Positions 1-36,720 of a stretch of 36,720 nt of DNA are shown here, in pieces. Origin of the DNA: Gammaproteobacteria bacterium (GTDB taxonomy: Bacteria > Pseudomonadota > Gammaproteobacteria > GCA-001735895); the NCBI GenBank assembly GCA_029882955.1, contig JAOUJX010000001.1:1-36720 (forward strand), given 5' to 3'. The notes under the pieces were generated by a model. It saw nothing but the letters and a program-made list of their open reading frames with translations, did not search any database and was not told where the DNA came from. How positions within the stretch are numbered: the first letter of the stretch is position 1; every line of letters begins with the position of its first letter. Both the position numbers and the translations under genes were made by a program.

Positions 1-1
1 G

Positions 2-499
2 ACTGCCGGGTTACATTTTGATCAACAACAGATTGAAACATTAAAAGATAAGGGCGTACAGACGGCCAATATCACTTTGCATGTCGGAGCCGGGACCTTT
101 CAGCCGGTTCGGGTTGATAATATTGATGATCATGTAATGCATGCCGAAAAGGTCGAAGTCCCGGCCGATGTTTGCGACTTGATTGAGCAGACAAAATCAG
201 CAGGCAAACGTGTTATTGCAGTCGGGACGACGGTGGTACGCAGCCTGGAAACGGCTGCTCAAAATGATGGAATCGAAGCCTTCTATGGCGATTCACAAAT
301 TTTTATTAAACCCGGCTATGAATTCCGGGTGATCGACGCCATGATTACTAATTTTCATTTACCTAAATCGACGTTATTAATGCTGGTCTCTGCCTTCGCC
401 GGAAGCGATTTGATGCGACGATCCTACCAGCACGCAATTGAGCAGAAATATCGTTTTTTTAGCTACGGCGATGCGATGTTTATATCATCCCGGAATTAA
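2..499 (+). CDS. queA: S-adenosylmethionine:tRNA ribosyltransferase-isomerase QueA, C-terminal part (5' end lies outside window)
   Basis: Frame 2 is open from the window edge ([19 protein letters not shown]...[11 protein letters not shown]...[18 protein letters not shown]...[12 protein letters not shown]), typical of the QueA C-terminal half. tgt follows 9 nt downstream, the canonical queA-tgt order. Confidence 0.93.
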
Positions 500-1618
<1,119 letters not shown>

Positions 1619-1632
1619 AGATATCTCAGTGA

Positions 1633-2085
1633 TTATTTATTTATCAGGTTTTCCTGGAAAATTGCCTTGTGTACATCGCCAAGGCTGATAATTCCGAGTA
1701 ATTTATCACCATTCGTAACAGGTATCCGACGGATTTTTTTCAGCCACATAATCGATGCTGCCTTGAGTGCCGGTATATCTTCGCTGACTGTTGAGACAGA
1801 TGTCGTCATCAGGTCACCGACTCTTTTGTTCAGGGTGTCCTGATAATTACGCTCCAGTTTTTCAAAATTCTGTGCATTACTCCCTTCGTTCATGACTTCG
1901 CTGATATCCGGGAACATATGCTGAAGAATGTCTTTCTCCGATAGTATCCCTACCAGGCAGTCGTTCTCGTCTACTACGGGTACGCCGGATATCTTATTTA
2001 TGCACATAATCGAGGCGATTTCTTTAACGGCGGTATCTGGTCGGGCCGTTTTAACATTTGTAGTCATAATGTCTTTGACTATCAT
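1633..2085 (-). CDS. CBS-pair domain protein (standalone, about 150 aa)
   Basis: Two CBS repeats (MTTNVKTARPD...ISGVPVVDEN..LVGILSEKDI and MTTSVSTVSED...IRRIPVTNGDKLLGIISLGDV). The preferred start is the ATG at 2085 (MIVKDIM...), preceded by GGGGGA. The ORF-track start at 2124 has no RBS. Confidence 0.85.
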   Translation of the reverse strand: MIVKDIMTTNVKTARPDTAVKEIASIMCINKISGVPVVDENDCLVGILSEKDILQHMFPDISEVMNEGSNAQNFEKLERNYQDTLNKRVGDLMTTSVSTVSEDIPALKAASIMWLKKIRRIPVTNGDKLLGIISLGDVHKAIFQENLINK

Positions 2086-2297
2086 AGCTTTTCCCCCTTG
2101 TTTATATTTTTGATGAACTCCCACTGAAGGTTATAACCAAATAGTATTGCGCTAGTCCAACAAGGATTTTTAATAGATGCCTGAAATTAATTAATGTCTC
2201 TCTTCAGAGTTGGGGTAGTTTTTGGCCTGTGAGATCCGTATTTTTATCAGGCTAGATAGTCTTTACAAGATGTTGAACGATTTAATCCTCACCCACC

Positions 2298-2326
2298 TTG
2301 TGAGAATTGCGCCCTAGTGCCATAAT
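2298..2326 (+). promoter_or_regulatory. candidate sigma-70 promoter for yajC-secDF (TTGTGA-N17-CATAAT)
   Basis: Hexamers read directly at 2298-2303 and 2321-2326 with a 17-nt spacer, about 70 nt upstream of the yajC ATG. Motif match only. Confidence 0.35.
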
Positions 2327-2395
2327 ACGCGCCGCTCAGGGGTGGCTAAAAGGCCTTAAAATCCTTATAAACGACTTAACCAAAGGTAAATATTA

Positions 2396-2725
2396 ATGAG
2401 TTTTTTTATTAACGATGCGATGGCGCAGGGTGCGGGCGGTCAACAGGCAGGGACATTAGAATTAATCCTGCCACTGCTGTTGATGTTCGGTATATTTTAC
2501 TTTCTCCTGATTCGTCCTCAACAAAAGAAGGCCAAGGAACATAAGGGCATGGTCGAAGCGTTGAAAAAAGGTGACGAAATTATCACCAACGGTGGCATCC
2601 TCGCCAAGATTACCGATGTCGACGAGTCTTTTCTGACCTGTAAAATCGCCGAGAATGTTGAAATCAAAGTGCAAAGTCACGCGGTTTCGGCAATTTTACC
2701 CAAAGGCACTATCAAGAAGCTTTAA
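2396..2725 (+). CDS. yajC: preprotein translocase subunit YajC
   Basis: 109 aa with a single TM helix followed by LLIRPQQKKAKEHKGMVEALKKGDEIITNGGI, the YajC signature. Sits immediately upstream of secD. Confidence 0.95.
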   Translation: MSFFINDAMAQGAGGQQAGTLELILPLLLMFGIFYFLLIRPQQKKAKEHKGMVEALKKGDEIITNGGILAKITDVDESFLTCKIAENVEIKVQSHAVSAILPKGTIKKL

Positions 2726-2730
2726 TCCCT

Positions 2731-4599
2731 ATGGTTAATCATTACGCTCCATGGAAGTACGCACTTCTAATTCTGGTGATATTGCTCGGCCTGGTTTATG
2801 CCGCACCTAACTTATATGGTGAAGATCCGGCAGTGCAGATATCGCACCGGGTCAATCTTATTGATGAGGCCGAACTCGAGCAAATAAAAAGCCTGCTCGA
2901 AAACGAAAATATCGAGTACCGCTCGGCCGCGCTAGAGACTGGCAATATCCTGATTCGGTTCGAAAATACCGAGCAACAGCTAAAGGCGGCCTCACAAATA
3001 GGCGATATTTTACGCGAATCTGACCGACGCTATGGAGTTGCCCTGAACCTGGCTCCGGCGACCCCGGACTGGCTGGCTGGTTTAAACGCATTACCAATGT
3101 ATCTCGGACTCGATCTTCGCGGTGGTGTGCATTTCCTGATGGAAGTGGATATGGAGTCGGCCATAGATAAAGCCCTGCAACGCTCGGAAAGCGAACTTCG
3201 CAGCTTTATGCGTGGCGAAAAGATACGTTACAAGACTGTGCAAAGCAGTGGTCGTACTATTAAAGTGCGTTTTGCACAGGCTGAAGATCGCGATGCAGCC
3301 CGAGTGATGCTGGAAAATGAGTACCGCGATTTTATCTTCGTCGATAGTAGCGACGACCGCAGCTGGTTCATAGAGATAAGTTTCAGCGAGACTGCGCTGG
3401 AAGAAGAAAAGCGTTCGGCGATCCAGCAAAATATCTCTACTCTAAAAAATCGCGTTGATGAGCTTGGTGTGGCTGAACCAGTAATTCAACGTCAGGGTGA
3501 CAGCCGCGTAGTGGTGCAATTGCCCGGTGTGCAGGATACGATTAAAGCGAAAAGAATTCTTGGCAAGACGGCTACACTCGAGTTTCGGTTAGTCTATGGC
3601 AGCTTCACCGATTGGAGTGCTGCTCAGTCTTCCGGCAAGGCTCCTGTGGGTGCCAGGTTATACAAACAAAGTGACGGTAGCCCAGTTCTGTTAAAGCGAA
3701 GTGTTATCGCTAGTGGTGACGAGGTTGTTGGTGCAGTTTCGGGGTTCGATCAGCAAGATGGCAGACCAAACGTTAGGATTACGATGAATGCCAAGGGCGC
3801 TGATCGCATGAGTGACATCACTCGGGATAATATTGGTAAGCCCATGGCGGTTTTGTTTATCGAGGACAATTATGAATTTCGCGAAGTAGATGGTGAAAAA
3901 AAGGCGATCAGAAAAACAGATTATCGTGTAATCAGCGTTGCAACTATTCAGGATCAGCTGAGTAAACAGTTTAATATCACTGGTCTGGATAGTACGCGAG
4001 AGGCAGCCGATCTGGCCTTATTATTACGTGCTGGTGCACTGCGCGCACCCATGGTAATTGTCGAAGAAAGAACTGTGGGCCCGAGCATGGGTAAAGACAA
4101 TATCAAAAAGGGTTTCAAGTCTGTAGTTATCGGATTTATTGCCGTGTTAATTTTTATGGCAATTTATTACCGGGTATTCGGAATGGTGGCCAATATCGCA
4201 CTGACCCTGAACCTGGTATTACTGATATCGGTGCTTTCGATTTTACAGGCCACCTTAACTCTGCCGGGAATTGCCGGTATTGTGCTCACGGTGGGTATGG
4301 CGGTCGATGCCAACGTATTGATTTTTGAGCGTATCCGTGAGGAACTTCGACTCGGTAATTCGCCCCAGGCGTCTATTTATGCCGGTTATGAAAAGGCGTT
4401 TGGCACAATCCTCGATGCTAATATTACGACATTTATTGCTGCTATTGTATTGTATGGTTTTGGCACTGGTCCGATTAAGGGCTTCGCGGTAACCCTGTCT
4501 ATCGGTATCGTCACCTCTATGGTCACTGCTATTTTTGGTACGCGAGCTATTATCAATTTGATCTATGGCCGTAAGACGGTCAAACAACTGGCGATTTAA
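2731..4599 (+). CDS. secD: protein translocase subunit SecD
   Basis: 622 aa. N-terminal TM, large periplasmic domain with GLDLRGGVHF, and a C-terminal 5-6 TM bundle (AGIAGIVLTVGMAVDANVLIFERIREE). Confidence 0.97.
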   Translation: MVNHYAPWKYALLILVILLGLVYAAPNLYGEDPAVQISHRVNLIDEAELEQIKSLLENENIEYRSAALETGNILIRFENTEQQLKAASQIGDILRESDRRYGVALNLAPATPDWLAGLNALPMYLGLDLRGGVHFLMEVDMESAIDKALQRSESELRSFMRGEKIRYKTVQSSGRTIKVRFAQAEDRDAARVMLENEYRDFIFVDSSDDRSWFIEISFSETALEEEKRSAIQQNISTLKNRVDELGVAEPVIQRQGDSRVVVQLPGVQDTIKAKRILGKTATLEFRLVYGSFTDWSAAQSSGKAPVGARLYKQSDGSPVLLKRSVIASGDEVVGAVSGFDQQDGRPNVRITMNAKGADRMSDITRDNIGKPMAVLFIEDNYEFREVDGEKKAIRKTDYRVISVATIQDQLSKQFNITGLDSTREAADLALLLRAGALRAPMVIVEERTVGPSMGKDNIKKGFKSVVIGFIAVLIFMAIYYRVFGMVANIALTLNLVLLISVLSILQATLTLPGIAGIVLTVGMAVDANVLIFERIREELRLGNSPQASIYAGYEKAFGTILDANITTFIAAIVLYGFGTGPIKGFAVTLSIGIVTSMVTAIFGTRAIINLIYGRKTVKQLAI

Positions 4600-4604
4600 T
4601 CATT

Positions 4605-5537
4605 ATGTTTACTCTGATTGATAAAAATTTCGACTTCATGGGACTACGTAAAGCGGCGATGATGGTATCGCTCGTTTTAATCGTTATATCTATAGGAAGC
4701 CTGGCTACACAAAAGCTTAATTTTGGTATAGATTTTACCGGTGGCAGTGTCATCGAAATTGGCTATGACGAAGCGGTAGATTTGCAGCCGATTCGCAAGG
4801 TGCTCGAATCCCAGGGCTTTGATGACGCCGTGGTTCAGCATTTTGGTAGTGCCAAAGAAGTTTTAATCCGGCTCGTTCCTCGTGAAGGACAGGATAAGGC
4901 CGAATTGAGTACCCAGATTATTTTGGCCCTGGAAAGCGCTAGTAGTCATAGCTTCGACGTTCGTCGTGTTGATTTTGTCGGCCCTCAGGTTGGTGAGGAA
5001 TTGACCGAGGACGGCGGATTGGCTGTGCTTTACGCGTTGATCGCAATCTTTATTTATATATTCTTTCGTTTTGAATATCGATTTTCAATCGGGGCGGTAG
5101 CCGCATTGATCCACGACGTGACGATCACGCTGGGAGTTTTTTCGATCCTGCAACTCGACTTCGATCTTAGCGTGCTGGCGGCGTTGCTCGCAGTCATCGG
5201 TTATTCGCTAAACGATACCATCGTGGTATTCGACCGGATTCGCGAAAATTTCCGCAAGATTCGCAAAAAAACGTCGCTGGAAATTACCAATGCTTCGATT
5301 AACCAGACAATCTCCCGTACCTTAATGACCTCGTTAACCACCCTGCTGGTGCTGACTTCATTGTTCTTCCTGGGTGGCGAAGTTATCCATGCTTTCTCGT
5401 TGGCATTGATAATCGGTGTTCTAGTTGGTACCTATTCGTCGATTTATGTAGCCACCACGGCGGCGTTAGCACTGGGTATTGACCGGACTGATTTACTGGT
5501 TCCAGAACCCGATAGCGAAGAGCTTTCGAGACCCTAG
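4605..5537 (+). CDS. secF: protein translocase subunit SecF
   Basis: 310 aa. Motifs GIDFTGGS and IGYSLNDTIVVFDRIREN. Starts 5 nt after secD. Confidence 0.97.
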   Translation: MFTLIDKNFDFMGLRKAAMMVSLVLIVISIGSLATQKLNFGIDFTGGSVIEIGYDEAVDLQPIRKVLESQGFDDAVVQHFGSAKEVLIRLVPREGQDKAELSTQIILALESASSHSFDVRRVDFVGPQVGEELTEDGGLAVLYALIAIFIYIFFRFEYRFSIGAVAALIHDVTITLGVFSILQLDFDLSVLAALLAVIGYSLNDTIVVFDRIRENFRKIRKKTSLEITNASINQTISRTLMTSLTTLLVLTSLFFLGGEVIHAFSLALIIGVLVGTYSSIYVATTAALALGIDRTDLLVPEPDSEELSRP

Positions 5538-5577
5538 CAAAAGACCCTGGCAGTGACTATTTTTGAGGAGGTAGGAC

Positions 5578-5826
5578 ATGCATCTGGACTCTGAATTAAT
5601 CGAAGAACTTAATCTTTTATCACGTTATCGGTTGAGCTCTTCGCCGGGAGGTATCGAAATAGGCCAGGCTGTCGAGCCCGCAGTGGCGGCGGCTGCGCAA
5701 CGATTGTTCGACAAGGGTATTATCGAACGGGCCGATGGTGGTATGTTGACCGATAACGGTCGCGAGGCTGTCGAACATTTGACGCGGCTTTTTAATCAGC
5801 TCTCTCCACCGTTAGAACCAATTTAG
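5578..5826 (+). CDS. small conserved-looking hypothetical protein (82 aa, acidic, no TM or signal peptide)
   Basis: ATG preceded by GAGGAGG. It follows secF, where several gammaproteobacteria carry a small protein of unknown function; family membership could not be verified here. Confidence 0.55.
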   Translation: MHLDSELIEELNLLSRYRLSSSPGGIEIGQAVEPAVAAAAQRLFDKGIIERADGGMLTDNGREAVEHLTRLFNQLSPPLEPI

Positions 5827-5897
5827 TTAATTCGATCCGGGAAGTAATTTTCCGCTACTGGAAACAGTTTGCCGCTATTTCCGCCTCAGATAACTCC

Positions 5898-5929
5898 GGT
5901 GTCGGAGTTTTAAGCCTGACCCCGACACC
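5898..5929 (+). terminator. stem-loop downstream of the 82-aa ORF (GGTGTCGG-N16-CCGACACC), no T-tract
   Basis: 8-bp perfect inverted repeat read directly. The lack of a U-run makes intrinsic-terminator function uncertain. Confidence 0.3.
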
Positions 5930-5962
5930 ACTCTAGCCTGATTTAAAGCCACTATTTATTTC

Positions 5963-5978
5963 TGGCACGCTCCCTGCA
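5963..5978 (+). promoter_or_regulatory. sigma-54 (RpoN) promoter for flgG operon: TGGCAC-GCTCC-CTGCA
   Basis: Matches the -24/-12 consensus TGGCAC-N5-TTGCW at 15 of 16 specified positions with exact GG/GC spacing. Lies 38 nt upstream of the flgG ATG. Polar flagellar rod and ring operons in Vibrio and Pseudomonas are RpoN-dependent. Confidence 0.7.
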
Positions 5979-6015
5979 TAGTGAACTCTATCAAGATCAA
6001 TGATGGAGAGTCATA

Positions 6016-6801
6016 ATGAATCAGGCCCTATGGGTAGCCAAGACCGGACTGGACGCGCAGCAAACGCGCCTGTCGGTTATTTCGAATAATCTGGCCAACG
6101 TCAGTACCACTGGTTACAAGCAGTCCCGAGCCGTCTTCGAAGACCTGCTCTATCAAAACTTACGCCAGGTGGGCGGCCAGACCTCTCAGGACACCCGCTT
6201 ACCCTCAGGCCTTTCTCTGGGTACTGGTTCCAGGGTAGTCGCCACCGAAAAGCTCCATACCCAGGGTAATATCGAGACCACCGGCAATTCACTCGACGTG
6301 GCTATCGACGGTAAGGGGTTTTTCCCCATTATTCTGCCCGATGGCACCGAGGGTTATACCCGAGATGGCAGCTTCATGCTCTCCGATCAGGGCACGATGG
6401 TAACCGCCAGTGGTTACACCCTTCAGCCCGGTATTAATATTCCCGCAGATGCCCAGTCAATCACGATTGGTAGGGATGGTATTGTCAGCGCGTCTTTAAT
6501 CGGTCAGGCGGCGCCAGTGGTCGTCGGCAACCTGCAAACGGTCAATTTTATTAATCCAACCGGACTTCAGCCAATCGGTGAGAACTTGTTCGTTGAATCT
6601 GCTGCCAGTGGTGGCCCGCAGGCAGGTACACCCGGTCAAAACGGACTGGGTCGATTACGCCAGGGCGGCCTGGAAGCCTCGAACGTTAATATCGTCGAGG
6701 AAATGGTGGGCATGATTGAAACGCAACGTGCCTATGAAATGAACTCGAAGTTGATTTCTACCGCTGACGGCATGATGCAGTTCCTTAATAACAATACATA
6801 A
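6016..6801 (+). CDS. flgG: flagellar basal-body distal rod protein FlgG
   Basis: 261 aa. N-terminus [43 protein letters not shown] and C-terminus [19 protein letters not shown] are near-canonical FlgG. Confidence 0.96.
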
Positions 6802-6830
6802 GTGAATTGAATTTCCCAGGGTATAACATC

Positions 6831-7517
6831 ATGTATTTAATACCAAAATTGCTCATTACCGGTCTCGTTCTAGGACTCTTGAATGCCTGTTCTGCGACTC
6901 GAATGGAGATTTTACCTGACCCGCAGTACGCGCCGGTCGATATGAGAACCCAGCAGTTTCAGGCTCCCACTAACGGTTCGATTTTTCAGGCTGGTCGTTC
7001 GGTTCGGTTGTTCGAAGATAACAAAGCCTTTCGTGTTGGTGATCTGTTAAGTATCACACTGTCGGAATCTACCAATGCATCAAAATCGGCGGCAACTAAT
7101 ACCGGCAAGGACGATGAACTCGGTCTGAGTGCTACGGCAATCCTGGGTGTATTGCCGACTTATAAAGGCAATTCATTGCTCGAAAATTCGCTGAGTGGTG
7201 AACGGAGCTTCTCCGGCAGTGGTGATAGCGCGCAGAGTAATAGTCTGAACGGAGAGATATCCGCCATGGTCACCGATATCCTGCCTAACGGTACGCTTGT
7301 GGTTCGAGGTGAAAAGATTATCGGACTCAATCAGGGGTCGGAGTTTATACGGTTATCAGGACTGGTACGTCCTCAGGATGTCAGCGCCGATAATATCGTT
7401 CTGTCCACCAAGCTGGCGAATTCACGCATTTACTACGGTGGTGGTGGTGTGATTGCCGAAGCTAATACCAGGGGCTGGTTAAGCCGCTTCTTCGATAGCC
7501 CTGTATTCCCCTTTTAG
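6831..7517 (+). CDS. flgH: flagellar L-ring lipoprotein FlgH
   Basis: Lipobox LLNAC and motif VGDLLSITLSESTNASKSA. The ATG at 6831 (MYLIPKLL...) is preferred over the TTG at 6807 from the ORF track. Confidence 0.93.
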   Translation: MYLIPKLLITGLVLGLLNACSATRMEILPDPQYAPVDMRTQQFQAPTNGSIFQAGRSVRLFEDNKAFRVGDLLSITLSESTNASKSAATNTGKDDELGLSATAILGVLPTYKGNSLLENSLSGERSFSGSGDSAQSNSLNGEISAMVTDILPNGTLVVRGEKIIGLNQGSEFIRLSGLVRPQDVSADNIVLSTKLANSRIYYGGGGVIAEANTRGWLSRFFDSPVFPF

Positions 7518-7526
7518 GAGATAGTG

Positions 7527-8630
7527 ATGAATTACATAAAGCTAGGTATATTACTGATTTTAATGCTCTTTCAGGGTGGTGCATGGGCAGAGAGAATTAA
7601 GGACATTACCACCATTCAGGGCGTTCGTAGCAACCAGCTAGTGGGTTATGGCCTGGTGGTAGGCCTCGATGGATCGGGTGATCAGACTTCTCAGACTCCT
7701 TTTACCGTGCAAAGCTTGAAGAGCATGTTGCTGCAATATGGAGTTACCCTGCCGCCCGGTGTGAACCCGCAGGTTAAGAATATAGCCGCAGTTACGGTAC
7801 ACGCCGAATTGCCGCCTTTTGCCAAGATCGGCCAGACCATCGATATCACTGTGTCATCACTCGGCAACGCCAAGAGCCTGCGCGGTGGCAGTTTGATCAT
7901 GACGCCGCTCAAAGGTGTTGATGGCAATATCTATGCAATCGCACAGGGTAACCTGGTCGTTGGTGGCCTGGGTGTCGAAGGCGCCGACGGTTCTTCGGTT
8001 ACGATCAATGTACCTAGCGTCGGCCGTATCCCCAATGGCGCCAGTATTGAACGTGAGATCGCCAATCCATTCGCACACGGAAACCATGTCGTTCTCAATT
8101 TACGGCGCCCCGATTTCACCACGGCAAAGCGACTTGCCGATACGATTAACCATATCATCGGTCCCAACAATGCTTTTGCCAAAGACAGCGTGACCGTCTC
8201 GGTGAATGCGCCGAAAGACGTGTCACAGAGAGTTGGCTTCGTGTCTTTTCTGGAGAATCTGGAATTTCAACCGGGCGAGGCCGCAGCAAAGGTCATTGTT
8301 AATTCACGCTCAGGCACCGTGGTGATAGGTAATCACGTCAAGGTGTACTCGGCTGCTGTTTCGCATGGCAATTTAAGCGTCACTATTACTAACATCGTCG
8401 ATGTGGTGCAGCCGGAACCCTTAAGTGGCGGCACTACGGCACAAATTGTACAGTCAGATATCGAAGTGACTGCGGATGATAATCGTATGTTCCGTTTCCC
8501 GCAGGGCGTGACCTTGAGCGAAATTGTCCGCGCGGTCAACCAGGTTGGTGCATCACCAGGCGATTTAGTCGCTATTTTAGAGTCACTAAAGCAAGTTGGC
8601 GCGTTAAGTGCAGAGCTAATTGTTATTTAA
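7527..8630 (+). CDS. flgI: flagellar P-ring protein FlgI
   Basis: Signal peptide ending GGAWA, then [36 protein letters not shown] lies 6 nt upstream of the ATG at 7527; the GTG at 7524 is too close to the RBS. Confidence 0.95.
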
Positions 8631-8645
8631 GGCGGAATACTCGTA

Positions 8646-9608
8646 ATGGCAATTTCCTCGCAAACCGATTTTTATCTGAATCTCAATCAGCTTTCCGAAA
8701 TGAAGCTGGGTGCCAGGCAGAATTCGGCTGCTGCCAGTGAATCTGTCGCGCAACAGTTCGAGAGCCTGTTTATACAGCAAATGCTTGCTACGATGCGCTC
8801 TGCAGCGGTAATTGATGACTCGAGTCATAGCTCCTATACCGACTTTTATCAGGAAATGCACGACAAGCAACTGGCTTTGACCATAGCTAAACAGGGCGGA
8901 CTCGGCATGACCAAATTTATCATGCAGCAATTACCAGGTGGGCAAGCTGTTTCCGGCAAGGGCGGTGACGACTTGCCGCTGCATCAGTGGCAGGAAGTAG
9001 AGAAGAAGCCGATGATTGGAGAAATGAATTACGAGCCTGAAAATCCGGCTGTCCTGGTGAATCAATTTGTTCATCACGATATTGATACCGAATTAAAAGC
9101 CAGTGAAAAAGGCGAGTGGAATCGAGCTGACGAATTTGTCGGCGATATTTTGCCCGCAGCGCGAAAGGCAGCCCAATCACTCGGAGTCAGCGCTGAACTA
9201 CTGGTCGCACAATCGGCGCTGGAAACCGGTTGGGGTAAGCATGTTATGCGTCATGCCGATGGTAGCTCGGCATTTAACCTGTTCGGCATCAAGGCCGGTA
9301 ATGGTTGGCAGGGTGCCACGGTAACCAAACCAACACTGGAATTTCGCGATGGTGTCATGCAAACCGAGATCGCTCATTTCCGGGCCTACGACTCGGCTGG
9401 GGAATCCCTGGCCGATTATGTGCAATTTATTCAGTCTAGCTCGCGTTATCAAAAAGCGCTCGATCATGGTGGGCAGGATGCTGATTACCTGAAAGGGATT
9501 CATAAAGCAGGTTATGCCACCGATCCGGATTACGCCGACAAGATACTGTCGATTATGCAGGGTGCTCAATTGCAGCAAATCCTGAATGGAGGTACTTTAA
9601 ATGCCTGA
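8646..9608 (+). CDS. flgJ: flagellar rod-assembly protein / peptidoglycan hydrolase FlgJ
   Basis: N-terminal rod-binding motif FESLFIQQMLATMRSA. C-terminal glucosaminidase domain LVAQSALETGWGKH...AGYATDPDYADK. Confidence 0.93.
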   Translation: MAISSQTDFYLNLNQLSEMKLGARQNSAAASESVAQQFESLFIQQMLATMRSAAVIDDSSHSSYTDFYQEMHDKQLALTIAKQGGLGMTKFIMQQLPGGQAVSGKGGDDLPLHQWQEVEKKPMIGEMNYEPENPAVLVNQFVHHDIDTELKASEKGEWNRADEFVGDILPAARKAAQSLGVSAELLVAQSALETGWGKHVMRHADGSSAFNLFGIKAGNGWQGATVTKPTLEFRDGVMQTEIAHFRAYDSAGESLADYVQFIQSSSRYQKALDHGGQDADYLKGIHKAGYATDPDYADKILSIMQGAQLQQILNGGTLNA

Positions 9609-11523
9609 TATGCTTAATACAGCAGTCTCGGGTCTGCTCACTTTCCAGCGTGCACTGAGTACTACCAGTCACAATATTTCGAATGTAAATACCGAAGGCT
9701 ATAGCCGGCAAAATGTAGAAATTGCCACCAATACGCCGACTTCTCTGGGTGACTCTTTTTACGGAAATGGTTCACATATCGATGCTATAGCACGTTCTTA
9801 CGACCAGTTTCTGACCAAAGAAGTGCGTGATACAACGTCGGTACACTCCAGGCTTGAAAAGTTTGGAGAGCTAACAGCCCATCTCGATGATGTCCTGGCC
9901 GATCCTCAGGGTGGTGTAGCACCGATTTTGCAGGAGTTTTTTGTCGCGGTGCAGGATGTCGCGGATGATCCTACTTCGAGTACGGCTCGAATCGCGATGA
10001 TGGACATGGGTGATACCCTGGCGAGTCGGTTCCAGAGTATTGATAATCGGTTTCAGGAGCTATCAGAAAATACCGCTGCCGAAATCCGACGGGTGGTCGA
10101 TGAAATTAACGATTTGGTGCTGGCAATACGTGACGTCAACATTGCTCTGACCAATGCTAATGCAGGCGGTAACATAACTCAGCAATCATCCGACCTGCTC
10201 GACAAACGTGACCTTTTGCTGAATCAACTGGCAGAACGTGTCGATATTTCTGTGGTCAATGAGCAGGAAAATCATATCTCTATATTTATCGGTAACGGCC
10301 AAACTGTGTTAAGCGATACCGTTGCATTCCCTCTTTCCACTCAGGCGAGTATTGGTGATCCGACCAGGGATTCAATCGCCTATAATGGTCTGATCACCGT
10401 CACCGACATAAGCTCTAATTTAACTGGTGGTGAACTTGGGGGGTTACTCGAATTTCGTCGAACAGCGTTACAAACCGCCCGTAACTCGCTCGGCAGAACG
10501 GCCATAGCGCTTGCAGAGACCATGAATGCGCAAATGCGTGATGGCATGGATTTAAATGGAAACCTGGGACAGGATTTCTTTACCTATCGGGCTCCCGAAG
10601 TTTATGCTTTTACCACAAACACGGGTACGGCCACGGTATCTGGAGCCATCAGTGATGCGACCACATTAACACTGGACAACTATGTAGTTGATTTTGATGG
10701 TGCTAACTGGAATATTACTTCTGATAGCGGTACGACTGCTTCTGTACCCAATGGCGCGCCGGCTACATTGGTATTCGAGGGTTTAACCCTCACAATAAAC
10801 GGTGCTGGTGCAAATCCGGGTGACAGGTTTACCATTAAGCCGACCCTCGAAGGCTCCAGCATTCTTCAGGTCGCGATTACCGACCCACGTGAAATAGCCG
10901 CCGCTTTACCGATTCGTACTCAGACATCACTCAGTAATCTGGGACAGATAGAGGTGAGTCCCGGCATAGTGACGGATGTTACCGATCCCAACTTATTGAA
11001 TACGGTTACCTTTACCTTTGATTCTCCAGCCACCAGTTTTACCTCCAATAGTGATGTCGTAGTAGGCGGCGTTCCCTATCTGGCAGGGGCATCGATTCCT
11101 TTTAGTAATAATATGGTAATTGATGCGAATGGATGGCAGACGTCTATTAGCGGGACACCACAACCTGGTGATGTTTTTACGGTCGAGTCGAATGTCGGTG
11201 GAGTAGGTGATAACCGAAATGCGCTTAATCTCGCTAATTTGCAACACTTAGGGGTACTCGATGGCGGTATTGCCACAATTCAGGAAGATTACGGCAGACT
11301 GGTTGGCTATGTCGGTTCGATCACGCGGGCTGCTGGTATTGAGCGTGATGCTCAGGAGTCATTACTGGTGCAGGCCATCGATCGTAAGGACTCACGAGTC
11401 GGCGTTAATCTGGATGAAGAGGCCGCCGACATGATTCGTTATCAGCAGGCCTATGAGGCGACTGCTCGTATCATCAGTACCGTGCAGACTATGTTCGAAA
11501 CTTTGCTTAATAGTGTGAGGTAA
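9601..11523 (+). CDS. flgK: flagellar hook-associated protein 1 FlgK
   Basis: 640 aa. N-terminus SGLLTFQRALSTTSHNISNVNTEGYSRQ and C-terminus EEAADMIRYQQAYEATARIISTVQTMFETLLN. Overlaps the flgJ stop by 8 nt. Confidence 0.94.
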   Translation: MPDMLNTAVSGLLTFQRALSTTSHNISNVNTEGYSRQNVEIATNTPTSLGDSFYGNGSHIDAIARSYDQFLTKEVRDTTSVHSRLEKFGELTAHLDDVLADPQGGVAPILQEFFVAVQDVADDPTSSTARIAMMDMGDTLASRFQSIDNRFQELSENTAAEIRRVVDEINDLVLAIRDVNIALTNANAGGNITQQSSDLLDKRDLLLNQLAERVDISVVNEQENHISIFIGNGQTVLSDTVAFPLSTQASIGDPTRDSIAYNGLITVTDISSNLTGGELGGLLEFRRTALQTARNSLGRTAIALAETMNAQMRDGMDLNGNLGQDFFTYRAPEVYAFTTNTGTATVSGAISDATTLTLDNYVVDFDGANWNITSDSGTTASVPNGAPATLVFEGLTLTINGAGANPGDRFTIKPTLEGSSILQVAITDPREIAAALPIRTQTSLSNLGQIEVSPGIVTDVTDPNLLNTVTFTFDSPATSFTSNSDVVVGGVPYLAGASIPFSNNMVIDANGWQTSISGTPQPGDVFTVESNVGGVGDNRNALNLANLQHLGVLDGGIATIQEDYGRLVGYVGSITRAAGIERDAQESLLVQAIDRKDSRVGVNLDEEAADMIRYQQAYEATARIISTVQTMFETLLNSVR

Positions 11524-11526
11524 ATC

Positions 11527-12726
11527 ATGAGAATTTCGACTGTCCAGACTTATCGGCAAGGCATAGAAGCTTTTGGTAAACAGCAGACCAAACTATCGGT
11601 ATTACAGCAACAGATATCGACAGGAGTGAAGATCAACAAGCCATCTGACGATCCGGCAGCATCTTCACGCATACTCGAACTACAGGAAGCTGTCTCTATC
11701 CAGGAGCAATATCAGGTTAATATCGAGGCAGCGGATACCCGGCTCCAAATTCAGGAAGCTTCACTAGCCGCACTCGGCAATATTTCGCATAGACTAAAAG
11801 AACTCGCGATTCAGGGTAACAATAGTACGCTCGATATCACGGCTTCAGGCGCTATCGCGGTAGAGGTGGAGGAGATTCTCAAAGAAATGATTGCGATTGG
11901 CAACGTTCGCGATGCCAATGGGGATTTCATGTTTGCCGGCTATCAGAATAAAACACAACCGTTTGCTGCAATTTCGACAGGCTCTATCAGCCATATCGTC
12001 TATAACGGTGATGATGGGCAGCGCTCGATACAGGTGAGTGAAACTCGCCAGATGGTGGTTGATAATCCCGGTAGTGAAGTATTTTACCGGCTACCTAGTG
12101 CCATTGCCCTAAATGAGCTGGCTTCCATCGCTAATACCGGAACGGGAGTAGTAGCTCCGGCGAAGGTGCTCGATGCCTCTATCTATGTACCGGGAGACTA
12201 CGAAATTCGCTTTACCGCGCCCGGCATCTATGACGTCTTCGATGTGACAAATGGTGCCAATATAGTAACGGGTGCTACTTATGTCGATAGTAACAATATT
12301 GATTTTCAGGGTATCCGTACGTCGATTACCGGTACGCCTGCGGCCGGAGATGTCTTCACGGTCAGTCAGGGGCAATATAAAGATATCTTCGAGTCGGTAC
12401 AGGTTTTTGCCGACACCATGCGAGGTGGTACATCTGCCGTACAACGAGATGCCAATATCGGGGAGTTTCTGACGGATCTCGATGCTTTTTTGACTCGTAC
12501 TCTCGAATTGCGTACCTCGATTGGCGGGCGAATGAATAGTCTCGAAAGTCAAAAGGAGTCGAACGACGGCAATATACTGGTTAAGAAAACCACAATTTCA
12601 AATTTACGGGATACTGATTTAGCCCAGGCGATAAGCAAGCTAACCCTGGAGCAGGCCACCCTGGATGCTGCTCAAGCGGTATTTGCCCGTATTACCAAGT
12701 CTTCATTATTTAATTTTTTACGCTAA
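11527..12726 (+). CDS. flgL: flagellar hook-associated protein 3 FlgL
   Basis: 399 aa. MRISTVQTY...QQQISTGVKINKPSDDPAASSRILEL and a flagellin-like C-terminus LEQATLDAAQAVFARITKSSLFNFL. Confidence 0.93.
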   Translation: MRISTVQTYRQGIEAFGKQQTKLSVLQQQISTGVKINKPSDDPAASSRILELQEAVSIQEQYQVNIEAADTRLQIQEASLAALGNISHRLKELAIQGNNSTLDITASGAIAVEVEEILKEMIAIGNVRDANGDFMFAGYQNKTQPFAAISTGSISHIVYNGDDGQRSIQVSETRQMVVDNPGSEVFYRLPSAIALNELASIANTGTGVVAPAKVLDASIYVPGDYEIRFTAPGIYDVFDVTNGANIVTGATYVDSNNIDFQGIRTSITGTPAAGDVFTVSQGQYKDIFESVQVFADTMRGGTSAVQRDANIGEFLTDLDAFLTRTLELRTSIGGRMNSLESQKESNDGNILVKKTTISNLRDTDLAQAISKLTLEQATLDAAQAVFARITKSSLFNFLR

Positions 12727-12859
12727 AGGGGCAATTTTTTGTTATGAAACTATTATTTTTCGAGTGAGGTGTTATGGCGTAAGCTTTTGATTTTAATAAA
12801 TTATTGAGTTATTCAGGCCTTGTGTGCTGAATATTATTCAAACTATTGTAATTTTCTTC

Positions 12860-12886
12860 TAATGTTTTAACGGAGGCTGCCGTTAA
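12860..12886 (+). promoter_or_regulatory. sigma-28 (FliA) promoter, flagellin copy 1: TAATGTTT-N11-GCCGTTAA
   Basis: Close match to the class-III flagellar consensus TAAAGTTT-N11-GCCGATAA with the exact 11-nt spacer, about 90 nt upstream of the ATG. Confidence 0.8.
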
Positions 12887-12976
12887 AGCCTGCGAGAGGG
12901 AAATTAGTAGTATTTGTGATTTCCCAAACGTTTTTTAACTTTGGTGCTTAGCTGTGCCTAGCTTGGGAGATAAACA

Positions 12977-14212
12977 ATGCCTCAATTTATTAATACAAAC
13001 GTAGCATCGCTGAATACACAGCGTGCTTTGAACGGTTCACAAAATGCTTTGCAAACCTCGTTGCAACGTTTGTCTTCCGGCCTGCGTATCAACAGTGCCA
13101 AAGACGACGCGGCGGGTCTCGCGATTTCAGAGCGATTCACCGGTCAGATTCGCGGTTTGAATCAGGCCGTGCGAAATGCCAACGATGGTATTTCACTGGC
13201 ACAGACTGCAGAAGGCGCGCTTGCCAGTGTTGGTGGCTCGCTACAGCGTATTCGTGAGCTGGCTGTCCAGTCAGCCAACGATACTAACTCAGCAGGTGAC
13301 CGCCAGGCCATTAACGACGAAGTTCAGCAACTCATCTCAGAAATCGAGCGGGTTGCTAATACCACTGAATTCAACGGTCAGCGCGTACTCGACGGCAGTT
13401 TGACCGACCTGTTCTTCCAGGTCGGTGCTAACCAGGGTCAGACTATTGCGGTTACCGGAGTCGATTCCCGCACCAGTGTGCTGGGTACTTCAGAGTCTGC
13501 CGCAACAGCAACTGGTCTTAGCCAGACTCAGATTAATGATCCTGCCCAGGGAATCACTGGCTTTACCGCAGAAATGACGATAACCGTAGATGGTGCAGCC
13601 GCTGCGTTTGCGACAACTGAACTCGTCGCTTCGACTACCATGGAAGGCGCAGTGCGTGCGATTAATAACGCTATTGACACAGCAGCTAATGGTGATGCGG
13701 TGATAGCGGATGCCAATTTAAAGGCTTCTTTACGGGTCGATAACGCCGGTTTAACCAGTATTGTGGTCACCGGTAAATACGACTTAAATACGGCTAATCC
13801 GTTATTTGTAACTACTGCGGTGAGTGCGAACGTAGCTGATCCGGCTGGTGGTGCCGACATACCCACTGTAATACACGCAGGCGGTAACTCAACCCAGGAA
13901 GCCTTGACTACTATCGACGTAACTACTCGTTTAGATTCGTTCGAAGCCATTGCTGCGGTTGATGGTGCCTTAAACCAGGTCAACTCACTCCGTGGTGAGC
14001 TTGGTGCGGTTCAGGTTCGTTTCTCGTCTACTATTGCAAATCTGCAGACCACCTCTGAAAACCTGTCAGCATCCCGCTCACGTATCCGTGATGCGGATTT
14101 CGCTCAGGAGACTGCGGAACTGACTCGTAACCAGATCATTCAGCAAGCGGGTATCGCCATGTTGTCTCAGGCGAACTCAGCACCGCAGAACGTATTGTCA
14201 CTACTTCAGTAA
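12977..14212 (+). CDS. fliC: flagellin (copy 1, 411 aa)
   Basis: N-terminus LSSGLRINSAKDDAAGLAISERFTGQIRGLNQA...LQRIRELAVQSAND. C-terminus RIRDADFAQETAELTRNQIIQQAGIAMLSQANSAPQNVLSLLQ. GGGAGA RBS. Confidence 0.97.
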   Translation: MPQFINTNVASLNTQRALNGSQNALQTSLQRLSSGLRINSAKDDAAGLAISERFTGQIRGLNQAVRNANDGISLAQTAEGALASVGGSLQRIRELAVQSANDTNSAGDRQAINDEVQQLISEIERVANTTEFNGQRVLDGSLTDLFFQVGANQGQTIAVTGVDSRTSVLGTSESAATATGLSQTQINDPAQGITGFTAEMTITVDGAAAAFATTELVASTTMEGAVRAINNAIDTAANGDAVIADANLKASLRVDNAGLTSIVVTGKYDLNTANPLFVTTAVSANVADPAGGADIPTVIHAGGNSTQEALTTIDVTTRLDSFEAIAAVDGALNQVNSLRGELGAVQVRFSSTIANLQTTSENLSASRSRIRDADFAQETAELTRNQIIQQAGIAMLSQANSAPQNVLSLLQ

Positions 14213-14232
14213 CAGGCAATTTAAACAGAGAA

Positions 14233-14268
14233 TGACTGGCCTGAGGAACTTCGGGCCAGTCAAATTTT
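14233..14268 (+). terminator. stem-loop between flagellin 1 and flaG 1 (TGACTGGCC-N12-GGCCAGTCA, then AATTTT)
   Basis: 9-bp perfect stem read directly with a short T-run. The position suggests partial termination or attenuation ahead of flaG. Confidence 0.55.
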
Positions 14269-14282
14269 AGCGGAGATTTATT

Positions 14283-14711
14283 ATGGTTAATGAGACAACA
14301 GGAGCAACCGTCGTACGGCTTACGCCTATGGTTAGTATCTCTAGACCAGAATTGAATCAGGAAACAGGCAAATCATCTGCAACGGAAGGGCGGAAATTGC
14401 CAGTAGAAAGCAATGCTAAACCTCAGGTGCTGTCTCATACCGAACAAGTTCAGGAGCCGCAAGAGCTACACAAAGCGGTCAGGGAGATCAACGAATTTGT
14501 TCAGAATGTACAGCGAGACCTATCGTTTAATGTCGATGAGACGAGTGGCCGTACTGTGATAAAAGTAATTGATCGTGATAGCGGCGATACGGTTCGGCAA
14601 ATACCTACGGAAGAAGTGTTAGTAATTGCCAGGCATATACGCAGTGTTAGTGATGAGTCGATGAGCCGAGAAGTGGTTCCTACTGGTTTATTATTTTCTG
14701 AAAATACCTGA
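14283..14711 (+). CDS. flaG: flagellar protein FlaG (copy 1)
   Basis: 142 aa. Conserved FlaG core INEFVQNVQRDLSFNVDETSGRTVIKVIDRDSGDTVRQIPTEE. Confidence 0.9.
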   Translation: MVNETTGATVVRLTPMVSISRPELNQETGKSSATEGRKLPVESNAKPQVLSHTEQVQEPQELHKAVREINEFVQNVQRDLSFNVDETSGRTVIKVIDRDSGDTVRQIPTEEVLVIARHIRSVSDESMSREVVPTGLLFSENT

Positions 14712-14743
14712 TTTAAACTGATCTAAAAATTGAAGTAATGTAA

Positions 14744-14771
14744 CGAGAAGGTGTGGAAGTCCACACCTTCT
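14744..14771 (+). terminator. perfect 12-bp hairpin after flaG 1 (GAGAAGGTGTGG-AAGT-CCACACCTTCTC)
   Basis: Read directly. There is no following T-tract, so it may be a terminator, an RNA-stability element or an insulator between the two modules. Confidence 0.5.
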
Positions 14772-14907
14772 CACAATCGTCCAGAAGCATACAGGACACC
14801 AACTAAACATAAGGAGAGACTGCGATTTAACTGTTAAGAGACACTTGAGCCAATATGACCTAATCGAGACTTCAGAGCCGGGGATGACAGGGGTTTAAAA
14901 TTTCTTC

Positions 14908-14934
14908 TAAGGTTTTAGCGGGAGCTGCCGTTAA
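14908..14934 (+). promoter_or_regulatory. sigma-28 (FliA) promoter, flagellin copy 2: TAAGGTTT-N11-GCCGTTAA
   Basis: Same architecture and spacing as the copy-1 promoter, about 93 nt upstream of the ATG. Confidence 0.8.
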
Positions 14935-15027
14935 TACCCTTCGAGAGAGGAAACTGATGTTATTTAATGGTTTCCCGAACACTTTTAATTTTAGTGCAAA
15001 TGTAGCGCTTGGCCTGGGAGATAAACA

Positions 15028-16263
15028 ATGCCTCAATTTATTAATACAAATATTGCATCGCTGAATACACAGCGTGCTCTTAACGGTTCACAGGATGCTT
15101 TGCAAACCTCATTGCAACGCCTGTCTTCTGGTTTGCGTATCAATAGCGCCAAAGATGATGCTGCCGGTCTCGCAATTTCTGAAAGATTTACCAGTCAGAT
15201 TCGTGGTTTAAACCAGGCTGTGAGAAATTCCAACGATGGTATTTCGTTGTCTCAAACGGCAGAAGGTGCGCTTTCCAGCATCGGCTCAGCGTTGCAGCGC
15301 ATTCGAGAACTATCGGTACAATCGGCTAACGATACTAATTCTTCAGGTGACCGTCAGGCCATCAACGATGAAGTTCAGCAACTTATATCCGAGGTGGAGC
15401 GAGTCGCTAATACGACTGAATTTAACGGCCAGCGTGTTCTCGATGGCAGCCTTACGGATCTGTTTTTCCAGGTCGGAGCTAATCAGGGGCAGACCATAGC
15501 CGTTACCGGTGTCGATTCTCGTTCCAGCGTGCTTGGCACCTCAGAGTCTGCACTGGCGGCTGGTGGCATTTCACAGGATCAGATTAACAATCCGGCAATT
15601 GGTATTGCGTCTTTTAACGACATGACCATTACGGTTGACGGGGCTGTTACGGTAGTTGATACCGCACTTGCAACTGACATGTCGACAGCAACAACAATGG
15701 AAGGTGCGGTTCGCGCCATCAACACTGCAATCGGTGTTGCGTCTCAGACTGATCCAGTGGTCGCAGATGCTAATTTGAAAGCGTCTTTAAGAGTCGATAA
15801 TACGGGTTTAACCAGTATTGTTATTAATGGTAAATACGATTTAAATACGGCTGCTCCATTGTTTACAGCGACAGCTGTTTCAGCCACTCTGGCAGATGTA
15901 GGTGTCACCGTTGTTGCCGTCAGCTCTGGTGTGGCTTCAGCCCAGGTAGACTTGACAACTATCGATGTAACAACTCGCCAGGATGCGTACGAGACCATTG
16001 CTGCGGTTGATGGTGCCTTAAACCAGATCAATTCACTACGGGGCGAACTCGGTGCAATTCAGGCGCGATTCTCATCGACGATTTCCAATCTGCAAACCAC
16101 TTCTGAGAACCTGTCGGCTTCGCGTTCACGAATTCGTGATGCGGATTTCGCGGCAGAAACTGCCGAGCTGACACGTAATCAGATTATTCAGCAGGCTGGT
16201 ATTGCGATGTTGTCTCAGGCGAATTCAGCACCGCAAAATGTGTTGTCATTGCTACAGGGGTAG
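15028..16263 (+). CDS. fliC: flagellin (copy 2, 411 aa)
   Basis: Same conserved N- and C-terminal domains as copy 1. The central region has diverged (for example GISQDQINNPAIGIASFNDMTITVDGAVTVVD versus GLSQTQINDPAQGITGFTAEMTITVDGAAAAF). Confidence 0.97.
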   Translation: MPQFINTNIASLNTQRALNGSQDALQTSLQRLSSGLRINSAKDDAAGLAISERFTSQIRGLNQAVRNSNDGISLSQTAEGALSSIGSALQRIRELSVQSANDTNSSGDRQAINDEVQQLISEVERVANTTEFNGQRVLDGSLTDLFFQVGANQGQTIAVTGVDSRSSVLGTSESALAAGGISQDQINNPAIGIASFNDMTITVDGAVTVVDTALATDMSTATTMEGAVRAINTAIGVASQTDPVVADANLKASLRVDNTGLTSIVINGKYDLNTAAPLFTATAVSATLADVGVTVVAVSSGVASAQVDLTTIDVTTRQDAYETIAAVDGALNQINSLRGELGAIQARFSSTISNLQTTSENLSASRSRIRDADFAAETAELTRNQIIQQAGIAMLSQANSAPQNVLSLLQG

Positions 16264-16280
16264 ACAGCTGACAGGAAAGG

Positions 16281-16313
16281 CTGGTCCGGGTAATTTCCGG
16301 CCCAGTCGATTTT
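16281..16313 (+). terminator. imperfect stem-loop plus T-run after flagellin 2 (CTGGTCCGG-N7-CCGGCCCAG...TTTT)
   Basis: 9-bp stem with one mismatch, positionally equivalent to the copy-1 hairpin. Confidence 0.45.
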
Positions 16314-16330
16314 CCTAAAGAGGATTCATT

Positions 16331-16759
16331 ATGGTCAACGACTTAACTACTACACAGGTTACCCGGCAAACGCCGGATGTCAGTTTTTCGAGGCCAGAAT
16401 TGAAACCGGGAACAACTGAAACCAGCACGGCTAATGGCCGGAATTTGCCAGACGGAGGCAAGACCACGCCCCTGGTTGAGCCGGTCGCGGCGCTGAATGA
16501 AGAGCCGAAAAAATTACTCGAAGCAACCAGGTCGATAAACGAGTTTGTTCAATTCGTACAGAGGGACCTCTCGTTTAACCTCGATGAGGAGAGCGGTCGC
16601 GTCGTGATTAAAGTGATTGCCCGGGATAGTGGCGATACTATCCGCCAAATACCGACAGAAGAGGCCCTCGCGATCGCTCAGTACATTAGTGAGGTACACG
16701 AAAATGCAATGGATAAGAAGATGATTCCGACCGGGTTATTAATTTCGGAAAATGTATAA
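16331..16759 (+). CDS. flaG: flagellar protein FlaG (copy 2)
   Basis: 142 aa. Core INEFVQFVQRDLSFNLDEESGRVVIKVIARDSGDTIRQIPTEE. Confidence 0.9.
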   Translation: MVNDLTTTQVTRQTPDVSFSRPELKPGTTETSTANGRNLPDGGKTTPLVEPVAALNEEPKKLLEATRSINEFVQFVQRDLSFNLDEESGRVVIKVIARDSGDTIRQIPTEEALAIAQYISEVHENAMDKKMIPTGLLISENV

Positions 16760-16766
16760 ATAGAGA

Positions 16767-16782
16767 TGGTCTATTTATTGCT
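16767..16782 (+). promoter_or_regulatory. candidate sigma-54 promoter for fliD-fliS-fliT (TGGTCT-ATTTA-TTGCT)
   Basis: GG and GC dinucleotides have the exact -24/-12 spacing and a good TTGC -12 element, but the -24 flank is weak. Lies 137 nt upstream of fliD. Motif match only. Confidence 0.35.
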
Positions 16783-16918
16783 TTATGTAATGGTGGGTTA
16801 AGCGAGAATGAGGAGTACGATTCTGTCATGTCTCGCAGTTTTTCATTTATGATCTAGAATTAGAGCTGCTGGCTATTCAAGTTTAGTCCAGCGGCAAACC
16901 AGGAAAAGGTACGAGCAT

Positions 16919-18952
16919 ATGGCTATTAGTTCAATCGGTGTAGGATCTGGCCTGGATCTTTCGGCGATAATTTCAGGCTTACTGAACGCTGAGCGAGTTC
17001 CCACTGAGACTCGTCTTGCCTATAAGGAAAAGGATATCACGGCGGAGCTGTCAGCTTTTGGCGCAGTTAGAAGTACCTTATCCCTGTTTCAGGGAAGTCT
17101 GGATAAGCTGCAGTCTGAGTCATTATTCAACAATAAAAAAACCACTGTATCGGATTCCTCTATTCTCACCGTTAAAGCAGACGAGGAAGCCAAAGCGGGT
17201 AGCTATTCGGTTGAGGTATCGGCCATCGCGCAGAAACAGTCGCTGGCGACTAATGCCTCGACGCCGTTTACCGAGATGACGGATACCATTGGCACAGGTA
17301 CATTAACTATCCGATTTGGTGAAACATCAACCGGGCCTTATGCCTTCACGCCGGATACATCGAAAGCGACTCAGACGATTACCGTCAGTGCCGAGAATAA
17401 TAATACGACACTGTCCGGCATGCGTGATTACATCAATGATAACGATTTCGGTTTCGAAGCGTCCATCGTCAACGATGGTAACGGCTATCGATTATTGTTC
17501 ACTTCGGATAGTACCGGCGCTAAAAATAGCATGGAAATTACCGTCAGCAGCGATGGTGACGGCAACGACGCTGATAATTCAGGTCTGTCGCAACTGGCTT
17601 TTAATGCCTCGGCACAAACCAGCGTCAGTCAAACAGTGTCAGCCCAGGATGCTGCCCTGTCGATTAACGGGCTGGATATTACGCGTGACTCGAATCGGGT
17701 TTCGGGCGCGATTGAAGGCGTTACACTGGATCTATTGAAGGCGGATATTGGCAACCAGATCAAGGTCGAGGTGAGCGATAACTACGTACCGGCCGAAAAT
17801 GCCATTCAGGAATTTGTCAGCACCTATAACGACCTGGTGAATAATCTAAATACCTTGACTGCCTACGACGCTGAAACCGGTGCCGCTGGTATTTTAAATG
17901 GTGACTTCACCATACGCAGTATCACCAGTCAGTTGAGACGGCAGATTTCGAGTACTATTGCCGAACTATCGGGTGATGTCAGGTTACTCGCCGATATCGG
18001 TATTACCACCAATTCGGGTACCGGTACCCTGGATATCGACTCTACCATGTTGAGTGATGCTCTGAAAAACTCACCCGACCAGGTAGAGGCTTTGTTTGGT
18101 CGGCAGGGCCGCCCTGAAGATAGTAATATCAGTTATCTCACCGCCAACGACGATACTCTGGCGGGTAATTATGCAGTGAACATTACCACACTCGCGACGC
18201 AGGGCAGTTATAGCAGTACTGCGGTTAACTCGTTGGTTATCGATACTAATAATGATGATTTTACTATCAAGGTAGACGGCTTAGAGGCCTCGATCAGTTT
18301 GTCTGCCGGTACCTATGCCAGTGGCGATATACTGGCCGAACATATTCAGTCGCAGATAAACGGTAACGACTCAATTAAATCCTCCGAAGCCTCGGTAACT
18401 GTCAGTTACGATGCAGTGAATAATAAATTCGATATCAGCTCGGCCAGTTACGGTTCCGGCTCAAGCGTAGAATTGACGGCGATTGATTTGAATTCTACCG
18501 CCGACCTGGGTCTGAGTGTTGCCGTCGGCACTGACGGAGTCGATGTGGCCGGTACGATTAATGGTTATCAGGCAACCGGCACCGGGCAAACGCTTACCAG
18601 TGACAGTGGTGATAGCAAAGGCCTCGAACTCCTGATTAGCGGTGGGGGTTTGGGTAGTCGCGGTAAGGTTTCATTTTCGAGCGGACTGGCCCATTCCCTT
18701 GATGGTGTTTTGAATCAGTTTCTCGAATCAAATGGCTTAATTGCTTCCCGGGAAAATGGTTTGAAAGACTCCCTGGAAGATATCGAAAACCAGCGCGAAA
18801 ATCTTGAAACGCGTCTGATTAGTCTTGAAGAACGTCTGATCAAACAGTATACCGCGCTGGACACTTTAATCGCCCAGTTTAATCAAACCAGTAATTTCCT
18901 CTCTCAGCAGCTGGCTAATCTGCCGAAGCCAAATTCGATTGGAAATAAATGA
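16919..18952 (+). CDS. fliD: flagellar filament capping protein FliD (long, 677 aa, polar-flagellum type)
   Basis: N-terminus GVGSGLDLSAIISGLLNAERVPTETRL...LSAFGAVRSTLSLFQ. C-terminus LEERLIKQYTALDTLIAQFNQTSNFLSQQL. Confidence 0.94.
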   Translation: MAISSIGVGSGLDLSAIISGLLNAERVPTETRLAYKEKDITAELSAFGAVRSTLSLFQGSLDKLQSESLFNNKKTTVSDSSILTVKADEEAKAGSYSVEVSAIAQKQSLATNASTPFTEMTDTIGTGTLTIRFGETSTGPYAFTPDTSKATQTITVSAENNNTTLSGMRDYINDNDFGFEASIVNDGNGYRLLFTSDSTGAKNSMEITVSSDGDGNDADNSGLSQLAFNASAQTSVSQTVSAQDAALSINGLDITRDSNRVSGAIEGVTLDLLKADIGNQIKVEVSDNYVPAENAIQEFVSTYNDLVNNLNTLTAYDAETGAAGILNGDFTIRSITSQLRRQISSTIAELSGDVRLLADIGITTNSGTGTLDIDSTMLSDALKNSPDQVEALFGRQGRPEDSNISYLTANDDTLAGNYAVNITTLATQGSYSSTAVNSLVIDTNNDDFTIKVDGLEASISLSAGTYASGDILAEHIQSQINGNDSIKSSEASVTVSYDAVNNKFDISSASYGSGSSVELTAIDLNSTADLGLSVAVGTDGVDVAGTINGYQATGTGQTLTSDSGDSKGLELLISGGGLGSRGKVSFSSGLAHSLDGVLNQFLESNGLIASRENGLKDSLEDIENQRENLETRLISLEERLIKQYTALDTLIAQFNQTSNFLSQQLANLPKPNSIGNK

Positions 18953-19028
18953 TAATTCAAGTGCTAAAAATGCTAAAGGATTTCGTCGGAATGACGATAA
19001 AGGTATTTAAGTGAATCGGAGAAAAAAT

Positions 19029-19454
19029 ATGAATAGCCTTGCTCAATCAGCACTTAGTCAATACCAGGCTACGGATAACAGTGCTATCGCTTTTGCTAAT
19101 CCGCATGTATTGATTTTGAAATTAATCGATGGTGCGATCGAACGAATTTATCAGGCTAAAGGCGCTATGCAGCAGGGAGACACTGGCGCGAAGGGTAAAT
19201 TGATCGGCAAGGCGATCGGTATTATTTCAGGACTCGATGCCTGTCTGGATTCGGATTCGGATAATGAACTGGTGAATAATCTTGAAGCTATTTACGAGTA
19301 TATGAATATGCGATTGCTCGAAGCCAGTGCCGAAGACAACATTGGCAAGCTGGAAGAGGTTGCAAGATTAATGGGTGAAATTAGGACCGGATGGTTACAG
19401 ATTCCAGATGACTTAAAGAAAAGTCGCCCCGTCAAGGCTGTTGGTAAAGAATAA
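19029..19454 (+). CDS. fliS: flagellin-specific export chaperone FliS
   Basis: NPHVLILKLIDGAIERIYQAKGAM...GKAIGIISGLDACLD. The ATG at 19029 is preceded by GGAGA; the GTG at 19011 from the ORF track is less likely. Confidence 0.92.
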   Translation: MNSLAQSALSQYQATDNSAIAFANPHVLILKLIDGAIERIYQAKGAMQQGDTGAKGKLIGKAIGIISGLDACLDSDSDNELVNNLEAIYEYMNMRLLEASAEDNIGKLEEVARLMGEIRTGWLQIPDDLKKSRPVKAVGKE

Positions 19455-19762
19455 TGGGCAATGTTGCTGCACTGACTGAAGCGATTTCTTTGACCGATCA
19501 AATTCTCAGTGTTCTTGATGAAAGTGATTTTGCCGCGGTTGCCGATTTGGATGCCCGTCGCCAACCGCTGATCGTAAAGGCATTTTCCGACTCAATCGAT
19601 GAGATTGACGTGATCAAATCTCGTCATTTGCAGAGCTTGAATCAGCAGGTAGTAGAAAAGCTCAGTGTCCTTAAGGAATCGGTACTGCAACAGCAAAAGC
19701 AGATCCGTACCGCATCAAAAGCTACCAGAGCTTATACTTCCCACCAGTCGGTCGCTAGATAA
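19454..19762 (+). CDS. FliT-like small flagellar chaperone/regulator (102 aa, helical)
   Basis: Its start overlaps the fliS stop (TAATG). Size, helical and acidic character and its position after fliS match FliT/FleP-type proteins. No diagnostic motif was recognised. Confidence 0.5.
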   Translation: MGNVAALTEAISLTDQILSVLDESDFAAVADLDARRQPLIVKAFSDSIDEIDVIKSRHLQSLNQQVVEKLSVLKESVLQQQKQIRTASKATRAYTSHQSVAR

Positions 19763-19777
19763 TATTCTTCACCTAAA

Positions 19778-20998
19778 TCAGGCTTTTTGCCGGTTGGCAG
19801 GCTTCTTTTTCTTAGGCTTCCTGGGTTTGGCCGGCTGACTGTTTAATTTTGATTCCGGCAGATTATGATCTGGTTCAAAACCATCGATAGTTTCGCGCGG
19901 AATAATTTTCTGAGTCAGGTTTTCGATATCGCGTAACTGTTTTATTTCGTCGGCGCTGACTAACGACACCGCATGTCCTTTGGCTCCGGCGCGCCCGGTT
20001 CTGCCAATACGATGTACATAATCTTCGGCGACATTTGGCAGGTCAAAATTGACCACATGGGGTAGCTGGCTGATGTCGAGGCCACGTGCGGCAATATCGG
20101 TTGCAACCAGGACTGTTGTTTTGTTTTGCTTGAAATCGGCTAGAGCCTTAGTCCGGGCACTTTGACTTTTATTACCGTGAATTGCGGCCGCTTTTATACC
20201 TTTACCCTCCAGATGGCGGGTTAATCGATTGGCACCGTGTTTAGTTCTGGAAAAAACCAGTACCTGTTGCCATTTGTTCTGCTTAATCAAATGCGTCAGT
20301 AATGCCGATTTCTTTGCTTTATCAACTGGTAAAACTAACTGTTCTACTGCTTTTACCGCGCTATTACGGGGTGTTACTGAGATTTCTACCGGGTTGTTCA
20401 CCAGGCCTTTCGCGAGTTTACGAATTTGATCTGAAAAGGTCGCCGAAAACATCAGGTTCTGTCGCTGCTTCGGCAATAAGGCCAGAATTTTCTTAATGTC
20501 GTGGATAAAGCCCATATCCAGCATACGGTCTGCTTCATCCAGCACCAGGATTTCGATCTTGTTGAATTTCACCGCATTCTGACCATACAGGTCGAGCAGC
20601 CTGCCCGGAGTGGCGACCAGAATATCGACGCCTTTACGCAGCTTCATCATTTGCGGATTAATTTTCACGCCGCCAAAAACAACGGCTGAGCGCAGTGAAA
20701 GGTTCGCACCATAGGTCGCGACGCTGTCGCCCACCTGCGCGGCAAGTTCGCGAGTCGGGGTGAGTATCAAAGCCCGAACCTGGTTATTTGATGCCGCATG
20801 GCCTTGCGATAACAGCTCGAGGATGGGCAGGGTGAAACCAGCTGTCTTGCCGGTTCCGGTCTGTGCCGCCCCCATGACATCCTGGCCTTGCATGATCGCA
20901 GGAATGGCCTGTGCCTGTATCGGCGAAGGTGATTCGTAACCCTTTTTGCTAACAGCATCAAGAACTGGTTTAGATAAACCCAGGGCAGTAAAACTCAT
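19778..20998 (-). CDS. rhlE: ATP-dependent DEAD-box RNA helicase (RhlE-like)
   Basis: Q-motif region, AQTGTGKTA (motif I), [19 protein letters not shown] (DEAD), SAT and [10 protein letters not shown], plus a lysine-rich C-terminal tail [16 protein letters not shown]. Confidence 0.9.
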
Positions 20999-21184
20999 TA
21001 AATATCTCTAATCGAAGGAATGGCGGATGGAGTCGCCGAAGGCTGCGCAGCTTACAGGAAATTGCCCTTTTAATCGAAATAATTTGAACTGAGAATATCG
21101 CGATGAGCGAGCATGAAGCCGAAGTATTTTATGCTGGTTGAGGATAAAATACAGCATTATTTCTGCTATAGAAGGTAAAAGTTG

Positions 21185-22576
21185 ATGCCGGCTGAAAAAT
21201 CATCATTGAGAAACCAGGTGCCGCAAGGAGCCGAGGGCGATGTTAACAGCTCACCCTATCGCCGCGATTGGCAGTCCGGGAGAATCAATGCCGAAGCTCG
21301 CGTTATACTCGATAAAGATTCCCGCTATTTTCTGCGCCAGTCGGTGTCGACACCCTGTTTAAATACGATTAAAAAGGCGGAGGGAATCTGGATAGAAGAT
21401 CATTCTGGCAAGCGTTACATGGATTTTCATGGCAATAACGTACATCATATTGGCTACTCCCACCCTCGATTAATCGAAGCTATTAACCGACAAATGCAGA
21501 CTTTGTCATTCGCACCCAGGCGTTATGCCTGCGATGTTGCTGCGGAACTGGCCGAGAAACTCGCAGATATATCCCCGGGTAGTTTATCGAAACTACTGTT
21601 TACTACAGGAGGTTCGGACGCCATTGAAGTCGCTTTGAAAATGGCCCGGACTGCTACCGGACGATTTAAAACTATTTCATTCTGGGATTCGTTTCATGGT
21701 GCCGGGTTCGGTGCCAGCAGTGTCGGCGGTGAAGAAATGTTTCGTGGCGGATCAATTGGGCCGTTATTACCGGGAACTGAGCATGTGCCGCCGTTTGGCG
21801 ATTATAGAAATGCCTGGGGCGTGCGCGAAGGCAGTGCCGATCTTTGCGCGCGTCAGATTCGATACGTGCTGGAAAAGGAAGGCGATGTTAGTGCGGTCAT
21901 AGCCGAGCCGAGTCGAGCAGTGCCCTACATCGCTGCACCGGGTTTCTGGCAGCAGGTTCGGGAGGCCTGCAACGAGTTTGGTGCATTGTTGATCTTTGAC
22001 GAAATTCCTACCGGTCTCGGCAAGACTGGAAAGCTATTTGCCTGTGATCACGACGAAGTGGTGCCTGATATTCTTGTGATAGGCAAAAGTCTCGGTGGCG
22101 GTATTTTGCCCATCGCCAGTGTGATCTGTAAGCCCGAACTCGATGTTGCCGAACATTACGCCTACGGACATTATACGCACGAGAAAAATCCGGTAACCAC
22201 GCGCGCCGCATTAACCACAATTGAAATTATCGAAGACGAGGGCCTGGTCGAAAATGCTGCTGTCGTGGGTCAGTACGCCCTGCAACGATTAGAGGAAATG
22301 ATGGAGAGCCATCCTCTTATCGGCGATGTTCGTGGCAGGGGTTTTCTATTCGGTGTTGAGCTGGTGACCGACCGCGATAGTCGTGAGCCAGCAAATGATG
22401 CTGCAGATCGAGTGCTTTATCGTGCACTGGATAAAGGCCTGAGTTTTAAAACGACCATGGGCAATGTATTAACATTTACACCATCGTTAATCACCACGCA
22501 AAGTGATATGGCCTTTGCGCTTAATGTAATTGATGAATCTCTGGGCGAAGTTGAAAATGAGCTAGGCTTCAACTGA
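21185..22576 (+). CDS. class-III (aspartate aminotransferase-family) PLP-dependent aminotransferase, substrate unknown
   Basis: TTGGSDAIEVALKMAR, DEIPTGLGKTG and the PLP-lysine context VIGKSLGGG. ATG at 21185. There is no pathway context in the window. Confidence 0.85.
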   Translation: MPAEKSSLRNQVPQGAEGDVNSSPYRRDWQSGRINAEARVILDKDSRYFLRQSVSTPCLNTIKKAEGIWIEDHSGKRYMDFHGNNVHHIGYSHPRLIEAINRQMQTLSFAPRRYACDVAAELAEKLADISPGSLSKLLFTTGGSDAIEVALKMARTATGRFKTISFWDSFHGAGFGASSVGGEEMFRGGSIGPLLPGTEHVPPFGDYRNAWGVREGSADLCARQIRYVLEKEGDVSAVIAEPSRAVPYIAAPGFWQQVREACNEFGALLIFDEIPTGLGKTGKLFACDHDEVVPDILVIGKSLGGGILPIASVICKPELDVAEHYAYGHYTHEKNPVTTRAALTTIEIIEDEGLVENAAVVGQYALQRLEEMMESHPLIGDVRGRGFLFGVELVTDRDSREPANDAADRVLYRALDKGLSFKTTMGNVLTFTPSLITTQSDMAFALNVIDESLGEVENELGFN

Positions 22577-23986
22577 TAACGATTGATTAGGGAAAGTGAT
22601 GACAACTCTCAGGCCTGATCCTTTTTCCGGTGTCTCCATGGAAAGCGTAGCCTGGTGTAACTCAACTACCTGTGTGACTATGGATAAGCCGATGCCGCAA
22701 CCTGTTTCCTGATGGTTTTGTAAACGGTAATATCGCTCCAGTACCCGATCACGTTCTTCTTCTGGAATACCGGGGCCGTTGTCTTCGACGATGAGGCGAA
22801 ATTGCCTTTCATCGTTGATCAAACTCAGGCTAATAGCACCACCATCCGGGGTATAAGAAATGGCATTGCTGAGTAAATTTCGAATCAGCAATCGTAGGGA
22901 GGTCTCATCCACCGGGGCAATGACGTGATCGTTATCTGTGATAGACAGCTCGAGATTCTTGTCCTCCGCGATTGGTGCCAGTAAGGCAGTTTCTTCGACC
23001 AGGATCTTACCAATATCGATTCTCTCCAGCTGCTGGCTGAATTTCTCAGGCTCCAGTCGAGCCAGGGCGAGCAGTTGATTGACTAGATGTGTGCTGCGAT
23101 CGATACCCCGCATGACCTGATCGATAGCGGTGATACGATCACTTGCATTGTCGGCTTTGCGGGCCAGCTCGGCATGTAGCTTGACGGCGGAGAGCGGCGT
23201 CCTCAGTTCGTGTGCGGCATCCGATGTGATTCTCTTTTCTCTAGCCAGTGCATTTTTCAACCGGGATAGTAGCTGATTTACCGCCTCGGTAATGGTCTTG
23301 ATCTCAGCGGGTGTATTTGTACTGGTGATTGAGTCTAGTTTATCCGCACTACGCGATTTAATCTGGGAGGTCAGCTTTTGTAGTGGTGCTAGCCCCTGAT
23401 TGATAGCAAACCACATAACTATGGACAGAACCGGCACCAGGATCAGGAATAGTTGGAGCAGACCTTCAGATACTTCTTCGATTAATTCGTTGCGCACATC
23501 GATGCGTTCAGCGGTGATACAACGATACCTGCCATCAATACTGGTTAAGCTGAAAACTCTCCATTCGTAATCCGAGAAGTAATGATCACTAAACCCGCTT
23601 CGTCCGGCACTAATATCGGTGATCGGAAGGTTGGTCGATTTAAGAACCAGGTTTCCGGCGTCATCCCATATCTGAAATCCCAGCTTTGTTTCGTAGACAT
23701 GACCGTTGGCCAATTCTTCATCGTCATCAATATATTCGTCTAATTCAGGGTCGTGGTCCGATTTTAATTTGTTCTGGTCAAGAAATAATTGAATACTGGA
23801 GAGTTCTAAAGGGTTCCTGCCAACCTGCGCCAGGCTAAGAATCAGACGGGCAGAGCGGGATAATTGCGCATCGAATAACTCCTGGGTTTCATGTTGAATT
23901 GTGGCATAACTCATCCAGGATCCGCTGCCGACCAGTATGAAAGTTACCAGTAATAATCGTATTATGAGGATAGTTCGCATCGACAT
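22562..23986 (-). CDS. sensor histidine kinase, QseC/PmrB (BasS)-type
   Basis: TM1, a periplasmic domain of about 140 aa, TM2, H-box AAHELRTPLSAV, N-box LLSNAISYTP, G1 DNGPGIP and G2 GCGIGLSIV. Starts 5 nt after the response-regulator stop. Confidence 0.92.
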   Translation of the reverse strand: MSMRTILIIRLLLVTFILVGSGSWMSYATIQHETQELFDAQLSRSARLILSLAQVGRNPLELSSIQLFLDQNKLKSDHDPELDEYIDDDEELANGHVYETKLGFQIWDDAGNLVLKSTNLPITDISAGRSGFSDHYFSDYEWRVFSLTSIDGRYRCITAERIDVRNELIEEVSEGLLQLFLILVPVLSIVMWFAINQGLAPLQKLTSQIKSRSADKLDSITSTNTPAEIKTITEAVNQLLSRLKNALAREKRITSDAAHELRTPLSAVKLHAELARKADNASDRITAIDQVMRGIDRSTHLVNQLLALARLEPEKFSQQLERIDIGKILVEETALLAPIAEDKNLELSITDNDHVIAPVDETSLRLLIRNLLSNAISYTPDGGAISLSLINDERQFRLIVEDNGPGIPEEERDRVLERYYRLQNHQETGCGIGLSIVTQVVELHQATLSMETPEKGSGLRVVITFPNQSLSVEA

Positions 23987-23991
23987 ATCCG

Positions 23992-24651
23992 CTATTGCCT
24001 CGGTATGGTGTAACCGACGCCGCGGATTGTTTTGATTAAATCGGCACCAAAATATTTGCGCAGATGATGAATATGTACCTCGATAGCATTGCTTTCAATT
24101 TCGTCACCCCAGTTATAGAGTTTATCTTCGAGCTGGGCGCGTGAGAGGACTCGACCACAACTGGAGAGTAATTCTTCGAGTAGTGCAAATTCTCGACGGG
24201 ATAAGCCGATGACTTTCTCATCACGGGTGACGCTGTGGGCAGCAGGGTCGAGAATGATGTTTTTGTAGATAATGCGCTGTTCGGGCAGGCCACGGGAACG
24301 CCTGATTAAGGCGCGCAAGCGAGCACAAAGCTCGTCCAGTTCGAAAGGCTTGACCAGGTAATCGTCGGCACCAGCATCGAGCCCGGCTACCCTGTCTGAT
24401 AACCCGTCCTGTGCGGTTAATATTAAGACGGGTAAAGTGACCCCCTGGCCACGAATCTGTTTAAGCAGGTCAAGCCCGCTTATTTTTGGCAAGCCGATAT
24501 CCAGAATCATACAGTCGTATTCGGTTTCTCTGATTGCAGACAAAGCCGTTTCGCCATTTTTTACCCAGTCGACACTATAATTTTCGTGACCTAGACCGGC
24601 AAATAGCCCCTCACCGAGCAACGAGTCATCTTCTACCAGTAATAGCCGCAC
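23992..24651 (-). CDS. OmpR/PhoB-family response regulator, PmrA/QseB-like
   Basis: Receiver domain (VRLLLVEDD, DCMILDIGLP, LILTAQD, KPF) plus a winged-helix domain (LSRREFALLEEL...IRGVGYTI). The GTG at 24651 gives the canonical (M)RLLLVEDD N-terminus. The ORF-track GTG at 24681 is 16 nt from a putative operator and has no RBS. Confidence 0.9.
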   Translation of the reverse strand: MRLLLVEDDSLLGEGLFAGLGHENYSVDWVKNGETALSAIRETEYDCMILDIGLPKISGLDLLKQIRGQGVTLPVLILTAQDGLSDRVAGLDAGADDYLVKPFELDELCARLRALIRRSRGLPEQRIIYKNIILDPAAHSVTRDEKVIGLSRREFALLEELLSSCGRVLSRAQLEDKLYNWGDEIESNAIEVHIHHLRKYFGADLIKTIRGVGYTIPRQ

Positions 24652-24696
24652 AGAATCGATTCCATATAATATTGGGTACACATTTACCGTTTTAAT

Positions 24697-24713
24697 CTTA
24701 AGCCTTTATTAAG
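24697..24713 (-). promoter_or_regulatory. PmrA-type box facing the response-regulator/kinase operon (minus strand reads CTTAAT-AAAGG-CTTAAG)
   Basis: Perfect match to the enterobacterial PmrA/BasR consensus YTTAAK-N5-YTTAAK when read on the minus strand. Lies 46 nt upstream of the preferred regulator start. Suggests autoregulation. Confidence 0.55.
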
Positions 24714-24747
24714 GAGTTGCCCATTTTTTTGAGTTACTGGTTTCACA

Positions 24748-24764
24748 CTTAAGATTGGTTTAAG
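24748..24764 (+). promoter_or_regulatory. PmrA-type box facing the thioredoxin-DUF4266-DUF3570-apbE operon (CTTAAG-ATTGG-TTTAAG)
   Basis: Perfect YTTAAK-N5-YTTAAK on the plus strand. A TAAAAT -10-like hexamer at 24781-24786 sits 16 nt downstream, so the box occupies the -35 position as in PmrA-activated promoters. Confidence 0.55.
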
Positions 24765-24804
24765 AAAGGAAAGCTAGGATTAAAATAACTCGAAAGGAGA
24801 ACCA

Positions 24805-25287
24805 ATGAAATTAATAACGTCTATAGCCAGCCTCATGATGCTGGTATCAGTTAGTTTGAATGTAAGCGCTGCGACCGAAGCACCCAATATTAAATTACCC
24901 GGGCTGAATGGGGAAGTGAACCTGGAAAAGCTTAGAGGCAAGGTCGTTTATCTTGATTTCTGGGCTTCGTGGTGTAAGCCCTGCGCTAAGTCTTTCCCAT
25001 GGATGGAAGAAATGAACAGCGCTTATCGGGCTCAGGGGCTGGAAATAGTCGCGGTAAATCTCGACAAGGATCGCAAGGTGGCTGATGCCTTCCTGAAGAA
25101 ACTCGAAGTAAATTTTAAAATTGCTTACGATGCAGGAGGCGATACGGCAAGCCAGTATAAATTACGCGGTATGCCGAGCAGCTTTCTGATCGGAAGAGAC
25201 GGTAAGTTATATGCCACTCATATTGGTTTTCGCGATAAGGATAAGCCAAAAATTGAACAGGCAATCAAACAGTTACTCAAGCTTTAG
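24805..25287 (+). CDS. periplasmic TlpA/ResA-like thioredoxin-fold thiol:disulfide oxidoreductase
   Basis: Sec signal peptide (…SLNVSA/ATE), redoxin fold with active site FWASWCKPC and a GMPSSFLIGRDGK cis-Pro loop region. Confidence 0.9.
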   Translation: MKLITSIASLMMLVSVSLNVSAATEAPNIKLPGLNGEVNLEKLRGKVVYLDFWASWCKPCAKSFPWMEEMNSAYRAQGLEIVAVNLDKDRKVADAFLKKLEVNFKIAYDAGGDTASQYKLRGMPSSFLIGRDGKLYATHIGFRDKDKPKIEQAIKQLLKL

Positions 25288-25299
25288 TCAGGTTGGTTT

Positions 25300-25512
25300 A
25301 TGCGAACTTTTATTGTAATTTTCATGATGATATTTCTTTCGGCCTGCTCATCTCTGGGTGTACAACCCTGGGATCGAGACTTGCTGGCGAAAGATTCGAT
25401 GCAGCTGGTGCCCGATTATCTGGATAACTTCTTCGACGAGCATATCTACTTTAGCAAGGAGGCCAGCAGCGGTGGTCAGGGTGTTGGCGGCGGAGGTTGC
25501 GGATGCAATTAA
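25300..25512 (+). CDS. DUF4266-type small lipoprotein (70 aa) with C-terminal GGGGCGCN
   Basis: Lipobox FLSAC (Cys16, Ser at +2). Mature sequence QPWDRDLLAKDSM...EHIYFSKEASSGGQGVGGGGCGCN matches my memory of the DUF4266 family, including the terminal Gly-rich CGC motif. Confidence 0.8.
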   Translation: MRTFIVIFMMIFLSACSSLGVQPWDRDLLAKDSMQLVPDYLDNFFDEHIYFSKEASSGGQGVGGGGCGCN

Positions 25513-26807
25513 AAAATATTCGAAAGCAGATGAGTCTGGCGACCTGTGCCCTGTTACAGGCAGCTTCACCAGCTGTGAATGCCGAGGAAAGTGACTGGGA
25601 GATTGACACAGCCATATTATTTTATAGCGAAGACAATGGGCGTGTCAGTGCCATAGAACCGGCGATTTATGCCGGTCGAGAACTGGCCGACGACCAACGT
25701 ATCGATCTCAGACTAGTCGTCGATGCGCTCACGGGTGCCACGCCGAATGGAGCACACCCATCGGCTGTCTCACAAACCTTTACCACACCCTCGGGCGGGA
25801 GCACTTATACCGAAGCACCGGGTGAGTTGCCCCTGGATGATACCTTTAGAGATAGCCGGGTAGCTATCGGTGCCGATTGGGAAGTCGGCCTTGATCGTTT
25901 TTCCAGAGTTACCTGGGGCGGTAACCTGTCGAAGGAATATGACTATCTGTCGCTGGGTGGTAGTGCGACTTACGCGCGAGATTTTAATGACAGGAATACA
26001 ACCTTTACCACAGCATTTGCCTTCAATAACGATACGATTGAACCGGAAGGCGGTATTCCGTCGGTGTTTCAACCGATGAGGGTTGCGGGTTCCGGCCTCA
26101 ATCGTGAAGGTGCGGATGATGACAAAACGATTACCGATTTCATGCTTGGTGTTACTCAGGTTATTAGCCGCGAAACTATTATGCAGTTGAATTTTAGCTT
26201 CGGTCAGATCGATGGTTATCAAAATGATCCGTTTAAGATTGTGACTGTGGTCGATCCAGCTGACGGTTTACCAGCAGGGTCGGGTTTTTTCGATACGGCA
26301 AGCACCGGAAACCTGCCTTATGTTTACGAGCGCCGCCCGGATACACGTGACCGTAGCGTCATTTATTTCAAAACGGTACATCATTTCGAAGAGGATACGA
26401 TCAACTTTTCCTATCGTTATTACAACGACGACTGGGAAGTAACATCGCATACCCTGGATTTACGTTATCGTTACGAACTTGGAAATAGCTATTTACAGCC
26501 CCATGTTCGATTTTACCGGCAGGACGCTGCCGAATTCTATACGCATGATTTGACCCTGGGTACAGATGTCGATCCTGTTTCGGGTGCAGTATCAAGAGAC
26601 TATGCCACTAGCGACTATCGCCTCGCGGAATCAGAGACATTGACGCTCGGCTTAAAATACGGGATGCCTCTAGGCAATGACAGTGAATTATCAATTCGTG
26701 GCGAAGTGATCACTCAGTCCGTGAACGATGGCTCGGTGCGTCCGGGCGAGGAGACGGCTGATCTGGATGCTTTTGTGTTGCAGTTAAACTATTCGCTGCT
26801 CTGGTAG
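25503..26807 (+). CDS. DUF3570-type putative outer-membrane beta-barrel protein with ApbE flavinylation motif
   Basis: The ATG at 25503 has GGAGG 6 nt upstream and overlaps the DUF4266 stop by 10 nt. Signal peptide ...AASPAVNA/EE. Alternating beta-strand pattern and a C-terminal aromatic signal LQLNYSLLW. DALTGAT at residues 76-82 of the ORF-track translation. Confidence 0.82.
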   Translation: MQLKNIRKQMSLATCALLQAASPAVNAEESDWEIDTAILFYSEDNGRVSAIEPAIYAGRELADDQRIDLRLVVDALTGATPNGAHPSAVSQTFTTPSGGSTYTEAPGELPLDDTFRDSRVAIGADWEVGLDRFSRVTWGGNLSKEYDYLSLGGSATYARDFNDRNTTFTTAFAFNNDTIEPEGGIPSVFQPMRVAGSGLNREGADDDKTITDFMLGVTQVISRETIMQLNFSFGQIDGYQNDPFKIVTVVDPADGLPAGSGFFDTASTGNLPYVYERRPDTRDRSVIYFKTVHHFEEDTINFSYRYYNDDWEVTSHTLDLRYRYELGNSYLQPHVRFYRQDAAEFYTHDLTLGTDVDPVSGAVSRDYATSDYRLAESETLTLGLKYGMPLGNDSELSIRGEVITQSVNDGSVRPGEETADLDAFVLQLNYSLLW

Positions 26808-26863
26808 TGAAAAATGTGACTATCCAATAGAATATTCGGGCGTCTACTGCGGCGCCCTTTTTT

Positions 26864-27745
26864 ATGAACGATATTAGATTAAAGCGGGATCCAGATTGTT
26901 GGCGGGGTAGTTTTATAGCCATGGCCAGCCCCTGTGAAGTGTTAATGGAGGTTGACGAAGAAGAGCTGGCGGGTCGAGTACTCGAAACTGTCGTCGATGA
27001 AGCCAGGCGAATCGAAGCTAAATTTAGTCGTTACCGTGATGACAATATCATCGCCAGAATTAATTCGGCGCAAGGCGATTCGGTTACTGTTGATGAGGAA
27101 TCCGCGCGACTACTCGATTTTGCCGACCAGCTTTACCAGATGAGTGACGGTCTGTTTGATATAACTTCAGGTGTATTACGCAAGGTTTGGCGCTTCGATG
27201 GGAGCGATCGAATACCCGGGCCTCGGGCCATCCAGCAAGTTCTGAAAAATGTCGGTTGGCATAAAGTGACCTGGCGGAATAGTCAGATAATATTAGACCA
27301 GGGTATGGAAATCGATCTCGGTGGTTTGGGAAAGGAGTACGCGGTCGATCGATGCATAACGCTGGCGCGTGAATTAACCGATAAAAGTGTCTTAATCAAT
27401 TTTGGAGGTGACCTTGCGGTCAGCTGTCAACGTCAGGGCGGTAAATGCTGGTCGGTCGGTCGATTGGTAACAGGGAGCGACCAGGCTGTTGCTTTGTTCC
27501 AGCTTTTTACAGGTGCAATCGCCACTAGCGGCGACGCTAATCGGTACCTGTTAAAGGACGGCGTCCGCTATAGTCATGTTTTAAATCCCAAATCTGGCTG
27601 GCCGGTTGTGGATGCACCACATACTGTCAGCGTCGCGGCTGCTACCTGCACGGAAGCCGGCATGTTTTCGACATTGGCGATGTTACAGGGCCCTCAGGCG
27701 AGGGAGTTTCTCAGTCTACAGGGTGTGGAGTACTGGGTTAACTAA
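26864..27745 (+). CDS. apbE: ApbE-family FAD:protein FMN transferase (no N-terminal signal peptide)
   Basis: Motifs FDITSG, GGLGKEYAVD, NFGGDLAV, AIATSGDANRY and HVLNPKSGWP are characteristic of ApbE/Ftp. An in-frame TAG at 26828-26830 prevents any N-terminal extension. Confidence 0.9.
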   Translation: MNDIRLKRDPDCWRGSFIAMASPCEVLMEVDEEELAGRVLETVVDEARRIEAKFSRYRDDNIIARINSAQGDSVTVDEESARLLDFADQLYQMSDGLFDITSGVLRKVWRFDGSDRIPGPRAIQQVLKNVGWHKVTWRNSQIILDQGMEIDLGGLGKEYAVDRCITLARELTDKSVLINFGGDLAVSCQRQGGKCWSVGRLVTGSDQAVALFQLFTGAIATSGDANRYLLKDGVRYSHVLNPKSGWPVVDAPHTVSVAAATCTEAGMFSTLAMLQGPQAREFLSLQGVEYWVN

Positions 27746-27762
27746 AAATCAGGGCTGTTCTG

Positions 27763-29106
27763 CTAAAGCACACAAACCCGATTACGACCGTCAGTCTTGG
27801 CCTGGTAGAGAGCCTTGTCGGCGCGCTTCAGGATATCCTCAAAAGTCTTATCCTTTTCCTGTAATGCCGACACACCGAGGCTGATGGTGGGCTTTATTGC
27901 GACCTTCAATTTGTTGACGATGGCCTTATCTTCCTGTGTTTTTCGTATACGTTCTGCGAGTATGGCGGCCGACTCGTGATCGGTATCGGATAATAATATA
28001 GCAAACTCTTCACCGCCGATCCGACAGAGTATATTTTCTTTTCGTAAGCAGGATTTATAAATTTTGCTGACTTCTCGCAAAACGATATCGCCAACCGGGT
28101 GACCGAATTTGTCGTTTATCGATTTAAACCAGTCGATATCAATTACGATAATCGACATGGCCGATCTGGAACGTTTGCAACGAGAAAACTCACGTCTACA
28201 CTGATCGTTGAAATAGCGCCTGTTGTAGAGCCCGGTAAGTGAATCTGTGATCGATTGGCGTAGCAGCTTTTCCTTGAGCAAAATTAATTCGGTGACATCG
28301 GTCGAATAGCTGATCGACGTGGCTGTACCATCCTTTAATTTAAACGGAATTTTTGTCGTCAGGTAATGTTTTAGTTCACCCGCTAAATTCGGCAACAGTT
28401 CTTCGGCGGTTTGTTTCTCATTAGTGTCGAATACTTCTTGATCAAGTTGCCAGAGATTATCGGCTACCTCCTGAGACACGAGCTCGGAGTCTTTCTTTCC
28501 TATGATGTCGTTTTGCTTCAGATTGAATAAATCCGCAGCAAATGAATTGGCGTAGCGCACTACTCGATTACGGTCCTTCATCAAGATTATCGCGTCAACG
28601 TTGTTTAAGATAGCGTCGAGGAAGTCCTTCTGTTCGTGAGCCGATATTTCCAGACGTTTGCGTTTCGTTATGTCGGTCGAGATGCCAAATAAACCGGTAA
28701 TTTTTCCAGACCTGTTTCGCAGTGGTTTTTTCACCGACATATAAATTCGTGTCTTGCTATTGGCCTTAAACAGGATAGTCTGTTCTACTTCTATAGTGGA
28801 TCCTTTGTCGAGCACCTTCTTATCGTTTTTTTGCAAGGCTTTACAGGTTTTTTCTTCGAACAAATCACTGTCCTGCTTGCCCACTAACTCAGCGAGTGGC
28901 AATCCGACCATATCCAGGAATAATTGATTTGCATAAGTATAGTTACCCTTGAGATCCTTAGAATATATTAAAGCTCCTGTCTGATTGACGACGCCAACCA
29001 GCGTACTGATATCGAGCTCCTGTGTTTGTTGGGACTTAATACTATCCACTATAATTACTCCATAACCTATGGGGGCAATATAGCAGAGATTTAAACTCCA
29101 TTGCAC
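27763..29106 (-). CDS. diguanylate cyclase, PAS-PAS-GGDEF (GGEEF active site)
   Basis: Two PAS-like segments (…IYSKDLKGNYTYANQLFLDMVG… and …ILMKDRNRVVRYANSFAADLF…). GGDEF domain with DSLTGLYNRRYF, DIDWFKSINDKFGH, RIGGEEF and ADKALYQAKTDGRNRV. The start is uncertain: the GTG at 29106 has no RBS, and the GTG at 29046 is preceded by GGAG. Confidence 0.88.
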   Translation of the reverse strand: MQWSLNLCYIAPIGYGVIIVDSIKSQQTQELDISTLVGVVNQTGALIYSKDLKGNYTYANQLFLDMVGLPLAELVGKQDSDLFEEKTCKALQKNDKKVLDKGSTIEVEQTILFKANSKTRIYMSVKKPLRNRSGKITGLFGISTDITKRKRLEISAHEQKDFLDAILNNVDAIILMKDRNRVVRYANSFAADLFNLKQNDIIGKKDSELVSQEVADNLWQLDQEVFDTNEKQTAEELLPNLAGELKHYLTTKIPFKLKDGTATSISYSTDVTELILLKEKLLRQSITDSLTGLYNRRYFNDQCRREFSRCKRSRSAMSIIVIDIDWFKSINDKFGHPVGDIVLREVSKIYKSCLRKENILCRIGGEEFAILLSDTDHESAAILAERIRKTQEDKAIVNKLKVAIKPTISLGVSALQEKDKTFEDILKRADKALYQAKTDGRNRVCVL

Positions 29107-29318
29107 AATTGAGGGAAGAAATGAGAGCTGCTATGCAGTCGGGATCCATTTTGGGCACAGATGATAATAGCAACCGGGTATAGTCGGGGAAGGGGGGCGA
29201 CAGTATTTCGCTTTTGTGGTTAGAGTACTGTCTACACTCGAATAGCTTTTCGCTTGATACTGCGAGAGACAATTTCTATGAATTTCTAGCGAGGCATTTG
29301 GGGGAGATTGGTATCTAA

Positions 29319-30602
29319 ATGAATAAAAATCAAAGTTCGAGCTTCGGCTCGGCATTGCTTTCCTCCTGGGCACTACTGCTGGGCTTTGGCGTGCTCATGC
29401 TCGGTGATGGCCTACAGGGTACCTTACTCGCCGTTCGAGCCGATATCGAAGGTTTTTCAGCAACGATAACCGGCTTGATCATGTCGGCATTCTATGGCGG
29501 GTTTTTACTCGGTTCTATTTTTTGCCCCCGGATTACGGCGAAAGTAGGACATATTCGGGTATTTGCCGCACTGGCTGCGCTGGCTTCAGCATCCATCCTG
29601 ATACATGCGATTTTTGTCCATATATCTGTCTGGATTGCCTTGCGCTTGCTCAGCGGATTTTGCTTCGCCGGGCTGTATATCGTAGCCGAGAGCTGGTTGA
29701 ACGACCGCGCCAGTAATGATACCCGGGGCAAACTACTATCACTTTATATGGTGGTGACTTATATCGGCGTCGGGGCAGGGCAATTGATGCTAAACCTGGC
29801 GGCACCGACAGATTTTCCACTGTTTATCCTGACCTCCGTATTAATTTCTGTCGCGGTGGTGCCATTGCTACTATCAGCAGGTTCTCCACCGACGTTTCAC
29901 GAGTCGATTAATATCAGTTTACGCGAACTGTACCGAATCTCACCTTTAGGCATTGTTAGTATGTTTGTGGTCGGTCTGGTTACTGCTACGTTTTTTGCAC
30001 TGGGTCCGGTTTATGGCCAGCGTATCGGGCTCGATATTGAGAATATATCTTATTTCATGACCGCAGCGGTGGTTGGAACAGTTATATTCCAGTGGCCGAT
30101 AGGCGTCTTCTCGGACTGGTTCGATCGCCGTATCGTTCTGACTATCGTCTCGATATTAACCTCGTTGGCGGCGGTGCTGTGTGTATATGCGGTCCAATAT
30201 TCAGATTTGATGGTGCTGGTTTCGGCGGGTTTGTTTGGAGGCATGGCTTTTCCGCTGTATTCGGTCTGTATTGCCTATACCAATGATCATTTGAACCCCA
30301 ATCAAATGATAGCTGCCAGTGGCGCTCTGGTGTTGGTTGGTGGGCTGGGTGCAGTTGCGGGGCCGGTGGTGATAGCGAGCATCATGGATTACTTCGGCGA
30401 TCAGTATCTGTTCTGGTCGATGGCTGTAGCGCATTTGTTAATCGGTTTATTTGGCATGCTACGCATGGCAGTGAGAGCGCCGGTACCTTTGGACAAACAG
30501 GGCAGAAGTACCGCGACGGCGGTGCATCCGTCGGGAGCGGCAATCGAGAGTATTCAGCAATATGCCAGTGGTGAAGCCGATGAGGAAATTAGCCGGGATT
30601 AG
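29319..30602 (+). CDS. MFS transporter (YcaD-like, substrate unknown)
   Basis: 427 aa with about 12 predicted hydrophobic helices. The loop after TM2 (ITAKVGHIRVF) fits the MFS motif-A position, and the sequence contains AESWLNDRASNDTRGKLLSLY. Confidence 0.85.
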   Translation: MNKNQSSSFGSALLSSWALLLGFGVLMLGDGLQGTLLAVRADIEGFSATITGLIMSAFYGGFLLGSIFCPRITAKVGHIRVFAALAALASASILIHAIFVHISVWIALRLLSGFCFAGLYIVAESWLNDRASNDTRGKLLSLYMVVTYIGVGAGQLMLNLAAPTDFPLFILTSVLISVAVVPLLLSAGSPPTFHESINISLRELYRISPLGIVSMFVVGLVTATFFALGPVYGQRIGLDIENISYFMTAAVVGTVIFQWPIGVFSDWFDRRIVLTIVSILTSLAAVLCVYAVQYSDLMVLVSAGLFGGMAFPLYSVCIAYTNDHLNPNQMIAASGALVLVGGLGAVAGPVVIASIMDYFGDQYLFWSMAVAHLLIGLFGMLRMAVRAPVPLDKQGRSTATAVHPSGAAIESIQQYASGEADEEISRD

Positions 30603-30644
30603 ATTTTGTCGACGAGGGATTTTATATATTCCTGGATTGCTAAA

Positions 30645-32537
30645 TTACGCCACGATGACGGGATCTTCATTTCCGAGTTTTTCATAACCGTGAAGAATTC
30701 TCTGGGCCTCGGCTTCGGCTTCTTTGAGCTGTGCCAGGGTTAGGTGGCAGTCTATTTCGTGCCCGTTACTGAGGAATATTCTAGGGGGTACTTTTTTATC
30801 GCAAGTGCCTTCAATGCCCAATGGGCAACGGTTATAGAACGGGCAGCCAATAGCAGTAATTTCGACACCACGGGCAATACCAACCGCCATTTCGCGTTTT
30901 TTCATGGTCTCTTCGAGCCAGCCGATACGCATTTCGGGCACCGAACTGATGAGTAGACGAGTATAGGGGTGGAAGGGGGGTTCGAGTACTTCGTCAGTTG
31001 GGCCCTGCTCGACTATGCGTCCGGCGTATAAAACCACGATTTCATCCGCAAAAGAGGCAACCGTCGACAGGTCATGACTGATGAATACGAATGATACGCC
31101 TGTCTTGTCGCGCAGGCTGGTTAACAGCTTGATGACATTGGCGCCGACGATACTATCGAGTGCCGAGGTGACCTCATCGCAGAGCATGACTTCGGGATTG
31201 GCCGCCAGCGAGCGTGCCATGTTGATGCGTTGCTTCTGTCCACCGGATAATTCCATCGGGTATCGGCTGGCAAATTCGGCAGGTAGTTCAACCAGGTCGA
31301 GAATTTCGGCGACTTTGGCATGTTTTTCCTTTCCTTTTAAGCCGTGATAAAACTCCAGCGGGCGGCCAATGATATCGCCGATCACCTGTTTTGGATTTAG
31401 GGCGGTATCTGCCATCTGGAAGACGAACTGAACCTTCTGTAATTCATCCAGTTTCCGATCTTTCAGAGCACCTTCGAGTAGATTGCCATCGAGTTTAATT
31501 TTGCCTCGTGCGGGTGGCAGCATTCCGGCCATAACCCGGGCAAGGGTGGACTTGCCGCAACCGGACTCACCGATGACACCTACTACATGACCATTTTCCA
31601 CGCTCACATTGATATCGCGTAAGACAGTCACCCTGGGGTCACCATCGACGATGCCGCCATAGCCAGCAGTCATATCTTCGACCTGTAGATTGTCGATGGA
31701 TCGATCGTGATCACCTGATACCTCTGTACCCATTCCGGCCTCGGGTTTTGGCCGCACGGCTTCCATCAGGCGTTTGGTGTATGCATGGGTCGGGTTATTG
31801 ATGATCTGATCGGCCGAACCCTGTTCCATTACCTCTCCGCCGTAAAGTACGACAATATGATCGGCAACCTGGGCGACTACAGCGAGATCGTGGGTGACGT
31901 AGATGGCAGCGGAGTTTTCCTCATGGATCACTTTCTTGAATGCCTTAAGTACTTCTATTTGGGTGGTAACGTCGAGTGCCGTAGTGGGTTCATCGAGTAC
32001 CATCAGATCAGGATTACCGCATAGAGCCATCGCTGCCATCAGACGTTGTAACTGCCCGCCTGATACCTGGTGAGGGTAGCGAAAACCAATACGATCGGCA
32101 TCGGGTAATTCAAGCGCATGGTAAAGTTTGACCGCTCTTTTGGTTGCTTCTTCCTGGGTTAGAACCCCGTGTAATACTGCTGACTCGGTGACCTGTTCAC
32201 CAATAGTGATGGCAGGGTTAAAAGTAGCTGCCGCACTTTGCGCCAGATAAGCAACATTCGCACCTCGGATCTCGCGTTGTCGCAAAGGTGCCATTGTCAG
32301 TACGTCTTCGCCGTTTAAAAGGGCTTCACCCCCGGCAAAATGCAATCCTGGTTTGGTATAAGCCAGCGATGCGAGGGAAATGGTAGTTTTGCCCGAACCC
32401 GATTCACCGATGAGCGCAACAACTTCACCCTTATGAATGTCGAATGAAACACCTTTTACAATGGGAATTTCTACACCATCATCATTAGTGGCACTGATTC
32501 TAAGATCTTTAACTTCAAATAATTTTTCGCGTTCCAT
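30645..32537 (-). CDS. fused double ATP-binding protein of a Dpp/Opp/Gsi-type peptide ABC importer (GsiA-like)
   Basis: Two complete ABC cassettes: [29 protein letters not shown] and [30 protein letters not shown]-terminal HPYT...GCPFYNRCP...C...C domain. The ATG at 32537 (MEREKLFEV) is preceded by GGGGGA. Confidence 0.92.
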
Positions 32538-32555
32538 ATTATTATCCCCCATTGT

Positions 32556-33473
32556 CTACACCATTTTCTTCGCGAGGCTGCCACCAGATTTGGCAGAAAT
32601 ATCATCGACGATAAGATTAATCGCGATAGTGAACGAGGCGATTGCACAGGCCGGCCAGATCGCAGCATAAGACCCGTATGTCAGTCCCTGCAAATTTTCG
32701 CGCACCATGCTGCCCCAGTCCGAGGCTGGAGGCTGAATACCGAGACCGAGGAAGCTCAGGCTGGATATGAAAAGTACGACGAATACCAGTCGGAGGCCAA
32801 AATCAGTCGCCAAAGGCATGGCCGCGTTGGGTAATACTTCGGCGCGTATAACCCACCAGATGCCTTCGCCACGGGCCTGTGCGGCTTCGACGAAGTCCTG
32901 CACCATAATATCCTGACCCAGAGCGCGTGCAATTCGAAATACGCTGGTAGCGTATATCACTGCGGCAGTCAGTATCAGAACCAGTATTGACGATCCAAAC
33001 GCTGCTATGACGATCAAGCCGAGCATAATCGTCGGCAATGCCAGAATGGCATCGTTAACCCGGCTAATCCCCATGTCTATCCAGCCTCCTTTTACCGCAG
33101 CCAAAATACCGAGCGTGATACCCATTAGATAGGCCAGCAGCGTTGCCAGCAGCGAGATACCAATTGTGTTTCTGGCACCAAATAAGATACGCGAGAAGGT
33201 ATCTCTGCCGATGTAGTCGGTGCCGAGGTAGAAGGTGCCATATTCACCGGAATAGGCATCGAGAAAACTGTCATCGCCTTCCATATCCATTTCATGAAAA
33301 GGCGCTATCGATGGGCCAATAGCAACAATCACCAGCCAGAATACGACGACTGCCACTGAAACCTTACCTACCCACGACAGTTTTAATCTTCTTTTTGGCG
33401 GGGCATCGGGTAACTCGGCAAAAGCATCCAGCCTGGCGATTACCTCTTCTTCTTTGTTTGTCTCTTCAGTCAT
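32556..33473 (-). CDS. peptide ABC transporter permease (DppC/OppC/GsiD-like)
   Basis: 305 aa, 6 TM. N-terminal cytoplasmic extension, then the BPD-transporter core (…AVIYATSVFRIARALGQDIMVQDFVEAAQARGEG…). Confidence 0.9.
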   Translation of the reverse strand: MTEETNKEEEVIARLDAFAELPDAPPKRRLKLSWVGKVSVAVVVFWLVIVAIGPSIAPFHEMDMEGDDSFLDAYSGEYGTFYLGTDYIGRDTFSRILFGARNTIGISLLATLLAYLMGITLGILAAVKGGWIDMGISRVNDAILALPTIMLGLIVIAAFGSSILVLILTAAVIYATSVFRIARALGQDIMVQDFVEAAQARGEGIWWVIRAEVLPNAAMPLATDFGLRLVFVVLFISSLSFLGLGIQPPASDWGSMVRENLQGLTYGSYAAIWPACAIASFTIAINLIVDDISAKSGGSLAKKMV

Positions 33474-33490
33474 TTATCTATCCTCTCGGC

Positions 33491-34441
33491 CTATTTGGGC
33501 TGTCTAAGCCGCGGATTGGAAAGTATTGATGCGACGTCTGCCAATATAATGAGTACAACGTAGGTACCACAAAAAATCATTGCACAGGCCTGCACCAAAG
33601 GCAGATCACGAGTCTGTACGGCATCGATCATCAGTTTTGCCAAACCCGGATAGGAAAATATGGTTTCGACGATTACCACCCCGCTGACTAAATAGGCGAG
33701 GTTCAAGGCAATAACATTAACGATTGGGCCGATGGCGTTAAAAAATGCATGGCGCAGAATAATCCGCTTTCTGGGTACTCCTTTTAATATCGCCATTTCA
33801 ATATAAGGCGAATTCATGACGTTGAGTATCCCCGCTCGAGTCATTCGAATCATTTGTGCAGAAACGACTATGACCAGCGTGAACAGTGGCATAGCAATCG
33901 CTTTTAAAAACTGCCATGTTGTCTCATCACCGGTCAAATAGGTTGTCGAAGGCAACCAGTGTAAATTGACGGCCAGTATCAGCACCAGTACGGTAGCAAT
34001 AAAGAACTCCGGAACAGAAATGGTGCTCAGCGTACCGAAGGTGACCAGGCGATCTAGCCAGGTTCCCGGATGCATCGCGGCGTAGAGACCAAGAGCAATT
34101 GAAATCGGAATCGAAACCAGTGCAACCAGCCCCGCCATCATCATGGTGTTGCCGATGCGGCTTTCGATTAAACTGGAAATAGTCGCACCACCCGCCTTGG
34201 ATATTCCGAGATCACCAGTCGCCATATTGCCTAGCCAGCTGAAATACTGAATTATCAGGGGTTGATCTGTACCCAGTTCAGCTCGAAGCGCCGCTAGCGT
34301 TTCGGGCGTTGCAGCCTGCCCCAGAATGATCGAAGCGACGTCACCTGGTAACCAGCTGGTCATCACGAAAACAATAACCGAAACCACCATTAGAGTGGCA
34401 AAACCAATTGCAATCCGTTGCAATACCATTTGCTTCATCAT
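33491..34441 (-). CDS. peptide ABC transporter permease (DppB/OppB/GsiC-like)
   Basis: 316 aa. Typical N-terminus MVLQRIAIGFATLMVVSVIVFVM...LPGD and the EAA-loop region YIEMAILKGVPRKRIILRHAF. Confidence 0.9.
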   Translation of the reverse strand: MMKQMVLQRIAIGFATLMVVSVIVFVMTSWLPGDVASIILGQAATPETLAALRAELGTDQPLIIQYFSWLGNMATGDLGISKAGGATISSLIESRIGNTMMMAGLVALVSIPISIALGLYAAMHPGTWLDRLVTFGTLSTISVPEFFIATVLVLILAVNLHWLPSTTYLTGDETTWQFLKAIAMPLFTLVIVVSAQMIRMTRAGILNVMNSPYIEMAILKGVPRKRIILRHAFFNAIGPIVNVIALNLAYLVSGVVIVETIFSYPGLAKLMIDAVQTRDLPLVQACAMIFCGTYVVLIILADVASILSNPRLRQPK

Positions 34442-34474
34442 TTGCTATTTCTCCTTCGACAGGGAATTGTCGTA

Positions 34475-34515
34475 ACGAAAAAAAGGCCTGTATGAATAAG
34501 ATTCATACAGGCCTT
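34475..34515 (-). terminator. strong intrinsic terminator/attenuator between the SBP gene and the permease genes (minus strand: 15-bp stem AAGGCCTGTATGAAT / ATTCATACAGGCCTT plus T7)
   Basis: Perfect 15-bp inverted repeat with a 3-nt loop at 34483-34515. On the minus strand it is followed directly by TTTTTTT. Starts 26 nt after the SBP stop. Confidence 0.8.
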
Positions 34516-34540
34516 AATCAGACACTCAGGTACGCTATTA

Positions 34541-36169
34541 CTATGCTAGCCAGATAAACTCGGGGAACTCCAGTCCACCTAGAGACCCCAGTGGTACCGT
34601 TGGCATTCCCATTACGTTATCACGGATAGCATCGGTGATATTGGAGAACGCCGGGATCACCATACCGCTACCTTCGTGGATCAGGGTCTGCATTTCGCAG
34701 TACATCGCGTGGCGCTTGGTCGGATCGATTTCTGCTAGAGACAGGGACAGTAATTCACCCATACGCTTATTGTTCCAGAAAGTATCATTCCAGTTACCAT
34801 TCGGTCCGAATTGAATTGCCATCTGCGAATTGGCCGTAGGACGCATGTTCCAGGTGACCACGTTCATCGGCTCTTTCATCCACACCGCACCCCAGTAACC
34901 GTCATTCGGTACTTTTTTCAGGTTCAGATTGAAGCCGATTTTGGCGCAGTTAGCCTGTGCCAGCAGGCAGGTGTCTTCGATACCGGAAGTAACCGGTGCT
35001 ACGAAAAGATCTGCATTGCTATAGCCCGACTTCTTGAAGTGAAATTTTGCCTTGTCCGGATCGAATTGGCGTTGTGCTAATTCAGAACACCAGTCACTGC
35101 CATGTGCTGATGAAATCGGTGTGTCGTTGCCAATCGTACCCTCGCCTTTGAGGATGCGTTTGACGATGCGCTCACGATCCTGAATATATTGCATGCCCTT
35201 GACGAAGTCGTCGCTTTCGCCCGGCTTGGTGTTTTTGAGGATGCAGATTCCGAGCTGTGCCGCGGCAGGAATAGATGTCAGGGTGACACCGTCGGCCGAT
35301 CTAATCTGGCGGTAGGCTTTAGGGTCGACTCGGGCAATCATGTCTACATCACCGGCAATCACCGCGTTGACCCGGGCCACCGGATCGGTGATAGCGGTTA
35401 TTTCCATTGCATCGAGATTCGCACCTTCACGCCAGTAGTTTTCGTTGCGCTTATGCACCGATTTTACACCGGGTTCGAATGATTCCATGGTATAAGGTCC
35501 GGTTCCGATCCAGTCGCCCTTGCTGCCGTCTTTGATAATCTTGTTCTGGTTGAGACCCAGTAGCGTGGGCAGATCGGCATTCGGCGAATGCATGATCGCC
35601 TTGACTTCGTGCGGACCAGTTTTCTTCCATTCCTTGACCGTTGCCATGACGGATTTGATGGTTGAGGTTGAATCTTCGGTCAGGTGGCGGTTCATACTGT
35701 AGACGACATCTTCGGCGGTGAATTTTGAGCCATCGTGCCATTCGACGCCTTTGCGTAACTTGAAAGTCCACTCAGTGGCGTTTGAATTCGGCTCGAAAGA
35801 TTCGGCTAGTTCAGGTTGAGGCGTCAGATCATTGGCATGCTGAACCAGGCTGCTATAGACAGCACGGCCCCGGGCATAATCGATGCCCGAAGTAAACAGG
35901 CGTGGATCGACGTTGTCGTTTGGACCGTGCAAGTCTATCGCCACACGCACCGAACCGCCTTTCTTCGGCGTAGCTGCAATCGCTTTGTTACCCGAAATCA
36001 GCATGTTTTCTGCAACGGCCAGGGTAACGCCAGTAGCGGCTGCGAGTTTCATCACTTCACGACGGGTATAACCTTTATTACCGGCCAAAGTTTTCTCGAC
36101 TCGACCTTTGTCGACGTGATCCAGATCTTGATATTTAAGTTCATTATCCAGTATTGTTTTATCGGTCAT
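34541..36169 (-). CDS. family-5 (DppA/OppA/GsiB-like) periplasmic substrate-binding protein with Tat-type signal
   Basis: The ATG at 36169 (MTDKTIL...) is preceded by GGAGGAG. Twin-arginine motif TRREVMKLAAATGVTLAVA. Mature domain with KGVEWHDGSKFTAEDVVYS, typical of SBP family 5. Confidence 0.9.
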   Translation of the reverse strand: MTDKTILDNELKYQDLDHVDKGRVEKTLAGNKGYTRREVMKLAAATGVTLAVAENMLISGNKAIAATPKKGGSVRVAIDLHGPNDNVDPRLFTSGIDYARGRAVYSSLVQHANDLTPQPELAESFEPNSNATEWTFKLRKGVEWHDGSKFTAEDVVYSMNRHLTEDSTSTIKSVMATVKEWKKTGPHEVKAIMHSPNADLPTLLGLNQNKIIKDGSKGDWIGTGPYTMESFEPGVKSVHKRNENYWREGANLDAMEITAITDPVARVNAVIAGDVDMIARVDPKAYRQIRSADGVTLTSIPAAAQLGICILKNTKPGESDDFVKGMQYIQDRERIVKRILKGEGTIGNDTPISSAHGSDWCSELAQRQFDPDKAKFHFKKSGYSNADLFVAPVTSGIEDTCLLAQANCAKIGFNLNLKKVPNDGYWGAVWMKEPMNVVTWNMRPTANSQMAIQFGPNGNWNDTFWNNKRMGELLSLSLAEIDPTKRHAMYCEMQTLIHEGSGMVIPAFSNITDAIRDNVMGMPTVPLGSLGGLEFPEFIWLA

Positions 36170-36553
36170 TTTTTCTCCTCCAACAGGAATTGCGTAATTA
36201 ATCAGCCTACGTGAGATGAATTCACGGTCAGCCGATTTGATCTGGTACATGTTTCATGAACCGTTGTTTTAATTTGTCGATTCCGCTAGTTAATCGGTTT
36301 TCTAATTAAGCTGATCGACTTTTTCGATAATATATCATAAACGGTTAGCACAAGGTGAATGTTCATTCTATATCGAATTGGCAATAGAATTTACAGAGCT
36401 TGTAGCCTGCCTGTCAAATTACACAGTGATTATTTTGTAAACACCAGGCTCAACAAAAATAGACTTCCAGGGTGATATGGCAGGCAGTTTAATATATCGT
36501 TCACCTCCTACTTTTACCGGAATACTTTCTTGAATCGATCTCCAGGCGGCCGG

Positions 36554-36720
36554 ATGCTATCTAAGCAGTTGAGTCATCGCCAGGTCTGGATGCTGGCCGG
36601 GCCGATTATGCTGTCCAACGTGTCGGTGCCGCTAGTGGGTGCGGTCGATACTGCTGTGGTGGGTCATTTACCCGATCCGGCAGCTATTGGGGCGGTGGCG
36701 TTGGGTGCATTGATATTCGG
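36554..36720 (+). CDS. MATE-family efflux transporter, N-terminal fragment (continues beyond window)
   Basis: The frame is open to the window end: MLSKQLSHRQVWMLAGPIMLSNVSVPLVGAVDTAVVGHLPDPAAIGAVALGALIF resembles the first TM helices of DinF/NorM-type MATE proteins. The start is uncertain (TTG at 36530 is an alternative). Confidence 0.6.
   Translation, partial: MLSKQLSHRQVWMLAGPIMLSNVSVPLVGAVDTAVVGHLPDPAAIGAVALGALIF

Follow-up and report, generated by a model that had tools for sequence, protein, structure and literature searches.

Conserved predicted PmrA-type operators between a two-component system and a DUF3570 flavinylation operon

We analyzed a 36,720-nt stretch of gammaproteobacterial DNA, referred to here as the window, in which two operons diverge from a short intergenic region. 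The plus-strand operon is a single co-directional cluster of four genes (24805-27745), all of which score above the Pfam gathering thresholds. Its first gene (24805-25287) encodes a secreted TlpA/ResA-like thioredoxin (Pfam Redoxin/AhpC-TSA/Thioredoxin_8) with a signal-like N terminus and a CKPC motif, the CxxC lying at residue 57. This gene is followed by those for a DUF4266 lipoprotein (25300-25512; PF14086) with a C-terminal CGC at residue 67, for a DUF3570 protein (25497-26807; PF12094, 365.6 bits), and finally for an ApbE FAD:protein FMN transferase (26864-27745; PF02424, 210.4 bits). Of the two [S/T]GA[S/T] flavinylation motifs characteristic of DUF3570 in such clusters (PMC8238504), the window protein contains one in exact form, TGAT at residues 79 to 82, and a strict pattern search found no second one. 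The apbE gene begins 56 nt after the DUF3570 gene. Since the N terminus of its product (MNDIRLKRDPDCWRGSF...) has no obvious signal peptide or lipobox, this enzyme may be cytoplasmic, though its presumed substrate is exported. DUF3570 is a proven substrate of flavinylation by ApbE, in a study that left its function open (Meheust et al. 2021, eLife, PMC8238504). The window operon has exactly the gene set of the DsbD-associated ApbE/DUF3570/thioredoxin-like/DUF4266 clusters described there. None of the window genes encodes a DsbD_TM protein, and 316 clusters without DsbD have been reported (PMC8238504).

The minus-strand operon encodes a two-component system. It consists of a PmrA/QseB-like OmpR/PhoB-type response regulator of 219 aa (23992-24651, minus strand; Pfam Response_reg and Trans_reg_C) and a QseC/PmrB-like sensor histidine kinase of 474 aa with a periplasmic 2CSK_N domain (22562-23986, minus strand; Pfam 2CSK_N, HisKA, and HATPase_c). 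The longest open reading frame of the regulator starts at 24681. Since the orthologue alignments all begin with MRLLLVEDD, corresponding to a GTG codon at 24651, we place the start there, and the intergenic region thus measures 153 nt. The range of 123 to 153 nt given in the first-pass annotation reflects the choice of this start, and only its upper end is favored by the orthologues. Converging on the kinase gene is a gene (21182-22576) whose product scores above the NCBIfam cutoff for the (R)-1-hydroxy-2-aminoethylphosphonate ammonia-lyase PbfA (663.5 versus 525); the position of this PbfA-like gene is kept in one related locus (L001).

Within the intergenic region lie two sequences of the type bound by PmrA. 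Box 2 (24748-24764, plus strand; CTTAAGATTGGTTTAAG, that is, CTTAAG-ATTGG-TTTAAG) contains two TTAAG half-sites 11 bp apart and is the predicted operator of the thioredoxin-DUF4266-DUF3570-apbE promoter. Box 1 (24713-24697, minus strand; CTTAATAAAGGCTTAAG, that is, CTTAAT-AAAGG-CTTAAG) is the predicted operator adjoining the regulator gene, and its plus-strand reading is CTTAAG-CCTTT-ATTAAG. The first-pass annotation had pointed out both 17-mers as perfect matches to the PmrA/BasR consensus YTTAAK-N5-YTTAAK; its coordinates and strands are right, and every specified consensus position is matched. No other exact match to this consensus occurred on either strand of the window, so that both matches fall inside this single divergent intergenic region. 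Dinucleotide-preserving shuffles gave a mean of 0.12 matches, and two matches were reached in 1 of 100 shuffles. Allowing one mismatch added only the reverse readings of the two boxes, box 1 being exact on the minus strand and carrying one mismatch on the plus strand (ATTAAG). When the window was scanned with a 33-nt weight matrix comprising the box, a 10-nt gap, and a -10 hexamer, and trained on other loci only, box 2 was the top site with 30.5 bits, compared to 7.6 bits for the best site outside the intergenic region.

To place these boxes in a comparative context, we used a sample of 80 DUF3570 loci from species-representative genomes, obtained via alignment of DUF3570 homologues and coming nearly all from uncultured Gammaproteobacteria. 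The divergent arrangement of regulator/kinase pair and thioredoxin operon seen in the window was found in 26 loci. In 6 further loci of the Moraxellaceae type, including that of the cultured Agitococcus lubricus DSM 5822 (L072), the pair follows apbE on the same strand. The proposal of the first-pass annotation had been made to depend on the presence of boxes in orthologous intergenic regions, and TTAA-N7-TTAA was indeed found in 26 of 27 divergent regions (window included), usually twice, within intergenic sequence that is otherwise poorly conserved. Over all loci, upstream regions totalling 17.8 kb contained 108 strand-specific matches to TTAAG-N6-TTAA, compared to 8 in the other ∼704 kb. 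Among the loci with a usable upstream region, 31 of the 32 that carry the regulator have a box ahead of the thioredoxin-like gene, compared to 16 of the 37 regulator-less loci left after removal of truncated contigs (Fisher P of about 1e-6). In the 16 loci that have a box and no regulator in the fetched stretch, the regulator gene may be located outside that stretch, or the box may serve a different paralogue.

The link between box and regulator survives gene rearrangement, since the Moraxellaceae-type loci, with the pair located after apbE, still carry boxes before the thioredoxin gene. In two loci of this arrangement, with the regulator/kinase pair at the operon end, a full-length dsbD encoding DsbD_N, DsbD_TM, and thioredoxin domains diverges from the thioredoxin operon (L068, 2276-4156; L072, 2211-4070; both minus strand), and the space between dsbD and the thioredoxin gene holds two boxes. 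A box of the same type faces the divergent dsbD in these loci, whereas the window genes come without dsbD. The dsbD-side box of A. lubricus is followed by TACAGT at a 10-nt gap.

The position of box 2 relative to a putative -10 element is equally conserved. In 42 loci, counting from the exact box nearest the thioredoxin gene and without conditioning on the downstream bases, T was found at +11 in 34, A at +12 in 35, and T at +16 in 35 loci, that is, a TAnnnT hexamer at a fixed gap of 10 nt downstream of the box. A MAFFT alignment of 9 intergenic regions gave the same picture. Its invariant columns were the four TTAA(G) cores, the T, A, and T of the -10 hexamer (T124, A125, and T129), and one regulator-side A, with no others; the cores were TTAAG throughout in box 2, which is itself kept in the 42 loci, and TTAA in box 1. 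Since TAnnnT is conserved at exactly this gap, the -10 element of the window is predicted to be TAGGAT (24775-24780, plus strand), 10 nt after box 2. If this hexamer occupies -12 to -7, transcription would start near 24787, and box 2 would span about -39 to -23, the geometry of class II promoters in which the activator site replaces the -35 element. A sigma-70 pattern scan reported no TTGACA-type promoter at box 2 on the plus strand. Downstream, the sequence AAGGAG (24794-24799, plus strand) reads as a Shine-Dalgarno element 5 nt before the ATG of the thioredoxin-like gene (24805). The -35-replacing position that the first-pass annotation had assigned to this box is therefore borne out by about 34 to 35 of the 42 loci.

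The regulator itself fits such an operator. The best NCBIfam models for the two proteins are PmrA/QseB and QseC/PmrB, respectively, although all scores stay below the equivalog cutoffs (for the regulator, PmrA, 242.5 bits, cutoff 330, and QseB, 242.6 bits, cutoff 345; for the kinase, QseC, 277.6, cutoff 475, and PmrB, 207.2, cutoff 314). The regulator shares 42% identity with Klebsiella pneumoniae PmrA over 216 residues without gaps, and its closest solved structures are those of PmrA/BasR (4S04/4S05 and 8JO2). In PmrA, DNA is contacted by K153, R171, T187, N188, V192, H193, H195, R198, and R210 of helix and wing (PMC3973317, PMC10570014), with T187, N188, V192, and H195 contacting the TAA bases in structure 4S05 (PMC10570014). 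All of these positions are identical in the window regulator except for the conservative replacements K153R and T187S; the phosphate contacts R171, R198, and R210 are thus retained, with R in place of K153. Across 33 orthologues, the contact positions are essentially invariant, H193 being replaced by Y in 12, and a by-eye comparison revealed no covariation of residue 193 (H/Y) with the box sequence. By score or by regulon, the system is not an orthologue of PmrA or QseB; a Pfam scan of the window ORFs of at least 100 aa found no lipid A/LPS modification genes (arn/pbgP, eptA/pmrC, or ugd), and the only operons next to the boxes are those of the regulator and of the redox proteins.

The regulator side of the intergenic region is less clear-cut. 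In 14 loci, box 1 and the start codon of the regulator are separated by 42 to 48 nt (window, 45 nt), and the distance of box 1 to box 2 varies from 33 to 61 nt with no helical phasing. The fixed distance to the regulator start, combined with the variable distance to box 2, points to two independent promoters. A candidate -10 hexamer for the regulator/kinase operon, TAAATG (24686-24681, minus strand), follows box 1 at 10 nt. Of the corresponding hexamers in 19 loci, 17 have A as the second base, 10 start with T, and only 8 end with T; the position 2 A is the invariant regulator-side column of the alignment (T34 on the plus strand). Transcription starting about 7 nt after TAAATG would leave a leader of about 22 nt with a conserved GGA ribosome-binding motif. 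The conserved distance between box 1 and the regulator start and the A at position 2 make positive autoregulation through box 1, which had also been suggested by the first-pass annotation, plausible and in our estimate rather probable, though the weak position 6 T leaves it less secure than activation of the redox operon. A simple sigma-70 pattern scan also reported TTAAAA-18 nt-TATTAT (24695-24666, minus strand), adjoining box 1 downstream. We consider it an improbable main promoter of the regulator, given that transcription from it would begin within or beyond the ribosome-binding site and that more distant orthologues lack it.

Because CTTAAG is its own reverse complement, box 1 can be read in either orientation. 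When 18 box 1 sites were scored against a leave-one-out box 2 matrix, the plus orientation was favored in 8 and the minus orientation in 10; box 1 of the window scored 14.2 bits on the plus and 16.6 bits on the minus strand. The cues conflict, with the flanking Y/K positions leaning toward the minus (divergent) orientation and the spacer leaning toward plus. The opposite orientation of the two boxes given in the first-pass annotation is therefore one of two possible readings. In seven loci (L001, L006, L032 to L034, L039, and L042), box 1 fits the strict consensus on both strands.

Since conserved predicted sites lie between the regulator gene and the operon, the latter is very probably switched on by the neighboring sensor system. 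We propose that the 153-nt region holds two divergent promoters, both of which would depend on the two-component system encoded next to it. In this system, the QseC/PmrB-like kinase would sense a periplasmic signal and phosphorylate the PmrA/QseB-like regulator, and we infer that a dimer of the regulator would bind box 2 where the -35 element would otherwise be. The bound dimer would activate rather than repress, recruiting sigma-70 RNA polymerase as in PhoB/PmrA class II promoters, and all four genes of the redox operon, from the thioredoxin-like gene to apbE, would be transcribed from a start near 24787. Box 1, with its weaker hexamer TAAATG and at the same distance from the regulator gene, would most likely serve positive autoregulation of the regulator/kinase operon. 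The central element of this model, direct activation of the flavinylation operon by the adjacent regulator through box 2, had been put forward in the first-pass annotation. It now appears well supported by comparison, since the boxes are conserved in orthologues, co-occur with the regulator, and are matched by retained PmrA contact residues, and we assign it a probability of roughly 0.75.

To see how general the operator is, we used a second, regulator-centered sample of 80 metagenome loci (L081 to L160), in which the matches listed are paralogues of 41 to 60% identity. Among these matches, the DUF3570 operon was found in 1 of 80 loci (L118), again with a box in front, and YTTAAG-N5-YTTAAG occurred at 16 sites in about 30 kb of flanks of the PmrA/QseB-like two-component loci, compared to 6 in 427 kb. 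This enrichment beside many other PmrA/QseB-like systems indicates that the TTAAG-N6-TTAAG operator is a property of the whole clade. Specific to the present case is the conserved attachment of the predicted operator to the DUF3570 operon. The sites of the second sample are placed directly upstream of the regulator or directly behind the kinase (for example, L085, 3915-3940; L150, 3841-3866; and L092, 5957), and in some loci (L085 and L150) three half-sites stand in register.

Several other explanations were weighed against this model. The boxes could simply be chance products of AT-rich intergenic DNA, or a cluster of the AflII-type palindrome CTTAAG, with no regulatory role. The intergenic DNA is AT-rich indeed, and TTAA is a common tetramer (216 copies in the window). 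However, only 0.12 matches to the full consensus would be expected in the window; it contains only 5 CTTAAG hexamers, 2 of them in the boxes; a search of 24300-25100 against Rfam returned no match to a known RNA element; and dozens of loci keep the cores and the -10 spacing although the remainder of their intergenic sequence cannot be aligned. A chance origin is effectively refuted by the comparative data. Another question is which hexamer serves as the -10 element of the redox operon, for which the first-pass annotation had proposed TAAAAT, 16 nt after box 2. This hexamer is present (24781-24786), is closer to TATAAT than TAGGAT is, and is also found in the closest relative (L004). Yet it is common to that relative only, and across the 42 loci only the hexamer at the 10-nt gap is kept. 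Moreover, transcription beginning about 7 nt beyond TAAAAT would start at the Shine-Dalgarno element, and the 16-nt gap would move the box to about -45 to -29, outside the range quoted for PmrA and PhoB (PMC10570014). We therefore consider TAAAAT an improbable -10 element and retain TAGGAT.

Two further alternatives leave the activating role of box 2 or the function of the boxes intact and concern what box 1 does and which protein binds. Box 1 could be an auxiliary upstream site of the redox operon activated through box 2, or it could limit or repress transcription of the regulator. In many loci its spacer resembles the box 2 spacer on the same (plus) strand, the regulator-side hexamer is weak at position 6, the sigma-70-like TTAAAA-18-TATTAT lies just downstream, and four loci (L013, L015, L016, and L079) have a single box. 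These observations have to be set against the fixed spacing of box 1 to the regulator start and its unphased spacing to box 2, the position 2 A kept in 17 of 19 loci, the A. lubricus counterpart, which faces dsbD with TACAGT at the 10-nt gap, and the points already raised against TATTAT, namely, its start in or after the ribosome-binding site and its absence from more distant orthologues. An auxiliary or repressive box 1 thus seems possible, if doubtful. As to who binds the boxes, the main rival to the adjacent regulator is a PmrA/QseB-family paralogue encoded elsewhere, for which the boxes would be real operators while the neighboring regulator controls other genes. Such cross-regulation is conceivable because the operator type is common near other PmrA/QseB-like systems, unrelated loci included (the 16 versus 6 sites among the matches listed), and 16 DUF3570 loci have a box without an adjacent regulator. 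On the other hand, the box tracks the regulator closely (31 of 32 loci) and in two gene orders, 33 orthologues show almost no variation in the recognition helix, and divergent operons that are each preceded by a site are typical of control by a local cognate regulator. Use of the sites by a paralogue instead is, in our view, quite unlikely.

Compared to known systems, the direct control by the adjacent regulator that we favor would be of a familiar kind. The PmrA/BasR box of Salmonella, E. coli, and Klebsiella (pbgP, ugd, and pmrCAB) has the same two XTTAAY/YTTAAK hexamers with a 5-nt spacer and the same overlap with, or replacement of, the -35 element at a sigma-70 promoter, and the presumed binder is likewise a dimer of the OmpR/PhoB family. 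Such a -35 overlap or replacement was found at box 2, whereas box 1 shows only a weaker -10-like hexamer. As at pmrCAB, a predicted operator also precedes the regulator's own operon, suggesting autoregulation (PMC10570014, PMC3973317). The differences from PmrA lie in the half-sites, which in boxes of the window type are usually both palindromic TTAAG; in the regulator, which at 42% identity and below the equivalog cutoff nevertheless keeps N188, V192, and H195; and in the target, a periplasmic thiol/flavin redox operon rather than lipopolysaccharide modification genes. The PmrA box overlaps the -35 element, and the PhoB site on pstS spans -41 to -25, with the pmra-box on pbgP lying four bp further downstream than that site (PMC10570014). 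Judged from its 10-nt gap to the -10 element, box 2 would be positioned about 2 bp further upstream than the box on pbgP, at a place intermediate between the sites on pbgP and pstS. The pho box at pstS is a direct repeat of the same 11-bp period about 10 nt upstream of the -10 element. PhoB activates by contact with sigma region 4 and phoBR is autoregulated, a further likeness; its half-site, CTGTCAT as opposed to TTAAG here, its recognition-helix residues, and its signal are different. The predicted regulatory mechanism is thus textbook OmpR/PhoB class II activation and not mechanistically surprising.

With respect to the logic of the circuit, the E. coli HprSR (YedVW)-msrPQ system is comparable, in that an OmpR-family two-component system encoded nearby induces a periplasmic redox-repair module supplied by a membrane electron carrier. 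The analogy is one of logic only, the HprSR regulator belonging to a CusR-like clade and both its operator and the enzymes being different from those of the window system; a box before a cytochrome b561 gene, as in L071, adds to the resemblance. In that locus, a box with its -10 element (TTAAGAGCCCTTTAAG-N10-TAGAGT; 7274-7305) precedes a cytochrome b561 family gene (7336-7914) located directly after apbE, which makes this gene a possible further member of the regulon.

As for the signal, the periplasmic domain of the kinase has conserved ELFDAQL, GHxYE, WR, and AERxDVR motifs in 30 orthologues. At about residues 75 to 100, an acidic loop (DHDPELDEYIDDDEELANGH; ELDE...DDDEE), variable in both sequence and length, lies next to the invariant GHxYE, a candidate site for a ligand or metal. 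Iron sensing of the PmrB type is only a lead, since the ExxE-type acidic stretch (ELDE, DDDEE) falls in the variable loop. We discarded thiol sensing, as no CxxC is conserved among the orthologues and some of them lack the single Cys. A metal or an oxidant is a reasonable guess, with no particular one supported by the data. Taking these observations together, the box might define a conserved regulon of an inducible envelope electron-transfer pathway, whose trigger, e.g., a metal or oxidant, would be read by the GHxYE/acidic-loop periplasmic domain. This regulon would comprise the thioredoxin-DUF4266-DUF3570-apbE genes plus dsbD and cytochrome b561 in other lineages. We regard this broader reading as speculative and, taken as a whole, rather unlikely.

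What the window offers is an ordinary kind of switch on a poorly understood target, and a handle on the uncharacterized DUF3570 flavinylation system. Our literature searches found no paper linking a two-component system to DUF3570/DUF4266, and Meheust et al. (2021), who describe the gene content and the flavinylation of DUF3570, make no mention of a two-component regulator or operator (PMC8238504). A dedicated sensor/regulator pair with a defined operator provides an experimental switch for finding the condition that induces the DUF3570 operon, with A. lubricus DSM 5822 as a cultured organism for testing. The box motif can also be used in genome scans for the remainder of the regulon, dsbD and cytochrome b561 being already present in related loci.

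Individual loci of the DUF3570 sample showed additional variation. In three of them (L013 and L016, both at about 4214-4245, and L079, about 4131-4165), a single box lies between the divergent operons, with a TAnnnT hexamer at a gap of exactly 10 nt on either side. This arrangement suggests that the two divergent promoters there may share one operator; with palindromic CTTAAG half-sites, a single operator could fire in both directions. In L003 (1615-1788), the regulator/kinase pair is missing and a PbfA-like aminotransferase gene abuts the thioredoxin operon, with two boxes and the -10 element still kept upstream of the thioredoxin gene. The intergenic region of L010 (3903-4302) is enlarged to 400 nt by an insert between the regulator gene and box 1; this insert has long inverted-repeat-like segments and may represent a small mobile element.

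The rest of the window is ordinary chromosome, with queA/tgt, yajC-secDF, flagellar genes, rhlE, the PbfA-like lyase gene, and genes for a GGDEF protein, an MFS transporter, and an oligopeptide ABC transporter. Within its flagellar cluster (flgG-flgL/fliD/fliS), we observed a tandem duplication (12977-14711 and 15028-16759), in which each copy pairs a flagellin gene (411 aa) with a downstream flaG (142 aa).

Follow-up and report, generated by a model that had tools for sequence, protein, structure and literature searches.

The DUF3570 family is an established substrate of ApbE (Méheust et al., eLife 2021, PMC8238504). "Two conserved [S/T]GA[S/T] motifs" were described in 228 ApbE-associated DUF3570 proteins, and the Chlorobium luteolum member became UV-fluorescent once it was co-expressed with its ApbE, a signal that was abolished only when both serines were changed to alanine (PMC8238504). 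The labelled protein was obtained mostly from the pellet of lysed cells and was purified under denaturing conditions (PMC8238504). At the level of gene neighbourhoods, 227 clusters combine DsbD with ApbE, DUF3570, a thioredoxin-like protein and DUF4266, and a further 316 contain the same four genes without DsbD (PMC8238504). Both the conservation of the motif and the labelling upon co-expression have therefore been published for the family since 2021; the DUF3570 flavinylation site and its four-gene cluster are already known, and flavinylation has been shown for a homologue (PMC8238504).

The requirements of the transferase have also been described. A 2025 JBC review gives the ApbE consensus as D-x-x-[S/T]-G-A-[S/T]; replacing the acceptor Thr by Ala abolishes labelling, replacing the Asp by Ala has a minor effect, and changing Gly to Ala or Ala to Val leaves about 50% of the labelling (PMC12052999). 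ApbE labels unstructured tags of 7 residues, and a cytosolic ApbE of Klebsiella pneumoniae serves as a maturation factor of fumarate reductase, a cytoplasmic target (PMC12052999).

We analysed a stretch of 36,720 bases from an uncultured gammaproteobacterium (the window), which carries a cluster of this type. The features that we refer to are the following:

22562-23986, minus strand: histidine kinase with a 2CSK_N sensor domain (Pfam), divergent from the cluster
23992-24681, minus strand: OmpR-type response regulator (Pfam), divergent from the cluster
24805-25287, plus strand: TlpA/ResA-like periplasmic thioredoxin (Pfam Redoxin, E 3e-24; NCBIfam ResA/TlpA-like)
25300-25512, plus strand: DUF4266 small lipoprotein, 70 aa, lipobox LSAC (Pfam, E 1.6e-21)
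25503-26807, plus strand (ORF from TTG 25497): DUF3570 gene (Pfam PF12094, E 4.1e-109)
25722-25742, plus strand: predicted flavinylation motif D76-A-L-T-G-A-T82
25746-25757, plus strand: tandem remnant N84-G85-A86-H87, directly after site 1
25770-26222, minus strand: shadow ORF inside the DUF3570 gene, disregarded
25773-25796, plus strand: conserved segment Q93-T-F-T-T-P-S99-G100 in loop L2
26864-27745, plus strand: ApbE-family FAD:protein FMN transferase, 293 aa (Pfam PF02424, E 4.5e-62, 210 bits)
27763-29106, minus strand: PAS-GGDEF protein, after the cluster

By its gene content the cluster is the published module (TlpA-like thioredoxin, DUF4266 CXC lipoprotein, DUF3570 and ApbE) in the form that has no neighbouring DsbD, and it thus corresponds to the arrangement of the 316 published clusters (PMC8238504). 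DsbD (PF02683) was absent among the window ORFs of at least 150 aa, all of which were scanned but for two overlapping shadow ORFs. Our preferred reading, which we consider likely, is that Thr82 (Thr80 when counted from the ATG) is the acceptor of FMN, attached through a phosphoester bond by an ApbE-type transferase with FAD as donor, and that the protein is an ordinary member of this module.

The DUF3570 match is full length, extending over positions 3-426 of the 427 of the Pfam profile with 365.6 bits against a cut-off of 25. The TlpA-like protein carries a signal peptide; its active site is WCKPC, of which the CxxC is conserved. The tail of the DUF4266 lipoprotein is rich in glycine and terminates in GGGGCGCN, whose final CGCN is found in 69/69 homologues (from loci whose DUF3570 is 40-77% identical to that of the window). 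The DUF4266 gene overlaps the start of the DUF3570 gene by 10-16 nt, suggesting translational coupling, and the ApbE gene starts 57 nt downstream of DUF3570 on the same strand. The order thioredoxin, DUF4266, DUF3570, ApbE recurs in 4 genome loci, obtained by a single-protein scan of genome contigs, and in most of 80 metagenome loci, obtained by a profile-based scan (85 related loci).

Compared with the C. luteolum pair, DUF3570 ABB24424.1 and ApbE ABB24423.1 (PMC8238504), the window protein shares the full-length Pfam family, the four-gene cluster and the same class of motif at the conserved position of the family. On the other hand, it has one canonical motif with Thr as acceptor, whereas C. 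luteolum has two, both needed, with Ser as acceptor; the window ApbE is a further difference, being devoid of a signal peptide; and the C. luteolum homologue was tested by experiment, whereas the window protein is known here from its sequence. With NqrC, RnfG, PplA and NosR, the proteins of the FMN_bind domain, the window protein would share the consensus, the phosphoester FMN-Thr/Ser chemistry and the extracytosolic location, in its case by prediction. Those, however, are small soluble or inner-membrane-anchored domains, whereas the fold of the window protein is unrelated and is predicted to be a 16-strand barrel. Pfam returned no PF04205 match in the window DUF3570 protein.

The sequence-only reading had proposed a canonical ApbE motif near the N-terminus of the DUF3570 protein, and the proposal is borne out in its essentials. 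The codons gat gcg ctc acg ggt gcc acg at 25722-25742 encode DALTGAT, residues 76-82 of the ORF translation, on which sequence and ORF agree, and the heptapeptide fits the consensus as given in the review (PMC12052999). When all 36,720 bases were scanned in six frames, D..[ST]GA[ST] occurred at this one place, and a pattern scan gave no other [ST]GA[ST] in the four operon proteins, in accordance with the claim that the motif is the sole one among them. From the composition of the DUF3570 protein itself, the expected count in that protein is 0.006 for the 7-mer D..[ST]GA[ST] and 0.07 for the 4-mer [ST]GA[ST].

The predicted acceptor codon, that of Thr82, lies at 25740-25742 on the plus strand in a numbering that starts with the ORF 25497-26807. 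A GGAGG at 25492-25496 abuts the TTG at 25497 and sits 6 nt before the ATG at 25503, and the identical protein in the public record (P0001, 434 aa) is likewise annotated from ATG 25503. The true start is probably this ATG rather than the TTG that opens the ORF, in which case the acceptor is Thr80 of the 434-aa protein and the residue numbers of the ORF track are 2 too high. As the modified residue, the threonine singled out earlier is supported by the consensus, the conserved site, the ApbE neighbour and a flavinylated homologue; what has to be corrected is its number, Thr80 from the ATG. Judged by eye, the N-terminus, MQLKNIRKQMSLATCALLQAASPAVNA followed by EE, presents the n-, h- and c-regions and the AXA site of a Sec signal peptide, encoded by about 25503-25583. 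Cleavage is likely after residue 29, between VNA and EE, also by eye, and Thr82 then becomes residue 53 of the mature chain, consistent with the original estimate of about 50 residues past the cleavage site. The position of the motif, the cognate ApbE and the export signal would place the protein in the flavinylated DUF3570 class, and DALTGAT very probably marks a site of covalent flavin attachment on a predicted outer-membrane barrel.

Conservation of the motif among DUF3570 homologues, which had been named as a check on the assignment, was found both among close homologues and across the family. Among 120 homologues that are at least 60% identical, five residues do not vary (D76, L78, G80, A81 and P83); position 79 accepts T or S, and at position 82 T is found in 81 sequences and S in 39. 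Of the columns of a 68-sequence alignment (mean column identity 33%), only 18 are invariant, D76 and G80 among them. At least one canonical [ST]GA[ST] was present in 116/139 full-length representatives of 50%-identity clusters, nearly always at the DALTGAT position, and in a pooled census this site is canonical in 430/465 distinct DUF3570 sequences (92%). The acceptor position of the canonical sequences is occupied by T (109) or S (255) and by nothing else. On the evidence of these alignments, the DALTGAT motif is under selection.

A correlation between the canonical motif and an adjacent ApbE was sought in the related loci and none was found. The canonical motif is kept in 16 related loci that have no adjacent ApbE and have unrelated genes downstream, and in several loci with an adjacent ApbE (L018, L021-L023, L027, L029, L034, L036, L042) G-S-S or G-P-S replaces G-A-S at site 1. 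In view of these ApbE-linked relatives, motif and enzyme do not go together strictly: either Ser or Pro can stand in for the Ala in substrates of this ApbE subfamily, or the proteins concerned are without covalent flavin.

We then consider the number of sites. The window DUF3570 has a single [ST]GA[ST] and lacks the second motif of the published class. Directly after site 1, however remnant-like in the window, the tandem position has G85 invariant and A86 nearly invariant throughout the family, and is canonical [ST]GA[ST] in 36/465 sequences; in the window N-G-A-H the acceptor position is occupied by His, which has no hydroxyl, and thus cannot be flavinylated. At the position of Q93-G100 a canonical TGAS occurs in 7/465 sequences, Ser99 and Gly100 being nearly invariant, and since the window has T-P in place of G-A no ApbE site is predicted there. 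The position of D253-P-A-D-G-L-P is canonical in 3 representatives, and the window has L-P in place of A-T. This census favours the tandem position as the likeliest counterpart of the published second motif. D359-P-V-S-G-A-V-S was also tried as a degenerate second site and was rejected, only its Gly being conserved in 120 homologues. Since a second canonical site is absent, we infer that the window protein carries one flavin, and its clade is apparently a single-flavin variant.

The predicted structure provides a location for the site. The AlphaFold2 model of DUF3570 (57 sequences) has a mean pLDDT of 86.2 and a pTM of 0.82 and is nearly all beta, with 16 strands by DSSP. Among the Foldseek matches listed against the PDB there were outer-membrane barrels only, with E down to 1.5e-10 and TM-scores of at most 0.52; they include OmpG, FadL, AlgE, OccD, BcsC (TM-score 0.52) and PelB. 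The turns on one side of the model barrel are 2-5 residues each, and the loops on the opposite side are 5, 32, 2, 26, 42, 4, 35 and 12 residues long. The chain ends in NYSLLW with a terminal Trp, and W, F or Y is found at the end in 258/390 family members. The model predicts for DUF3570 an outer-membrane beta-barrel of 16 strands. In it, Thr82 falls where strand 3 reaches its outer end and the 32-residue loop L2 (82-113) begins; Ser99 belongs to the same loop.

Proteins of the outer membrane as a rule have both termini in the periplasm. With that orientation, strand parity would assign the flavin site, together with every family-invariant residue, to the half with the long loops, which is by convention the extracellular one: all 18 invariant and 22/25 nearly invariant residues are on Thr82's half of the model (Fisher p = 1e-5). 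If so, the invariant residues lie on the long-loop side, the reverse of ordinary porins with their usual variable surface loops, and this reversed pattern suggests that the flavin is surrounded, distally, by a conserved pocket or plug. In the literature searched, DUF3570 is not described as a barrel, nor is the membrane side of its flavin site.

The adjacent transferase presents a further peculiarity. The window ApbE begins MNDIRLKRDPDCWRGSF / MNDIRLKRDPDCWRGSFIAMASPCEV, with 19 polar residues ahead of the conserved first strand AMASPCE; inspection of the ORF leaves no possible in-frame start upstream, and neither a signal peptide nor a lipoprotein peptide of the kind that marks periplasmic ApbEs was found on it. 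In the same way, 45/45 DUF3570-linked ApbEs with an intact N-terminus have 15-41 mostly polar residues (median 23) before AMASPCE. In the alignment with the E. coli ApbE, model position 70 matches window residue 48, an offset of 22 residues, about the length of a signal peptide. The hydrophobicity maximum was tried as a discriminator of signal peptides and was set aside, the ApbE scoring 1.46 and the real but weakly hydrophobic signal peptide of DUF3570 1.69. Because hydrophobicity separates the two poorly, the case against a signal peptide rests on the short polar N-terminus and the 22-residue offset, and on these grounds the window ApbE is predicted to be cytoplasmic.

In other respects it is a regular member of its family. 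Its best sequence match in the PDB is T. maritima TM1553 (1VRM, E 4e-38), and the alignment to TM1553 shows that the SGD...Y and H-x-x-N/D-P segments are kept, as TSGDANRY and RYSHVLNP; the profile match together with these conserved segments identifies it, by homology, as an ApbE-family enzyme. The short N-terminus is seen in the ApbE of the window (26864-27745, plus strand), of L001 (6336-7217), of L002 (3823-4728) and of the 45 metagenome loci. The first strand A-M-A-S-P-C-E of the DUF3570-linked ApbEs has a conserved Cys. Classical ApbEs have M-G-T at this position. Like the cytosolic ApbE of K. pneumoniae (PMC12052999), the window enzyme has no signal peptide; the target of the former is cytoplasmic, whereas the only motif-bearing neighbour of the latter is an exported outer-membrane protein. 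As cytosolic ApbEs are known for cytoplasmic targets, it is odd to find one without signal peptide devoted to a barrel protein that is exported. We found no discussion of the missing signal peptide of the DUF3570-linked ApbE, or of the topological puzzle that results, in the literature searched.

Three alternatives were weighed. One of them keeps the modified residue and changes the enzyme: Thr82 would be flavinylated after export by a separate periplasmic ApbE encoded elsewhere in the genome, for example one that serves NQR or RNF, and the adjacent cytoplasmic ApbE would be otherwise employed. The lack of a signal peptide in the window ApbE and in all 45 linked homologues speaks for it, as do the 16 loci in which the canonical motif persists although no ApbE adjoins it and the cytoplasmic target of the known cytosolic enzyme of K. 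pneumoniae (PMC12052999). Yet this ApbE subfamily is closely and widely linked to DUF3570, which speaks for a dedicated partnership; the other three proteins of the cluster have no motif; and ApbE, which accepts short unstructured tags (PMC12052999), could modify the pre-protein before export. We hold a separate periplasmic enzyme to be unlikely, though worth bearing in mind.

The remaining two alternatives concern the protein itself. It could carry two flavins as the C. luteolum homologue does, the second on Ser99 within the non-canonical T-T-P-S-G; this residue is in the same loop, 17 residues from site 1, it and Gly100 are nearly invariant, and in 7 relatives its column reads T-G-A-S, the canonical form. 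Against this, the G and the A of the consensus are both missing at Ser99, where a single change of G to A or A to V already halves labelling (PMC12052999), and the tandem N-G-A-H would be the better candidate for a second site (36 canonical sequences versus 7), yet is without a hydroxyl here. A flavin on Ser99 is accordingly very unlikely in our view. Alternatively, the motif might be conserved for structural reasons, at the end of strand 3 and the start of the plug loop, in a protein that is not flavinylated. Its place at a strand-loop junction in the AF2 model and the absence of the canonical form from about 8% of family members would be compatible with such a role, but a homologue is flavinylated at motifs of this kind (PMC8238504), chance would hardly produce a match to the 7-residue consensus (0.006 expected), canonical sequences admit only T or S at the acceptor (109 T, 255 S) and an ApbE gene is adjacent. 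We give the purely structural explanation hardly any weight.

Under the preferred reading, flavinylation of Thr82 by an ApbE-type transferase, the modification would most likely take place on the unfolded chain. Flavinylation before export, on the cytoplasmic pre-protein, is plausible, because ApbE labels 7-residue unstructured tags (PMC12052999); the C. luteolum protein, which was labelled although it was found mostly in the pellet and purified under denaturing conditions, is a second point in favour (PMC8238504). If the placement on the long-loop side is right, the distal end of the barrel would house the flavin in a conserved pocket or plug. Electrons may pass from a periplasmic thiol, that of the TlpA-like protein, to the CGC tail of DUF4266, from there to FMN and on to a further acceptor, which follows the published model (PMC8238504).

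A more far-reaching version, in our opinion unlikely, would make DUF3570 a covalent flavoprotein embedded in the outer membrane, with its FMN pocket on the extracellular side, an ApbE that acts before export and a thiol-to-flavin conduit in which the GGGGCGCN tail reaches the flavin. The signal-peptide-less ApbE would attach FMN in the cytoplasm, ahead of Sec export and BAM insertion. The invariant, glycine-rich GGGGCGCN tail of DUF4266 would enter the barrel from the periplasm and hand on to the flavin the reducing equivalents of the TlpA-like thioredoxin, across the outer membrane. Porin-cytochrome conduits such as MtrAB have a redox cofactor associated with an outer-membrane barrel. The analogy would be a functional one, if the flavin relays electrons across or at the outer membrane; in contrast to MtrAB, the window system has no haem-binding partner, and there is no homology. 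The literature searched contains no described example of a covalent flavoprotein embedded in the outer membrane.

A reading of raw sequence has thus correctly rediscovered a published and experimentally validated modification site of the family. The value of the present analysis is in the refinements, namely the single-flavin clade, the acceptor Thr80, the predicted barrel with a distal functional site and the transferase without export signal. The distal site and the signal-peptide-less transferase together define a testable question, that of where an outer-membrane protein is flavinylated.

Finally, we looked at the surroundings of the cluster. A two-component system adjoins it not only in the window; the same is seen in related loci L001, L006, L011, L020, L022, L026, L034, L035, L042, L051, L061 and others, where the system is usually divergent from the cluster and sometimes downstream of ApbE. 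This recurrence in many related loci suggests dedicated regulation, and the two-component system is possibly the dedicated regulator of the cluster. In a few species DUF4266, DUF3570 and TlpA-family genes adjoin proteins with a JDVT-CTERM sorting signal (bioRxiv 10.1101/2023.06.07.544157), a neighbourhood that may offer a clue to some partner or substrate of the DUF3570 system. The rest of the window holds tgt, secDF, flagellar genes, a DEAD-box helicase, an aminotransferase, an MFS transporter and a peptide ABC transporter. Two flagellin genes of 411 aa each lie close together on the plus strand (12977-14212 and 15028-16263), both with Flagellin_N and Flagellin_C, and the flagellar cluster around them (flgG/H/I/J/K/L, fliD) occupies much of the first half of the window.

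Follow-up and report, generated by a model that had tools for sequence, protein, structure and literature searches.

A signal-less clade of ApbE flavin transferases paired with a predicted outer-membrane barrel, DUF3570, and its possible flavinylation before export

Gene content of the locus

The window, which is the whole stretch of 36,720 nucleotides analysed here, carries an operon encoding a TlpA/ResA-like thiol-disulfide oxidoreductase, a small DUF4266 lipoprotein, a DUF3570 protein, and an ApbE-family FAD:protein FMN transferase (Table 1). The Pfam matches confirmed what a first-pass annotation of the sequence had assumed about the neighbours of the ApbE gene. The redoxin has the N-terminus MKLITSIASLMMLVSVSLNVSA, and its match to the ResA-like NCBIfam model falls below the cut-off. 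The DUF4266 protein ends in GGGGCGCN, which contains a CxC motif. With genes for a thioredoxin-like protein, DUF4266, DUF3570, and ApbE co-located, and with an [S/T]GA[S/T] motif in the DUF3570 protein, the window carries the combination by which DUF3570 flavinylation clusters are recognized. The same arrangement was found at loci L003, L004, L007–L022, and L024–L029.

Export through the Tat pathway was considered and rejected, because a twin arginine followed by a hydrophobic stretch was found in none of the ApbE, DUF3570, DUF4266, and redoxin proteins. For DUF3570, sequence inspection and the barrel model described below agree with the earlier description of a Sec-type signal that lacks a twin arginine.

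Table 1 Features of the DUF3570 gene cluster in the window.
Feature	Position	Strand	Evidence or remark
TlpA/ResA-like periplasmic thiol-disulfide oxidoreductase, Sec signal peptide, operon gene 1	24805..25287	+	Pfam Redoxin 3.3e-24, AhpC-TSA 6.9e-23
DUF4266 small lipoprotein	25300..25512	+	Pfam PF14086 1.6e-21; lipobox FLSAC
DUF3570 protein, 434 aa from ATG 25503; predicted Sec-exported 16-strand outer-membrane beta-barrel, presumed ApbE substrate	25503..26807	+	Pfam PF12094 4.1e-109
Predicted flavinylation motif D74-A-L-T-G-A-T80	25722..25742	+	Motif scan, strand map, orthologue alignment
In-frame TAG	26828..26830	+	Closes ApbE frame 12 codons (36 nt) 5' of ATG
Terminator-like GC hairpin, 7 pairs (6 G-C), then T6	26838..26863	+	Abuts ApbE ATG
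ApbE-family FAD:protein FMN transferase (signal-less, DUF3570-linked clade T1)	26864..27745	+	Pfam, PDB match, tree, AF2
ApbE N-terminal 28 residues	26864..26947	+	Hydrophilic; strands of ApbE fold
Glu158 (GGLGKEYAVD)	27335..27337	+	Clade-specific; other ApbEs Gly (GGIAKGY)
His238 (SHVLNP)	27575..27577	+	Equivalent of general-base His257 of V. cholerae ApbE; retained
Gly266 (TEAGMFST)	27659..27661	+	Site of conserved Asp285 (V. cholerae)/Asp301 (FmnB); alignment to 7esa, 5mgy, 1vrm

Translation start and fold of the cluster ApbE

The cluster ApbE is a protein of 293 aa with the N-terminus MNDIRLKRDPDCWRGSF / MNDIRLKRDPDCWRGSFIAMASPCEV. Residues 33–284 matched the Pfam ApbE family PF02424 (E = 4.5e-62; 210.4 bits against a gathering cut-off of 25.6), and the best match in the PDB was Thermotoga TM1553 (4.3e-38), with 12 other ApbE/Ftp structures also matching. 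The AF2 model had a pLDDT of 89.8 and a pTM of 0.88.

No signal peptide, lipobox, or twin-arginine motif was found in the N-terminal 28 residues, where the highest 10-residue Kyte-Doolittle mean was 0.79, compared to 2.4–3.8 for exported ApbEs. The model places beta-strands at residues 5–8, 13–19, and 22–28 (pLDDT 84–94 there), which indicates that the N-terminus is part of the fold and not a signal. The absence of a signal was thus judged by hydrophobicity, by lack of sequence space, and by the structural model, and on all three grounds the first-pass claim that this ApbE has neither a signal peptide nor a lipobox was borne out, as was its claim that the upstream TAG lies in frame and bars a longer N-terminus.

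The translation start was assigned to position 26864, because W13, G15, and F17, which precede the internal Met20, are conserved in 45 ApbE orthologues. We rejected Met20 itself (position 26921; the gene-caller choice in 4 of 120 homologues) as an alternative start, since residues 6–19 are conserved as protein and modelled as strands. The gap between DUF3570 and the ApbE ATG is 56 nt and contains the terminator-like hairpin; no Shine-Dalgarno sequence is visible before the ATG, and the hairpin is not conserved in the two closest relatives, L003 and L004. A read-through or frameshift fusion of DUF3570 and ApbE was also rejected for the window, where TAG and then TGA end the DUF3570 frame and the two genes lie in different frames.

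Absence of the export signal across the family

The 120 closest ApbE homologues (63–100% identity) are 274–312 aa long, nearly all 293–298 aa, and have hydrophilic N-termini in which (D/E)xWRGxFxAMASPCEV is conserved. None of the 120 has room for a signal peptide.

An earlier search for related loci by DUF3570 had returned only 4, and we therefore used a survey with the PF12094 profile against 400 genomes of the same phylum, which gave 28 positives. ApbE adjoins DUF3570 in 25 clusters from about 20 proteobacterial genera, directly downstream in most, and the two reading frames often abut or overlap. In all 25, the stop-to-stop frame before the first ApbE strand leaves no room for a signal peptide or, if longer, is hydrophilic. 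The upstream stops of cluster-type ApbEs lie 5–45 codons from the first strand, with just 5 codons at L015 and L017. Orthologues in equivalent clusters, which the first-pass annotation had proposed to inspect, are thus likewise signal-less as judged by hydropathy and frame length. Other ApbEs of the same genomes mostly have hydrophobic N-termini, many with lipoboxes (LLSACQ, LTACD, LLSGCF, VLAGCE); their 10-residue hydropathy maxima are 2.4–3.8, while those of the cluster ApbEs are mostly below 1.5.

The same holds for a more distant set, composed of the 150 best hits of a profile search against 1.84 billion cluster representatives (50%-identity clusters), 141 of which could be matched at the N-terminus. 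Of these 141, 138 lack space for a signal peptide, their starts falling between −19 and +29 residues on the window ApbE numbering, and the maximal N-terminal hydropathy is ≤1.41 in 137. The missing export signal is a trait of the whole lineage to which the cluster ApbE belongs.

Clade and active-site signature

A maximum-likelihood tree built from 62 ApbEs groups the 25 from the clusters as a single clade (SH-aLRT 99). All 25 carry Gly at the Asp position of xADALST (Gly266 in the window), where nearly all other ApbEs have Asp. They also share a Gly-to-Glu replacement in GGxxKGY, giving GGxxKEY with an invariant Glu (Glu158 in the window) that might stand in for the missing Asp, and K-E-[YFHW] is found in 138 of the 150 distant representatives. 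Ser222 (ATSGD), like His238, is kept in the window ApbE. The conserved active-site residues of ApbE are Ser241, His257, and Asp285 in V. cholerae numbering, for which an Asp-Ser-His triad has been proposed (PMC12052999). Given the missing triad Asp, the chemistry of the clade may differ, a point that counts against flavinylation of DUF3570 by the cluster ApbE before export.

The clade also stands out in composition. Its catalytic core has a median of 5 cysteines, compared to 0–1 in other, mostly exported ApbEs (p = 9e-10, Mann-Whitney), although this contrast, like that in signal peptides, comes from one clade and hence from one evolutionary event, long maintained. The window ApbE has 7 cysteines. 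Low cysteine content is typical of proteins in the oxidizing periplasm. The cysteine-rich core of the clade therefore argues for a cytoplasmic life, and on its composition the enzyme would fit a reducing compartment.

Predicted structure and flavinylation motif of DUF3570

The AF2 model of the DUF3570 protein (pLDDT 85.4, pTM 0.82) has 16 long strands after a disordered or helical signal region (residues 1–30). Connections of 2–5 residues alternate with loops, five of them long, which is the canonical pattern of outer-membrane proteins. A Foldseek search with the model returned outer-membrane barrels only, at E values of about 1e-11 (OmpG, FadL, OmpK36, BcsC, AlgE, PelB). The N-terminal signal is conserved (MQLKNIKxxxSLATCxLLQxAxPxxQA); every orthologue starts with a signal-like stretch and ends in an aromatic residue. 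DUF3570 thus models as a Sec-exported outer-membrane barrel.

Outer-membrane proteins are normally finished in the cytoplasm, kept unfolded for SecA/SecYEG, and cross the inner membrane in the unfolded state. The first-pass annotation had reasoned that a folded, pre-flavinylated protein should not be exportable, but this premise is inapplicable to a protein that models as a barrel and would cross the inner membrane unfolded.

Within the putative flavinylation motif, D74, L76, T77, G78, and A79 are invariant in 61 DUF3570 orthologues, and position 80 is T or S. ApbE moves FMN from FAD onto the Thr or Ser of the motif D-x-x-[ST]-G-A-[ST], and by the published motif definition (PMC12052999, PMC8238504) T80 is the predicted FMN-bearing residue. 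In the AF2 strand map, T80 closes strand 3 where the long loop L2 opens, and strand parity and loop lengths suggest that this end of the strand is on the extracellular or lumen side. At that far end, T80 would be out of reach of a periplasmic enzyme once the barrel had closed. Other DUF3570 subfamilies have a second motif, 11–20 residues C-terminal to the first; judged by its position, it would map to the residues that make up loop L2 in the window's model.

ApbE complement of DUF3570-bearing genomes

A search of the window's genome for further apbE copies, as the first-pass annotation had advised, found one, on contig C180. It encodes a lipoprotein with the lipobox LLLSGC (MHRTAHLCLTGLLLYGALLLSGC). 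The genome also encodes four FMN_bind proteins: the one that was read is a membrane protein of NosR/NapH type, and the other three were classed as RnfG/NqrC-like by size only.

Two genomes that are 100% complete, G331 and the single-contig G159, have the signal-less cluster ApbE as their only ApbE, and genome searches found no FMN_bind and no NqrB/RnfD protein in either. G183, from the same genus as G159, has nqr/rnf, with a second, signal-bearing ApbE of its own beside the operon. The only ApbE of G401, a verrucomicrobial (Methylacidiphilales) MAG and thus of another phylum, is also signal-less and has the clade signature, while a redoxin-DUF3570 pair lies on a different contig. G159, G331, and G401 all keep DUF3570 with the motif. 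This pattern indicates that the two ApbE types track their own substrates, and that in some cells the signal-less ApbE and DUF3570 are the only flavinylation pair.

Flavinylation before export and alternative explanations

We propose, with moderate confidence, that flavinylation of DUF3570 by the cluster ApbE takes place in the cytoplasm, on the unfolded precursor and ahead of Sec export, and that the cluster ApbEs form a distinct, ancient, cytoplasmic clade dedicated to DUF3570. The fuller version, in which this dedicated cytoplasmic clade loads FMN on the unfolded barrel precursor and the precursor then passes SecYEG and BAM with its cofactor, has in our judgement about an even chance of being right. 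The compartment of the ApbE in vivo, the timing of its action relative to export, and the passage of the flavinylated chain through Sec are the elements that we infer. In the proposed sequence of events, the DUF3570 precursor would be made in the cytoplasm and held unfolded for post-translational SecA/SecYEG export. Before or during threading, the signal-less ApbE, using cytoplasmic FAD, would recognize the short linear D-x-L-T-G-A-T and join FMN to Thr80 by a phosphoester bond. The unfolded chain bearing one FMN would then go through SecYEG, and BAM would fold the 16-strand barrel, with the flavin ending up where strand 3 meets the extracellular side or the lumen. We know of no flavinylated protein that passes through Sec, and of no description of flavin attachment inside the cell before export for ApbE-type modification.

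Several published observations make this route plausible. In the cytoplasm of E. coli, the cognate ApbE of C. luteolum flavinylated the DUF3570 protein of that species, which lacked its signal peptide and was recovered from inclusion bodies; this is the one cognate pair with published activity (PMC8238504). For ApbE, a linear tag of just 7 residues suffices (PMC12052999). A cross-linked loop does not keep proOmpA from passing SecYEG, and conjugated preproteins have been used as a probe of the pore (PMC6028853, citing Tani 1991 and Bonardi 2011). In both autotransporters and TpsA proteins, glycosylation takes place in the cytoplasm and precedes export by Sec, and the TpsA-modifying enzymes are co-transcribed with the substrate genes (PMC8151025). 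Flavinylation before export would parallel the cytoplasmic glycosylation of autotransporters. Cytoplasmic action would also remove the need for periplasmic FAD, and the same reading fits the predicted position of T80, which on the model would be reachable only until the barrel closes. On the other side, a cytosolic ApbE could not replace the periplasmic ApbE in Salmonella (PMC12052999), which indicates that the compartment matters for classical ApbE substrates and counts against our proposal.

The first-pass annotation had left four options open, and among them flavinylation before export is now the best supported. Another option was that a different, exported ApbE does the job, and the C180 lipoprotein, with its classical lipobox, shows that such an enzyme is present in the window's genome. 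In this explanation it would flavinylate unfolded, chaperone-bound DUF3570 in the periplasm, and the cluster ApbE would have some other role in the cytoplasm, for example modification of another target, FAD/FMN handling, or acting as a holdase for the precursor. We consider this unlikely. The lipoprotein could in principle act on a periplasmic folding intermediate, ApbEs recognize a short common motif (PMC12052999), and the cluster ApbE lacks the conserved triad Asp. However, G159, G331, and G401 have retained DUF3570 with its motif while having the signal-less type only, so an exported second ApbE cannot be the general answer. Moreover, 25 clusters show tight linkage of the clade to DUF3570, and a cognate cluster ApbE, that of C. 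luteolum, flavinylates DUF3570 (PMC8238504). A different cytoplasmic target, a further option of the first-pass annotation, finds no support in G159 and G331, given their lack of FMN_bind and NqrB/RnfD proteins, or in the window's genome, where no cytoplasmic FMN_bind target was found among the one protein read and the three classed by size.

Slightly less probable still is that the cluster ApbE reaches the periplasm without an N-terminal signal, by hitch-hiking, through an internal signal, or rarely as a fusion to DUF3570, and acts there like other ApbEs. The characterized ApbEs with extracytosolic targets all act outside the cytoplasm (PMC12052999), and one metagenomic protein of 717 aa (P0250) joins DUF3570 to a cluster-type ApbE; if real, this fusion would carry the ApbE domain to the periplasm, against flavinylation before export. 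P0250 is a singleton from a single contig, however, and looks as though a stop codon had been lost behind ...VLLF, the last residues of the barrel. Nothing was found in support of non-classical export as the first-pass annotation had suggested it: the ApbE N-terminus belongs to the fold in the AF2 model, no partner in the cluster has a twin-arginine signal, the core is cysteine-rich, unlike that of exported ApbEs, and T80 would be beyond periplasmic reach after barrel closure. We give almost no credence to an artefact, namely that an error in sequencing or assembly, a frameshift, or a misassigned start has cut off the 5' end of the ApbE gene, and with it a signal peptide borne by the true protein. 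The window does come from a fragmented assembly of 596 contigs, but nothing else speaks for such an error. Hundreds of independent sequences share the architecture, as do complete genomes, the upstream stops leave little room, and the 19 N-terminal residues are conserved as protein; this family-wide conservation rules out the sequencing error or frameshift that had been named as the finding that could overturn the original observation.

Implications of flavinylation before export

ApbE flavinylation is regarded as an extracytosolic step, which leaves unsolved how FAD reaches the periplasm. A signal-less clade with a barrel partner implies the opposite order, cofactor first and export second. 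If our proposal is true, a covalent flavin would be placed on the outer face or in the lumen of the outer membrane without a periplasmic supply of FAD or a periplasmic transferase, and exported redox proteins would have a third way of acquiring their cofactor, beside Tat export and periplasmic maturation. Confirmation would show that the Sec/BAM route can carry a flavinylated chain, would explain how a flavin can get to the far side of such a barrel, and would provide, in E. coli deleted for apbE and making pre-DUF3570 and its ApbE, a simple heterologous test system for the function of the widespread, uncharacterized DUF3570 redox module. ApbE surveys that filter by signal peptide will miss or misplace the signal-less clade.

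Comparison with known systems

The closest known counterparts are the 'DsbD systems' of Meheust et al. 2021 (eLife, PMC8238504), the tested Chlorobium luteolum DUF3570-ApbE pair among them, which share with the window their four gene families, the gene order, and the [S/T]GA[S/T] motif. The article reports 316 DUF3570 clusters without a linked DsbD, and the window's cluster is of that kind. It treats the DUF3570 system as extracytosolic; in its searchable text, 'barrel' occurs 0 times and 'outer membrane' once (for TonB receptors), and the missing signal of the linked ApbE is unmentioned. The window's DUF3570 subfamily has one motif, compared to two in C. luteolum, and the C. luteolum ApbE is comparable to ours as a cluster-linked cognate and not by placement in the clade tree.

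Classical lipoprotein ApbE/Ftp enzymes (E. coli, Salmonella, V. cholerae, T. pallidum; PDB 2o18, 3pnd, 4xdr, and others) share with the window ApbE the fold, the Pfam family, and the active-site Ser (TSGD) and His (SH). Unlike them, the window ApbE and its clade have no lipobox or signal, Gly in place of Asp285, Glu in GGxxKGY, and 5–7 cysteines instead of 0–1. Against the NCBIfam ApbE equivalog NF007774, the window ApbE scored 82.9 bits, far from the cut-off of 498, and it lacks the lipobox expected of that family.

The cytoplasmic ApbE of Klebsiella pneumoniae (PMC12052999) resembles the window ApbE in its described features: it has no signal peptide and shares its genome with a lipoprotein ApbE that serves a different substrate, as two ApbE types coexist in the window's genome. 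Its target, however, is a soluble cytoplasmic fumarate reductase with FMN_bind, whereas the linked target in the window is a predicted barrel with a Sec signal and without FMN_bind. Tested by the features of the Klebsiella enzyme, the window ApbE likewise has no signal peptide, but a cytoplasmic FMN_bind substrate was not found, neither linked nor, from the one FMN_bind protein read and the three classed by size, elsewhere in the window's genome.

The logic that we propose for ApbE has its nearest functional precedent in the HMW1C/EtpC N-glycosyltransferases and the Aah/TibC heptosyltransferases, signal-less enzymes that modify, in the cytoplasm, Sec-exported substrates destined for the outer membrane; the HMW1C/EtpC enzymes are co-transcribed with the substrate gene (PMC8151025). 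The analogy is functional only, as those systems attach sugars to Asn, Ser, or Thr of a passenger domain, while ApbE would attach FMN by a phosphoester bond to Thr of a barrel. Our search of the literature for work linking ApbE to an outer-membrane barrel returned nothing. The cluster and DUF3570 flavinylation are known (PMC8238504), as are cytoplasmic ApbEs for cytoplasmic targets (PMC12052999). What is new here is a signal-less ApbE clade paired with a predicted outer-membrane barrel, a pairing that poses the question of which comes first, attachment of the cofactor or export.

Gene overlap and putative expression signals in the operon

The final DUF4266 codons (C-G-C-N-stop, window 25497-25512) contain the DUF3570 ATG (25503). 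Because of this overlap, the DUF3570 N-terminus MQLK recurs in distant loci together with an out-of-frame 'RLRMQL' upstream, and the arrangement itself implies that DUF4266 and DUF3570 are translationally coupled. At the ApbE gene, a terminator-like hairpin abuts the start codon and no Shine-Dalgarno sequence was visible ahead of it, which suggests that the enzyme would be expressed at a much lower level than its substrate. The hairpin was absent from the close relatives L003 (gap of 21 nt) and L004. The two-component system adjoining the operon likely regulates it.

Positions of putative regulatory features and ApbE active-site substitutions in the window
Feature	Window position	Strand	Description
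Two-component system	22562-24681	-	2CSK_N/HisKA sensor kinase and OmpR-type regulator; divergent, adjoins the operon
Terminator-like hairpin	26838-26863	+	T6 tail; directly against the ApbE start codon
ApbE E158	27335-27337	+	Glu at the Gly position of GGIAKGY, giving GGxxKEY in the DUF3570-linked clade
ApbE G266	27659-27661	+	Gly in the slot of the conserved active-site Asp, turning xADALST into xAGxxST in the DUF3570-linked clade

Variants of the DUF3570 protein

The window DUF3570 carries TPSGGST at residues 95-101 (window 25785-25805), of which T95, P96, S97, and G98 are invariant. Other DUF3570 subfamilies have their second SGA[ST] site in a similar place, and this segment looks like a degenerate leftover of such a second flavinylation site. 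Larger forms of 912-923 aa were encoded in L012 (6890-9625, genome G159) and L013 (G183), with a C-terminal extension of ~360 aa beyond the DUF3570 domain that had no Pfam match. In the metagenomic protein P0250 (717 aa, ENA), the DUF3570 reading frame runs on into a signal-less-clade ApbE just after the terminal ...VLLF of the barrel. The fusion is a singleton and probably reflects a lost stop codon; if real, it matters for where the enzyme acts.

Other DUF3570 loci and signal-less ApbEs

A second type of locus, combining a weaker DUF3570 paralogue with a redoxin and DUF4266, was found in L037-L040 and L033 (genomes G373, G007, G019, G349, and G175). Some of these paralogues lacked the SGA[ST] motif. 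The nearby ApbE, 6-12 kb away in L037-L040, had a signal peptide and belonged to a different clade. L037 additionally encoded two OMP_b-brl proteins, a 908-aa HZS_alpha/PD40 propeller protein, and a Laminin_G_3 protein.

In L078 (Methylacidiphilales MAG GCA_030054035.1) and L079, a signal-less-clade ApbE was flanked by genes for ATP sulfurylase and a 998-aa lipoprotein with weak Big-domain matches. It was unlinked to the redoxin-DUF3570 pair of the same genome, between whose members no DUF4266 ORF was seen. Further ApbE paralogues with no obvious signal peptide, containing two to four cysteines, occurred in L058, L068, L072, and L073 (genomes G055, G039, and G067) and fell outside the DUF3570-linked clade.

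Active site of the DUF3570-linked ApbE clade

The Glu in one motif and the replaced Asp in the other may, in the DUF3570-linked clade, represent a relocated carboxylate, which suggests an active-site chemistry somewhat different from that of other ApbEs.
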